Shown: in pieces, positions 1 through 64,000 of the stretch
Layout of the letters: the number at the start of each line of letters is the position of its first letter
Numbering within the stretch: the stretch's first letter is position 1
Source: Lophium mytilinum
Lineage: Eukaryota
Assembly (NCBI GenBank): GCA_010093605.1
Contig: MU004194.1
Coordinates: forward strand, 534,323-598,322
DNA length: 64,000 nucleotides
Direction: 5' to 3'
Translations under genes and position numbers: made by a program
Notes under the pieces: model-generated
What the model saw: only the letters and a program-made list of their open reading frames with translations
Database searches by the model: none
Told to the model about the DNA's origin: nothing

Positions 1-2
1 TG

Positions 3-1079
3 GTCAGAGTCGACTATCAACAGCTTCCAGGTGGTGGCACTAAGTATGGGAGACTGAAAGTGCTCAGAGAGTATCAACTTCCTGAAGGAGAGCATGCTGT
101 GTGGTCGGATCATTACAAGAGCGACGTTCACTCAGTGCTGATGTTAGCGACTAATAAGTCGAGAATCATAGCGTTAGAATTGAGGACGATGACCGAGTTG
201 TACACTCTCGAAAATCCTTTGCAACATGGCACCCCAACCTGTTTCTGTCTTGATCGGAGACAGTACTGGCTATTATTGGGAACATCGCACGGCGTGATAG
301 ATCTTTGGGATCTCCGTTTCAGGCTTCGACTCAAAGCATGGTCGTTCCAAGGTGCCTCCCCCATCCACAGAATCGTTCACCAGTCTCTCGGAAGGAGCAA
401 ATTTAAGATACACATTGCCGGAGGGACTGGACAGGGCGAGGTGACGGTCTGGAACATGGAGAAGGTAGTCTGTAAAGATGTGTACCGCACTGGTCTCAGC
501 AAGGACAACCACAAGGGTATGGCTTTGATTGACGTGGACGAGGAAGGGCCAGGGGGCATGCTTGGGCGTTTCGCAACCTCCTTGGAACCCAATGGTAACG
601 TCAATATCGACCGCGGTATACGCGCAATGGTGATAAGAACCCAACCTACCGAGAAGGGGAAGGACTACGAAACCAAGCAGTTGTTCCTACTTACTGCGGG
701 CCCTGATTGGAAAGTCCGGTTCTGGGATACCGTGCGCCCCGAGGCTTCGACGGTGGTCAGTGGGATGGAACTGGACGAAGGCAAACCACAGTACAGCACG
801 AGCCAACTGAGCACGGAGACAGTTGTAGTCACGGAACGACTGTCTCTACCCCATGGTCAGCAATCGTCTTCGAGCGGGCGGGATGGCAGCAGGGCAGCTT
901 CCAACACGTCAGCTAAGAGGGGTAGCACGAAGCCATCCAGGTCGTCTATTATTTCTTTGCAGCAGCAGCATTTATTGCGGAGTCACATGGATAGCGTTTT
1001 AGATGTGGCGTTGCTGGAATACCCATACGGCATGGTGATATCGGCAGACAGGTCGGGTGTGGTTTACGTATTTCAGTAG
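3..1079 (+). CDS. VPS15: Vps15 / PI3K regulatory subunit 4, C-terminal WD40 region (5'-truncated by window)
   Basis: Open frame from the window start with WD40 motifs typical of the Vps15 C-terminus (LENPLQHGTPTCFCLD, WLLLGTSHGVIDLWDLRF, HMDSVLDVALLEYPYGMVISADRSGVVYVFQ*). Confidence 0.85.
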   Translation, partial: VRVDYQQLPGGGTKYGRLKVLREYQLPEGEHAVWSDHYKSDVHSVLMLATNKSRIIALELRTMTELYTLENPLQHGTPTCFCLDRRQYWLLLGTSHGVIDLWDLRFRLRLKAWSFQGASPIHRIVHQSLGRSKFKIHIAGGTGQGEVTVWNMEKVVCKDVYRTGLSKDNHKGMALIDVDEEGPGGMLGRFATSLEPNGNVNIDRGIRAMVIRTQPTEKGKDYETKQLFLLTAGPDWKVRFWDTVRPEASTVVSGMELDEGKPQYSTSQLSTETVVVTERLSLPHGQQSSSSGRDGSRAASNTSAKRGSTKPSRSSIISLQQQHLLRSHMDSVLDVALLEYPYGMVISADRSGVVYVFQ

Positions 1080-1406
1080 CCAGAAGCGGAAGGGAATATA
1101 TATAACAAAATTTAAGAAACCAGCTAGATGTTCCTCCTGAGCATGTTACGAGCCTAAAACGATGAGCTTCGTTCTGTGACCATGGCTGGTGAAGATTATG
1201 GATTACTCTTTCGGTACTAGCGCAACCCCGGATTTTATGGCGGAGGCTCAATCTCAAAAACTGATGGTGACCGCACGACGCCCAGAACACCCCACCTCGT
1301 CGCAAACACACCCAACTTTCGCGCGCGCAACTCACGATCCGACTAATCATTTCCTCTTCCCGGGATTTCGAGATATTCCTACATCACCCGGTGGTGGTTG
1401 CGCAAG

Positions 1407-2501
1407 ATGAGGTTAACGGTGGACGTGATCCAAGGGTCCCTTTCCTACATCAACCCCCTCCTAGAGCGCGAGCTGGACCTACGAGGTGCGTACGCCCTGA
1501 AAAGAGCAGATGCTACACTATGATGAGCTTCATTGATATCAAACCTCTATTCGCGAGGCTACAGGTCACAAGATCCCCACTATTGAGAACTTGGGCGCCG
1601 CAAAAGTGAGTACCGACCCCACCACCTAGTTCACTCCCGGCGGGCATACACGAAGCTCGCTGCTGAAGCGGAAGCAGTTTGAGAACCACGAGCTGACCGG
1701 CGGGCTCGCTCCCCCTCGCGTAGGATCAAGATGCGATCGATTTCACCGACAACGACCTCTCTACTCTAGGAAACTTCCCCCTCAGTCCACGGATACGCAC
1801 GCTGCTGCTGGCCCGGAACCGCATCACGACTATACAACCTGCCTTGTCGAAGAGCATCCCGGGTCTGTACTCGCTCGTGTTGACGGAGAATAACATTTCA
1901 GAACTCTCGGATCTGAATGCTTTGGGCGGGTTCAAGAAGCTCACACATCTGGTGTTGATGGAGAATCCAGTGACGAGGGACACGGTACGTGGAATCTGTG
2001 GCATCGTTATAATTGGGGACTGTTGGCGTGCGCTTGGGTGGCTTTATGGCAAACAAATACTAACGAGTCAGAACTACCGCTCCTGGATCCTTTTCCTATG
2101 CCCGACTGTCCGATTCCTCGACTTCAAGAAGGTCAAGGACACAGAGAGGAGCCAGGCCAAGAGAGTGTTTGGTACAGCCACGGAGCCATCAGCTTTGGCC
2201 TCAGAGGTAAGTACCCCTCTAGGTTCTTAAACACATCTTGACGTTTTCTGACAACTCCTAGATCTTGGGAACCAAGTCTCGCACATTCGAACCTGGAGCG
2301 GCAGTGAATGGCGACGAGTCTGCGTCGAAGGAGAACCGGGTGCAGCTCAAATTGACGGCGGCTCAACAGAAGCGACTTGAGGCACTGCTCAAGAAGGCCA
2401 CGACCATCCAAGAGATCGCGTGGTACGAGAAGGAGATCAGCGAGGGCCGGATACCCCCAGGCGTGTTGGAGTCTGGATCTCCCGAGGTCATGGAGGAGTA
2501 G
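1407..2501 (+). CDS. LEA1: U2 snRNP A' (leucine-rich repeat protein)
   Basis: Exons 1407-1485, 1565-1605, 1724-1984, 2072-2206, 2262-2501 joined by GT-AG introns give MRLTVDVIQGSLSYINPLLERELDLRGHKIPTIENLGAAKDQDAIDFTDNDL...NYRSWILFLCPTVRFLDFKKVKDTER. Confidence 0.93.
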
Positions 2502-2900
2502 TGTGTTAAGGTGCTTGAGCAGGTAGCCCGAGGGCAGGAATGGATCTTTCCTTGTCTGAATTGGAGTAAGCGGAAATTGTCAATGACATGTACCGCCAAG
2601 TGGAAGCTATTGGCTTTGCAAAAATACAATACCTAGTCAAGGCATCTCAGACGGTGCCAAACCAGACTACATACAAGGGAACACTTCACGTGAAACTGTG
2701 AAGGTCATCGATTGCTCGTTTGAACTACGTGTCGTGGTAACTTAGCGTGCTTTTCCGAATCTGATCGATCGTTGGTGTACGATTCCGAGCCTCCCGACTC
2801 CTAGTGCCGCAGATGATTGAATAAACCCGCAGCCCAGAGGTATCCTACATCCCCAAGCCATAAACGCCTTTTAATGCAGACGATTCTACCGCAGTAGAGC

Positions 2901-4520
2901 CTACCACCTTCCACCCCTTCTCCCTCCTCCACCTCTCCCACCACCACCACCATAGTTCCCTCCGCCACCTTGACCTTGCCCATAATTTCCATATCCCGAT
3001 TGATTCGGCTGGCCATACCCCTGGTTCGGCTGCTGCTGCTGCGGCTGCTGCTGTTGTCCTGGCATGCCCTGGCCCATGCTCGCCATGAACGCGTTGAAGT
3101 CCAGTTGTGATGGATCCGTGACACCTTGCTGCATCATAGCCGCCTGCATCGCCTGCATCATCTGCTCCTCGTTCATGCCCATCATACCCCCCATCCCGCC
3201 CATCCCACCCATAGCCGCCATGGGGTTATTCTGCGCTGCAGGGCCAGTGGGCGCACCGGGAACGGGAGGCGCCGCGCTGGCGTTTGTCGGCATGGGCGCG
3301 GCACCAAACATGCGCTGGAACTGCTCCGTCTCAGCTTTCTGCGCGGTCAGCGTCGAGGCCATGGACGCCTGCTTCTGGCGGTACATCTCCCACGTGAACT
3401 CGTCGAAGCCGTAGTTGAAGTAGTCGGACTGGTCAGCGCCAGGAAGTCGCCAGGGTTTGGTGCTTTCAGCGAGGTCTGTGGAGAAGAGAGGGTGTTAGTG
3501 TAGTTCTTTGTGAGGTTTGTGAGGAATGTTTGCGGGAGGGGGGCAGAGGGTGGGCGGCGTACCTGCATCGATGTCGATTTGAGAGACGGTTTTGCCCACG
3601 GGCGGGTAGATAGGGTCGGCGTTGACGTCTATTGTGGATGCTCGGACTTCTGGGAAGCTGGTTCCTAGTTGTTGGGGTGCGCTGGGAGCTGTTGGAGTCG
3701 CTAGAGAGGCCTTTGGGGCACTCCCTTGTTGCTGTGCTAGACGAGATGAAGAGGGCTCAGCGGGAGCCCGTGATACTTCCTTAGTAGACTCGGCGGCAGG
3801 TTTTCTATTATGTGTCAGAGTGGCGGCGGGGAGCCTCCCGATGGACGGGCGCAGAGATGGAAGCTCAGAGGAACTCACATTGTGGGCTTTGATTCTTCCT
3901 GTTGGGGCCGGTCTGTGATAATCTCGATGTCCTGCGGCGCGTCAATAGCTGCGGCGAGTGCGCTCTAGCTTCGCGCTGCTCACCGAGTCGCTCTCCTCTT
4001 CCTCTTCCTCCTCCTCTCCAGACTCGAGCTCTGCGTCCAATGTGTCGTCTTTATCTGCTGATGGCCTATTAGACGCGTCGTGCTTCGTCTCACTCTGGTC
4101 GCCGCCGATAGCATTGGAGCTATCCGGCCCGTAGAATTCATCATCGTCTTCTTCCATCTTGAGGTCGACTTTGGGATCGAAAGCTCGATTGGTATGCGGG
4201 TCCCACGGGACAAGGGTGTAGATATTGTGGTAGGCGGCGTAGACCTTGCGAGCCTCGTAGATAAGTTCGCGCTCCGGGTGCTTGTAGGGGTTATTTGTGC
4301 TGAAGAGGAGCTGGAGCAGTCTCTTGCCAATTGTGAACTTTGCTTTGGAGGTGTCGTCGCTGTGGAGTGGGATGGTTCAGCACGGAGCTCTCTATAGGTA
4401 GAATAGTGTGAAAGCTTAAATCGCAACACCAAATACCAAGACTTACAGGTACGGCTCAATAGTACACGACTTGTAGGCCACCACCTCACCTGGAATCGCA
4501 TTCAAGTATTCTCCCGCCAT
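2901..4520 (-). CDS. FIP1: Pre-mRNA 3'-end processing factor Fip1 (conventional start 4157; probable extended start 4520)
   Basis: Spliced Fip1 motif [26 protein letters not shown], acidic N-terminal segment, Q/G/RGG-rich tail. An upstream exon at 4520-4447 splices in frame (see findings). Confidence 0.92.
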
Positions 4521-4874
4521 CTTCGTCTCTTTTTGTCGCCTTTTCCGGTGCTTTTGCCCGCCTCTCAGGCTCCGTTGCGGAGGAAGCGGCCATTCCCCGT
4601 TTGCCATTGAATTGACGACCTGGCCAGAATCTCTCGAATCACACTCTGGTGGCAGCTTCTTGAAGTCGTCTATCTTGGACTTCGTCTTCGCAGTTCGCCG
4701 GAATCGACGCGCTGCCTGGACTGGCGCCTTTTATAGGTCTGGTAATTTCTGGCAGCCGCCTCCGACCCGCATCCACCAATTCACCACCTCACTTGTCGAC
4801 TTGAAAACGAAAGCAGCACAGATTGCGCCTGTACAAACCCCTCCCGCAGCGTTTCTTCGACATCTCCAGCAATC

Positions 4875-6337
4875 ATGACAGGCTTTGGGAGGTCCAACTC
4901 GTTGAGCATCAACACGGGCAGTTCCCTTTTGTAAGTCATCTCTCCTGGGAACCGCGTATGCGCGTAGAATTTGCAGCTTGTACTGACAGTCATCTGCCTC
5001 ACAGTGGAAACACCAATGCCAACCAGGGTCAGCAGAGCGCCGGACTCTTTGGAGCTTCGACAAATGCATCCCAACCACAGCAAAGCGGCGGTCTCTTTGG
5101 CCAGCAGTCGACATCGCAGCCGCAGAGTGGAGGACTCTTTGGTGCTTCAGCAACAGCGGCGCCCCAACAGAGCGGAGGACTTTTCGGGAACCTACAAAAA
5201 CCTGCTCAACAGCAGACAGGGAGCTTGTTCGGACAATCGACTGCGCAACCACAACCGCAACAGCAGCAGACTCAAAATCAACCCCAATCGGGAGGACTAT
5301 TCGGAAACCTAGGCCAGCAGAAACCCGCCACACCGTCACTATTGTAAGTAAGGGGCGCCGTCCTCACGGTTCTTTGTTGCACGCGCATGCAAACTAACAT
5401 TCCTTACAGCGGCTCTAATCAAGCTAAACCCTCCCCTTCACTATTTGGTGCCTCCCTCCAACAACCCCAGCAGCAACAGACTCAGCCGCAACCATCTCTA
5501 TTCGGTGGTATGGCACCCCAGAACACACAGGCCAACACGCTCGGAGGCGGGCTGGGGCAATGGGGCCAAACGCAACAAGCAGCGTCCTTTTCACAGCATA
5601 CAGGCGCTGGACTCGGATACGAAGACGCGGCACGAATCCGCGGCACGACCCAGTTCACAGACCTCAAAATCTCTCTCCAGAACGACATCGAAGCCATCGA
5701 GAAGTCCATCCAGGACCACATCTCCTGGGCGCGCAAGAACACCGAATCCCTCGCCGCGCACGGCGCCCACGTCGCCCAGCTGCCGCCCGATGTCGCCTAC
5801 GTGCAAGAGAAGTTCAAGACGATGGAGCTGGCCATGGACAACGACGTCGTCGCGCTCGACCACGTGAAGCAGATCCAGAAGAAGGATGAGCAGGATGTGC
5901 AGCTCCTGCACCGCGCGATCCAGAACATGACGCTCCCGCAGCACTACCACTACGCCAGCATGCGGGGCCTGAATGCCGCGAACACCTCGTCATCGGCAGC
6001 AGCGGCAACGGGAGACGACGACGATCAGTACGGCAAGCCGGTGGACCTAGTTGCGTACTTCTCGCAACGCGGCGAGGCGTTGGATGCAACCTTGACGCAG
6101 TATAACAAGCAGATTCGCGAGATCGAGGCGCATCTACGGACGGTGGAGTCGGGGGCTGTGCAGCGCGAGAGGGAGCTGATGGCGCAAGCGCAGGGTGGGA
6201 GCACGCGTGGGAACGAGAAGCAGGAGCTTTTCGATGCCTTGAAGGCCATTGAAGGCGCCATCTTCCAGGTTGCCAGCAAGGTGGGAACGGCGCGGGAGAT
6301 GGTCGTCAAAGAGACGCTCGGGGCGGTAGGGAGGTAG
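4875..6337 (+). CDS. NUP49: FG-repeat nucleoporin, Nup49/Nup58-like
   Basis: Exons 4875-4930, 5005-5343, 5410-6337. GGLFG/SLFG repeats followed by RIRGTTQFTDL and a coiled-coil C-terminus. Confidence 0.75.
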
Positions 6338-6598
6338 GGCGACGATGACAGTTGTAATTGCCTTGGATCTGGCATTTTTGAGCGTCTTAGATGGCACTCA
6401 TTGGGGAGTTTATGGTGCAAAATGAGCATTTAGCTAGCGAGCTGAAAGCAGCTACATAACACAAGGTTAGGCTTCACAAGAAGCAGAATATTCACACGAA
6501 GGCACAGTTCACAAAAGATTACCCGTGTTATCATTATCTACCAGATCGTTTTCCGCATTCGTCCATCCAACCAATGTCATTCCCATCTCTTTGCCTCC

Positions 6599-7911
6599 TT
6601 ACTTCAACACGGCCTTCACAGCGGCCACCTCCTCCTCCTTTTCCAAGATATCTGGCAACGGTCCTACCGGCGTAATAGCAAACGGGTTTATCTGCGCATG
6701 GCTCTTAGTATAGTGCTTCTTGATATGCTCAAACTGCGTCGTCTCCCCAAACGCCGGAATATCCCAATACAGGTGCCTCAACCACTTATGCAAAGCCGGG
6801 AAGCCGGAGCGGATGTCGGCGATGTTGCACTTGAAGTGCTGCACGTATACGGGGTCAAATCTCACGATAGTCGTGTAAAGGCGAATATCCGCTTCAGTGA
6901 CGTGGGGAGCGGAGTGGAGGTAGGCGGTTTTGGAGGCGGCGAGGTGGGATTCGATGCGTGTGAGGGACGAAAAGAGGGTGTGGACGGCTTTTTCGTAGGC
7001 TTCTTGGGTGCTGGAAGATGTGAGTGTTTAATAGGGGGCCGGATGGCAGGAGGGAGGAGAGTGTGTGCTCACGTTGCGAAACCAGACTTGTAGACGCCGT
7101 TGTTGATGTCGTTGTAGACCCACTCGTTCTGCTCTTCGATCTCTTTCTGTAAGTTCTGCGGGAATAGGTCCAGGGCTTTGTGCTTGTCGTCCAGCAGGTC
7201 GTCGAAGGCGGAGTAGAACATGCGGATGATCTCGCTGCTTTCGTTGTTCACGATTCGCTGGGCTTTCTTGTCGTAGAGGGTTGGCACAGTGAAGCGTCCT
7301 TGGTAGTCCGGGTTCTGTTGGTAGTAGATGTCCTGGAGATGTGTGAAGTCGGGGTGGACTGGGTCGGGAGTGGTATTCTCCCCGGGGACGTTCTCTTCTG
7401 CTGTTGCAAATCGCCATCCTAAGAAGCATAAGCTTAGATTCTAGATATCATCATTGGACAGGGTGTACCTTTGGCGCCCATGTGCCAGTGTACTGAAGTG
7501 AAGGGGATAATATCTTGGAGACCCTTCAAGTTTCTTGCAATAAGTGTACGGTGTGCTTCGATTCGTTAGCGTTGAGAGTGATGCATTTCGAGGAATACTG
7601 ACCCCAGGGGCACGCATATGAGACATAAAGGTGATATCGGCCTTTCTCAGCGGGGAACTCGGCGCCTGGATCCTTTGAGATGAACGATCTGAAGACAGAT
7701 TGCTGCCTCTTGAATTCGCCGCTTTTGTCCCCGGGAAGAACCCAATTGAGGATGTTCTTTTTATCTTCTGACTTCAAGGCATCAGTACACGAATAGTTCA
7801 GTTGGAAGACTAGAGAACACAAACCATGCTGGTGCTGAGAGCTCTTATAGTCGATGTTGGGCTTTGTATATGATTGTTTATCAGTCGTAGACGAGCGAGA
7901 ATCACGTTCAT
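6599..7911 (-). CDS. ECM4: Glutathionyl-hydroquinone reductase (Xi/omega-like GST)
   Basis: Multi-exon model gives [63 protein letters not shown] and [10 protein letters not shown]. Two in-frame ATGs (7911, 7827). Confidence 0.9.
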
Positions 7912-8484
7912 TAATCTCGCAAATCGAGTCGAGGATTGAAGAAGCTTAAAAGAAGCTACAGATCAAGACTAAGATACTAAGTGAGAAGAAACGTGGGAGT
8001 GCTGAAGCTTTAAGTGGTGCAATATTTCGAGAGCGGGGTGGCTCCGCGATGCTGCTCGTCATCAAACAAAGGCGCCGCTAAGAAAGCTTGACATCGCTGT
8101 GTCGATGTTTATTCAGCATCATGAAGACCTGACAAACGTGAATCGTTCCAGCTTCACAACGCATTGCAAATGGATTATGCAACGTGATACAAATACTTCT
8201 CTGATGGTCCAGCTGTTATGTCATGTACTCTGGGAGAATAAATAACCGAGTTACAGCGATAAAGCAACTGGTATTCTATCTGAGTCTAGTCCAACACCGA
8301 CGTTCTCCAAGCCTGTCAGTAGAACCTGTAGATAATATCAAGTATTCTGGACTCGCAAAGACTGGATCTCGCTACAAGTATAGTTTGGCATCTATATTCG
8401 AAGATGTTTCTGTCTAAGAGCATCATCTATAGACCATCAAGCCTGCGAAGAAGAACTGTCGTTATATTCGAATTTTTCCGGCTT

Positions 8485-8501
8485 CACGTGACTTTCACGT
8501 G
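8485..8501. promoter_or_regulatory. Tandem CACGTG E-boxes (possible bHLH sites)
   Basis: TCACGTGACTTTCACGTGA: two E-boxes starting 11 bp apart in the intergenic region upstream of ECM4. Confidence 0.3.
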
Positions 8502-10694
8502 AGCTTCGGTTAGCTTAGACGTCTGTGCATTCGAAGACAAGCCCATCACTTCGATGGTGCTGTGGTGCCAATGAAACTACAGCTGAGGCTTTAACCATGG
8601 CTCTGGGAAGACAGCATCAGATGCAGCGGGTCTTAATGGCACCATGACAGGTCGAACCGCGGTTCAGTGTATTGGGAGAAGTAAATTGGGATACGACATC
8701 TCTTAGAAGTCCGGAAATAGCTACATGTGAGGGGCTGGGCTTGGATATTTTGGTCGAGGGGCCCTAGTATCTCGACGGGTAGGTCTTGGGGCGGTGCGTG
8801 TTCCATGGTTGAGGTTTTAGGTGGTAGAGCTCACAGGACGACACCCCCACAATCTCCTTCCCTTCTCGTGCAGGCGCGCAGACAGCCACGCTGGGCCAGC
8901 GCTGAGGTGCAGACGATGAACATCAGATCGGTGGACTGTCTCTCTACGGCGCCGTTGCGGCCGCTGGAGACGGGTGGGGTGCATGCATTACACGAGGTGT
9001 GGAAACGCTGACTGTGACCTTGAAACAACTACAACGTCCTTCGCGCAATGGTTGCGCACTGCAAAAGCTGAGGAGCTCCCAGTTACCCGGGTCGATCAAG
9101 CCTCACGCTGCTTCGAGAATGGGCAGTGGGGCGTCTGAGGAGTGATGCGCGCTCCAGGGCGCAGTTCCGACGGCCAGCGCATCGCATGCCCACGCTTCAT
9201 CCATCGTAGCATTGCGGGAAGGGCCGGTACCTAGGTATGCATGCGCAGGGTGCTGACCGATACCGTCCGTCGGTACCTCGTCCGTATTGCGGGAAAAGAA
9301 GGGCAAAAGCAGACATGCAATGCTCGCCCACGAGGCCAGCAAAACGACGGGGGATCGCCCTGCCTCTGTCGCAGGCCAGCTCGTCACTTGCACACTACTC
9401 CTCCTCCACGGCGTGCCTGACCTGGAAAGCCGCGGGGATGATGTCAGGGCGCTAGGGTTGGTAGATCGCTCGCACGCGGTGCACCGTTCTTTTTAGGTTT
9501 CTGCAAGGCCAGCGTGATGGTCAAATGGCCCTGCGTCTGTGGTCTCAGGCCGCAGGTCCAATACCCTCGTGCATAGGCGTGCAGGCCGTCTCCGCCAGAG
9601 CTGCGTCGGTATGAGGCAGACAGTGGGGAGATGATATACCCGTGATGCAGCTGTGATTGGCAGCATCGAGATTCGGCTCATCTGGCGGTCGGCCAGCAGT
9701 CACCCAGCAGTCACCCAGCAGCAAGGCCGCGGACAGTTCCACGTTGATTCTAGAGCCTGCAGCCAGTCTGGCGAGCGAGTGTTGCCACTCAGGGCGCGGT
9801 GGCAGCGACTCGTGACAAGAGCAAGCGTGTGGAGGGTTGCCACCTGGCGGCGGTTCTCTATGTTTTGAATACGCTAAAGCTGTGTGCTGATGAACTATAC
9901 GCCCTGTCATCAGCCCGTGAAACTGGCATACCACGTGCGCACAGGCATACCGTGAGGAGGGTTTCAAGCAGTATCAAAGGTAGATAGGTTGTGGGCAAGC
10001 TGCTAGCATGCTATTGACGGAGTTCGACGTTATATCAGAGTTCTAGCGTAGTGTTAGCAGTGTGACTGGTTAAAAACGATGCTGTGAGCCCACAAGCCTG
10101 CTGTGCTGCTGTCGCGCGGGTCCCTTTTAGCACCAATCAGCCCTTTACTGTTAGCCTGCCCGGTGTTATTTACAGCAGTGTGAATGTATTATACTATATA
10201 CCGTTCTAGTCTAGCAAGATCTGCCAATGACGCGCAAAACAGCCACCGAGCCGACGCTGCAGCAAGAAGGCTCATTCGGCCCACTGGCTCACGGCGCAAA
10301 GCTCACGGCGCACTCGCGGGCTGCAAACCAGCTTTATTATTCCCCGACCGCCCCCAGCATCGGCCGCCCTACTGCTGTCCGGCAGCTCCGTGGCGGGTCG
10401 TCCAGCGTCAACGGGCCCTACGCCGGCACTGTCTCCCTCGCAGGCCTCCCCCATCGGCCTGCCCTCCTTGCATCATAACTTAAATCAGGACGCCCTCCCG
10501 TGCGCCCGCCGTCTCCTTCGTTCCCACGCCGCCGCACCGCCATGAAGCCGAACGCCTCGCCACCACTCACGCGAATCTCACCCGCCGCCATCCACGACCC
10601 CCGGTAGCACCGTCTCCCAACTCCACCCGGCGCATGGCCTTCGTCGCAACACAACCACCTCTCCAGCGACCTCGCGATACCCGCTGGTCGCCCG

Positions 10695-13481
10695 ATGCCG
10701 TGGCCGTTTGGGCGCCGTCGCGCCACCAAATTAAAAGTGGACGGGCCCGCCCCCGTCGCAGAAGGGAAGAAGCCTGCCGCTGCTTATGCTGGCCAGCGAT
10801 CAGGCAGTATGCCCGACACGTCCCAAGCCCTAGGTCGCAGGATTAGCACACGCCAGAAGAGCAGGCGCAAAAGGAGGCCGACCTCCCGCTCCGACGCGTC
10901 ACTGCGCGACGTCGACCTCGAGAAGCATTCCTCCGATCTCGAACCCACACACATCACCGCCGAAAAGCAGCACCTGTATCCCCAGGGCAGCCGAGAAGAC
11001 ATCACGGCCCTCCCCATCACCAAAGAACTCGGCACCAGTCCCCACCTGCGGCCCGTCACCCAGGACCTCCAAACACCCTACAACTTCCAGCTACAAGGAC
11101 AATCGCACACCAGCATCCCGTCCGCACGCGAGCGCGGCAAGTTGCAGCGCCCACAGACCTTGCGGGGCAAACGGAGCGCCAACGACCCGGCCCTCCCTCG
11201 ACGCAAATCCACGAAGAAGAGGAAGAATGACCACGTGCGGGAAGAGGAGATACGCGCAATGAGCATGCCGGTGCCGCAGAAGCGACCAGCCGGCAACTCT
11301 GGAGGAGGCATGTTGCGCCGCGATAGCAAGAAGATGCGCAGTGGCCTGAACAGGCACTTCGAACGGCCCACGTCCAACATATCCCTACCTGTCGAGGAGT
11401 CAATTCACTCGTCAATGTCTGGAGGATCTGAGTCCCGCGCCTTCAGGGTCAGCGTCCTGGACATGTTCACGCCCAGGCCCAAGATCCGCCTATCCGGCCT
11501 GCAGTACTCTCCAGGTAGTGCGAACACGTCACCGCAAAACCCATCCCGGAACGAGTCGAGAAAGGAGAAAAGAGCCACGATCAGCAAGGACGGAAAGGAA
11601 AGCAAGGAGGCTTTGAACAAGAGCAGGACAATTGACGATCTAGCTGATTCGTTAGACGCCGGCGCTCTACGAGAGATCATGGAAAGAGATAAGAGACGGA
11701 GAGAAAAGAAGAGGAAGGCTGACGAAGAACGCATCAAGCGCAAATTGGAACGCAGAGCAGAGAAACAACGGGCCAAGGAGCAGGCTCAGGCACCAGGTGG
11801 CACACCAGCTACTGTACCTCAACAAGCGACTGGATCCGTTGGTTTGGGAATTCAGAAAGAACCGTCTACACCCGTGCAAGAGCAGCCTGTCACCCCGAGA
11901 CAAGACGCCATGGAATTCGAGCCGTCCAGTACCTATCTGAACTACCCCCCACGGGGTCAGATCCCAAGTAACCCGTTCGAAAATCGCGAATTGGAAATCC
12001 ATCATCCAATCGATGAGGTCCCTACTCCCCTGGAGAGTCCTTTCGAAGAGCCTGTCGTCGCGGACGCGCACGAAGTCCGTTATTCGCGGGCAAGCATGTC
12101 GCCACCCACTTCACCCGTCCATCACGCTCGCGGTATATCAAATGTATCCCAAATGCCGGATCTTCTATCAGAAATGGTTGCACAGGAGCCGGTACAATCG
12201 GTCGAGCCGACACCAGCGGTCGAGCCGACACCAACGGTCGAGCCGGTCCCAATACCCCAAGAGGCAACGAGCTCGAGACAAAGCTTACCTATTGCTCCAG
12301 CTGAAATAACACCGCAGCGAGCATCAGCTAGACGAAGTTCAGAAGCTAGTGGTAAGCGCGCAGGAGTCTGGGCTTCGATATTTCGTCGCGGTGGGAAGAG
12401 ATCGTCTTTTGACCAAGGACGGACAACACCTTCAGAACATTCATTTTCCAACACCTCGCGGGAGTCAATGTCGCGTCAACCACCGCCCGCACATCTGGTG
12501 GGGCCGCCGCAGGTTCGGCGGACTTCGGGAACTCCTGTTCGTACTATGTCCAAGTTCAAGGAGGACCTTCCAGATTTTCCATTATCGCCTCCGGACTCTA
12601 GGGTCCAGTCACCGGAGGTTTATGCGTCGAGCTCGAAGCCCATTGCAGCTCGTCGGGGGAATAAGCAGCCATCGAGTATTCACGTCGAAGGCGGGAGTCG
12701 ACCAGGCTCTAAGCGTGGAGCAGACGCTCTTATTACCCCAACGGACGACGTGAACCGGAATGACTCACCAGTCAGCCCTGGTGGCCGTGCTTCGAGGATA
12801 ATGTCACAGTCCTTGGCATCTGTGGACTCAGAAGGATCGTGGCTTTCAGGGAAACCCGTCAAAAGACGGTCAAATCAAGTTCACGTTCGAAGCAGTGTTG
12901 GCTCGGCTGTCACACCAAAGCAGCATGAGGACTTCAACGCTTCTTACGAAGAGCTCGGAATTCCCGACGACGAGTACTTCCGCCGATTAACGCCACAGCC
13001 AGACGAGAAACGACGATCGGCACAGTCTGGCGATCTTTTCACGCGCAAACCTAGCAGCACAGCTATGGCTGCCACAGCTGGATCCGACACAGACGACGAT
13101 GTACAAAGTAACGCAGCCGAGAAGCAAGTCAACCAGGAAACGGTCCACAGCGGAGTTGCTCGTCAGCCAACTGTCGTGCATAGGAACCCGCGAGTCAAAT
13201 CTACCGAAGCGCTGGTGACTTATTTCCAAGCTGATGAGGCCTCCGCGGCTGGGTCATCGCCTTCAAATGTCGGCGAATCTCCTGATCAGGATCGGGAGTC
13301 CCCGATAGAGGAGCCACCGGTTTTGGTGCAACGCGCAAGGAGTGTTGATCTTGGCAACCATGTGCGACACCTCAGCGCGGGATCTGCAAAATTATTGGAC
13401 ATACCTGCACGAGGGTCCTCTGTCGACCAGAGGCGTGCGAGCTCTACTTCTCATAAATCAAGAGTGTCGATCGTTGAGTGA
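10695..13481 (+). CDS. Uncharacterised 928-aa S/P/R-rich, largely disordered protein with a short coiled coil
   Basis: 2.8-kb uninterrupted ORF with basic NLS-like patches, a charged helix (LREIMERDKRRREKKRKADEER) and many SP/TP sites. No family recognised. Confidence 0.85.
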   Translation: MPWPFGRRRATKLKVDGPAPVAEGKKPAAAYAGQRSGSMPDTSQALGRRISTRQKSRRKRRPTSRSDASLRDVDLEKHSSDLEPTHITAEKQHLYPQGSREDITALPITKELGTSPHLRPVTQDLQTPYNFQLQGQSHTSIPSARERGKLQRPQTLRGKRSANDPALPRRKSTKKRKNDHVREEEIRAMSMPVPQKRPAGNSGGGMLRRDSKKMRSGLNRHFERPTSNISLPVEESIHSSMSGGSESRAFRVSVLDMFTPRPKIRLSGLQYSPGSANTSPQNPSRNESRKEKRATISKDGKESKEALNKSRTIDDLADSLDAGALREIMERDKRRREKKRKADEERIKRKLERRAEKQRAKEQAQAPGGTPATVPQQATGSVGLGIQKEPSTPVQEQPVTPRQDAMEFEPSSTYLNYPPRGQIPSNPFENRELEIHHPIDEVPTPLESPFEEPVVADAHEVRYSRASMSPPTSPVHHARGISNVSQMPDLLSEMVAQEPVQSVEPTPAVEPTPTVEPVPIPQEATSSRQSLPIAPAEITPQRASARRSSEASGKRAGVWASIFRRGGKRSSFDQGRTTPSEHSFSNTSRESMSRQPPPAHLVGPPQVRRTSGTPVRTMSKFKEDLPDFPLSPPDSRVQSPEVYASSSKPIAARRGNKQPSSIHVEGGSRPGSKRGADALITPTDDVNRNDSPVSPGGRASRIMSQSLASVDSEGSWLSGKPVKRRSNQVHVRSSVGSAVTPKQHEDFNASYEELGIPDDEYFRRLTPQPDEKRRSAQSGDLFTRKPSSTAMAATAGSDTDDDVQSNAAEKQVNQETVHSGVARQPTVVHRNPRVKSTEALVTYFQADEASAAGSSPSNVGESPDQDRESPIEEPPVLVQRARSVDLGNHVRHLSAGSAKLLDIPARGSSVDQRRASSTSHKSRVSIVE
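12201..12245 (+). repeat. 18-bp coding tandem repeat (VEPTP[A/T], 2.5 copies)
   Basis: GTCGAGCCG starts at 12201, 12219 and 12237. Confidence 0.8.
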
Positions 13482-15172
13482 TAGTGATGTGTTGAATGAA
13501 CGAGGAATGTTAGAACAGTCTGCCGTTGCAAGCCACGCCACTCTTTTTGTAATCTCCTTTGTCACTGTCAGTCTTTTCTGGACCCCAATCCGATCTCAGT
13601 CACTCATTTTCAATTTCCTTGAACTTTTGTGTCTTTTGTCTCTTCGGTAAGCAACGACGGCTGGTTCTAATATCCCTACGTATATGTCCAACATGCTCTG
13701 CTCTCCGACTATCAACTCTGATCAAATGCGAATTGGCTATCTTTCTTGTTTTGGGGCGAACGACGGTGAATTTGGTTTCCGTGGGACTTGAAAATACCCT
13801 TCTCTTTATAGTTTGTACATCAGCTGTCGAGAACAGACTGTCTAATCTCGTTTCCGTCGGTCGAAAAAATTGGCTATGGGTTGCCTAGGACCGGTATAGA
13901 TGGCACGGTGCGGGTATCTGGTCTCCGCTGACCCGGCTGGCTTGGAGTGTGTGGTTATCATCTTTCTTTGGGAGCTGTCTGTGGCAGATATCTGGATTTA
14001 CTTCGCTCTCGTCACGATTGAGCGAGCGTGTTTTGGTGGCCTTTTGCCAGTGGTACACCTTTTTAGGTTGAGATTGTGTAATGTACTTTCAACGCATGTG
14101 TATTGATGGTTGATGCCGCCAATTCGATCATTCATTGTTACTTGTGCCGTACCGGCGTGGTGGTCGCTGACTGTGAAATCTTGCTCAGCTTGTGTCGTTA
14201 AGTATCCTCCTTTTCAGCACAATCAACACCCCTGATCTGATAAGTACTGGGTAAGCGGTGCAGATTGCATGTCCGACCTAGAACGCAGAAAATAGCATAT
14301 CATATTTCCTGGTAGTCAAGCACGTGGTACCCCACTTACTTAATGTGTCTACATGCATCAATAATCATGACTTCTGGGAGATATCGAGGCTTTGCCCCGG
14401 CCGATAATACTGTAGCTAGTGACGATGCTGAACCTGGAGGGAATCTACGAGCGAACTCGATATGACTGATTCAATGCAGCATTTCGGCTTCATCGACGTG
14501 ACGTTAGTGGATTACCAACAATCATATCAAATTCTCTACACGATATGGTCTCAAGGTGGCCTGGTGCCGGGTACTTCGTACAGTAAAGTGACAGATTTGA
14601 TAGGGCAACGATTGGAAGTGAATGCTTGCACATCACATGTGGCTTACTACCCCGCCGTTGGGCTGTTAAGCACGTCATATATTCAGCGCGCGGTCTTCTC
14701 GGGCTGGCCGCCGAGGGGCCTTTGTATGCAGTAATCAGCCAAGCACCCGAACCTCGCTCCCAATCGCCGCCTCAGAACCTTCTCAGCACACAGTGACTAC
14801 AACCCCAGTATCACCACCAGACAACCATTGTACGATTTGGAATCCTGTAAGTTCGCCCTTTCAATCATGTTCGCGCAAGCCACGCCACTCCACACCGAGC
14901 AAATACCGTAGCACGGGCCGTTCAACACTTGCCGAGACCATCACCTAAGCATCATTGGAATTGTAATCCAGTCCGCAACCATCTCAAATCCACCAAGCCC
15001 TCCATTCGCCCTGCTTTGCTCTGTATATAACACATCAACTCTCTTGATGTTCACTCCATCAGTATTCAGACGAACTTTGCTCACCACTACGTCATCGCGA
15101 ATAGTTTCGGCTTCGACATCCAACCTATACCGACCTCTTTTCACTCCTCAATTCTTCCATACCACCAGCAAA

Positions 15173-15663
15173 ATGGGCAAAGAGGGCGTACACAACCTGC
15201 AGACGTGAGTCTTCCACTTCCCACGAGTCCATGTCTGAGGGACTCGTTTGCCGTTGCGTGCATGCACTAAACCATATTTCCTCTTCACAGGAAGGCCGCC
15301 TTCGACAAGGCCATAGAGGACGATAAGGACACTCTCCTCGTCCTCGACTGCTTCGCCACCTGGTGCGGTCCCTGCAAAGTGATCGCTCCTCAAGTCGTCA
15401 AGTAAGCATCTTCATCGCGCGCGCCACGATCGCGAACGAATCCTGACCCCATCCGCAGGTTCTCCGACACCTACCCAACCGCGAGATTCTACAAGCTCGA
15501 CGTGGACGAAGTCCCCGACGTCGCGCAGGAGCTCGGCATCCGCGCCATGCCCACATTCATGCTCTTTAAGGGCGGCGAGAAGATCGCCGAGGTCGTTGGC
15601 GCCAACCCCAAGGCGCTCGAGGCCGCCATCAAGGCCAACCTACCCGAGAGCGAGAAGCCATAG
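15173..15663 (+). CDS. TRX1: Thioredoxin
   Basis: Exons 15173-15204, 15291-15401, 15459-15663 give [15 protein letters not shown]...[22 protein letters not shown]. Absent from the ORF track. Confidence 0.96.
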
Positions 15664-16924
15664 AGGATAGCACGGAATGGGTAGTGGGTTTAAGCTTGGG
15701 CTCATGAGATTGGACGGACGGCTGCGATGACTGCCTTGCTACAGGATGCAGGCGGACAAGGCTATGCCTTTTGCGTGAGAGCAGCTGTTGGTAGTGTTTT
15801 GGGTTGCTCGAACACCGGCAATCGGTACTAGAAATTCAACATCTCACGACTCTGTTGTGTTTCTTGCTTTGTGAGGTTGTGTTGGTGCCCCTGCAGACGA
15901 GGCGCGGTGTGATGGTGGACGAGATTGAGACAGACAGCAACCGAGACACAAAGGAGCCGAGACAGGTCTACGGATCGGAATCCAGGTACTAATACGAAAG
16001 GCTAATCAGGGTACCTCTCCAGCACTTTCCGAATGCAATCATTATCAGAAAGCTTTGTCTTGTTACAGAAAGCGGATATATATGCCGGACCGTTCACGTT
16101 CTTTGAAATGCTCTTCACCTCTACACCGATAAGTAATGAGACTTTCCACAGCAGGACGCAAACAGGGTTTCTTGCCCGCGGCATATGTAACGCAGAGCGA
16201 TCTGGATGAAATGAACTATAAATACGTTCGGACCGCCGCTCTAACTTCCGCGAGACATTACATATCTCGTTTAGACGAAAGCAAGGTACCGGCTGTATCC
16301 CTCAAAATCCTGTCTTCGCTGCGGCTCTTCTACGAAGGGTCTGATATGCGACAGTACGGCATGTGTAGACGGTAACATTGAACCGTCAAATTTGGTCCGT
16401 TAGTACAAACCACTTCTAAGCGATGCAACTGCTATCACTAGCTAGCTACTCTAAATTGAACAGGTCCTACAAAACCCTTGTAAGACTTTTCGTACTCACA
16501 CCATAGCTATACGTGATGGAGGACTTATCCTTGACCAGAGCAGTGTTAGGGTTTTCAAATGATATGCCAAGAAGCACGTTACGCGGAGTGAATTGTACGG
16601 TAGGGACTTTGCACGCTCTTAGCACAAATAGTCACGAATTGAACCGCATAGGATAGTTTTCAGTAACCGTGGAGGGGGCCCCTGTAGCTACGTTGGCTGG
16701 TTCCTCTTCTTGACGTAGATGAGGGCAGACGACAGAGGAAAAGAATGAGAAGGAGATTCGGGGAGGACACTAATGTACGATAAAAGGCATGGCTGTCATG
16801 CCATCATTAGAAATCTCACGTTCGAGACTTCGATGAGTCTAAATCGAAAAGACATGACTGGAGATGTGCTATTGCAGGGGAATAGAATGAACCCATTCTC
16901 AAGATTCGGGGAGAATTAACCGCA

Positions 16925-17416
16925 TCACCATGGTATCGCCTCCGGTCCAACCTCTTTCCTCATATTCGCACTCCTGCTTTCCTCGATCTCTTCTTCCATT
17001 TCCCCGTACCCGGACTTCCCCCATCGCTTCTGCACGCGTCTAGCCGCCATTCTACCAATACCCCAAACGGACCCCGAGAGCACGGCAGCCATGATCCCCG
17101 TGGGCGCAAGCACAAAGCCTACTCCGCTGACAGCCGTCCCAACCGCGCCAGCTCCTACTGCGGCTACTAGTGAGGCAATGGCGGCGTACTTTGCCCAACG
17201 CACGAGTTTCCAGAAGACAAAGATGGTGGCAGACCGGAGGAAACGGAGGAGAACACGTGTACGGCGGCGGTCGGGCTGATTGGGGGAGTTGCCGGGGGAA
17301 TAGAGATATCGAAGGCTGCGCTTTGCTGATGTGAGTGCTGATCGCGAGCTGGCGTCGATGGTGGAATCTGCGTCCGTAGGACCGGTGTGTCTCTTGACAG
17401 CTGATGCTGAAGCCAT
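16925..17416 (-). CDS. Hypothetical 163-aa membrane protein
   Basis: Single-exon ORF with a long G/A/V-rich hydrophobic segment flanked by basic residues. Confidence 0.7.
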   Translation of the reverse strand: MASASAVKRHTGPTDADSTIDASSRSALTSAKRSLRYLYSPGNSPNQPDRRRTRVLLRFLRSATIFVFWKLVRWAKYAAIASLVAAVGAGAVGTAVSGVGFVLAPTGIMAAVLSGSVWGIGRMAARRVQKRWGKSGYGEMEEEIEESRSANMRKEVGPEAIPW

Positions 17417-18006
17417 TGGAACGAACGGAGTGAAGATGAATGAAAGTTGATATTGTGACGGAGGAGGTGAGTTTGACGAGAAAGAAAATGTGAGCCGTGG
17501 AAAACTACGGTATTGTGTATGACGTCACATATCGTCGCGTTGACGTTTTGGACATTTTGTTAGAGATTCTGAGCTTGTAGCTTACTCTGCGGTTGAGCTC
17601 GGACTATCTATATCTTTCGAAAGAAACGAAGGTGAAAGGTGTGCAGAGACATCTATAGCTACAGAAGGCGGAGGTTCAAAATACCCCCCCACCCTTGCGG
17701 ATCGACCACCCCAAGCAACGTCTTCCCCTTCAACCACTCCCACGCGGGACACCAAAGACTGCCCCACCACCCAGTATTGCAGCATTGGGGATTCCTTGAT
17801 CTGGTCTAGCTACGCCTTAAAGTGGGAGCCGTCGACTGGCTGACAAGTGGCTGACGCCGGCTTCGGCCTACAAAGACATCTCAGAGACCACTGAGAAGGC
17901 GATTGCTACTACTAACACCCCCCACAGCGTACTTCTTCCCCCAAGTATATCTCGCTCTTCCCATTCCATCCGTCTATACGCACAAACAGCGCCCCGATAG
18001 ATCATA

Positions 18007-18963
18007 ATGGCTCCGTCTGCTGTCCCCGTTGCCTCTACCCAGCTTGTTCCTTCGAAGGGAGCGACAAAGGAAACTGATAAGCAGCCTACCAAGGACCTCA
18101 CCCCCCTCCAAGCTATATCGCAGGGCGAGTGTCTACCAGGCATTCCGCTCTTCTCCAGTTTTGACAAGCATCGAGCATGGATCCTTAACCATATGGCGGG
18201 CGCCTTCCGCGTGCTCGCCCGCAAAGGCTATACAGAGGGTATAAGCGGCCATATCTCTGTTCGCGACCCTGAACACGCTGATACCTTCTGGACGAACCCG
18301 CTAGGACGCCACTTCGGGTGCCTGCGCGCCTCGGATATGGTGCTTGTGAACTTCGAAGGACAAGCGGTCGGAGGCAACAGAAGCAGGCCAGCTAATGCGG
18401 CGGGGTTCCTGATCCACAGCGCAGTCCATAAAGCGAGACCGGACGTCCATGCTGCGGTACATGCGCATGGCAGGTATGGAAAGGCTTGGAGTGCGTTTGC
18501 GAAGCCGCTGGAGATGCTAAACCAGGATGTATGCTACTTCTATGGCGAGGCACAGGGCGTATATGAGGAGTTTGGCGGAATCGTGTTCAATGAAGAAGAA
18601 GGGAAGAGGCTGGCGGCTGCATTGGGACCGAAAGGGAAAGGTCTTGTGCTCAGGAATCACGGATTATTGACCGTTGGGGGAACGGTAGATGAGGCTGCTT
18701 ATCTGTACACGCTTATGGAGCGTAGCTGCGAGATCCAGCTTATGGTTGAAGCAGCAGCGGCAAATGGCCTCAAAAAGATCTTAGTTGATGATGAGGCGGC
18801 AGAGTACACTTTCCGCATGGCCAGCGATCCGGAAGCATTATACTGGTACCTATACCTCATATCTGTCAAATCACCAATGCATATCTTACTAAAGTCTTTC
18901 AGGGAAATGCAACCAGATCTCGAGTTCGAGCACGAGCAGTGCAATGGAGACTACGAGAAATGA
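18007..18963 (+). CDS. Class II aldolase/adducin family protein
   Basis: EGISGHISVRDPE, AGFLIHSAVHKARPDVHAAVHAH and LRNHGLLTVG motifs. Intron at 18846-18902. Confidence 0.93.
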   Translation: MAPSAVPVASTQLVPSKGATKETDKQPTKDLTPLQAISQGECLPGIPLFSSFDKHRAWILNHMAGAFRVLARKGYTEGISGHISVRDPEHADTFWTNPLGRHFGCLRASDMVLVNFEGQAVGGNRSRPANAAGFLIHSAVHKARPDVHAAVHAHGRYGKAWSAFAKPLEMLNQDVCYFYGEAQGVYEEFGGIVFNEEEGKRLAAALGPKGKGLVLRNHGLLTVGGTVDEAAYLYTLMERSCEIQLMVEAAAANGLKKILVDDEAAEYTFRMASDPEALYWYLYLISVKSPMHILLKSFREMQPDLEFEHEQCNGDYEK

Positions 18964-19418
18964 TTCCAAAAGGAAATAGCAGCGCCTAGAGTATCACAAG
19001 ATCTGCTTTCTAGCTACTAGCAATCTGGTCTTACTGTCAGCCAGCTGGCAGACAGCGGTGATTTCGTAGTCTACACTACTTTCTGCTATGCGTTGTAGAA
19101 TACATCAAGCCAACATGAGACTATCGTTTGGTGTTCGGACGTATGACTCTAGATCAAAGAAGCAGCTCCCTGATCATCTTACTGTTCAACCTTGTCACTG
19201 CAACTGTCTCAAAACCAGGAAAACGTATTAATGTTCTATTGTTTTACTATTTGCTAGCCACTTTCATCTTTTTCTATCGACTTGTAGCAGCTTCCTAGGC
19301 AAGATAAAAGAACTTACTTGAGCCCAAAGACATACCAACTACCCAAAAGCCACTATCACCAGCGTTAGGAAGCCCACCACTTTGTGTTCATCTCTTTCTC
19401 AAGCCTATTTAGTTAGGG

Positions 19419-19655
19419 ATGTGTTACGAAGTCTACCACCGATTCTCGCGGTGCTGCAACCGCCTGCAGTTCGACCACGTGGTTCTATGTCAACAACCCA
19501 AGCGCGGGCTTTCTGGCTATTGCACGAACGCTACAAAGCACGTAGTGAACATCACCAGTCGCGAAGCCATCTGCGATGTCTGCCATCAAGACCTTCGTTT
19601 CGCGGCGTTGAGACTGTGTCTGTACGTACAGATTTTGAACTCATTTCGGATATAA
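19419..19655 (+). CDS. Possible small Cys-rich protein (3' end uncertain)
   Basis: MCYEVYHRFSRCC...C...C...CDVC pattern resembles small fungal proteins that begin with MC. Confidence 0.3.
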   Translation: MCYEVYHRFSRCCNRLQFDHVVLCQQPKRGLSGYCTNATKHVVNITSREAICDVCHQDLRFAALRLCLYVQILNSFRI

Positions 19656-20497
19656 AAGTATAGAAAGCCTTGAAGAGAGCAAGTTGTTGAGAATGAAGGA
19701 GATGTGGAAGCCCCCGATTCCGAAGACAGGTCTACCGGTCACTTTAACTCCAGGCACGAGGATGGTAAGAAAGACGAATGGTTGGGAAGAAGCTTTCGGA
19801 TGCTGTGGCTAGTTGGCGTGCTGGAAAGGTCGGTGACAGAAAAGAGAACCATGACTAGCTAAGTCTTCCGAGTGGGCATAAGTTCCTGGGTTGGCAAGTT
19901 TTTCCCTTTTTGATCCCACGACGGTCTCATTGCCGGATACCTAACTGGACTAGCGACAGTGCCAAGGGGTTCTTTTGGGCTCTCCAGCGGCGAGGATCAA
20001 AAGAAATCTGTCTTTTTGGCTTGCAGTGGGCGAGATGATTTGTCGGTTTCTGAGGGCTTGACCGAACGTGCGATACGTTACGTATATGGTGTTTTGTGAT
20101 CTTGAGTGTAGTATCATAACCTACCGCTTGTCCCTTGCGGACGCACGAAGACATGAATAAGATCATGGTTCTGGCGTGACAAACGCTGGCGGGGTTTCAG
20201 GGCATCTGGGCATGCAGGACAGTTCTTCGGTAGAATCAATCAGCTAGTAACAGTCATCTCAGTGACCCTGAAAAGACCTCCTCTTGGAGGTTCAGCAACT
20301 TTATTCACGGTTTCGGGCAGTTGTTGTGGTGTTCTAGGGAGTGCAGTATTTTTAGGTTGGTCTTAGCAGTAACACAAGCTTCTTCGCCTATGGTGATGCA
20401 ATCCCCTAGAGCACGCGTCTCAGGAACCTACAGAGGCTATTTATCTCTGATTTCGAGAGCGGCCGGCTCGCAGCTTTATAAACCTCTGCTCAGTGGC

Positions 20498-21105
20498 CTA
20501 GTAATCATAGTAAGACTCCTTCGTAACCTCTTCTAGATACGGCTCGTAGCCCCCCAAGCCTTGCCAAGCCAAAAGGCAACAAGTCTCGTCAGCCTCCTCA
20601 AATGGGACTCGATGTCTCTTCCATATAGTTGTTGTTGGTTCACCATCTCCAGGGAGCGGCTGGTACTTCTTGCCCTCTGCGTTTACCCACTCGCAGCCCT
20701 TTTCCATGATAATAACCCTGCGATCATCAGCTGCCTGCTTATCCAGTATGCAGAAGAAGTCCGGGTGGGTCGTAATAGGTTCTTGCTTGTAAAGACTATA
20801 ATGGGCGTGCTTGATCTCTTCCCAGGCAGCTGCGCTGAAATCCTTACCTGGGCTGAATTCTGTTGTAATGGTGGCGCTAATTCGCTCGGTCTCGTGCGTG
20901 TGATGCTTCTGGGAGTGCGAATACACAAGGATATATGGTATCACGGTTTTGGCGTCTGGATGTCGTTTCTCCAACACAGCAGTATTAGCAAAGTCGGCCC
21001 ATTGCTAATGATTGGGGGGATTAGCAAGTTATATCATTGATAGGGATAATTTTCAAGATGTACCTCGGGCGTGATGTCGTAAGTCGTGATTACCAAGATG
21101 TTCAT
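20498..21105 (-). CDS. Hypothetical protein (about 182 aa)
   Basis: Exon 21105-21064 (MNILVITTYDITPE), a GT..GCTAAT..TAG intron, then exon 21004-20498 in frame. Globular-looking sequence (FFCILDKQAADDRRVIIM, WKRHRVPFEEA). Confidence 0.7.
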
Positions 21106-23066
21106 GATTGTACGGACAAAGATACCAGGAGGCTGAATAGCATGGAGAAGGCCAAGGTGTATTGGTGTGCTTGTAGAGGCTCGCGAGTCGACTGTAGTGA
21201 GGTGGTATCTCGATTGCGGCGAGGCTCTGGGCACGTATCGTGCGTCATAGAATACCTGCCGTCGCTTTCCCCTGTGTACTATGGGCGTACTCTGCACGGT
21301 TATTTCTTTACTTCTCCCTTAGATCTCGTGGTCTCAATCAATATTAGTATACTAGCAACAAAGCTACAGCCTCTAGATCACCACTCGACTCGAAAACTGT
21401 ATACCTCCCTAGTGGACCTACTATGCTAGTACTAGGGTAAAGCAATATAAAGCGGGGTTGTGGAGATGTATGATAGGATATACTAGCTCTTCCGCAAGGC
21501 TAGAGTATAGAAGAGGGAGTGGAACATGTAATGGATTAGGTTAGTAGCGAGTGAGAAGAAACTATCGAGAATATCGAGTAGGTGGATTTGAGCTCCACTA
21601 CCCAGGCCAGGGTCAGCTGCCCGAGAATAGTAGAGCTCCTAATCCTCGCTGACATGATGGTGTAAAGTTAATCGAAACCACAACATGTAGCATAAGGGCA
21701 CAAAAGGAATGCGAAGTAAGCATAAAAGAAAGACTTAAGTCGTGAGTAAGGTTGCTGCGAGACGTGAGACACTCTACCTGGGCATGTTTCTCTTCCGCTG
21801 AAAAGGGACTAGCTGTTGCTGTTGGTCTTCGAGACAGCATTGTTTTGATCTTTTTGAGTTTTGTTGATGCTGGTTTCATCAAGTCTTGTCTTCACTAATC
21901 AAACGCCACAAGCTCGAGACAATCAGAAGCTACGGTCCGCACGCCCCCAGTCCACAGGTGTTCAGGGGAGTCCCTCGTACCATGTTGCGGAGCCGCGCGG
22001 CGCGAAAAGGCATTTGAGCTTAGAACGTGCTTGGGACCCGGGGTGCAATTGGCCATGTCGTGAAACTGTTTGTCGTAGAGAAGCTGCAGTGTTATCTGGC
22101 GTCGCCGTCGGAAGCAGGTCGCACAGCGGTTATGATTGCGCGGGGAACGACCTACCCCTTTCACAACGTCCACGCGTCGTGCGTGGTTGAGATATAGATG
22201 CTGGTTGGCTTGTAGGGTTGCTCTCTAACGCTAGATAGGCATGTGAAATAGAGATGTGCGTCTCTGTAAGGCGTGCCCCCTCCCCCAGTCGGCGACCGTC
22301 GCCCAACCAGCGTGCAGAGATGCAGAGAGAGATGCTACAGCGGAGTCACATGACCGTCGTCCTGCTCTTCCAAGTGCTCGTTCCGTTTCGGACAGGGTGC
22401 TTCGTCGCCAACGGGTCCTTTCGTGAACCTTGAAGGAGCCGAAAAACTCCGGTACTACGTAGTGTTCAGAGTGTCGTCTTGGAAAGCCGGGTTCTTGGCT
22501 TCAATGTCTAACAGTTGTGAAATCGTTCCGCCGCACAGAACGAGGAGAGCGCGGGACTTGGCAGCGATTCCTTGACACAACAGCTGCTCCACTGTGGCTC
22601 CGCTGACCCCATAACTGTTCGGATATCGGCCACCAGCCTCCCGCCCAAGCCATTCAAGCCCTTGGCAAGGCACAGGGAGGCAGGCGGCGCGTTCTTGGCT
22701 CAAACTGGCAATGATCGATAGCTTCTGTTCGGCTTCCCCTGTGCATCACTTACCCTACAAGTCAACTGCAATCCACAATGCCCTGGATAACTTGCGATTA
22801 AACTTGTGATCCGCGCCGAGGCCAAGCCCTCCACCATGGCTAATAATAATAAGAGACGCTGGCGGCGACCTACGGCGCAGCCCGCTCTCAACCTTGGTTC
22901 TTCCCCTCGCAACGTCGTTTTCCTTCCCGGAACTGTGGCTTCGTCCTTATCTATGATCTTTTTATTATTCACAGTCACTCTCTGAACATCTCATTACCGT
23001 CTCATACTATCCTTTCATTAATTTCATGACCTTTCATATTTCCATCGTCCACATTTGCCAGCAAGA

Positions 23067-24525
23067 ATGGGCCGGGAGAACGCCAGAAGCGTGAAATGGG
23101 TTGAGGTTAGTAACACCTACGTTAGGGCTTTAAATGCATGTCTGATGGTTTCTCTACAGGGCCTACGTGGCATCGCCTCTGTCCTTGTGATAGTAACCCA
23201 TCTGGCGCGAGCCTTCGACTACCTACTATTCTGGCCGAAGGATAATGCGGACACCACACCCCGCCTCCTCCAATATCCCATCATTCGAGTACCGTGGCAG
23301 GGCCGTATTGGTGTTCCCATCTTCGCCTTCCTCACCGGCTTCGTGTGTGCCCTCAAACCGCTGAAGCTATCCCAGGCCGGCAACCTCCACGCCGCCTATG
23401 AAGCCATTGCCAAGAGTGCCTTTCGCCGACCACCACGACTGATACTGCCGGCTACCATTGCCCTGCTCATCTCATGGGTCTTCACTGTGTTCGGAGGCTA
23501 CCGGGCGTCCTCTCGGTGCGACTCGTACTGGGTCCGCTTCGACAGCCCCATCCAGGAGGAGACACTCTGGCTCGAAGTCGTGCGGCTATTCAACACGATC
23601 CGAAGTACGTGGACGACAAACGAAAACATATACGACCGCCACCAATGGGCCATGCTGCGGCTGCTGGTCGGCGCTTTCCAGGTCTACATCACACTGGCCG
23701 CGACCATGGCCATGAGGCTACGATACCGCATCGCCGTCTACATGGGCATGATGCTGTACTGGTGGCAAGACGCCGCGCAAATGAGTGGTATCTACCTCGC
23801 CCTCCCCCCCTCAATCTCCACCCCGCGCTAACCCCTCCTCCCCAGAAACCTTCGGCGTGCAACTCTACTTCGGCATGCTCATCTCAGACCTCTCCCAGCA
23901 ATCCTCCATCCAAACCTTCATCTCCTCGCACCGCCGCGCGCTCAACTACCTCGCCGCCCCCACCCTCATCACCTGCGGCCTCTACTTCGCCTCCTACCCC
24001 CAAGAGCACCAGGAGTGGGAGCCGTGGTCCGCGTACCTGCAGTCACTAGTCCCCTACTTCATCCCCGAGGCGCTGCACCCGGGCGAGCACGGCCGCCGCT
24101 TCACCGCCATCGGCACGGACCTGTGCATCGTCGGCGTGTTCCTGTCGCCCGCGGCGCGCCTCGCGCTCGAGCAGCCCTGGCTCATGTGGCTGGGGCGCCA
24201 CTCGTTCGCCGTGTACCTGATCCACGGCACGATCCTAAGGACCGTCGGGATTTGGATCGTGTATGGCATCTCCGGCGAGCCATGGCACCAGGCGGCGGAG
24301 GGGGAGAAGCAGCATTGGCTGCATAGGCAGGGGGGCGCGCCGGCGGTGTGGGTCAGTATGGTTACGTTTGTGACGCTGACGTATGCCGGGGCGTGGCTGT
24401 GGATGCGGTATGTGGACGAGGCGTGTGCGCGGGCGACGCAGTGGCTGGAGGCGAAGGTGTTTGCGAGTGAGGATGAGGGGGAGTTGGAGAAGGCGAGGGA
24501 GCAGAGGGGGCCGCTGCTTGTCTAA
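23067..24525 (+). CDS. Acyltransferase-3 family membrane O-acyltransferase
   Basis: WVEGLRGIASVLVIVTH, GVPIFAFLTGFV, FRRPPRL and WLGRHSFAVYLIHG motifs. Introns 23106-23159 and 23788-23845. Confidence 0.9.
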
Positions 24526-24910
24526 GGCAAGATAGGGTATTTGCGATCAGCATTGACTTGGAAGTTGAAGATCCTTCTAAGCGAATATTCATTTTCAAGC
24601 ATAATGAAAGCGTTGGTTTTCACATGCACACTGGTCATTGAGCTTTGAGGTTTGCTTGAAAGGTTCCCATTTAATATATACAGGTTGAATGAGAAGCCAG
24701 CCTTCGAGATCCGAGCTGGTCTTTGGAGAAAAGGAAATTGGAGTATTCGTCTCGGGGGTTTTCTCGTAATCTCATCGCTTCATGGCCATGGCCATCTCAT
24801 CTCCGTTTCCAGCATCCGGCCCAAGGAAACTAATGGTACAGTTCCTTTCCATTCTCAACGTCCACCCATCAACGCCGTCTCACTTTTCTCTATACCCGAC
24901 CTGGAATCGC

Positions 24911-26031
24911 CTATTTCGAGGTGTCCAAGACGTAGCGACCAGCAATAGCACCAGCACGCATCTTCTCGTAGACCATGGGTAGTTCGGAGAGACCGACAAC
25001 CTTGAAGGGGGCCTTGATGAGGCCGCGGCGGTAGAACTCCAGCGCCTCGGCGGTGTCCTTGCGGTTGCCGACGTACGAGCCCTTGATGGTGACCATCTTG
25101 ATGACGGACTCGAAGACGGGCGCGCGCAGGTAGGCGCCGGCGGGGAGACCGATGCAGATGACGGTACCGCGGGGGCGGACGTACTCAGCGGCCTGCTGGA
25201 AGGGCTTCTCGTTGACGGCAACGAGGAGGACGGCGTGGGGGCCTAGGCCGTCGGCCGTCGCGGCCTGGACGTCCTTGACAAGGTTGGTCGACTTTGCGAA
25301 GTCGATGAAGGTCTCGGCGCCGAGCTCGCCCGTCACCATCTTCTTCTTGTCCTCACCGGTGTCAATGCCGATGACCTGAAGGCCCATGGCCTTCGCATAC
25401 TGACAGGCAAGGGATCCGAGTCCACCGCCGGCGCCGACAATGGCAACGGTCTCGCCAGGGCGGGCGCCTGACTCCTTGAGGCCCTTGTAGACGGTGATAC
25501 CGGCGCAGAGGACGGGTGCAATGGCGTCGAGGGGAATGGATTTGTCGATGCGGGCAACGTGGGCGGCCTTTGCAATGGCGTATTGCTGGAAGGAGCCGTC
25601 GACGGTGTAGCCGGAGAGGAGGGCGTGTGCGCACAGGGGCTCATCGGACTGTTGGCAGAAGGAGCAGGCCAAGCAGGATCCGTTGATCCATTTCACACCG
25701 ACGTGGTCGCCAATCTGGTCCGATTGTCAGTATGGTGGTTCTACGCGGGGGTTGAATTGAGTTGGAAACGTACCTCGATGTCCTGGGCAAGGTCGCCCTT
25801 CGCAACAACGACACCGGCACCTTCATGGCCACCGACGAGGGGCAGCTTGGTGGCCAGGGGCCAGTCGCCGTTCAAGGCGTGGAGATCGGTGTGGCAGACA
25901 CCGGAGAACTTGATGTTGACCAGGACTTCATCTGAGGCGGGCTTCGCGACGGGGATCTTCTTGTACTCGAGGGGGCCGCCGTTCTTCTCAAAGACCTGAG
26001 CATACTGCTCCGTTGGGATTGAAGGCGCCAT
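24911..26031 (-). CDS. ADH1: Zinc-dependent alcohol dehydrogenase
   Basis: [18 protein letters not shown], structural Zn cysteines and GAGGGLG. Intron 25715-25773. Strong codon bias. Confidence 0.96.
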
Positions 26032-26786
26032 TGTGATGTGCTTGGTGGGTTGGTGGGGAGTCTGAGTAGGAAGCTTTGGTGTTTGTGTGAGGGAAGTACA
26101 AAGGACTGATGAGAGAAAGTATCACCACGGGCGGGCAGCAGGTCTTATATACTGGTCACTCGGATCACCAGAGCAGCTCTCGAATCGCCAACCCCACTTC
26201 GAGCGCGTCGTGTCCCAGGGTCGCGATGATAGCGGAGGACAAGCTTGGCTGGAGCTATGGGCTCGTCGAGCTTCCCACCACTGCACCACACTGCCGCATC
26301 GGGCTGGCGGCCGGTGTTCCGGAAGGCTTTCAATGGGCAGGCGGCAGCTTGATTGGCGCCTCGCAGTACAGCTCCATCTGCAATTGGCCGCAGAGGTCTA
26401 CACGGAGCATCGGATGACAGTCTCACGACGCCTCCACGCCTTCTCGGCCGGCTGGCGACGAGCTTTGCTTGCTCGGACGCGGCCACGGTGTGACGGCTAG
26501 CAATCTCAAAGCGATTTTTTTTGCTCTGTGCTGAGGTGGGCTGACTTGGCGGACGCGCTCCGTGGGACACACATGTTGCAGTAGGAATGGCGGTGCATGA
26601 GCATGACGTTCTCGAACAAAACATATCCTTGCTAGCCACACTTTCTACCGAACCTCACCTGATGATTTACCCCTCCACCCCTCCATCCCACGGCCACGCT
26701 GGTAGGGCTGGTGGCGACACCGCAACCGCAATCAGTCTCTCAATCAATCGTCAACACCCATAATCGTGATCTCGCGTTGTGCACAA

Positions 26787-27562
26787 TCAATAAGCAAATC
26801 CATCTAATTCCTCTCGCCACCGCCGTGCCCCTGACTGAAGGCCTGCCCGCCCAACAAAGGAAACCCATCCGCCCTGAGCCTCACCCCCTGCCCTCCCCCC
26901 TCCCTCTTCCAAAGCCAAAAAGCTTAAAACACCAGCGAAGTCCCACAGCCCGGACTTGAGGATCTCCTCCAACAGCATCTCTGCCACGACCACCCTTCCT
27001 CGGTCGAACGCACGCACCAACCACTCTCGTTCCCCGCAGGCCCCACCACCGCCCCTTTCCCCGCCCCCAGCACCGAGCTACCAACACGCTCCGCGCTCCC
27101 AGAGCCGCAGGACCGCCCATCTGCCGATGCTGGCGCCGAATCAGCGCGCGCGATCCAGCGCCCTCGGAGCCATACGTGGCGCTTCTCTCTTTGTGCGAGA
27201 TCCATGCCGCCGATGAGGCCCCGGCGGGACGGGGTCACGTTGCTTACCTTGGTTCTCCCACGCGTCGGCCTCCGCGGGGTAAGGGTCTGGCGGGGAGTCT
27301 CCACGCCCCATCTAGGTAGGTAGGCGCGCTGCCATTGTCTTTAGAGCCTGTGCATAGTGGTTCCTGCTGCATCATCGGTTGAAAGGGTGAGGGCTAGGTG
27401 CAGAAGTGGATGCAAAAGGAGGGGGAGGGGCGCTGTGGAGGCTGGGGAGATGGATACGTGTTCGCGAGCTATTCTGGCGCTGGGTGCTGGGTAGTTCGCG
27501 GAGAGGGAGGTGAGTATACAGCTCAACCCACTCGCAGCAAGGCCGTACCGCTGCGGAGGCAT
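26787..27562 (-). pseudogene. Possible decayed gene fragment
   Basis: Canonical-looking intron 27130-27247 (GTAAGC..GCTGAT..CAG) and a protein-like tail (EWLVRAFDRGRVVVAEMLLEEILKSGLWDF), but an in-frame TAG at 27078-27080 and no intact frame. Confidence 0.25.
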
Positions 27563-28072
27563 GGTTGCTAGGAATCTGTCTCGAACTATGGTCGAACCAC
27601 GATTGCGGGGGGAAGCCTAGATGCTGGCTTGGAGTTCTGCTCGGCCTTCGGGGTATTGTGAAACTGTATTTCCAGACCACCACAGGTAGGGGTGCCTCGT
27701 GCAGGTGATTCCTTGCACATCTTGCATTGACTCGCTAGTGCTCAGAAAATAGACTCCTTTTCGCCGATGCATGGCCAATAGAAACTTGGAGCTATGCTGG
27801 TCCGAGCTCCATCCGTTCCGGTACCCCTTCTGGAGTCTACGAGCTCAACCCCAGCAGACTTCTCATCTGTCAAACCACAGTCACACCTCTCCACGTTGAA
27901 CTTAAAATCATCGCCAGTCAAGAAAAGAGAAAATCGTGAAGGTTGAAAGAGGAATCGCCAGATAAGAAATTTCTAAAACATCAAGCTCCCATACATGACG
28001 TCCGGATTCTTGAAAACGGTTAATGAGGGTGTCACGCGCTTTGCGACTCAAGCATGGTATCATACATATCCA

Positions 28073-31000
28073 TCAGCGACCGGTTTCGGAACTGCGGTCA
28101 AAAAGCCATCGGTTTATCGCGCTCGGCCACCTCTGATCAATGAGCGCACTCACGCGATTTAGGATGCGATTACCGCCTAGGAGAATCTGGAAACGTTCGA
28201 CTCGCTCGTCCGCTGCCATTAGGATAAAGGCTGGAAGACCGAATACCTGACTCTCGTTTTGATCCGATTCAGAAGTCGAAACGAAAGGCGTGTTTGGAGG
28301 AGGCTTCAGCGTGGCGAGGATGGCTTGGGCTGCATACGCATTCAATCCGCATCGGCGAAGAAATAGCTCCCACTACGCGATTAGACCCAAACATCAGTAG
28401 CGGATCTCGTGTAGGTTCGAGAAAAGCTGCTATCCACTTACTAAGGTCTCCTCTTGTAGCAATTTCATCTCATTAGGCCGATCTGGAATCATCGAGATTC
28501 CCCAGCGCTGCATAGCCCACACAATCCATCTTGCAAGAGATTCTTTTCCACCGGACAAATACTTGATGGACACTGCCGCCTCCATGGACGAGCATAGCCC
28601 TTCCAATTCTGACAATGCTGTGGTGTCATATTCGTCGACTGGATTCTCGAGTCCATCTTTCTCGCGTTCTGCACTGAGGCCCTCGCTGACGAACACGACC
28701 AGTTGCTCGTACCTTTCCGATAGGTCATACATTCTAGCCCTGACTGAAGAGTGATCGGGCTGCCCTGGGAGAGCCCGTTGCTTGATCTGCTGCAAAGTCG
28801 TCAACACCAGCCCGGTAGAAGCCGAAAGAATAAAGTCTGCTTCGTTCGCGGGTGAATGAGGCACTCCGAAGTCTCGTTCGATCAAGTCCACTTCAGCATA
28901 GAGTTTCTGTATCGTCCTAGTCAAGTGTCGTTGCGCCAGAATCGCGGCTGAGATGACAAACGAACAGGGCGGTAGGTTATTCGGTATGCGTGGTTCGCGG
29001 GCGTCTTTCCGTGGAAGTTCCGGGACAGCCTTTGGCTTCTCACTAGAGTGCGGGACTTCTGGGGTTACATCCTTTGATCTTAACGGTACGAACGCATTTT
29101 CAGGGTCAGTCTCTGTCGGCTTAGACTTCTTAGGTGCTTTGCCACGCACGTCCATGAACTTGTCCAGCGCTGTAGATGCTGAGAATATGCCACCGAACAT
29201 GAGACCACCGTCCGGCTCTTGGACTTTTCTCGTGCTAGAGACCGCTTCCTGTCTGGAACCGGGGGCTGCGCGTTTGGCGTTTGAAAGGCTAAGCTCGGTG
29301 GCACGTGCATCGTTTCTTGTCAGATCAGAGTTGATCTCAAGGTCCTCCAGCAATTCGAGTCTCCGTTTCCGTAGCAGAGTCTCCATGTCCTTTTCCGCGT
29401 GGAAGTCTCCTACTTCGAGTTCTTCATCGCTTTCCTCTGTGCAATCAAGAATTCTCAGCCCGTCGGGCTTCCACGTAAGTGCTTCGATGTCCACAAGCTG
29501 CCCTCCACTAAAACCATGGAGCATCTGAGCCAAGAAAGGATCTTCATCAATTTCTTCATCTAGAGCAACAGTGCCTAGCTGTGTCGGAAAAGGACTCCAT
29601 GGAAGTTCGTTCTCGAGTTTCCGGACGCCATGCCACGATGAGAAGTTCCGGAAATTATCGCGTTGAACGATTCTGAGTAGATTCATCTGAGAAGCTAGAT
29701 CTGTCTCGTTACTCGTATGATTGCTCTTTGCCTTGGGCTGAAACTCTAGCCACGGTGGGCAAGGCAATGAGAAGTCGAGTTGTGGTACATTCATTCTTCT
29801 GGTAGTATCGACCTCCTGAAGTTGCTCGTTTTCGAGCCGTTGATTAGCTGCCACTGCGTGTGGATTGATCACTTCATCAAAGAAGCTTTCAAAATCGTCC
29901 CCAGAGCTGATCAAGTCGTTATCAGACTTGGTTGTTAGCGGCAGCTTTAAAATTGGAAGAAAATCTTTAGCAACTTCTGAGAAAGAATCCGACTTGACTC
30001 TTTTGCTTGAAGACTCTAGTGTCATGGGCGGAGTTAGTGGGCCTTCGATCTTCAGATCAGCAGCTTTCCGCTTCCGAGGCACCGAAGATGGGACTTCTGA
30101 TATATCACGGAGCGGACTGTAGATTTGACCAATATGAACGTCATCAGGATTCAATGATTCGCTGCCGTCAGAACCGGTACACATCGCAGGAGTGAGGATT
30201 GAATCCAGTTTCATGAGATGGTCGTCAAGCGCTTGACCTTCTGCGGCTGTAGAGTTAGTGAGCTCAGAGAGTGGCTCCATGTGACCAGCTGGAGAGTCGA
30301 AAACAAACTCGTCAAATGGAGGCGTAAGAGGAAGCAACGGCGGAGTCATTGGCTCGAGGGCTGGGTTCTAAATTTCTTAGTAGTAATGCGCATGTACGAT
30401 GGATTCTACTTACTCGTCTATACTGATCTGCCGCGGCTTTCATGGCATCTAGATCTCTGGGGGTGTAGGAGTCTTTCATGGCCGACTGTAGAAAGAGGAC
30501 GTCCTCTTTCGATACCTGCAGTTTTTCTTTTTCTGCCTCCAGGTGCTTGGAAAATGGGAGAGAACGATACCTCGCAGGCCAGGTGAGTCCTTCATCATTG
30601 TCCTCATCGATTCGCTCGAGAGGCAGTTTGAGCGTTCCAAAATCTGGCACTGCGACACTCCCGAAATTGCGCAGGTCAGCTTCATTATCAGATCGCAACA
30701 ATGGCAGCTCTTGCTTGAGATGCGCCACTCTTCGCCGGTCCTCAACGGTTGTAACCTGGTACTCCGGCAGTTCCGGTTGGGTGCATGTTAGCTTCAAGAG
30801 TATTGCTACGTCTTTGCTCAAGGTTAGTCGTTCTTTGAAGATGAAGTCCGAAGCCAAGTCCGCTAGTGAGATGCCGATGGGATCTTGGAGATCCGATTCA
30901 ATCTCATGATCTGACACAGGCGTGGCATGGCCGGCGAGCGTTAGTTCCGTAGCGTAAGGTATGGTCAGCTCAGATTGGCGTGCGTATTCCAGGGCGCTCA

Positions 31001-31124
31001 AGTCTTCGTACTGATCACCGGTGTCCTCATGGTCCGCATTGTCTAGCGATCCTGCGGAGGAAGGTGTGACGTTGTCATGGTCACTTACTTGGCACGCCAA
31101 CGAGGATCCTTGGGGCTCCGACAT
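28073..31124 (-). CDS. Large protein with C-terminal XPF-like and HhH region; probable Zip2/SHOC1-type meiotic crossover factor
   Basis: Exons 31124-30414, 30367-28442, 28372-28073 join in frame. C-terminus reads LIERDF..EADFILSASTGLVL..EETLWELFLRRCGLNAYAAQAIL..LPAFILMAADERVERF. Gene model is solid; the family call is inferred. Confidence 0.65.
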
Positions 31125-31603
31125 ACCTACGTCATGCCGTGATGATTCTCATTAGCTGGGCGAGGTTATAATCGCGTTCGATGATGTTCGGGAAGAGATG
31201 GAAGTCGATGCGAAGTTCCGTTGACGTTCGGGATCTGCAATCACGTGCTTTGCACTATGCCGTTCTGGATTAGCGCATCGTTAAATATTGCCAAATACTC
31301 TGCAGGCACACCAGTATCACGAGAAGACAAAGAGTTCAATCAGTGTTATCCATATTTTGGTGCCATGCCTTAAGATACATGCAATGAGGGTTGGGGTCCA
31401 GTGAAACAGACCCGCATAGACACGCTCGCTAATTCGCATGCCATGATAATTTCCACAAAAACGCCAGACTGTCTCATCGGTAATGGAAAGAGATCAACCT
31501 CTTCTCGCACCGAGGGCTGATCAGTCAACGCCAGAGCCTTTTGTATGGTAGTAAGCCATGGAAAGAAAGTAGGGCCGTGTTGGAAGCCGGATCAAACTCG
31601 TCT

Positions 31604-32944
31604 CTAGTCATTGTAGTTGACAATGCCCGAGCCGTCCTTGTTGACCTTGGGAAGACCATAGCGTTCAGCAAGGTCGTCCTCCTGGGATTTCCCGGCGGGA
31701 TCAAAGACTGGACGTTCGCCCTGGCAGCAAACTCGCACGGCGTGGCGACGATGGGGCGCAAAGCCGTAAGATGCAGAGTGATTCTAGGGCACTGTTAGCC
31801 GTTTCCAAACCAAGTGTCGAGGAGTCAAAACGTACGCAGACACGGTTGTCCCAGAAAGCGACGTCGTTCTTGTTCCACTGGAAGCGGACGTGCAGCTCCT
31901 GGGTTGTGGCGACGATCTCGTTGAGATATCCCAGGATGGCATCGCTCTCAGTCTTGGGGATCCCGACAATCTTAGTGACGAAGCCAGGATTGAAGAAGAG
32001 CGCCTTCCAGCCCGTTACGGGATGGGTGCGGACGATGGGGTGCTCAGTGATGACAGGCTCGCGGCGGACAGGACGGCCCAGATCACGTGATCCTTGGGCT
32101 TGCATCTCAGCGGAATGCAGAGCGGTGAGGCCCTCGAGGTACTTTTGCATGTGCGGAGAGAGGGCATCGTATGCTGCATACTGAGAGGACCAGAGGGTGT
32201 CGCCTCCTCCGCCGCGTGGAGGGCCAGTGACGACCTTCAGGGACGTGTAGGAAGGAGGTTGAATCTCATAGGTCACTAGAATCATTAGCTTTTAAAGCGA
32301 TCATGCTGCATGATGTTGCGCTTACCCTAGGTTTGTCAGTATTGCTTCGTGGTGGGGAGAGAGCAGAGGCCACTTACATCAGAGTGCCACAAGAAGGATG
32401 GAGCAAACATGGCCCGCATGTCGGTCGAGTTCTCACCGGTGTATACAACATGAACATCCTCCAGGCCAGGACGCTGGGGCACACAGGTGGTTGCGTGCTT
32501 GTGCAATGTGCCAAAGTAAGCTCCAAGCTCGCGCTGAGCATCGATGGTTAGGTTCTTTTGGTCTCGGAAGAAGACGACGCCACGAGTGGCAATTAGGCGT
32601 GCGAGGTCATCCTTCTGGGCATCCGTGAGGTTGGCCAAGTCGACGCCGTGGACCTCTGTGCCAATCTTAGGGTTGTAGTCGAAGACATCTGTGGCGGCGC
32701 TAAGGAGGTTTCGGAACTCTGGGTCGCCGTTGAGGCCCTTATCATGGTACGGGACCTCGGTCAAGGCCGGCCACTTGACTTCGGGGAAGCGTGGGCGAAG
32801 ATCCTCGAACTCGTAGTTTTCGTGTGACTCGACGACATTGCGGCCTGGTGTGTAGTTGATTGTAGGCTTGTTCTTGAGAGGAGCCTTGACGTCCGAGTTC
32901 TTGAAGGCGTCATACTGAACGGATTCCACAAGGCCAGGTGCCAT
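31604..32944 (-). CDS. TauD/TfdA alpha-ketoglutarate-dependent (sulfonate) dioxygenase
   Basis: Exons 32944-32378, 32326 (1 nt), 32275-31836, 31783-31604 give IGTEVHGVDL, RGVVFFRDQ, WHSDVTYEIQPP, GGDTLWSS, HPIVRTHPVTG and WDNRVCNHSA. Confidence 0.95.
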
Positions 32945-33142
32945 TTTGATGGATTGAGTAGTGGGTGTGTGGGGAGTGGGTTCAAGAAGGGATTAGATGA
33001 GGGAATGGTTGATGAGAGATGATGAAGGACAATGGGCACTTGTTCAGACAAATGGCTCAATGCAGTGGTGGTTTGGAAGAAAAAGAAGAGAGACGGAATG
33101 GAGCTTTCTTATATTTCAAAATGACTGGAAGCGGCCGGCCAG

Positions 33143-33152
33143 ATGGCGCCAC
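33143..33152. promoter_or_regulatory. Possible CYS-3/MetR sulfur-regulation site
   Basis: ATGGCGCCAC differs by one base from the Neurospora CYS-3 consensus ATGRYRYCAT. It lies about 200 bp upstream of the TauD ATG, near a TATA-like element at about 33110. Confidence 0.3.
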
Positions 33153-36100
33153 AGGCAGACCGCTAGGCCGATGGCCTCGCTGCTATAACGCAATACCGTG
33201 GACGAGCACACCATTGCGGGACAAAGCGCTGTCGCTGGTCCCCGCAAAACCGCTAGGCACATGGGCCATATCAGAGAGATCCCAGCCGAGCCGCAACGCT
33301 GCAAGCATCAGATCAAGCACACGTCAATTCTCCGGGGTCTTGACGCACTGCACAGGCACCAAACTGGGAGCATTCGCCAGCCATGTCGTGCTCGCGCGCA
33401 CAGGGCACTGCGGCTCAGACTGCGATGGTGCAATCCAGCACACTGGCGAATGATTACCGGACGGAGGGCGGGAGCGGTGCAGCGCAGCAGTAAAACTAGT
33501 CACTTGCCATCTGCTCTAGGAGTTTCGCCGTCAGATAGGCCCAATTATTACGCAGCAGGCCGTATAGCACGCCGGTGGGTGCGAAGGGAGGCAATTTGGG
33601 ACGTGAGGTTGGATTTCACATCCATAAGCGCGCCAAGCCAAGCGACGCCATGCCCGATCGGGGGCCCGAAACGCGGTGAAAGCCAGGCCTCAATCACGCA
33701 ATCGTCGGACTCCATGGCGAACGACGGTGGTTTTGGTCGCCTTGTCAGAACTCACGGCATATGTAATGCCCGTCTCGGTCGTTGTTCCAGCACCCTCTGT
33801 CTGTCAGTCTCCCGGCCTCCCGAGGCCCTCCGCATGGGCTTGCTCACCGCGGCGTCGTCCCTCTCTTCCAAGCTCATCCAAGTTGGGCCGGTCTGCAGCA
33901 ATCCCGCCCCCTCACAGCAGTTACACGGCGCTGTGGCGCCTATCCCCGAGCTTGCAAAGTTGCCAGGAGCGGAGCATCTGGGCCGGAACAGATGCAATCC
34001 CTCAGCCAGCTCGCTCCGCGCTCAACTCTCTCGCATGTCTAGCGTACGTGCGCATGTGGGCCCGGTGGCTGTCTGTTGCTTCTGGTATTCTGCTCTTGCA
34101 TGCTGGCGAAAATTGGTGCTTGCGCCGTCCGGGGTAGCCGAGTGAAGCATGAGGTTTGTCCAAAACGTGCGCTTTTGCCGCACTCCTATTTTCGAAAATC
34201 ATTAGCAATCAAGCAGTGGCCAGTGAGTGTCACGTATTTCTGAAAGATAAGGCCTTGTGGCAGCTCACCTCAGCTGCCTCGTCTTCGCGTTTGATTCCGT
34301 CTCATGCTAGCGTATGTGGGTCCGATACGGAAGTCTGTGGTGTTGCTTCGACGGATGTCGAGATACACAGCGTCACACCTGGACCCTGCGTTATCCGCCT
34401 AGCGTGGCCGTCACCGGCAGCCCGCACCCGCGCCTGCAGAGACGCAGAACCTCCAGCCCTGTCTGGCGACCGGTTCTCTTCCAGCATGCCATGAGCAATT
34501 TCCATCAAGCATGGTAGCCTCGAATCACTGGTTACAGCCACTGGGCGCTGCACTTTAGACGCTGGACTCCAGGCGGTGGACGTTCATATGCTGCATCCGG
34601 CATCGACCACGGGACTTGCGTCACTCCAGCTTGAGCGCGGCGTTGATGGCAAGACGATCTCGACCGCGGCCTGAAGAAGCCGTGTCAGAGCGATCAGCTC
34701 CAAGGACGAAGGAATGAATCAGAGGCTGTTGAGGTGGTGCAGAGCTGCTACTGATTGGGCGACAACTATCATGTCCGATAGCGAGTGTTGTCTGAAGAGC
34801 AACATCTAACGAAGCCCTGGACCTCGCAACTTCATGCGCCAGCCGCAAATCTGCTGCACCGCTTGTAGAACAAGGAAGTTGGTCCCATGAGCATCTGTGA
34901 TGCGGAAAGCGTCAGAAGTAGTGCCGGTCTACAACTTGGCGATCCGGTCGGCGCGTACGACCTCTACCTCCATTTCTTCCAAAACTCACGATGCACATTC
35001 ACGAGTACCTCAAAAGTAGCATGTGTGCTGAAATATGCTATATTCTCTCGCGAGTCAAAATTTGACGACGGTAGGCCCTCCTTCGCAGTAATTGTCTCAT
35101 CTGCTTCTTTTTCTTTGTGTCTGCTCTATCAGCGGTGGTGACCTCTATCTGACCGCCACGCTTCAAATACCCCACATACGCTAGAAGCCAATCTGGTTAT
35201 ATGATCCCACGACGCCTTCCATCGTCTCATCGACTTCAATATTCGTTTATACTTTCGATATTCCTTCGCTCTCTCGCCAACCTTGCTGCCAATACCCACC
35301 ACCTCGGTGCGATTTCGTCGCCACTTGTGATATGCATTATCAATTGTATTCGGAAGTGCTAGTACTTGCATGGACGCTCCTGATGTCAAACTTTGCATAG
35401 CCCTCATGTCAAGATTGCAGACAGGGCGCCCTACGGACATTGTTTCGATGGAGCAATATTGACACATCATGAGGATGACAAGCAATTGCTTGGGCGATTA
35501 CCCCAATGAAAAGCCTATCCAATACTATCTCTTCCATAGAGATGTTCAGCACAAGAGCCATACAACATGGGGCTCAAATTTTCGCAGGGAAATGTGCTCT
35601 AGCCATAGCTTTCTGTTGTAGTCACAAGACCGAAGCTCTAGTTCTGAAGATCATGGGTCTACTACTAGCCTTGAGAAGTTTCCCGAGCATTGTAACCTTG
35701 GAAAGCTGTGCGGCGTGTCCGTACTAGATGTTCGGGATGTAAAGTGTTGTCGCCGCTTTAAAGCCTGGAATACTTGGTCGCGCCTCCGTCTGCAACATCG
35801 CCAGACGTCCAAGTAGCCGTTATCTGCAAGTCGAGGAACTATGCTAGCTCCGTGCTGGTGACAGCACCCATCCTAGTCTTATCCGTGCAGCCAAACTAGA
35901 AGATCGAAACTACCCCTTCCTGCCGAATACGCCAGTCTTGCATCAAGCCGACTGATGTCCTCATTATGACTAATAAGTGGAACTCTCGTCTGCGATAGGT
36001 AGGCTTCTCATTCGACCCATTTGCTCACTGCCACGAGGATCAACTTCCCGTGGATGCAGGCTGCACTCCGGACTCAACCCTGCGTTTCTGATCCTGGTAG

Positions 36101-37022
36101 CGAGCACTCGCGTGCGGGAACTGCCTCTAGCCGCCGAACTGCGGCTGTAATGGTGCGAAATGTTCTTGCTCGTTCTGCCGTTGCAATTTCTTATCTCAGT
36201 ATGCCAAAGTAAGCTCCTAAGCCATCTCAATACGTCTCCACCCTTCAAACCTTCGAAATTTACTTGTAAGGGAGCTTCGCAAGGATTACGCGACATCAGT
36301 CCAATGCCTGAGCAAAGTCGTCTCGAGATGGGGACAGAAGCATCCAGCCAGGGGCCATATCCGGTGTAAGATCGTCGATGTGATCGCTTTTTCTTCATAC
36401 ATTAGCTGCCGGCAGGGCCCTGAGGGATTCCTTGACCGAGAGTGGTAAGGGGCGCGCATGCAACCCACGTCTTGCAACTCCAAGGTCCACATGCCTACTG
36501 CTGCAGTAGCGAAGGCATCGGGCCTTCCGGCTTATCATCTGAGCCATTGGTGGCCAGGTGATTAGGGCGAGCTGATTCAGAGCCCATGAATGAACGGCAA
36601 GTGCGGAGGGACAGTAACATTCATGGCCGGTCAGCCTTATGAGCCTCCCTGAACATTCCTGCCTCTGCTTGCGATGCTTCCACTTGATCCCCTACCTTCA
36701 AGAACAAGTATGCGAACACCGCTGTATGAGCTACCCTGGCGAGTTTGCGGACTGTTCAAACTGATGAACTCGCATCGGGCTCGGAATCCGGAAAGAGTGT
36801 TGAGGCACCCGTGACAGTGGCAAAGGAGTTTGACAAGGTAGGTGATGAACTTTCATACACTTGATGTTCCTGCCATTGTCTTCAAACTCTCTAGATTTCT
36901 GATATTATGCCAAACCATCCTGAGGGGGCACGGTGAGCAGCGTCAATTTGGAGTGCTTGAATCAGAACGCATATACACAGTCCAGAATGTTGCATCTCAC
37001 CCGTGTCTCTTATAATGCGCCA

Positions 37023-37460
37023 GAGCATCTCAGACAGCGGTAAGTGAGTGTACAAGCCCCAAATTTCACGATCTGATTTACAAACCACGCCAATAGTGTG
37101 CCAAAAACGTCTTCAATTCGCACGGACTGGCTCCACTTTATACATCTCACAACACTGAGATTGACCCAGAAATCAAGGTCTGATATAGGATGTACCGCAA
37201 TAATATGCCATAAACGACTTCAAATCGCACGGACTGGCTCCACTTTATGCATCTCACAACACTGAAATCAACCAGGATCTCCAGGTCCGATTTGGGGTGT
37301 ACCGCAATAATATGCCAAAACCGACTTCAAATCGCACGGACTGGCTCCACTTCATACATCTCACATCACTGTAATTAATCCAGAGATCAAGGTCCAAGTT
37401 AGGATGTACAACAATAATGCGCTAAAACCGACATCTTTCACACGGACTGGCTCCACCATG
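37023..37460. repeat. Minisatellite, 107-bp unit, about 4 diverged copies
   Basis: CACGGACTGGCTCCAC occurs at 37121, 37228, 37335 and 37441, and the intervening sequences align to each other. Confidence 0.92.
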
Positions 37461-37741
37461 CATTTTTTCGATGACTGTCCTTCCCTCCCTCTAGGCTAGA
37501 AAAACTAAAACCGAGCAAGCCGCGACATCTGAGTATTAGAACAAGAGAACACGTATAACTGTTCCAAATATTTACCGTATGCTTTTTGGCCATGTGAGTC
37601 CATGATGCAGAGAACAGCTTCATGGACCACGTGATCTATATATCACCGGTTGCCGTCTGTGCAGTGCCTCGTCGGCAGTCTAGGCATAGTTGCTTACCAC
37701 TATTGAAGCTGAATCGTTGTGTTAGAAGATGTGAAGTTTCC

Positions 37742-38270
37742 TACGCCCTTCTTCTCGGCCTCAGCTGCCCCCACGGCTGGATATCCGACGACCTGACGTT
37801 CGGCACCGGGCTACCAACAAGTCTGGCATACACCCTTCAACCTCGATGCCGACGAGACGGCAGCGATGTGCTGTCCGACGTACGCGCCACCCCCCATCCC
37901 CTTTCCGCCCTCCGCCGTCGCCCTCCGCCGCCACCCGCCCCCAACCTCAACCCCTGGACCAGTCCACGTACGCCAGCAAGCCGAAGCTCGAGTCCGCCGT
38001 CATCGCGCAGGGCTCCGCGTCCATGGGCCCGCCGCGCTCGCCACCATACTGGCCGGTCGCGGAGCTACAGCAGGCCGGTGCCGGAGCTGGAGGGGTGGAG
38101 GGGGGCGGGGGTGGGTGGAGGTGGTGGTGCTGTGGGCGGTCAGAGGATGGGGAATATGCGAACGGGGGTGGGCCTAAAATCGGACTACGGCCGTATGACG
38201 CGGTGTTCGGGGGTTTCGGGTGGAGAGAACGTGGATTATGGAGCTGGTACCGCGATTTCGCGCGTCTAGA
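37742..38270 (+). pseudogene. Relic of a Cys-containing secreted or single-pass membrane protein
   Basis: GLSCPHGW and, after a frameshift near 37810, ETAAMCCPT resemble the common fungal CPxGW...ETxxxCCP pattern. No intact frame. Confidence 0.3.
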
Positions 38271-38409
38271 TGGGATTGGGCCTTCCCCATGCTGCGGGAT
38301 GGGCTTTGAGCGGGCGGGAGCAGGGTCGGAGCCGTCCGGGAGCGTGGTGAATGAAGGGCCTCGGGAAGATGCTTGCATGACGTACCGTATGTTTTGGCCA
38401 AACCCTCTT

Positions 38410-39027
38410 TGCTGCTTGTACGAAGTCTTTTTGCTGCTTGTACGATGTCCTTTTCTGGTACGTACGAACCCCCTGGCAGGCTTTTCGCCGCGTCTTGATT
38501 GGCTCGCTCAAAGGGCCGACTCTTCCAAAGCATGGTGCTTCATGGAGAACCTCAACACGCACGCAGCCCTACAGGGCACAGACGAAGGATTGCGCTACCA
38601 GAAGCGCAGGTACCGGGTTTACAGCCTGTCGCAAGAAGTACAGCGCAGTCGATAGGCCTGCTGCGGCCTCGTGGGGCAGCTCGTGAGGTGGCTGATGAGG
38701 ACTTGGATAAGTATGCGGAGGGTCGTGTTGATAAGGACTTTATGTAGGTGCTTGTAGGCCAGTGTAAATGGAGAGAGGGACTCTATTAGGCGCAAAGTTG
38801 ATGGTTTAGGCATTCTCCCAGGCAGGTAGGCACGTAGGTACGTAGCTATACAAAATACAAAGGCTGTACATGAAAAGGAAAGGGTGCATGTGCAAATAGT
38901 GAAGGCCTGGAAGAAGATCCGACCTCTCCGAGCCAACTAAATCGCGGTGAAAGGTCTGTCAGATGGGGGTCGTACGTGCTGCGAAAAGGCCTCGTACAAG
39001 GAGCAAAAAGGGGTCGTACACGTAGCA
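38410..39027. repeat. Diverged inverted duplication (arms about 38410-38527 and 38908-39027)
   Basis: The reverse complement of the left arm (CGAGCCAATCAAGACGCGGCGAAAAGCCTGCCAG..TCGTACAAGCAGCAAAAAG) aligns with the right arm (CGAGCCAACTAAATCGCGGTGAAAGGTCTGTCAG..TCGTACAAGGAGCAAAAAG). Confidence 0.75.
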
Positions 39028-39699
39028 CTGGCCTATGTTTTCTGCGTATAGATACGCCAGTTTTGGCACACTGTTTTCCTGATGGCGCTTGGGGAGTCGA
39101 GGTCCCACGGCTGCGAATCGTGGCTTTTGCGAGACGGATAGGCAGGATTCCCTGTGACAAATGGCTGGAAGGACCATAGCTTTTGGGGTTCCGGAGGCTC
39201 GCGGGACGCTCTCTTCCAAACAGTGACAGACGAGGTGGAAGTGGAGAGTAGGGGTCAGCTGCCTGAGAGAGGAATGGTGCTGAGGTATTGACGGTCCATG
39301 CAAGCGCATGCCTCAGTATAAGAACCGTATGTCTTTGAAAGCGGAGAGTCGAAAGCAAAGAATGCAGTCGTGAGAAAATCTTGAGATCTACTAAACGCAA
39401 AGACTCAAGAAAGAGAAGCAATCAATGTGCAGGAATAAATTTGTAGGAACTCAGAATGATTCCATTTCGTTGGCTTGTATCATAATGCCAATAACCTATC
39501 TCGGAAAGAACCTATGCAGAGTGAATTATAAACAACAAGGAAGAAAACGCTAAGAAAGAGGACACGGTATCGTGCTTGTTGTGACAAACAAAAGAAAACA
39601 CGATCTAGACATATGCGCTCTACTCCATGTATTCGCCGCCAAAAACGCCTGCCAGGCCATGCAAGGTCCGATGTTGTTCCCATGCTAAATCTAACTCAT

Positions 39700-41817
39700 T
39701 TAATGCAGTCCGCTGTCTCCCGTCTCGGCCATGTGCTGCTGGCACTGCACGAGAATGTCCACCATCTTGCCAACCTCGGCCAATCGGCCCACGACAACCT
39801 TGTTGCCCTCAACGAATGCGTAGCACTTGTACTCAATGCCAGTCTTGTGGCAGAACTCGCGGATCAGCACTTGAAGCCTGCGAAGGTTGTGCCTTGGAAC
39901 GCGGGGAAAGAGATGATGGACGGCCTGGAACTGGAGGCCGCCGTGGAGGAAATCGAGCCACTGGGGGCAGTCGACATCCATGGTGGTGCGGAGCTGGCGC
40001 TGGGGGAAAGATTCGGTCGGGCCGAGGTCGGCGGTCGACATACCCCAATGCGACAACGTGATCTGGACATGCAGCAGCATGGTGATAATGTGAGAGAGGA
40101 GGACGAAGGCGACGCGGGTGGGCCAGTCAGGGAGCGTCTTCCAAACAAGGCACCAGCCGAAGAGGTACCAGTAGCAGGCCATCATAGCGATCTCGACGGG
40201 GCGGGTCCACCACGCGGATCCAAGGTTAGCGGCACGGGGTGACATGAGATGCAGCCATGAAAGGAGGTAGAGGTTGAAGCGGGCAACGCCCATGATAGGG
40301 TAGTAGGTGTATTTTTGGTAAGGAACCAGGAAGTCGGCGGCGGCATCCCAGGGGAAAGTAAAGTTGTAGAAGGTGCTGAGCATATCCCGGAAGTAGGATG
40401 GGCCGTTAGCGAAGAGAGGGACGTTTTGAAGGTCCGGGTCGTGCTCGGGCATGTTAGTAATGAGATGATGGACATTGTGGGAGCTCTTCCACCAGCCGAT
40501 GGAGAGACCGCAGCAGAAGTCGGCAACAAAGGCACCGATCAGGGTGTCGGCGATGAAGTTGCCTGATATGCCGCGATGTCCAGCGTCATGCGCGACGAAC
40601 ATGATTTGTTGCTGTTAGTGTTAGCTTTTAGTGTCAGCGTGGCTAGGCAAGTCGCAGTACGTACCCAGAACATGCCGAGGAAGCATGCCGATGTGAGATA
40701 CCATCCCTTGGTGAGGAAGAAAATGAATGTACCGAAGAGTAAACAGTAGCGGATGGACTCCTTGCCGTACTCCGAATAGCGGCACTCGTAGTAGCCCTCG
40801 TTCTTGACCCGCTCGTGGAGAGCCTGGTACTCCAGTGTGATGGCGCGCTGCGTCTCCAGATCCAGTGACGGGTTTGACCGGATGTCCTTTGCGATTTCTT
40901 CCTGCTCTAGTGCTGCGGTATACGCTGCTCGTGACAGGGTCTTGGGGCGGTTCAGGGCTGGGACTTCGAGAGAGAGCTTGTGGACTTCGCCATCGCTGGG
41001 AGCGAATGTCTTGCGGCGAGTGCACACCACCGAGCCGTCCTCCCTGTCTGATGCATCGGCGTCCGCGATGCAGGGCACGTAGAGCTCCTGCGAGGCTTCG
41101 AGCTCGTCATCCGAGGAACTGTCGACGGTGGAGACGTCTGAACGGAGCGACGGCGGCTGCGGAGTCCAGGTCCCCCGCGCCGACACGAGCTCTTCGTCGG
41201 GAGCGTCGACATCGTCGTAGGGTCGGTCGACATTGAGGTTGAAGGCTGGGATGGGTCGCTGTTGGGCATGTTGGGCATTCTGGGGTGTCCAAAACGGCTT
41301 GTGACAGTCGAGGTGGACTTCCTCATCGCTCCCGAGCTTGCGGTAGACCCCACCACGGAGGGGGGGTTCGAAGTTGATCCATGGCATCGAGATCCGGCCG
41401 ATCCGGTAGGCTTTCATAAGCCGCAGCGTGTGCTGGAAGTGGTACCTGCAGATGGCGCCGGCATGTCAGCACCCATCACGACAAATCGGAGACCAGATCG
41501 CCTCCCCGTCTTTTCCCACCTCGGGTTAGGGGTCCGCGACCGCAACCTCATTTCAACTTCACCCCATCAGGGCAGCCACGACGGCGCGAGCACTGGAGGA
41601 GAATGACAAAAGGACTGAGTATTTACACGTTTATTTCGTCTGTCGCATCGCGTCCCACCATGTGCAGAATGGCAAGCCGGCCACCGGGGTGCTTCTTGAG
41701 CCAGCCGTCGAGTCGCAGCACGAAGCCTTCGTGGATAACTATCAGCTGGCCCTCAGCGATGAGGCCTTCGATTTCGCGCGGCGAGAAGAGGCGTTTGGCG
41801 GCCATGGTGGAGGCCAT
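39700..41817 (-). CDS. SLD1: Delta-8 sphingolipid desaturase (cytochrome b5 fusion)
   Basis: Exons 41817-41627, 41445-40665, 40611-39700. HPGG heme motif and His boxes HDAGH, HNVHH and QAVHH. Confidence 0.93.
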
Positions 41818-43149
41818 GGTGCAGGTGGAGGAGGAGTCGGGAAGGAGGAGGAAGAGTGAGGGCGGAGGAGGCGTGGCTCCGTAGTGCTGGCGGGGACGGT
41901 GGGTGATAGCTGGCTGCTGCGTCCGGAGGAATGAGGGAGCGACTGCGGACAAATATTGCTGGACTTGGGGGCACTGTATGGGTGCGACGAGGGTGGTGAG
42001 ACAGTGCTTCGCGGCGGCTGAAGAGACCCCTTTACCGTGTGCGCAAGATGGGCAGCGTGGGCTGTGCCCAGTGCCAGATTGCCTCCACCGCGAGGCCCCT
42101 CCGCAACGGGCGTGTGGATTTGGGCCAGATCTCCAGGGTCTGCACGCTACTTCGGCTTCGGTTTCAGCTGGTGCGGCTTGCCGCGTCACACTCTGCCCGG
42201 TTCGAGGGCGGGATGCGACAGCACGCCCGTGGTTGGTGCTGAGCGCCAAGGCAAATTCACCACGGACTTCTCGCGTACTTCCTCTTTGGGGAACGCCGCC
42301 TGAAAGCCACAACTCGCGGGACCCTCGCCTCGACCCTGCGACCACACGGCAGCGGGCCCTCCTCCTGCGTGCCGCGCATTTGAGAATGGGCCGTCCCCTA
42401 CTCTGGCCAGCTGGTTACATAGCCGTCCAACAATCAGGATTTCACGACGGCGGCACTCAGCAACCTGGCGGCGCGGAATATACTCCGCAAACATTTCTGC
42501 GAATTCATTGATGGTGGGGGACGGCTGGGGGCGTCATTAATCGTGCTTCGTGCCTTCCTACGACGTGACACTGGCCTCTTAACCACGCCATGTGCCCGCT
42601 AGGGGCGTCGTTGGCGTGCGAGGTAGTTCACATGTAATCGTTTTCCGAGTATACAAAGTGCCACTTGCGCCTTGGCGGCGGGTGCTTGAACGCCGTCGAC
42701 CTAGAAGCGATATTCACCGGGATCACACCGCACTCCAAGTTCTTCGGCCGTATATATACTTTGATGCTACTGGAGGGCCTTCGGTCAGCCATGATGCACA
42801 GCCATCTGCTGTTGATACAATAGAGCCAGGGAGTAAAATGGCCAAGGGCCGCATAAGGTAGCGAGTGCGAGGCTCGCAAAGCCTAAAATACCGACCGTCA
42901 GGGGCATCGGGTCAAATGTTCTCTGCCGGACCCCTCTTTGAGATCGACCTGAGATCGTTCAGATTGACGCTTTGAAGCTGGGTTGAGTTTTCACACGCCA
43001 TCTAGTAGTCCCAATGTTGCAGGAATATGAACTGGTGCTGTCTCGTCTCTCATCCTGCCATACTGATCGAGATGGGAGCAACTGCTGCTGCCGAAGATGT
43101 GGCCAAGACAGATCGGAGGCAATTCCGACCTCGGGAGGATTGTGTTCAG

Positions 43150-43863
43150 TCGGGCATCTCCAGCGGTGACAACTGACGCGTCTCGGTGCCGAGGCCTTCA
43201 ACGAGTATGCGGTTGCGAGACGAGCGAGGGCTCGAGAATGAGCGGATGTCGTCGTCGAAGAAGCGTGATGCTGTCCTGAGATTGAGCAGGGTTGCGGCCT
43301 GGCGAGCAAATGGAGATCTGGGGCGGTGAGATGCTATCGCAGCGACTCTGAGCTACACGTCAGCACGGTGAGATTCCAACAGAGATGACTGCAGCTCGAC
43401 TGCAGATGGTGTGGATGAGGGACTTACGATGAAGAAGTGCCTCGATGTGGAGATTGACGCGATACGTCGGGCCGCTCCGCCCAGTCAGCAAGCTGCGACT
43501 AGCTCAGCAGACGGCGCCAGCAGCGCGATGAAGCCATGTTGGACCAGCAGCAGCAGCAAGAGGGCTGCGACGAAGCTCTTCTTCAACGTCCTGCGCAAGG
43601 CAAGAACAGTCAATGAAAAGTGTTTTGTTGCTCAAAGAGCGGACCAGCAAAAATTACGCCGGTGAAGCCCCCGAAGGAGATTCATGAAAGCCCGTCGCCG
43701 CGTAGTGCAATGCAGGACAGTCTGCCAGATGGACCGGATTCATGAGCTCGGCCATCCCAACAAGGTCTGAGATGAATTTGTTAGTTGTTGATGCAAAACC
43801 AAGGGGGGGTGGAAGAGGGAACTCACAAGTATCCGGGTTGGAGAGGTGCGGAGGACGCGCGAG
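43150..43863 (-). other. Putative spliced lncRNA or small-ORF transcript (ends approximate)
   Basis: Three consecutive canonical introns on the minus strand (43767-43826, 43591-43657, 43353-43427). Spliced 67-aa ORF from 43755 to 43485. Confidence 0.45.
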
Positions 43864-44212
43864 TGGAAGTAGTCGGATTTTGCCAAGCCGCTAGATGACT
43901 CATCAGCGCTAGACCGTTTAACAGGCGACTGTTTAGCCAGGCCTAGCTGACTAGCCTGTCACGCTAAAGTCACGTGACAAGCGTAGCTTCTCTGGAGACA
44001 ATCTCCTCGAAATTCTACAACGATATGCTATATGTAGATACTTAATCCGAACCTTTTAGATATAGTATTTTTATGGTCTGCACCTCCTGCGATTAGTTAG
44101 CTTCCTGTAGAAGGAAACATAGTTTTCGACTCGTACCCTCGCCCGTCCTCCGCACCTCTCCAACCCGGATACTTGTGAGTTCCCTCTTCCACCCCCCCTT
44201 GGTTTTGCATCA
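43789..44212. repeat. Perfect 69-bp inverted repeat with 286-bp spacer
   Basis: 43789-43857 is the exact reverse complement of 44144-44212. The match extends 6 bp inward with one mismatch. Confidence 0.97.
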
Positions 44213-44624
44213 CAGCAAACAAGCATCATAGATATTGGAGACTAACGACGCATTCAGTTGATCTTCGCAAGCCTCCATTGTTCAGTACAAGCCTCCTGCA
44301 AGGTAGCTAGGGTAAAGCCTAGAAGGGGTGGCTGATATCGTGAGAACAGTTGGAAAATACACATTGCTATTGGATCACAAACTCTTGGCAGGCATACTCC
44401 AGCTTGGCGACCAAAACTTGCGTCCTCGAAAGTCGACGGTCGCAAGACTAGAGAGGGGGCTGCTTACGCGCGCCTCAATCCACGTACGGCTGCCAAGGGC
44501 TTCCCCTACGGGAACTTATCAGCACCCAAAGTTGGGACTTCAGCCCCAACAGGATGTCCATTGATTAAAGGCAAGACTATTCAGCTTTCACGGACCCTCA
44601 AGACTGGCCTAGAAACAAACCATA

Positions 44625-46819
44625 ATGGAACACTCAGCGCAGAAGAAAAGTAGAGCAAAGTCGTGTACGGCATGTCGTCAGGTCAAGGTACGAGTACTTC
44701 TAAATCCTCGAAGCACGTGAGGTTGACATTCATATAGCTTAAATGCGACGCTAGAGAAACGTATCCGTCCCCTTGTTCACGATGCAAAAATAGCAAATAC
44801 GAGTGCAAGATGGACGCGTCGTTCAAGAGGGTGGCCACGAGACGGTAGAACTCTTCATTCGATCCTCTAACTCAAGCTGAAGTTTTACTAGACGTGTCGA
44901 GGAGCTCACCAACCAGCTAAATTCAGTCCAGCGAGCTCTAGCATTTGAACAGCTCGCGGATGTTCCTAATACGGAAACATTTCAGCCTCCAGCCCACGCC
45001 ATGTCAGCGTCGTCCACCACGCCTTCGGATCAAGCACACGCAACTCACTCACTTTACAGCATACCTCAGGCAAACGCTTCCACTGAAGCCCCTATGATTG
45101 ACGCCCCTTGGTTTGACCGGAACGCTCTGAAATCTCAACCGAACCCTGCCTTCTGGTCTCTTGATAGAGTCATCATTGATCATCAAACCGTGATGGACTT
45201 GTTTCAGCAGTGAGTTTTCTCAGCTAAGCAGTGCGCAAACACTCACGAGTCCTCAAGATTCAACGACTTCTATTTTCCACATCTTCCCATCTTTGAGCCT
45301 GTCACCTCTTTGGAAGAGCTATACACATCGGCCCCAGCTCTGTTCTGGGGTATCGTTCTGAGCGCTAGCCTTCACCACCCTGAACACTGGAAGGTCCATG
45401 ACCAATTGAGGGACGCATATCAATCGCTCCTAGAAAAGATATCATCTAGGCCAATACAGATCTTCGCAGAGTTACAGGCATTGATTTTGATTTGCTACTG
45501 GCCCTTAGAGATAGTCTCGCAAAGTGAGGATCCAAGCTGGGGCCATAGTGGACTAGTCATCAACACCGCACTGCATATGGGGCTGGATAAATTCCAAGAT
45601 GAGGTCTTGTTTGGTCATCGGAAAGCGAAGTTTACTCTTCGGTTCGTACGACCGAGGAACCGCATGATGACCTGGATGAAGTGTTTCCAGATCAGTTGCC
45701 AGTAAGTATCAGCGGTCCGTACTTTAGTCTTACATTCTAACGTCGTCTAGGTTGAGTGCTTGGCTGGGATTGCCACCTCCGATATCCTCAGCATCGAGCT
45801 TGCACAAGCTGACATTACTTTACGACGACAGCACTATACCCCTTGAGATGATTGCGATGACGGAAATACAACGCCAATACGCGAGAATCGCCACCATCTT
45901 CGAAGAGACCAACAATGAGCCATCTTTAACTCTGGTCCAGATGTTCATACACGACCTTGACGACGTCAAAAGGCGGTTCTCTTCCGCGTGGACGATTCCC
46001 TGCGAGATCAATCTTCTTGGTGTAAAACTGTACCTCTTAGCGATTCCGCTGGTATCAATCGATCAACAGCGACTTTCTTCTCTTCAAGGCTCAGACGCCG
46101 CCGCATTTCTGCATACTATATTGCAAGGAGGGCATTCGGCTGCTCTAAGACTGACCAGTTTAATGGCCGAGATAGGCGGTCCGCAGAGCCTCCCACAAGA
46201 ACCACGCTGTGCGCCATACGAGCAAGGCGGCTGCCCTATTTTAGCCCACCCGAAAGCCCATTTTCGCCTGGCGTACTACGCCTGCGTTGTACTTCTCAAG
46301 TATCTCGATTGCAATCACTCCGCCTCTCCAGGGGACAAGGAAGCTGCCAGAAATGCTGTATCATCTACATACCAGCTATTCAACAACCTCCGCACCTCTC
46401 CACAGCATGTACGTGCGGCCGCATCCCTAGAGGTCCTCGCTCGAACCATAGTACCAAACAAAGAACGAATGGCAACCAACGTCAAGAGCCGTATGGGGGC
46501 GTCACTGATGTACAACGCTATCTGGACGGCTGCGAATATTCGAGGCTTTCATCTTGACCCGAAGTACTCGGTCGACGCATCACCAGTGGCACAGCACAAC
46601 TCCCTCACTCCAATTTCCTCAACAAACGTCGCGGACCTCAGTCGCACGGCGAGCTCTGATGCACGTCCCAGTGGGCCTTCAGTGCCAGAGCCCATGCTAC
46701 CCGCGATGAACGACACTTTCCCCTGGGGCGTTTGGGACAACGGGCTGTTTGACGCACTCGGCTTCAGCTGGGAGGACCAGCCATATGCGGAGATAGCTGG
46801 GAATATGGACTTCTTCTGA
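44625..46819 (+). CDS. Zn(II)2Cys6 transcription factor (Leu3/Sef1-like cluster) with middle homology region
   Basis: Exons 44625-44687, 44738-44844, 44892-45209, 45258-45701, 45751-46819 give SCTACRQVKLKCDARETYPSPCSRCKNSKYEC, FYFPHLPIF, LQALILICYWP and ALHMGLD. Confidence 0.92.
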
Positions 46820-47894
46820 ACCCGGCTACAGAGCATCGAATAGAACTCGATAATTCTCAATACCCGTCCTGTAGTGGCCTGCTGGGACGTGAACCCTCGC
46901 AAGTTCGACGGCCTCGAGCACTCGCTGCGACCAGCACGCGCGCACGCGAATCTGCCTTGCGCACGGCGGCATCAAGGGCCTACTGCAACCCACGACACGC
47001 CAAATTGGGATTCTTAGGCCATACGTGGTCCACCCCTATGGCCGCACTTTGGTGTCTACGTACGTAGTGCGAATGGCGGACTCGCAGTTCGCAACTGCGA
47101 GGCTCGCACCCGGGCTTCGTATCTTCCAACAACCACCACCACTACAACCCGAAACGGGCAAATTGGAATGCTTAGCAGCCGCAACGCTCCTCATGCTCCG
47201 CCGAAGAGTGCGTAATACGCATGCCCATGGCGCTGACGCGTGTAGTCATAGAGAGCGCAAGGTCGACGGAGTGGCGAAGTACTACCATAAGCGACTAAAT
47301 ACTCGATCAATAGCGGCCGCAATACTGCGACTGCGACACTCCGATGCTCAATTATTTTCACTGTTAGTATACTTGGTCAGGGGTGGCTTCGATGCGTTGG
47401 TAGCGTGTGAGCTCGTGCGGCGAGGCGGGTGAAACGGCGTCAAAAGTGTGGAAAGCAGAGTAGTTTGTGGCGCTCCTAATGCATCAAACTCTTGTCTTAC
47501 TTTTATCCACTTTTGAGGTGTGAGAATCGGAGTCTGGTTCTGAGTTCTATTGATGGCAGTGCGATTTCGAGGCTAATTTTAGAATGCGTGACTAAGGGTC
47601 TGATTCACGGCTCATTTGCAGAAACATGGAATTCAGTAGCTGATTTGAGGGCATCAATTTATTTCCCTCCATCCTCAGTCCATGTCTCTCTCCAATGCCT
47701 TATTTGGCTCTAACTCTGACCTGTGCTTTTACAATCCGTATTTGTGGTTAGCTCCACCTCGCTAGACTCACCTCTTCTTCACCAGTCACAGGACGCTGAC
47801 GTCTTACTACCCACGCAGCGTCCTTCTAGAGGATCGTCACAGGCAATACATTCATACTGTGAGAAAGAGACTGTAGCCTGTTCTTTGCTCGCTC

Positions 47895-48701
47895 ATGGTT
47901 GCATCACCGCTCCAATCACCGAAACCCAATCTCTTCCGTGCTTTCTTTCAGCGATTCAAGCGGACTGTAGATGGCTCTTCCTTACCGAAGACTTACGACA
48001 GTGGACCTAGATCCAGCAAAAATCGCTACTTTGCTTGTGGCTTCCTTGCGAAAAAAGGAATCGCCTGCGCGATTTGGTTTCAAGATCTTTTAGCTCTCCA
48101 CGGTAGCGATACCATGGTCTTCGATTTACACCTCCTGGTTCACGACCCCGCCAAAGCTGCTGCATTCTTTACCCAAGCTGGATAATCAAGGATACCTGTC
48201 GACTGGATCTTCGAGGACGACCCCGAGTTCAGCGAACGTGGGATCAGACTATCCTCCCCAGATTCCGCGACAGTAGTCTTGCTTCTACCATGCCAAGACT
48301 GGTACTACGATCTAGACGACAGCGTTGAAAATTATCTCCCTGCTCTCCATACGTTCCTAGACTCGATGATTGAGTTCTGGCTCAATATCTCTTCACGCGA
48401 CTATGTCGACAGATTGCGCTTTGCGCTCTGGATTGCGTGTCTGATCGGCTATTGCTACGCTCTTACAGACTCCGATGGTAGCCGTGTCAAAGAGGCATTC
48501 TACGCGGAGCGCCTCAAGATGGAACATCGTGAAGTTCACTATCATATCGTTTCCAGTGAACAGACGGAGGGTTTCACTACGACGAACAGACACCTATACC
48601 ATATGAGGAGGTATCGCGAAATCAAAGAAGGAACATTCATCCCCGTTCCTTACACAAAGGGCGTCCATAAGGCGTCTCTTCCCGCTATACTCGAGCAATG
48701 A
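47895..48701 (+). pseudogene. Conserved-looking fungal hypothetical gene interrupted by one nonsense codon
   Basis: ORFs 47895-48185 and 48279-48701 share a frame, and the linker is open apart from TAA at 48183-48185. Confidence 0.7.
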
Positions 48702-50571
48702 ATCACGTCTCAGAATCAAGCCAAAGGGTTCTCGAACCTTCGTGTCTCGTAGGAAACAGCACGTCGGTGAACACCCGGTCATTTCATGTCTATTCATGGC
48801 TCACCTGCAACCGCCAGCCCTCGCCCTTCGAAACATCTACCATGTTCAAACCGACCATAATCTACCGCGCAAATCCGACCAGTCAAACCAAAAACCCGAG
48901 GCTCAGCTCGCCGTAATCAGCACGTGTCTCGCCCTAACGCAACACCAACACCCAAGAAGTCCCCAACCCAACTCCAAAAACCGTCCGATCTCCACGATGA
49001 AACACACGCTGGAGAAAGTGATTGAGACTGAAGACCCTGGGGCTATGGAGGGGTGGGGGAAAGAGGGAGGCAGAATGGCGGGAGGCGACAATCGCAGAAC
49101 TGAAAGGTCTTGTGATCATCGAGAGTGAACGGGTTTCGGGAACTTACACATTGGAAGATGAAGACCGTGATGGGGCTCTGCGTGTAGGTCATCTATGTAA
49201 CTAGCCTCATGGATACCATCTACTTCCGCACCTCACTTCAAACCGTGGTCATCTTTATGCTATCAACCCAAACCTCTTTTGGGCCTGTGTGCGTCTGCGC
49301 GACATGGTTGCTATGATCAGATACTAGGAAATTGGTTTACAAGGGACTGATGTAACCTACAACACAGCTGCCTTCACTAGACTCGCTCGTATGCTGACTA
49401 TTGTAGGTACAAAGGATTCAAATCCTATAGTTGGCATATACATATAACTCACGGGTCCGTGTTCGTTGGAAATCGTGTCGGTGTGATCCTGTTCGTTATT
49501 ACACTTGAAGTCCTATTCTGCTCAGCCAGTGGGTACGAGCGTTACATCCGGCGCCACTTAAGAATATCACGTCTCCACTTGCCATGAGAATGAGAACATG
49601 GACACGGATGAAACACAAGATGGCCTTTATCGACTCCGCCCGTTCGTCAGCGCCTACATTTACGATGACAGCCGTCAACAAGGAGTTCCGCACTGCTTCA
49701 CATGATGCGGGATTGCGTGCTTCGTCCTCATTTTGGTAGCGTAGGGTACAATACCACATGCATCTTCTTGGATCTCCTCTGGCTTTCATCTCCATTTCAA
49801 AGGCGGTGGATAACTCGTAAACAGTGCAGGATCCGCCCGTTCTCTTGATATGAATTTACTGTGACGGCCAGGTAAGACCAAGTAACCACGGTCTGCTGCC
49901 TATAAAGCTGTAGAGCTATCGGTATACCCACATGCGCGTGTCCACAGGTTTTGATGATCTATCTGGCAGTTGCAGTCCACAATGCCGGAATGCCGTACAA
50001 TATCAATAGCTGCTGCGGACCTAGACTATTTACCAGCTGAGTTTTCACATACTAGGCTTGATATGCCGGAGGTGAATGTCTGGATGGCGGCGTGCTGCGA
50101 ACTATCGGCTCGCTGCAGGGCGAAAAAGCATCGAAAATTTTGCCTGCCCAAAGCTCCCCTCGCCGTTCAGCCTCTGCGGCCCCTTATTGGTCGACCAGGC
50201 GTCACGAGTCAGACAGCTCTGATAGCAACCTTGCGGCTATCACGGTCTCCCCGCCCTCGAGCATCTGCAGCGTATATAGAGAGCGCAGAGCCCCCAACAT
50301 CGTCATTGTCTGCCATTGGTGCTGCAAAGTGTGCTCCTCGGACCTGCATTTCTCCCCATTTCCAACTAGCTCTACCCCTCTCGCACCGTTTTCTCGCTGC
50401 ACGTGTCCGCCGGCTCCAAAAATCCGGGGAAGCTCGCCTGCGTCACCCATTCGCTGTTGCACCGCATCGCAGAGCTATTACGTGCTACTCCCCAGCGGCC
50501 GACTCTGAAGCCCGCCACTGCTGCCGCCTGCCCCCCGAGTATCTATATCTAGTTGCGGGGTCGCCACAGCT

Positions 50572-52677
<2,106 letters not shown>

Positions 52678-53220
52678 AAGGAAACGAGATGTGGGTAAAG
52701 TGCATCTGCGGCGGAAAATTGAGAAAGGCTAGACGGACGATGTGATGATGACTCTCATTAGAGTGGTGTTTAGGGAGTTTTGCGGTATGCATGATACCTT
52801 GGCGAATTTTCGGTATAATCAAGAGGGTTTTGCATGTTGGTGGGATTTTGATTTCCTCACATTGATAAAGTCTGGATGGAGATGTGGATGGTATGGGTGG
52901 AATGCAGGAGATTTTCTTGTACATATATGTACATCTGACTCACAAAAGACAAGTAGATTTACCCGCTCGACACGCGCCTTCTTAACGCTGCAGGCGAAGA
53001 TTCAATCTCTTTGTTGAGCGATGCTCTTGATTGTCTATGATATTTACAAGAAACTCTACCAGCCGCTCGTAGTTTGCGCGCCTGTGCCACGACTCCGCTT
53101 AGTGACATATACTTGTTGATTCTGTTGTCTTTTGCCCTCCGCTTTGATATAGTACAGCTCTATTTTACAGCATTACTCCAACCCCACGCTTACGCCCTTA
53201 ACTTTCCACTACCATTATAT

Positions 53221-54242
53221 TCATAGCCCCAACGGCGTCAGGATCTTTTCCCTCACAACCCGCTCCGCAATATGCCCCCCCTTCTCCAGCGCCACCGCTC
53301 CAACAATAGCGTATAAACTTGTCGTGAGGACGACTTCAACGCCGGAGCCGTGGAGGTTGTCTGTCTAAATCGCCATAAAATGTCAGCCCAGATCTTCTTC
53401 AAATAAATCAACAGCCCCCTAACCCACAACCTCCGGAAATAATACGAGGGTATGTATGGAGAAAACACACCTTCTTCGGCTTCCACCGCGTCACCGTATC
53501 CAGCCCATACCGCTCCGCCAGCTGCGCCAAGCGCGTCTTGCTCAGCACTTCCGCCTTCGCATCCGCCGTCAGTGACGCGAGGCCCGCGAGCGCCGGGTGG
53601 GCTACGGGGAGGCGGTCGTAGGCGTCGGGCGTCGGAGGGTCGTTGGCGGCCCCCGGCGGCGCGGAGTTGAGCAGCGCGAGGGAGGTTTGGAGAGAGATGA
53701 CTCTGCGACCTGTATGCACACATCCTTATCAGCACATATTCCATCCAACCGAATCCACCCTCCAAAGGCGAAAACCTCCAGCCAACCACCCTGAACCCGT
53801 CTCATCCTAACTCCCCCCCCAATCCAATATAAAAAACGGCAAACCTACCCAACACAGCCAACCGATCATTAAACCCCCGCCTCCCATGATCAAAGCTCTT
53901 ATGCGTCACCGCCAGCCACTTCACCTCCTCGCTGAGATACTTATCCCCGTCTTTCCCCAGCAGCTTGACGTAGACGTTGTCGAGTCGCCGCGGATCCGTG
54001 TTGACGACGTACTCGGGCCCCTCGGGCCTCGGGCGTGTGCGGAAGGGCGCAACCATGCGCGCGGGCGTTTGTTGCCAGCGTGGGCGCGGCGCGGCGGCGG
54101 TGTCGTGGTGGGCGAGTGGCAGGGTGGTGGTGGTTGTGAAGGGGGCGGTTTGGAGGCGGGTTTGAGGGGGTGGTATTGAGTGGTTGTGTGGGCGGGAGGG
54201 GGCGAGGCGCGCGAGGGTGGTTATGGGGCGTTTGGATGCCAT
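53221..54242 (-). CDS. MRPL15: Mitochondrial ribosomal protein mL57 (RNase III-like)
   Basis: Exons 54242-53849, 53709-53471, 53364-53221 give KWLAVTHKSFDHGRRGFNDRLAVLGRR and SLYAIVGAVALEKGG, with a basic presequence. Confidence 0.9.
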
Positions 54243-54761
54243 TGGGGGTGGTGATGGGGGAGGTGTTGGCTGTGGTTTGAGGTTGGAGAAGTTCGAGGTG
54301 CGAGGGCGCTAGAGGGGATTGGGGATGGTGAGGTTTGGAGATGTTTTGCGGAAGGGAACTTGATGGTGTGCAAACAATTGACAGGATTAAGATAGTAGTA
54401 GTTTTTTTGATGCTCGTGAGACAGACTTCCTTTAGAGTGTGTGATGGATTGTGAAGAGCAGTTGGACGACGGTTTCTGCAGCAGAGTGTGTGTACCGTTT
54501 CCTCACCGAATACATCCATAGGTCGCAACTGATGATAGGTACATCTTGGTTAGGAAGTAACGTACATGATCTTGTACTCGAAAATCGTCCAATTAAATTA
54601 CACTGTAATACATCCAAAGCTTCCCTCGAGTCGACTATCCCGGGACTGGTCATCCATCCAAAAGCGACCTCGGCATCTCGTCCTCCCCGCGTCGACCACC
54701 TCAACTACCACCACCGAGATGTGCCACCCACAGCTGATAGACCCGTCGCCGCTAGCTGACT

Positions 54762-56185
54762 ATGTCAGCGCGCAACCTTCCTCAGACACTTCTTCATACC
54801 TCCATTGGCCGCCCCAGGGTTTTGGTTCCATACAAGTTCCTTTCTTTGCGATTGAACCCGTCTGAAGTCCGCACTTACATCTCACTTCTTCCCCCACATA
54901 CACGCGGCGCTGTCGCATTCAAGAACTGTCCACAGAGAAGATTCCACACATATCAAAGAGCCATGAGCCGCCCAGAAGACCACCAGCCGCTAAAGAATCC
55001 GCCCAAAGTGCCCCGCGCTCCAATACCAAGTTCGAGGTAGAAAGCCTCATTTCCGGCACAAAAGCCTCTTCTTCTGACATTGAGCCCACGCAGCGTCTTA
55101 GTCGTCTCCCCTTCCAACCAGATCCTGCTCCTCCACCGCGTTAGGACTTCGTCTGCCTTTCCATCCGCACACGTCTTTCCCGGCGGAGCTCTGTCTGCCG
55201 AGCATGATGGAGAGATACCCGCCGTGGACTCGTTAGCGCGACACGAAGACGGCAGAGCGTATAGGCTTTCGGCTATAAGAGAGACGTTTGAGGAGAGTGG
55301 CATTCTGCTCGCGAAGAACAAGACGACGGGGCGGCTGTTCACTGAAATCGGTGACAAGGAGAGAGAAGAGGGGAGAAAGGCTGTACACGGAGGTAAGGTC
55401 ATGTTCTTGGACTGGTTAGAAAAAGTAGGAGCAGCCCCCGACACAGGTAAGCCCTTGAACTCCTCACCATACTACATACACTCCCAACTCTGACCCCTCC
55501 AGACGCCCTGATCCCCCTAACCCGCTGGATCACCCCCAACAACGTCCCCAAACGCTTCACCACCCAAATGTACCTCTACTTCCTCCCCCTCCCCTCGTCA
55601 CCTTCTTCTTCACCCTCCTCCCCTCTCCCCCCATCTACCACCGCCGCCCCACACAACCTCCTCGACCCCGACGAAACCATCATCCCCACCCCAACCCACG
55701 ACGGCGGCATCGAACACACCGCCGCGCGCTTCCTCCCCGCCGCCAAATGGCTCGCCCTCGCCCGCGCCGCCCGCATCCTCCTCTTTCCCCCGCAGTTCTT
55801 CCTCCTCCACCTCCTCGCCCCTTACCTCGCGCGCAGCAGCACATCGCCGACATCCCCGCTCCCGCCGCCCGCGGAGCTGCAGGCGGAGCGGGACGCGCTG
55901 CTCGCGTTTCTGCGCACGCCGGCGACGAATGACGGTGAGGTGGAGGCGAGCTGGGCGGAGGCGGTGATTAGCCCGCGACCGTTGGGGGTTGCGGGGTATG
56001 GGGATGTGGGGAAGGGGGTGACGGTGCTGGGGTTGGAGCACCCGGGGCCGGAGTTGGAGGCGCAAGGGAGGGGGCGGAGGGGGGTGAAGGGGTTGGTGGT
56101 TGTGGCGAGGTTTCAGAAGGAGGGGCCAAGGGAGGTGGAGGTTTTGAGGCGGGAGGAGGTGTTGGGGAAGGGAGTGAAGTTGTAG
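54762..56185 (+). CDS. Nudix hydrolase, NUDT19-like acyl-CoA diphosphatase (alternative start 54963)
   Basis: Introns 55037-55093 and 55447-55502. Motifs FPSAHVFPGG, AIRETFEESGILL, RWITP..RFTTQMY and LFPPQFFLL. Confidence 0.88.
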
Positions 56186-58237
56186 GGATGTGAAGGGGGA
56201 GTGGAATGGGTGGAATACAGGGACTGCGGTGGGGGCTTAAGGGATGGATTGATTTGAGCTTGTAGAATAACCAGAAACAAGAACATGTTTATTAGATCCA
56301 GGAGTGCTTGGTTCGGATGGCTAGCCACTGCCGTTGTGCTTTTCAACGAGAAACAGACACCTTTGACGTTAGCGCGAAATACAATGTCTGAATGATGGAA
56401 TCTCGATTCCGTCTGGAAACTGTGATCCTTTTGCAAGAGGCCCAAATCGCGATGTCTGGAAAGAAGTGGATATCCTCGGATGACTCAACACATCGAAACC
56501 TCTTGTAGGTTCTCTTTACTTAACACTTATTCCTCATGCCAAGCCTAACGGGGATATTGGTAGGTGCTCTGTTGGTGTCCCTAGGCGGATAAAAGGGTGA
56601 CACGATTGGAATCGAGTTACTATGCGATGCGGATAACAGTGACGGATAACATGGTCCGCGAGCTTGATCCTGTCCCGGGAATGCTGGTTAAGATGGCGAA
56701 TGAGAAACAAAAGACGAATGCGGCAAGAAAGTGTTGCCATAGTGCAACGAGTTTGGCTGTGTGGTCCTCCTTGAATCGGAACGGTTAGACAATTGATTCG
56801 GAGGCGCGCTCTGATCCAACGGGGGATATCGACCGTAGCCGGCCATTTCCACTAGCTTCGCCGGCTGGCTTCTTAAGCAACAATGATTGATAGTGGTAAG
56901 TGCAAGTTGCAAAACATTCTGACCAGGAACGATACGAGTGAGACGGTGATAAAATGAAGTCTCCGGATCATTGGAGCTAATAATATATACACACTGCTCT
57001 GAGGTTGATTAGAGCACGGACTGCCGTCTTGCGCTGCGAAATATGCTGTGTTGGCATTAGGTGATGTTCAACATCATGGGGTCCTGCAGCTCTACGAGCG
57101 TGGGCAGCTCGTTTGATTCGACAGCTTGGAGAGCTCATTATGCATCCAATAAGTAGAGAGAGCAAACTTCGAGAGACTTTGAGATAATCGAGAACTTGAG
57201 AGGTACTTCAGAGCTATCTGTGGCTGAGGACATCTGGAATAGTGAGGCTGCAACTGTTAACTCAGCTCGTGGAGTTCAGATGCTTCGCCTGTCCACGTAC
57301 ATGGGCGGCCTAGGGCTACTATGGCGTCCAATACGCGTTAAACCAGGTCGGGCCTGAAGCGCTTATCACTCAGGAGGTCCATATTACATGCCTCAGATGG
57401 CTAACGAAGACATGTTGTTTCATTGTAGGTACTTTAGCGAGTAGTATGATGTCGTGGATAGGTCGCCCTGAGAGCACGTACTGGTAGATACCTCCTTGTT
57501 AATTCCGACGGTTACGCCAATACGAGCGCCAACGACCCCAAGGAGCGCCAACGAGCTGTCACGGCACCAAGTTGGAGGAGGATAGACCTTGCGAAATTGC
57601 GAACAATTGACCCAGTACGAAAGGGGGGAGGAGCCCAAACGGGCTATACTAGTGCTAAGTCGGGCTTTGGAGCTGGCCGCATGTAAGGTCGTAAATAGCC
57701 AATCGGATTGGGCCGTCGTAAAACACGCTAAGCCGGAAGAGAGAAACGGGCCTAAACCTAAGGGGGAGTTACCTCGAACCACTTTACAGTCGAAAAGTTC
57801 TCGAGGCTTAGCACGCCTTCCGCAAAGGGCAAAGGTTTCATAACTACAGCCGACACGTCATAGCTCTCGCGATGGTAGATACCTAATGAAAAACACTTCA
57901 TATCGTTGGGGTGGAGACAAGGTGTCGTGGGTGGTCGACGAGAGGTGGAAGATTCGGGCCGATCTTGTCCCCGACGCAGCAACGACAACACATCAAACGC
58001 ACCCTTGCACTACGTATCTTCATGTAAACTCCTCAAAAATTCCAAAAGTTATCTGAAATCTGTTCTTTGATGCGCATTTTCCAGAAAGAGCAATGGCCAG
58101 GCAGCAGCCCTTGGACAGCGGCATCCCCTGATCCCCAAGGCTGAAAGCTGCGCCTCACCAACATGTCGATTAGTACTTAAGCATTCGTCTCTCCCTTAGT
58201 CCTGTTATTCAGTTTCGCATTTGTCAACTCGATCGCC

Positions 58238-59845
58238 ATGGCTCCAAGGACAAGGAGTAAGACGGCCAAGATCACGCAAAATAGTGAGCAGGCCTCATCA
58301 TCATCCACTCAATTTTCTATACCTTCGGGGGAGTCAAGGTCGGCGTCCACAAGGCGGAAAAGACCGTCAAATCAGGCATCAAATTCAATCAAGGATTCAA
58401 TTGTCTCCGATGCTCCTCGTGTCGATGAGCAAACCTCGATGCACAGCCAAGAGTCCATCTCAACCGATCCACCAGGTTTCTCGGGGCGGAGAGGACAGAC
58501 AAGGACAAGCCACGCCTCGAGCGATCTCCCTGGATATACCGAAAGGCCTCCAATATACACCATCGATCTTTCCCTACCACCTCAGCAGCGCTACGCGCAG
58601 GTCGCTAACGACTATAAGGCGGTAGTCAGCGGCCTTGGATCGCTCTTCGAGGATGTAATCAAGCAAACCGATATCCCTGTAGCCATAGTGAAGACGATTG
58701 CACGCTTATTTCTGTGGCGTTTGTACAGCAAAGAGCAAACAGAAGAAATCCGCGGAATCAGTAAAATCGTTGGAGTTGACATGTACCTGCTGGTTGCATA
58801 CAACACACTCCTCGATTGTTTTATGGGCTGTACGAGCGGTGGTGTGCAAGTGAAAGACGGCGATGAGATCAAGATGCTGCACTTTCGAACTCTGGACTGG
58901 GCTATGGAAGAGCTACGGAAAGTCGTCGTACAACTCGAATTCGTCGAGCATCCAGGGGGAGAGGTGATTGCGCGTAGCATCACGTATGTAGGTTTTGTGG
59001 GTATACTGACTGGCGTCCGGTACGTAAAACGCCGAATATATCACTTCAAGCAATTACTGAGACCCCAATACAGCCAAAACCTCAGTGTCTCCCTAAACTT
59101 CCGCCCCTACCACAACAACGACAACTCCAAACTCGCCAACCTGAAATTCTACACGCATCTCGCACTCATGCTCCTCGGGTTCCGTCCCTCCATCGCCTCC
59201 CACTTACGGGACCTAATCCTCCCAAAGCGCCCCGCATCATCTTCCAAACCCCCTTCCAACATCAAGTCTGAGAAATCCATAGCTGCCCAAACCCCCCTCC
59301 CCTCGCTCGCCACCGTCCTATCCACTCTCCCCTCCACCCCCACCACATCCGCCTACCTCATCCTCTCCGACGGCACTACTACCGCCGTCATGGAAAAAGA
59401 CCGCGTCACCGGCACAACCCGCACATCCACCTCCTTCATCACCGCCACTAACCACGACGCCGCCTACGAAGGCGTGCCTGGCACGCACGTTGCGCACGCC
59501 AAGCACAGCGCCGTCGGGATGCAAGGGCTCGTTGACGAGAGCCTGGACCGCAAGGGCTGTGTAGTCGCGAGCTGGAAGAGCGCGGTGCGCCAGTATCGGC
59601 AGCAGCGCGGGAAGCGGAGAGCGCCGGAGGACGAGGTGTGGATTACGAAGGAGCAGTTGGTGGAGATGGTGACGGATTACCCGGTTACAAATGAGTGCAC
59701 GCATTATGCGGCGGTTTTGGATCCAAGGCGAGGGGAGGTGGCGTGGGCGAGGTGTTGGGAGACGACGGCGGTGCCGGTGTATGAGAGTAGTGGGGCGGGG
59801 TCGATGGTGGATGGGAGTGATGGGGAGGGGGGTGGGAGGGGGTGA
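58238..59845 (+). CDS. N-acylethanolamine acid amidase / acid ceramidase-like Ntn hydrolase
   Basis: YTIDLSLPPQQRY, nucleophile motif MGCTSGG, HFRTLDW and TYVGFVGILTGVR. Intron 59020-59073. Confidence 0.88.
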   Translation: MAPRTRSKTAKITQNSEQASSSSTQFSIPSGESRSASTRRKRPSNQASNSIKDSIVSDAPRVDEQTSMHSQESISTDPPGFSGRRGQTRTSHASSDLPGYTERPPIYTIDLSLPPQQRYAQVANDYKAVVSGLGSLFEDVIKQTDIPVAIVKTIARLFLWRLYSKEQTEEIRGISKIVGVDMYLLVAYNTLLDCFMGCTSGGVQVKDGDEIKMLHFRTLDWAMEELRKVVVQLEFVEHPGGEVIARSITYVGFVGILTGVRYVKRRIYHFKQLLRPQYSQNLSVSLNFRPYHNNDNSKLANLKFYTHLALMLLGFRPSIASHLRDLILPKRPASSSKPPSNIKSEKSIAAQTPLPSLATVLSTLPSTPTTSAYLILSDGTTTAVMEKDRVTGTTRTSTSFITATNHDAAYEGVPGTHVAHAKHSAVGMQGLVDESLDRKGCVVASWKSAVRQYRQQRGKRRAPEDEVWITKEQLVEMVTDYPVTNECTHYAAVLDPRRGEVAWARCWETTAVPVYESSGAGSMVDGSDGEGGGRG

Positions 59846-60389
59846 GATTCAGGGGTGATGTTATGGTAAGGGCTAGCTACGGGGCGCTGGGCATTATCTG
59901 TGAGTTGGATTCTTCGGTGGACTGAGGGCCCTTTGGCACAATGCTAGGATATAAATTTCATTCCACCCTTCTCATACCGCTTTCCGTGTTTGAAGGACTC
60001 TCCGCCGTTCAAAGCGTACTTGAAAGCATCCTGGTGACGGGCCTGAAACCTTTCTAAGCTACCTTAGGCGGTAGTAAAGAGGTTACTCAGCTCGTACCTG
60101 TGGCTCGTTGCTCTATATTTGTAATATCAAAATGACACCTTACAAGTGGTTCCAGGGAAATATAAAGCAACATATATCCTAGCGCTATTAATACGGAATC
60201 AAGAATGTGCACAACAAAAGATTTCATAACCCGACGAAGGTGCAAAGCCTGCGACTTCGAACAATCGCTCAGTATTGACGTTCGAGAATGAAAGTAGGTA
60301 CAACAAGAACGTATATACTTATCTCCTTCCCAATCGTCTCTCCCTCTCAACCAGCCCACCAAACCTAACCCCGTCGTCTCACTCTCCGC

Positions 60390-60818
60390 CTAAACAGCAG
60401 AGCAAACAAGCCCATCCGCACCCTACCCTCTCATCAGCTCTCCAATCCCACCGCGATATCAACCACCCAAGAAAATAACTCACCGCAACAAGGGCGCAGC
60501 ACTCGGCCGACAGGCCCTCAGCAGCACAAGCGTTCTTGAACTCCGCAACAGTGGCGACATCGCCGGCTGTATCACGAGAAAAGCGTTAGTAAGGAAAGCC
60601 TACTAAGGGAGGCGAGGCGAGCGGAGCAACTTACGGCTCTGACAGTTCAAGTCCGCGACGCCCTCGACGTCGAGCTGGCAGCAGACGGGGGACGTGTCGC
60701 CACCGCAGACATCGCGCTTGGTGAGCTCACCGCCGACGAGGTTGGCGGGGTGGCGGGGTGTGACAGCGGCTGCGGAGGCGAGGGAGAGGGCGGAGGAGAG
60801 GATGAGGAGGAAGCGCAT
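60390..60818 (-). CDS. Class II hydrophobin (99 aa)
   Basis: Exons 60818-60635, 60566-60484, 60422-60390. Signal peptide plus 8-Cys spacing C-7-CC-11-C-15-C-8-CC-10-C. Confidence 0.9.
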
Positions 60819-62662
60819 TTGGGCTGATTGCAGGGGGGAGGGCTTGATCGTGGTTTTATGGAGTGAAGGTCGTGGCTGAAAGATTGGAGAGTGTTGAAGA
60901 GGATGTGATGAATGAGCTGGATGAGGTATTGCTTGATACTGAGGGGGTTTATATACATTGCCAATGTCTGTCCTGAATATACCTCGACATGTGAGGAAGG
61001 GGTATTTGGAAAGCTTTGTGGACAGGGAGAACTCCTCCACGCCCCGAAGACATAGCATCAACACTATCCCACGACGACAAATGCTGATCGTCGTGATAGA
61101 AAGGCGCTTGTGTCGCGCAAGCAGCATCACGGGTGGGAGGATGGTCGATTTCTGGTTCGGAAAGCAACTTTGCCAAGACAAGTACTACTTCCCTTGCCCC
61201 ATCATCAGTTTGCCGGAATGCTCGGAACGCAGATACCCCCCAAGTGCCTCTTCAATGCCACATAGCTCCACTCACGATCCATGAAACCCAAGATAAATCA
61301 CATCGCTGGAAGCGCGTATCGGATGCTGGGGTGACCGAGTTGGGACGCGGCTCGATCGGTTATGGGCCGATCTGGGATCGACGCCTAAAGCGCGGGTGGC
61401 TGTGGGTAAGCGTGCGGCGGTCGTGCATGGGGGTTGAAAAGAGGCCGACGGCGTTGAGGGGGTCCCCATTGGATCGTGGCCGTTGATAAGGAGTCTTGGC
61501 TTCGAATCATGCTCACTTAGATCTTTCTTAGATATGCTTCGACCTCATAGCTTCTTGGGGTGGAAAACTAACCCATCAGGGTTTGCATGAAAGCATGAGA
61601 AGAACAAGTAGCCGGGATCACTTGGGTACATTGACATTCTTGTCTACTACATTTCACTGCTGAACATAGAGAAGAGAACGCGCGACTCGAATATCGAACG
61701 GATTGTGGAGACGCACAGATAGTAATTCGAGCTCAAACGAATAAGAGGCGTAAAGGTAAACTTACGCTTGATGACGACAGCTTAAGGCGTCATTGCTCGG
61801 CTCATGCGAATGTCCGAAGTCCGTATATATGGTTGTTAGGAGCATGACTGATGCAGGGCCGTGGGGTGTTTCATCAAGTCTCGCCGTGGAGTTGTTCAGC
61901 GAGAAGGGGAACCGCTGTCCCACCTGGCACTCTAACGAATCCCACGTGAGTGGGTCTGCGATCTGCGTCGTCAATAGTCAGGAAGAGCCGCACGGAAAAC
62001 AAGACTTGGGACTCATCGTCATATTGTACCAAGTCCATGGATTGAAAAGTCGAGATAAGATCGGTGAGGCGACGGACGTTCATACTGGCCTCGGCCGGGG
62101 ACAGGAGGTGCCAAGAGGTATAGTCTGAGTTGCTAGATGGAAGCCGAGAAAATGCGGCGATGCTACACGGACTAAGCAAGAATGTTCTCCATCGAAGCAA
62201 AACGTCATCGGGTTGAAGAGATGACAAGCCTGCGGACGCATATGGTGGTCCTGAGGTCAGCGTGAAAGCAATGGGAAACGGAAATATATGTATCAGGCAA
62301 ATCACGATATTCGCAATAGTCCCTCGCAATGACGTGTACTGCTACTCTTATCCCAGAGCGTGAAAGATGTTCGTGCCTTCCACCTCGACTGTGAGAGTGG
62401 TAGAAGGGAGCACTATGAAGTCGTCGAAGTGCTTACTAGGCCCGAGGAAATGTAGTCAACAAGATACCATAATCGGGAGACAGCCTAGACTACCGCTTTC
62501 GAAGAAATTCTAGCAAGCCATTGATCATATTCATGTTTCCAAACTAACGACACCTTCCATGAGGGGATATCCGCGCCGGCCAAGTCACCCGTCCCAGTGA
62601 CACACACAAGTTGCGTAAACGTTTTTTGCACCCTATCGATAAACGCCAGCCAGTATACACCT

Positions 62663-63546
62663 TTACACGTACCCTAAAAGGCCGTTAGCAAATATGATAA
62701 GGATAAAGACCGCCGCTCCCTCTCCCCTTATTATCCCAGCAGGGTGAACCCACCTTTCCGCGCGCCCTGAAAGAAGAACCTAACCACGAAGACTTGCAGC
62801 CCGGCCATTGTGACCATCATAACGCCCTCGATGATGCTAAAGTTGAAAATGCGACGCTCGGTGCTGCGGACGGTACTGAAGTTGCGGTTCTCGCGTGTTC
62901 GGAAGTACTTCTGGTTGCGGTTGATGGTGGAGAGCTGCGCGGAGAGCTTGAGGATGGATTCCTCGAGGACGGAAGTCTGTTCGGGGGATGTGCCTTGCTT
63001 GGAAGGAAGCTGAGCGCGAGCTTCATTTTCAACCTGTTGGAAAGAAAGATATGTCAGCACTCTTTCAACTTGCCACAGATTGATTATACACCGAGGAAGA
63101 TTGAACTTGACAGGGATTGATGGGCACGGAAGAAGGGAAATCCCATACAGCAATTTCAAAGTCCACCATCTTCTCCGAATAAGTGGACATTTCATTGTTG
63201 AAGCAGAAGCGGTATTCGCCCACGTCGTTCGCCGTAAAGACGAAGTCGCCCTGGCGCTCTTTCGTCCCATCCAGTATCACCTTCTCACTAGGACCCACGA
63301 CCGAGTAGTCGACATCAAAGGAACCTCCAGATTGCACCTAGTGTATATAATGTCAGTGAATCTTCAATTGGTCAGGAGGAAGACTGAGCATACTGCGAAA
63401 TAGAATGCCACCTTGGCCCCCTTCTGCTCCACATAACTGAAGAAACACGACTTCTCGTTCGCGCCCAGCTTGTATGTGAGAGCCGTACCGTACACGGCAG
63501 AAGTAAACAAGGCCAGCAGGCTGGAGAGAAGCAGTATTGTCCGCAT
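62663..63546 (-). CDS. p24/emp24/gp25L cargo receptor (Erp2/3/4-like)
   Basis: Four exons encode a signal peptide, a GOLD domain (KSCFF..GEYRFCFNNEMST), a coiled coil, a TM helix and the tail RFFFQGARKGYV*. Confidence 0.92.
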
Positions 63547-64000
63547 GCTGGGTAAATGTGATGTGGTGTTGCAAGAACAGCCCGACTTCCAAAGTTCGCG
63601 ACGCCGTGTCCAGAACAGCCCGCTAGCCGATGTTTCGGCGGAATGCCGGTTAGCTCGCAAATCACGTGCAATAGGATTTCGTTTCACTTCTTGACAACTT
63701 GTGAAATGCAGACATGAAAGAAGCACGCTTTTCGGTATACATATTGGTACTCATGACTTAGCAAATCTGCCGACTCCCGTTCCTGCTAAGCCAAGTACGC
63801 CGATTCGCAGTCTACCTGCTATCATCCGCCACCGCACAGCAACACCTGTGGACTGATCCTTCGCGTCTACCAAAAGGGTGCGCTTGGAAAAACGCCATCT
63901 ATGCACAGAAAGCCAGCTGAGCCCGTGTCGCTTTAGAAATCAGCGCCAGCCAGGTGCTCCGCAACGCCCGAACAGTAAACTCAAGCCACCCTACACCGCC

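Follow-up and report, generated by a model that had tools for sequence, protein, structure and literature searches.

How does a gene keep its reading frame when two introns within it lie so close together that only one nucleotide would be left between them? The question is raised by a locus of Lophium mytilinum (GCA_010093605.1, contig MU004194.1), where the coding sequence of a TauD-type dioxygenase is interrupted by 102 nt that can be read as two adjoining introns around a lone G. The window, i.e., the whole stretch of 64,000 nt that was analysed, was read on the minus strand between 31500 and 33600. The two-intron layout had been proposed in a first-pass annotation, and its bases and coordinates for both introns and the lone G all match the minus-strand sequence. 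The features of the gene are listed below in transcriptional order; X1, X2 and X10 are sequencing runs whose contigs are taken up further on.

32378..32944, minus strand: coding exon 1, with the ATG at 32944-32942 and 189 codons ending in ..FLWHSD (TGG CAC TCT GAT); 0 mismatches to the X1 contig.
32327..32377, minus strand: intron A, 51 nt, phase 0 after the Asp codon, with a GTAAGT donor, an ACTGAC branch site and a CTAG acceptor.
32326..32326, minus strand: probable one-nucleotide exon, G, the first base of the Val codon G+TG.
32276..32325, minus strand: intron B, 50 nt, phase 1 within the Val codon, with a GTAAGC donor, a GCTAAT branch site and a CTAG acceptor.
31836..32275, minus strand: next coding exon, starting TG ACC TAT GAG, i.e., the TG of the Val codon plus 146 codons (TYEIQPPSY .. 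FWDNRVC).
31784..31835, minus strand: intron C, 52 nt (GTACGT .. GCTAAC .. CTAG), exactly absent from the X1, X10 and X2 contigs.
31604..31783, minus strand: last coding exon, 59 codons (NHSASYGF .. VNYND) plus the TAG stop (31606-31604), present in the RNA contig.

Inspection of the interrupted region reveals two complete introns of the U2 type, each furnished with its own donor, branch site and acceptor, and exactly one base between them. The branch-point adenosines lie at 32336 in intron A and 32285 in intron B, in both cases 9 nt from the 3' end, and the sizes of the two halves are typical locally, 51 and 50 nt comparing with 52 nt for intron C and a median of 50 nt among the orthologs. 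Excision in either order leaves the other intron intact, and the acceptor of intron A has bases in common with the U1 binding site of donor B. As the first-pass annotation had also pointed out, the removal of all 102 nt (intron A, the G and intron B) produces GAT TGA, an immediate stop, and the retention of intron A produces a stop too. The latter comes after 14 codons (ORF 32336..32992, ending ..WHSDVSGLCSLPTTKQY). Retention of intron B likewise results in an early stop, and intron C lies downstream of every early stop.

The protein family places the junction at a sensitive point. His-x-Asp followed by Val-Thr/Ser is present in the gene, with WHSD closing exon 1 and V-T following; we take this His-x-Asp to be the iron-binding motif, its ligand role being known from work on E. 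coli TauD. In Pfam searches, exon 1 matches PF02668 (TauD) over residues 88-189, which correspond to profile positions 3-102 (E 9.4e-12, 45.8 bits), while the next exon matches profile positions 104-247 (E 6e-36, 125.1 bits), both scores being above the curated cut-off of 27 bits for this family. A single profile position, 103, falls between the two matches and is filled by the valine that arises from the retained G. Structures of E. coli TauD (1gqw and others) are matched by both exon 1 (E 4.7e-06) and the next exon (E 5.1e-26), and relatives carry the database names 'sulfonate dioxygenase' and 'taurine dioxygenase'. Judged by these similarities, the gene product is an Fe(II)/2-oxoglutarate dioxygenase of the sulfonate/taurine type from a Dothideomycete-like fungus, the putative substrate being taken from the database names of the relatives.

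Comparison with other proteins indicates what the junction should encode. Among the best 120 of 345 full-length relatives above the threshold, WHSDVTYE spans the junction in 102, with WHSDVSYE in 5, WHADVTYE in 3 and WHSDVTFE in 1, while in the other 9, all of them ORF calls, the Asp is followed by the translation of an in-frame intron of 48-84 nt and then by Q, V. The WH[ST]D motif itself is found in 117 of these 120 proteins, the remaining 3 having WHAD.

Sequencing runs were used to establish what the mature message contains. Twelve runs matched the locus, none of them recorded as RNA, and four were compared with 31500-33100 in the form of contigs. Run X1 is treated as RNA, which is the tool's guess only, because its contig is devoid of the introns; it contains 0.83 of the sampled words, the share expected if the words from introns are missing. 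The X1 contig (2648 nt, depth 138.4) comes from the same organism, is placed on 31500-31783, 31836-32274 and 32376-33100, and shows 0 mismatches and 0 gaps relative to the assembly across 1448 nt, both untranslated flanks included. Between 32274 and 32376 it is shorter by 101 nt, not 102, with a joint ambiguity of 2, and its message reads GAT-GTG-ACC, encoding D-V-T. The mature message thereby retains one base and the reading frame, WHSD-V-TYE. The earlier proposal that keeping the lone G restores this motif is thus borne out from two sides, 101 of the 102 nt being removed in X1 and 102 of the best 120 relatives reading WHSDVTYE. In two related organisms, represented by X10 (depth 5) and X11 (depth 9.48), 101 nt are missing as well, the Val codon being GTA, whereas the X2 contig contains the intron C joint only. 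The sole contig from the same organism, X1, represents the productive form. Unspliced, skipped or half-spliced forms were found in none of the contigs from the four runs, which leave 32310-32363 uncovered; as contigs drop rare variants, this absence is uninformative. About 1020 nt of the X1 contig extend beyond 33100 (33100-about 34120), which takes it over 1.1 kb upstream of the ATG; this extension may represent a long 5' leader, or else the contig may have absorbed a neighbouring or antisense transcript. A 318-codon open frame at 33189-34145 on the plus strand has no Pfam match.

A joint of 101 nt could in principle be produced in more than one way, and a script was used to list every removal that gives it, with each interval of a two-interval solution being at least 20 nt. 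Only one of 66 two-interval removals has GT/GC..AG on both intervals, namely 51 nt, the G at 32326 and 50 nt; the model of two introns and a one-base exon, as originally put forward, is therefore the only canonical solution. Three single-interval removals also fit, all with non-canonical ends (GT..TA, TA..AG and AA..GT). The message could, on paper, be the outcome of one such non-canonical intron of 101 nt (GU..UA, UA..AG or AA..GU), excised in one step with no one-base exon, as each of the three yields the observed mRNA within the joint ambiguity of 2. The known spliceosomal classes are GT-AG, GC-AG and AT-AC, and to our knowledge none of the three pairs of ends belongs to a known class, which counts against this reading. 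Moreover, it competes with a fully canonical alternative with two branch sites at the usual distance, and we regard it as highly improbable.

The one-base arrangement is more than a chance product: a branch site, YAG, one base and GTRNGY splitting a 102-nt intron into halves of at least 40 nt were obtained in 17 of 200000 shuffles. The octamer AGGGTAAG alone is not rare, with 2 matches in the window versus 1.27 expected; the other match lies at 22749-22756 on the minus strand, in surroundings which look non-coding. An in-frame alternative running from a weak donor, GTGGCC, 4 nt downstream, to acceptor B was considered and set aside; it would introduce an extra Met (D-V-M-T), and the RNA contig differs from this. 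Additionally, the two introns are already canonical in the unspliced sequence, and no splice signal is made or mended by the excision of either. A stwintron, as defined in the portions of PMC5587772 (2017) drawn on here, has an external intron whose donor, branch site or acceptor is split by an internal one, so that the external intron is canonical only once the internal one has been excised. With no splice signal interrupted or rebuilt at the present locus, the first-pass view that this is not a classical stwintron holds under that definition. On the whole, the gene very probably carries a real one-base exon between two small introns.

A scan of metagenomes provided 66 orthologous or paralogous loci, which were classified by script, with the hard ones checked by hand. 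A single phase-0 GT..AG intron of 44-158 nt (median 50) lies exactly between the Asp and Val codons in 53 of the 66 loci, and these orthologous introns are all followed by GTN (once ATA); 11 loci are intronless at this D/V position and 2 were left unread, having no upstream exon in the locus. The double layout is seen in 0 of the 66 loci, and an internal AG-N-GTRNG in 0 of the 53 orthologous introns, in a DNA-level comparison outside of which the closest relatives fall, i.e., the organisms of X10 and X11 and Mytilinidion resinicola (protein 93% identical over exon 1). Shorter ORFs (n=119) tell the same story about the acceptor: the read-through residue before Val is Q in 44 and K in 3, accounting for 47 of the 47 informative cases, and this constant Q or K before Val is the mark of a NAG acceptor in phase 0. 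With an acceptor of the intron B type, L, S, P or similar would instead stand before Val, and this was encountered in 0 of the 47 informative read-through ORFs.

This distribution, with an intron at D/V in 53 of 66 loci, indicates that intron A is ancient and occupies a position common to most Pezizomycotina orthologs; the orthologs have an intron at the position of intron C too. The closest locus, L001, is a syntenic ortholog with 78, 90 and, over the last coding exon, 90% identity to the three exons, with the same downstream neighbour and intron C in place, and it has a single 49-nt intron at the D/V position. Near the branch site, intron A weakly resembles that intron, a score as high being reached by 87 of 2000 shuffles, whereas intron B shows no resemblance to it (1614 of 2000 shuffles as high). 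Given its absence from 53 of 53 intron-bearing loci, intron B looks like a lineage-specific gain beside the old intron, which we infer to have come about by insertion. The first-pass annotation had called for an alignment of orthologous loci to examine the conservation of both introns: this conservation extends to the position of intron A (53 of 66 loci) and not to intron B (0 of 53).

Two possible sources of intron B were rejected. As a tandem duplicate of intron A it scores no better than shuffled sequence (579 of 1000 shuffles as high), and as a repeated introner-like element it has no second copy in the window or the 66 loci, the best other matches being of 10-15 nt with E values of at least 0.49. 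No special RNA structure was apparent either, the folds of intron A (z 0.84), intron B (0.00), the A+G+B segment (1.38) and intron C (0.14) being no better than those of shuffles. Within intron B, 32300-32314 form a 15-nt near-perfect palindrome (14 of 15), which is the only hairpin of an intron whose fold z is 0.00.

A few individual loci from the scan deserve mention in their own right. The intron of locus L034 (1339-1500) at the conserved position is 158 nt long, threefold the median, and contains no internal AG-N-GT donor. Locus L002 (1-900), the second-closest relative (87% over the exon), looks degenerate, being AT-rich with an in-frame stop in the YEIQPPSY motif and no recognisable upstream exon within 439 nt; it may be a copy decayed by a RIP-type process. 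Loci L054 and L055 (~1240-1530) are intronless, read WHSG-I-TYE with Asp replaced by Gly, and show an upstream frame break; they are probably pseudogenes or retro-copies.

The genomic neighbourhood offers a further point of comparison. The downstream neighbour at 28433-31148 on the minus strand encodes a DUF7102 protein (PF23394, E 1.1e-41), and the pairing of TauD with DUF7102 recurs in five metagenome loci (L001, L002, L003, L005 and L006). Further neighbours encode an acyltransferase, a zinc alcohol dehydrogenase and a desaturase with cytochrome b5, and the domains of the neighbours in the window include no sulfur gene cluster around the gene. A 1285-aa protein from a lichen fungus (P0059) is annotated with TauD, PF23394 and PF23395, and probably results from these two neighbouring genes having been merged into one gene model.

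The ortholog comparison also bears on whether the genomic sequence itself can be trusted at the second acceptor. Exactly the same mRNA would result if the true genome had one more G at this point (..TCTAG/GTG ACC), reading ..CTAGGTGACC.. at 32277-32270, one G more than the assembly; the gene would then have a single canonical 102-nt phase-0 intron, its internal AG-G-GTAAGC being coincidental, and mature RNA cannot tell this from the model with a one-base exon. Such an error would also give an acceptor of the form YAG/GTN, the type seen in all 53 orthologous introns, among which a long intron (158 nt) does occur. Against this, the missed base would lie in a run of just two G, and the RNA contig equals the assembly at 1448 of 1448 bases with no gap. 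Likewise, the full set of internal signals, found in 17 of 200000 shuffles and 0 of 53 orthologous introns, would have to be fortuitous. The strong internal branch site with its first AG would then constitute a harmful decoy that causes a +1 frameshift, and an intron of 102 nt would rank second longest among the 54 at this position. The first-pass annotation had looked for a possible assembly error at 32325-32327; this was the wrong place, the critical position being the GG/G at 32276/32275. The database matches include no same-species proteins or ORFs that confirm the DNA of the second acceptor (starting MILVTYE..), the best database ORFs being 73% identical by E-value (up to 87%, at partial coverage) and 81%, and the full-length proteins 93%. 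On balance, the assembly is likely to be correct at the second acceptor, and the missing-base reading appears unlikely.

A related possibility is that the copy in the window is broken, having lost a base at the acceptor of a long intron, and that the RNA derives from a second, exon-identical copy with a normal intron. Spliced RNA is indeed silent on which locus made it; however, the 0 mismatches over 1448 nt, including both untranslated flanks, speak against another source, and the same chance internal signals would be needed as for an assembly error. We therefore hold a second copy to be extremely improbable, and continue with the one-base exon as the preferred reading.

Under this reading, the pre-mRNA would contain two small U2-type introns, each complete in itself, with a single exonic G between them; both would be removed constitutively, each being defined across its own ~50 nt, i.e., by intron definition. 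Since acceptor A and the U1 site of donor B overlap, the two excisions would take place successively; the sequential splicing by intron definition suggested in the first-pass annotation is a reasonable inference. The G thus retained would complete, together with TG, the Val codon after the iron-binding His-x-Asp. According to the portions of PMC5587772 consulted, intron definition operates in Pezizomycotina, as stwintrons show, and the same reasoning of sequential removal by intron definition is found in the Discussion of PMC4674806 for Arabidopsis APC11, as far as the excerpts of that paper go. As for the origin, intron B may have been inserted later than the ancient phase-0 intron A, one base into the downstream exon, whereby the one-base exon would have been created by an accident of this insertion.

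The first-pass annotation had further envisaged that skipping of the G, by splicing donor A to acceptor B to give GAT TGA, could serve as a regulated off-switch coupled to NMD, an idea which would be added to the above model rather than replace it. The sequence is compatible with it to the extent that skipping of the G, retention of intron A and retention of intron B each lead to an early stop with intron C downstream. Nevertheless, no skipped form occurs among the contigs of the four runs (contigs drop rare variants), and the sole same-organism contig is productive. Further, with its presence in 0 of the 53 intron-bearing loci, intron B has the look of a recent accident rather than of a conserved means of control. 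The off-switch hence finds no support here, and we consider it quite unlikely.

A more general, and tentative, reading is that the locus presents a snapshot of one-nucleotide intron sliding, in which a new intron is born one base past an ancient phase-0 intron and the one-base exon is tolerated constitutively. We think this rather doubtful as it stands; were it true, the later loss of intron A would leave an intron that seems to have moved by one base, its phase changing from 0 to 1. Such a history would constitute a route to one-nucleotide intron shifts other than the stwintron intermediate discussed in the consulted portions of PMC5587772, and an origin of one-base exons other than the lost-base rescue proposed in those of PMC12940212.

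If the one-base exon is real, the implications are chiefly practical and evolutionary. Gene finders cannot place an exon of one base, and annotation would render the enzyme either as broken or with an incorrect residue beside its iron-binding motif. The locus would furnish an RNA-supported case in a second class of ascomycetes, with a known ancestral state (one intron, 53 of 66 loci), and this ancestral state would favour an origin by intron gain beside an old intron over the adoption of cryptic sites. It would also provide a natural substrate for studying how two spliceosomes handle overlapping sites, in this instance acceptor A and the U1 site of donor B. The finding refines and does not overturn the existing picture, the class of one-base exons having already been published for plants and fungi.

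Ratchet points of recursive splicing can be viewed as zero-length exons, where the first ligation regenerates the donor and not a single base is retained. The present junction resembles them in that an acceptor adjoins a donor (AG/GT) and removal would be stepwise, but it differs in that one base is kept and donor B is present before any splicing. Recursive splicing at ratchet points is named in the excerpted Discussion of PMC4674806 (Guo and Liu 2015), a paper which describes the constitutive single-nucleotide exon of Arabidopsis thaliana APC11. As far as these excerpts show, APC11 shares with the Lophium gene a one-base exon between two U2-type introns, for which intron definition and successive removal have been inferred in both cases. 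Unlike the present case, which draws on sequence and RNA contigs, APC11 is a plant gene and was tested by means of reporter constructs and base substitutions.

Within the fungi, the available parts of PMC12230235 report 13 one-nucleotide exons in 13 genes of Coprinopsis cinerea, annotated from long reads. These are comparable to the exon described here in being fungal and transcript-supported, and in that their omission breaks the reading frame; in contrast, they are from a basidiomycete and come from a genome-wide annotation that, in those parts, carries no per-gene analysis and states no evolutionary polarity. With 13 such exons in one mushroom genome, the extreme rarity which the first-pass annotation ascribed to one-nucleotide exons is overstated. 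Stwintrons, to return to the portions of PMC5587772 used above, offer a parallel of another kind: they too involve two consecutive U2 reactions within ~100 nt in Pezizomycotina under intron definition, and both systems bear on one-nucleotide intron shifts. The difference lies in the introns themselves, which at the Lophium locus are both complete and independent, abutting an exonic base instead of overlapping by one.

The closest counterpart is the one-base exon with an AG/G/GT core, supported by reads, in the CYP621A gene of 20 Fusarium species (PMC12940212; Nelson and Syed 2026), which the sections of that paper drawn on here describe as the second instance on record and the first from a fungus, and for which they propose the rescue of a lost base by a cryptic exon in a long intron. 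To the extent covered by those sections, the two cases have several features in common, both being nuclear genes of Pezizomycotina with the same AG/G/GT core, a lone G within the codon of a conserved motif, a total intron length about twice the usual and a junction supported by spliced RNA. They differ in that the gene described here encodes a TauD dioxygenase and not a P450, and belongs to another class of fungus. Further, the ancestral state is readable here as one ~50-nt intron (53 of 66 loci), which suggests a gain and not a rescue by a cryptic exon. The Fusarium exon is conserved in 20 species, whereas the double layout is found in 0 of the 66 loci of a DNA comparison that has the closest relatives of Lophium outside it. 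Among the matches listed by a full-text literature search on one-nucleotide exons, none has a TauD gene in its title. One-base exons are, then, already known in both plants and fungi, and the Lophium locus adds to them another gene family and another fungal class.
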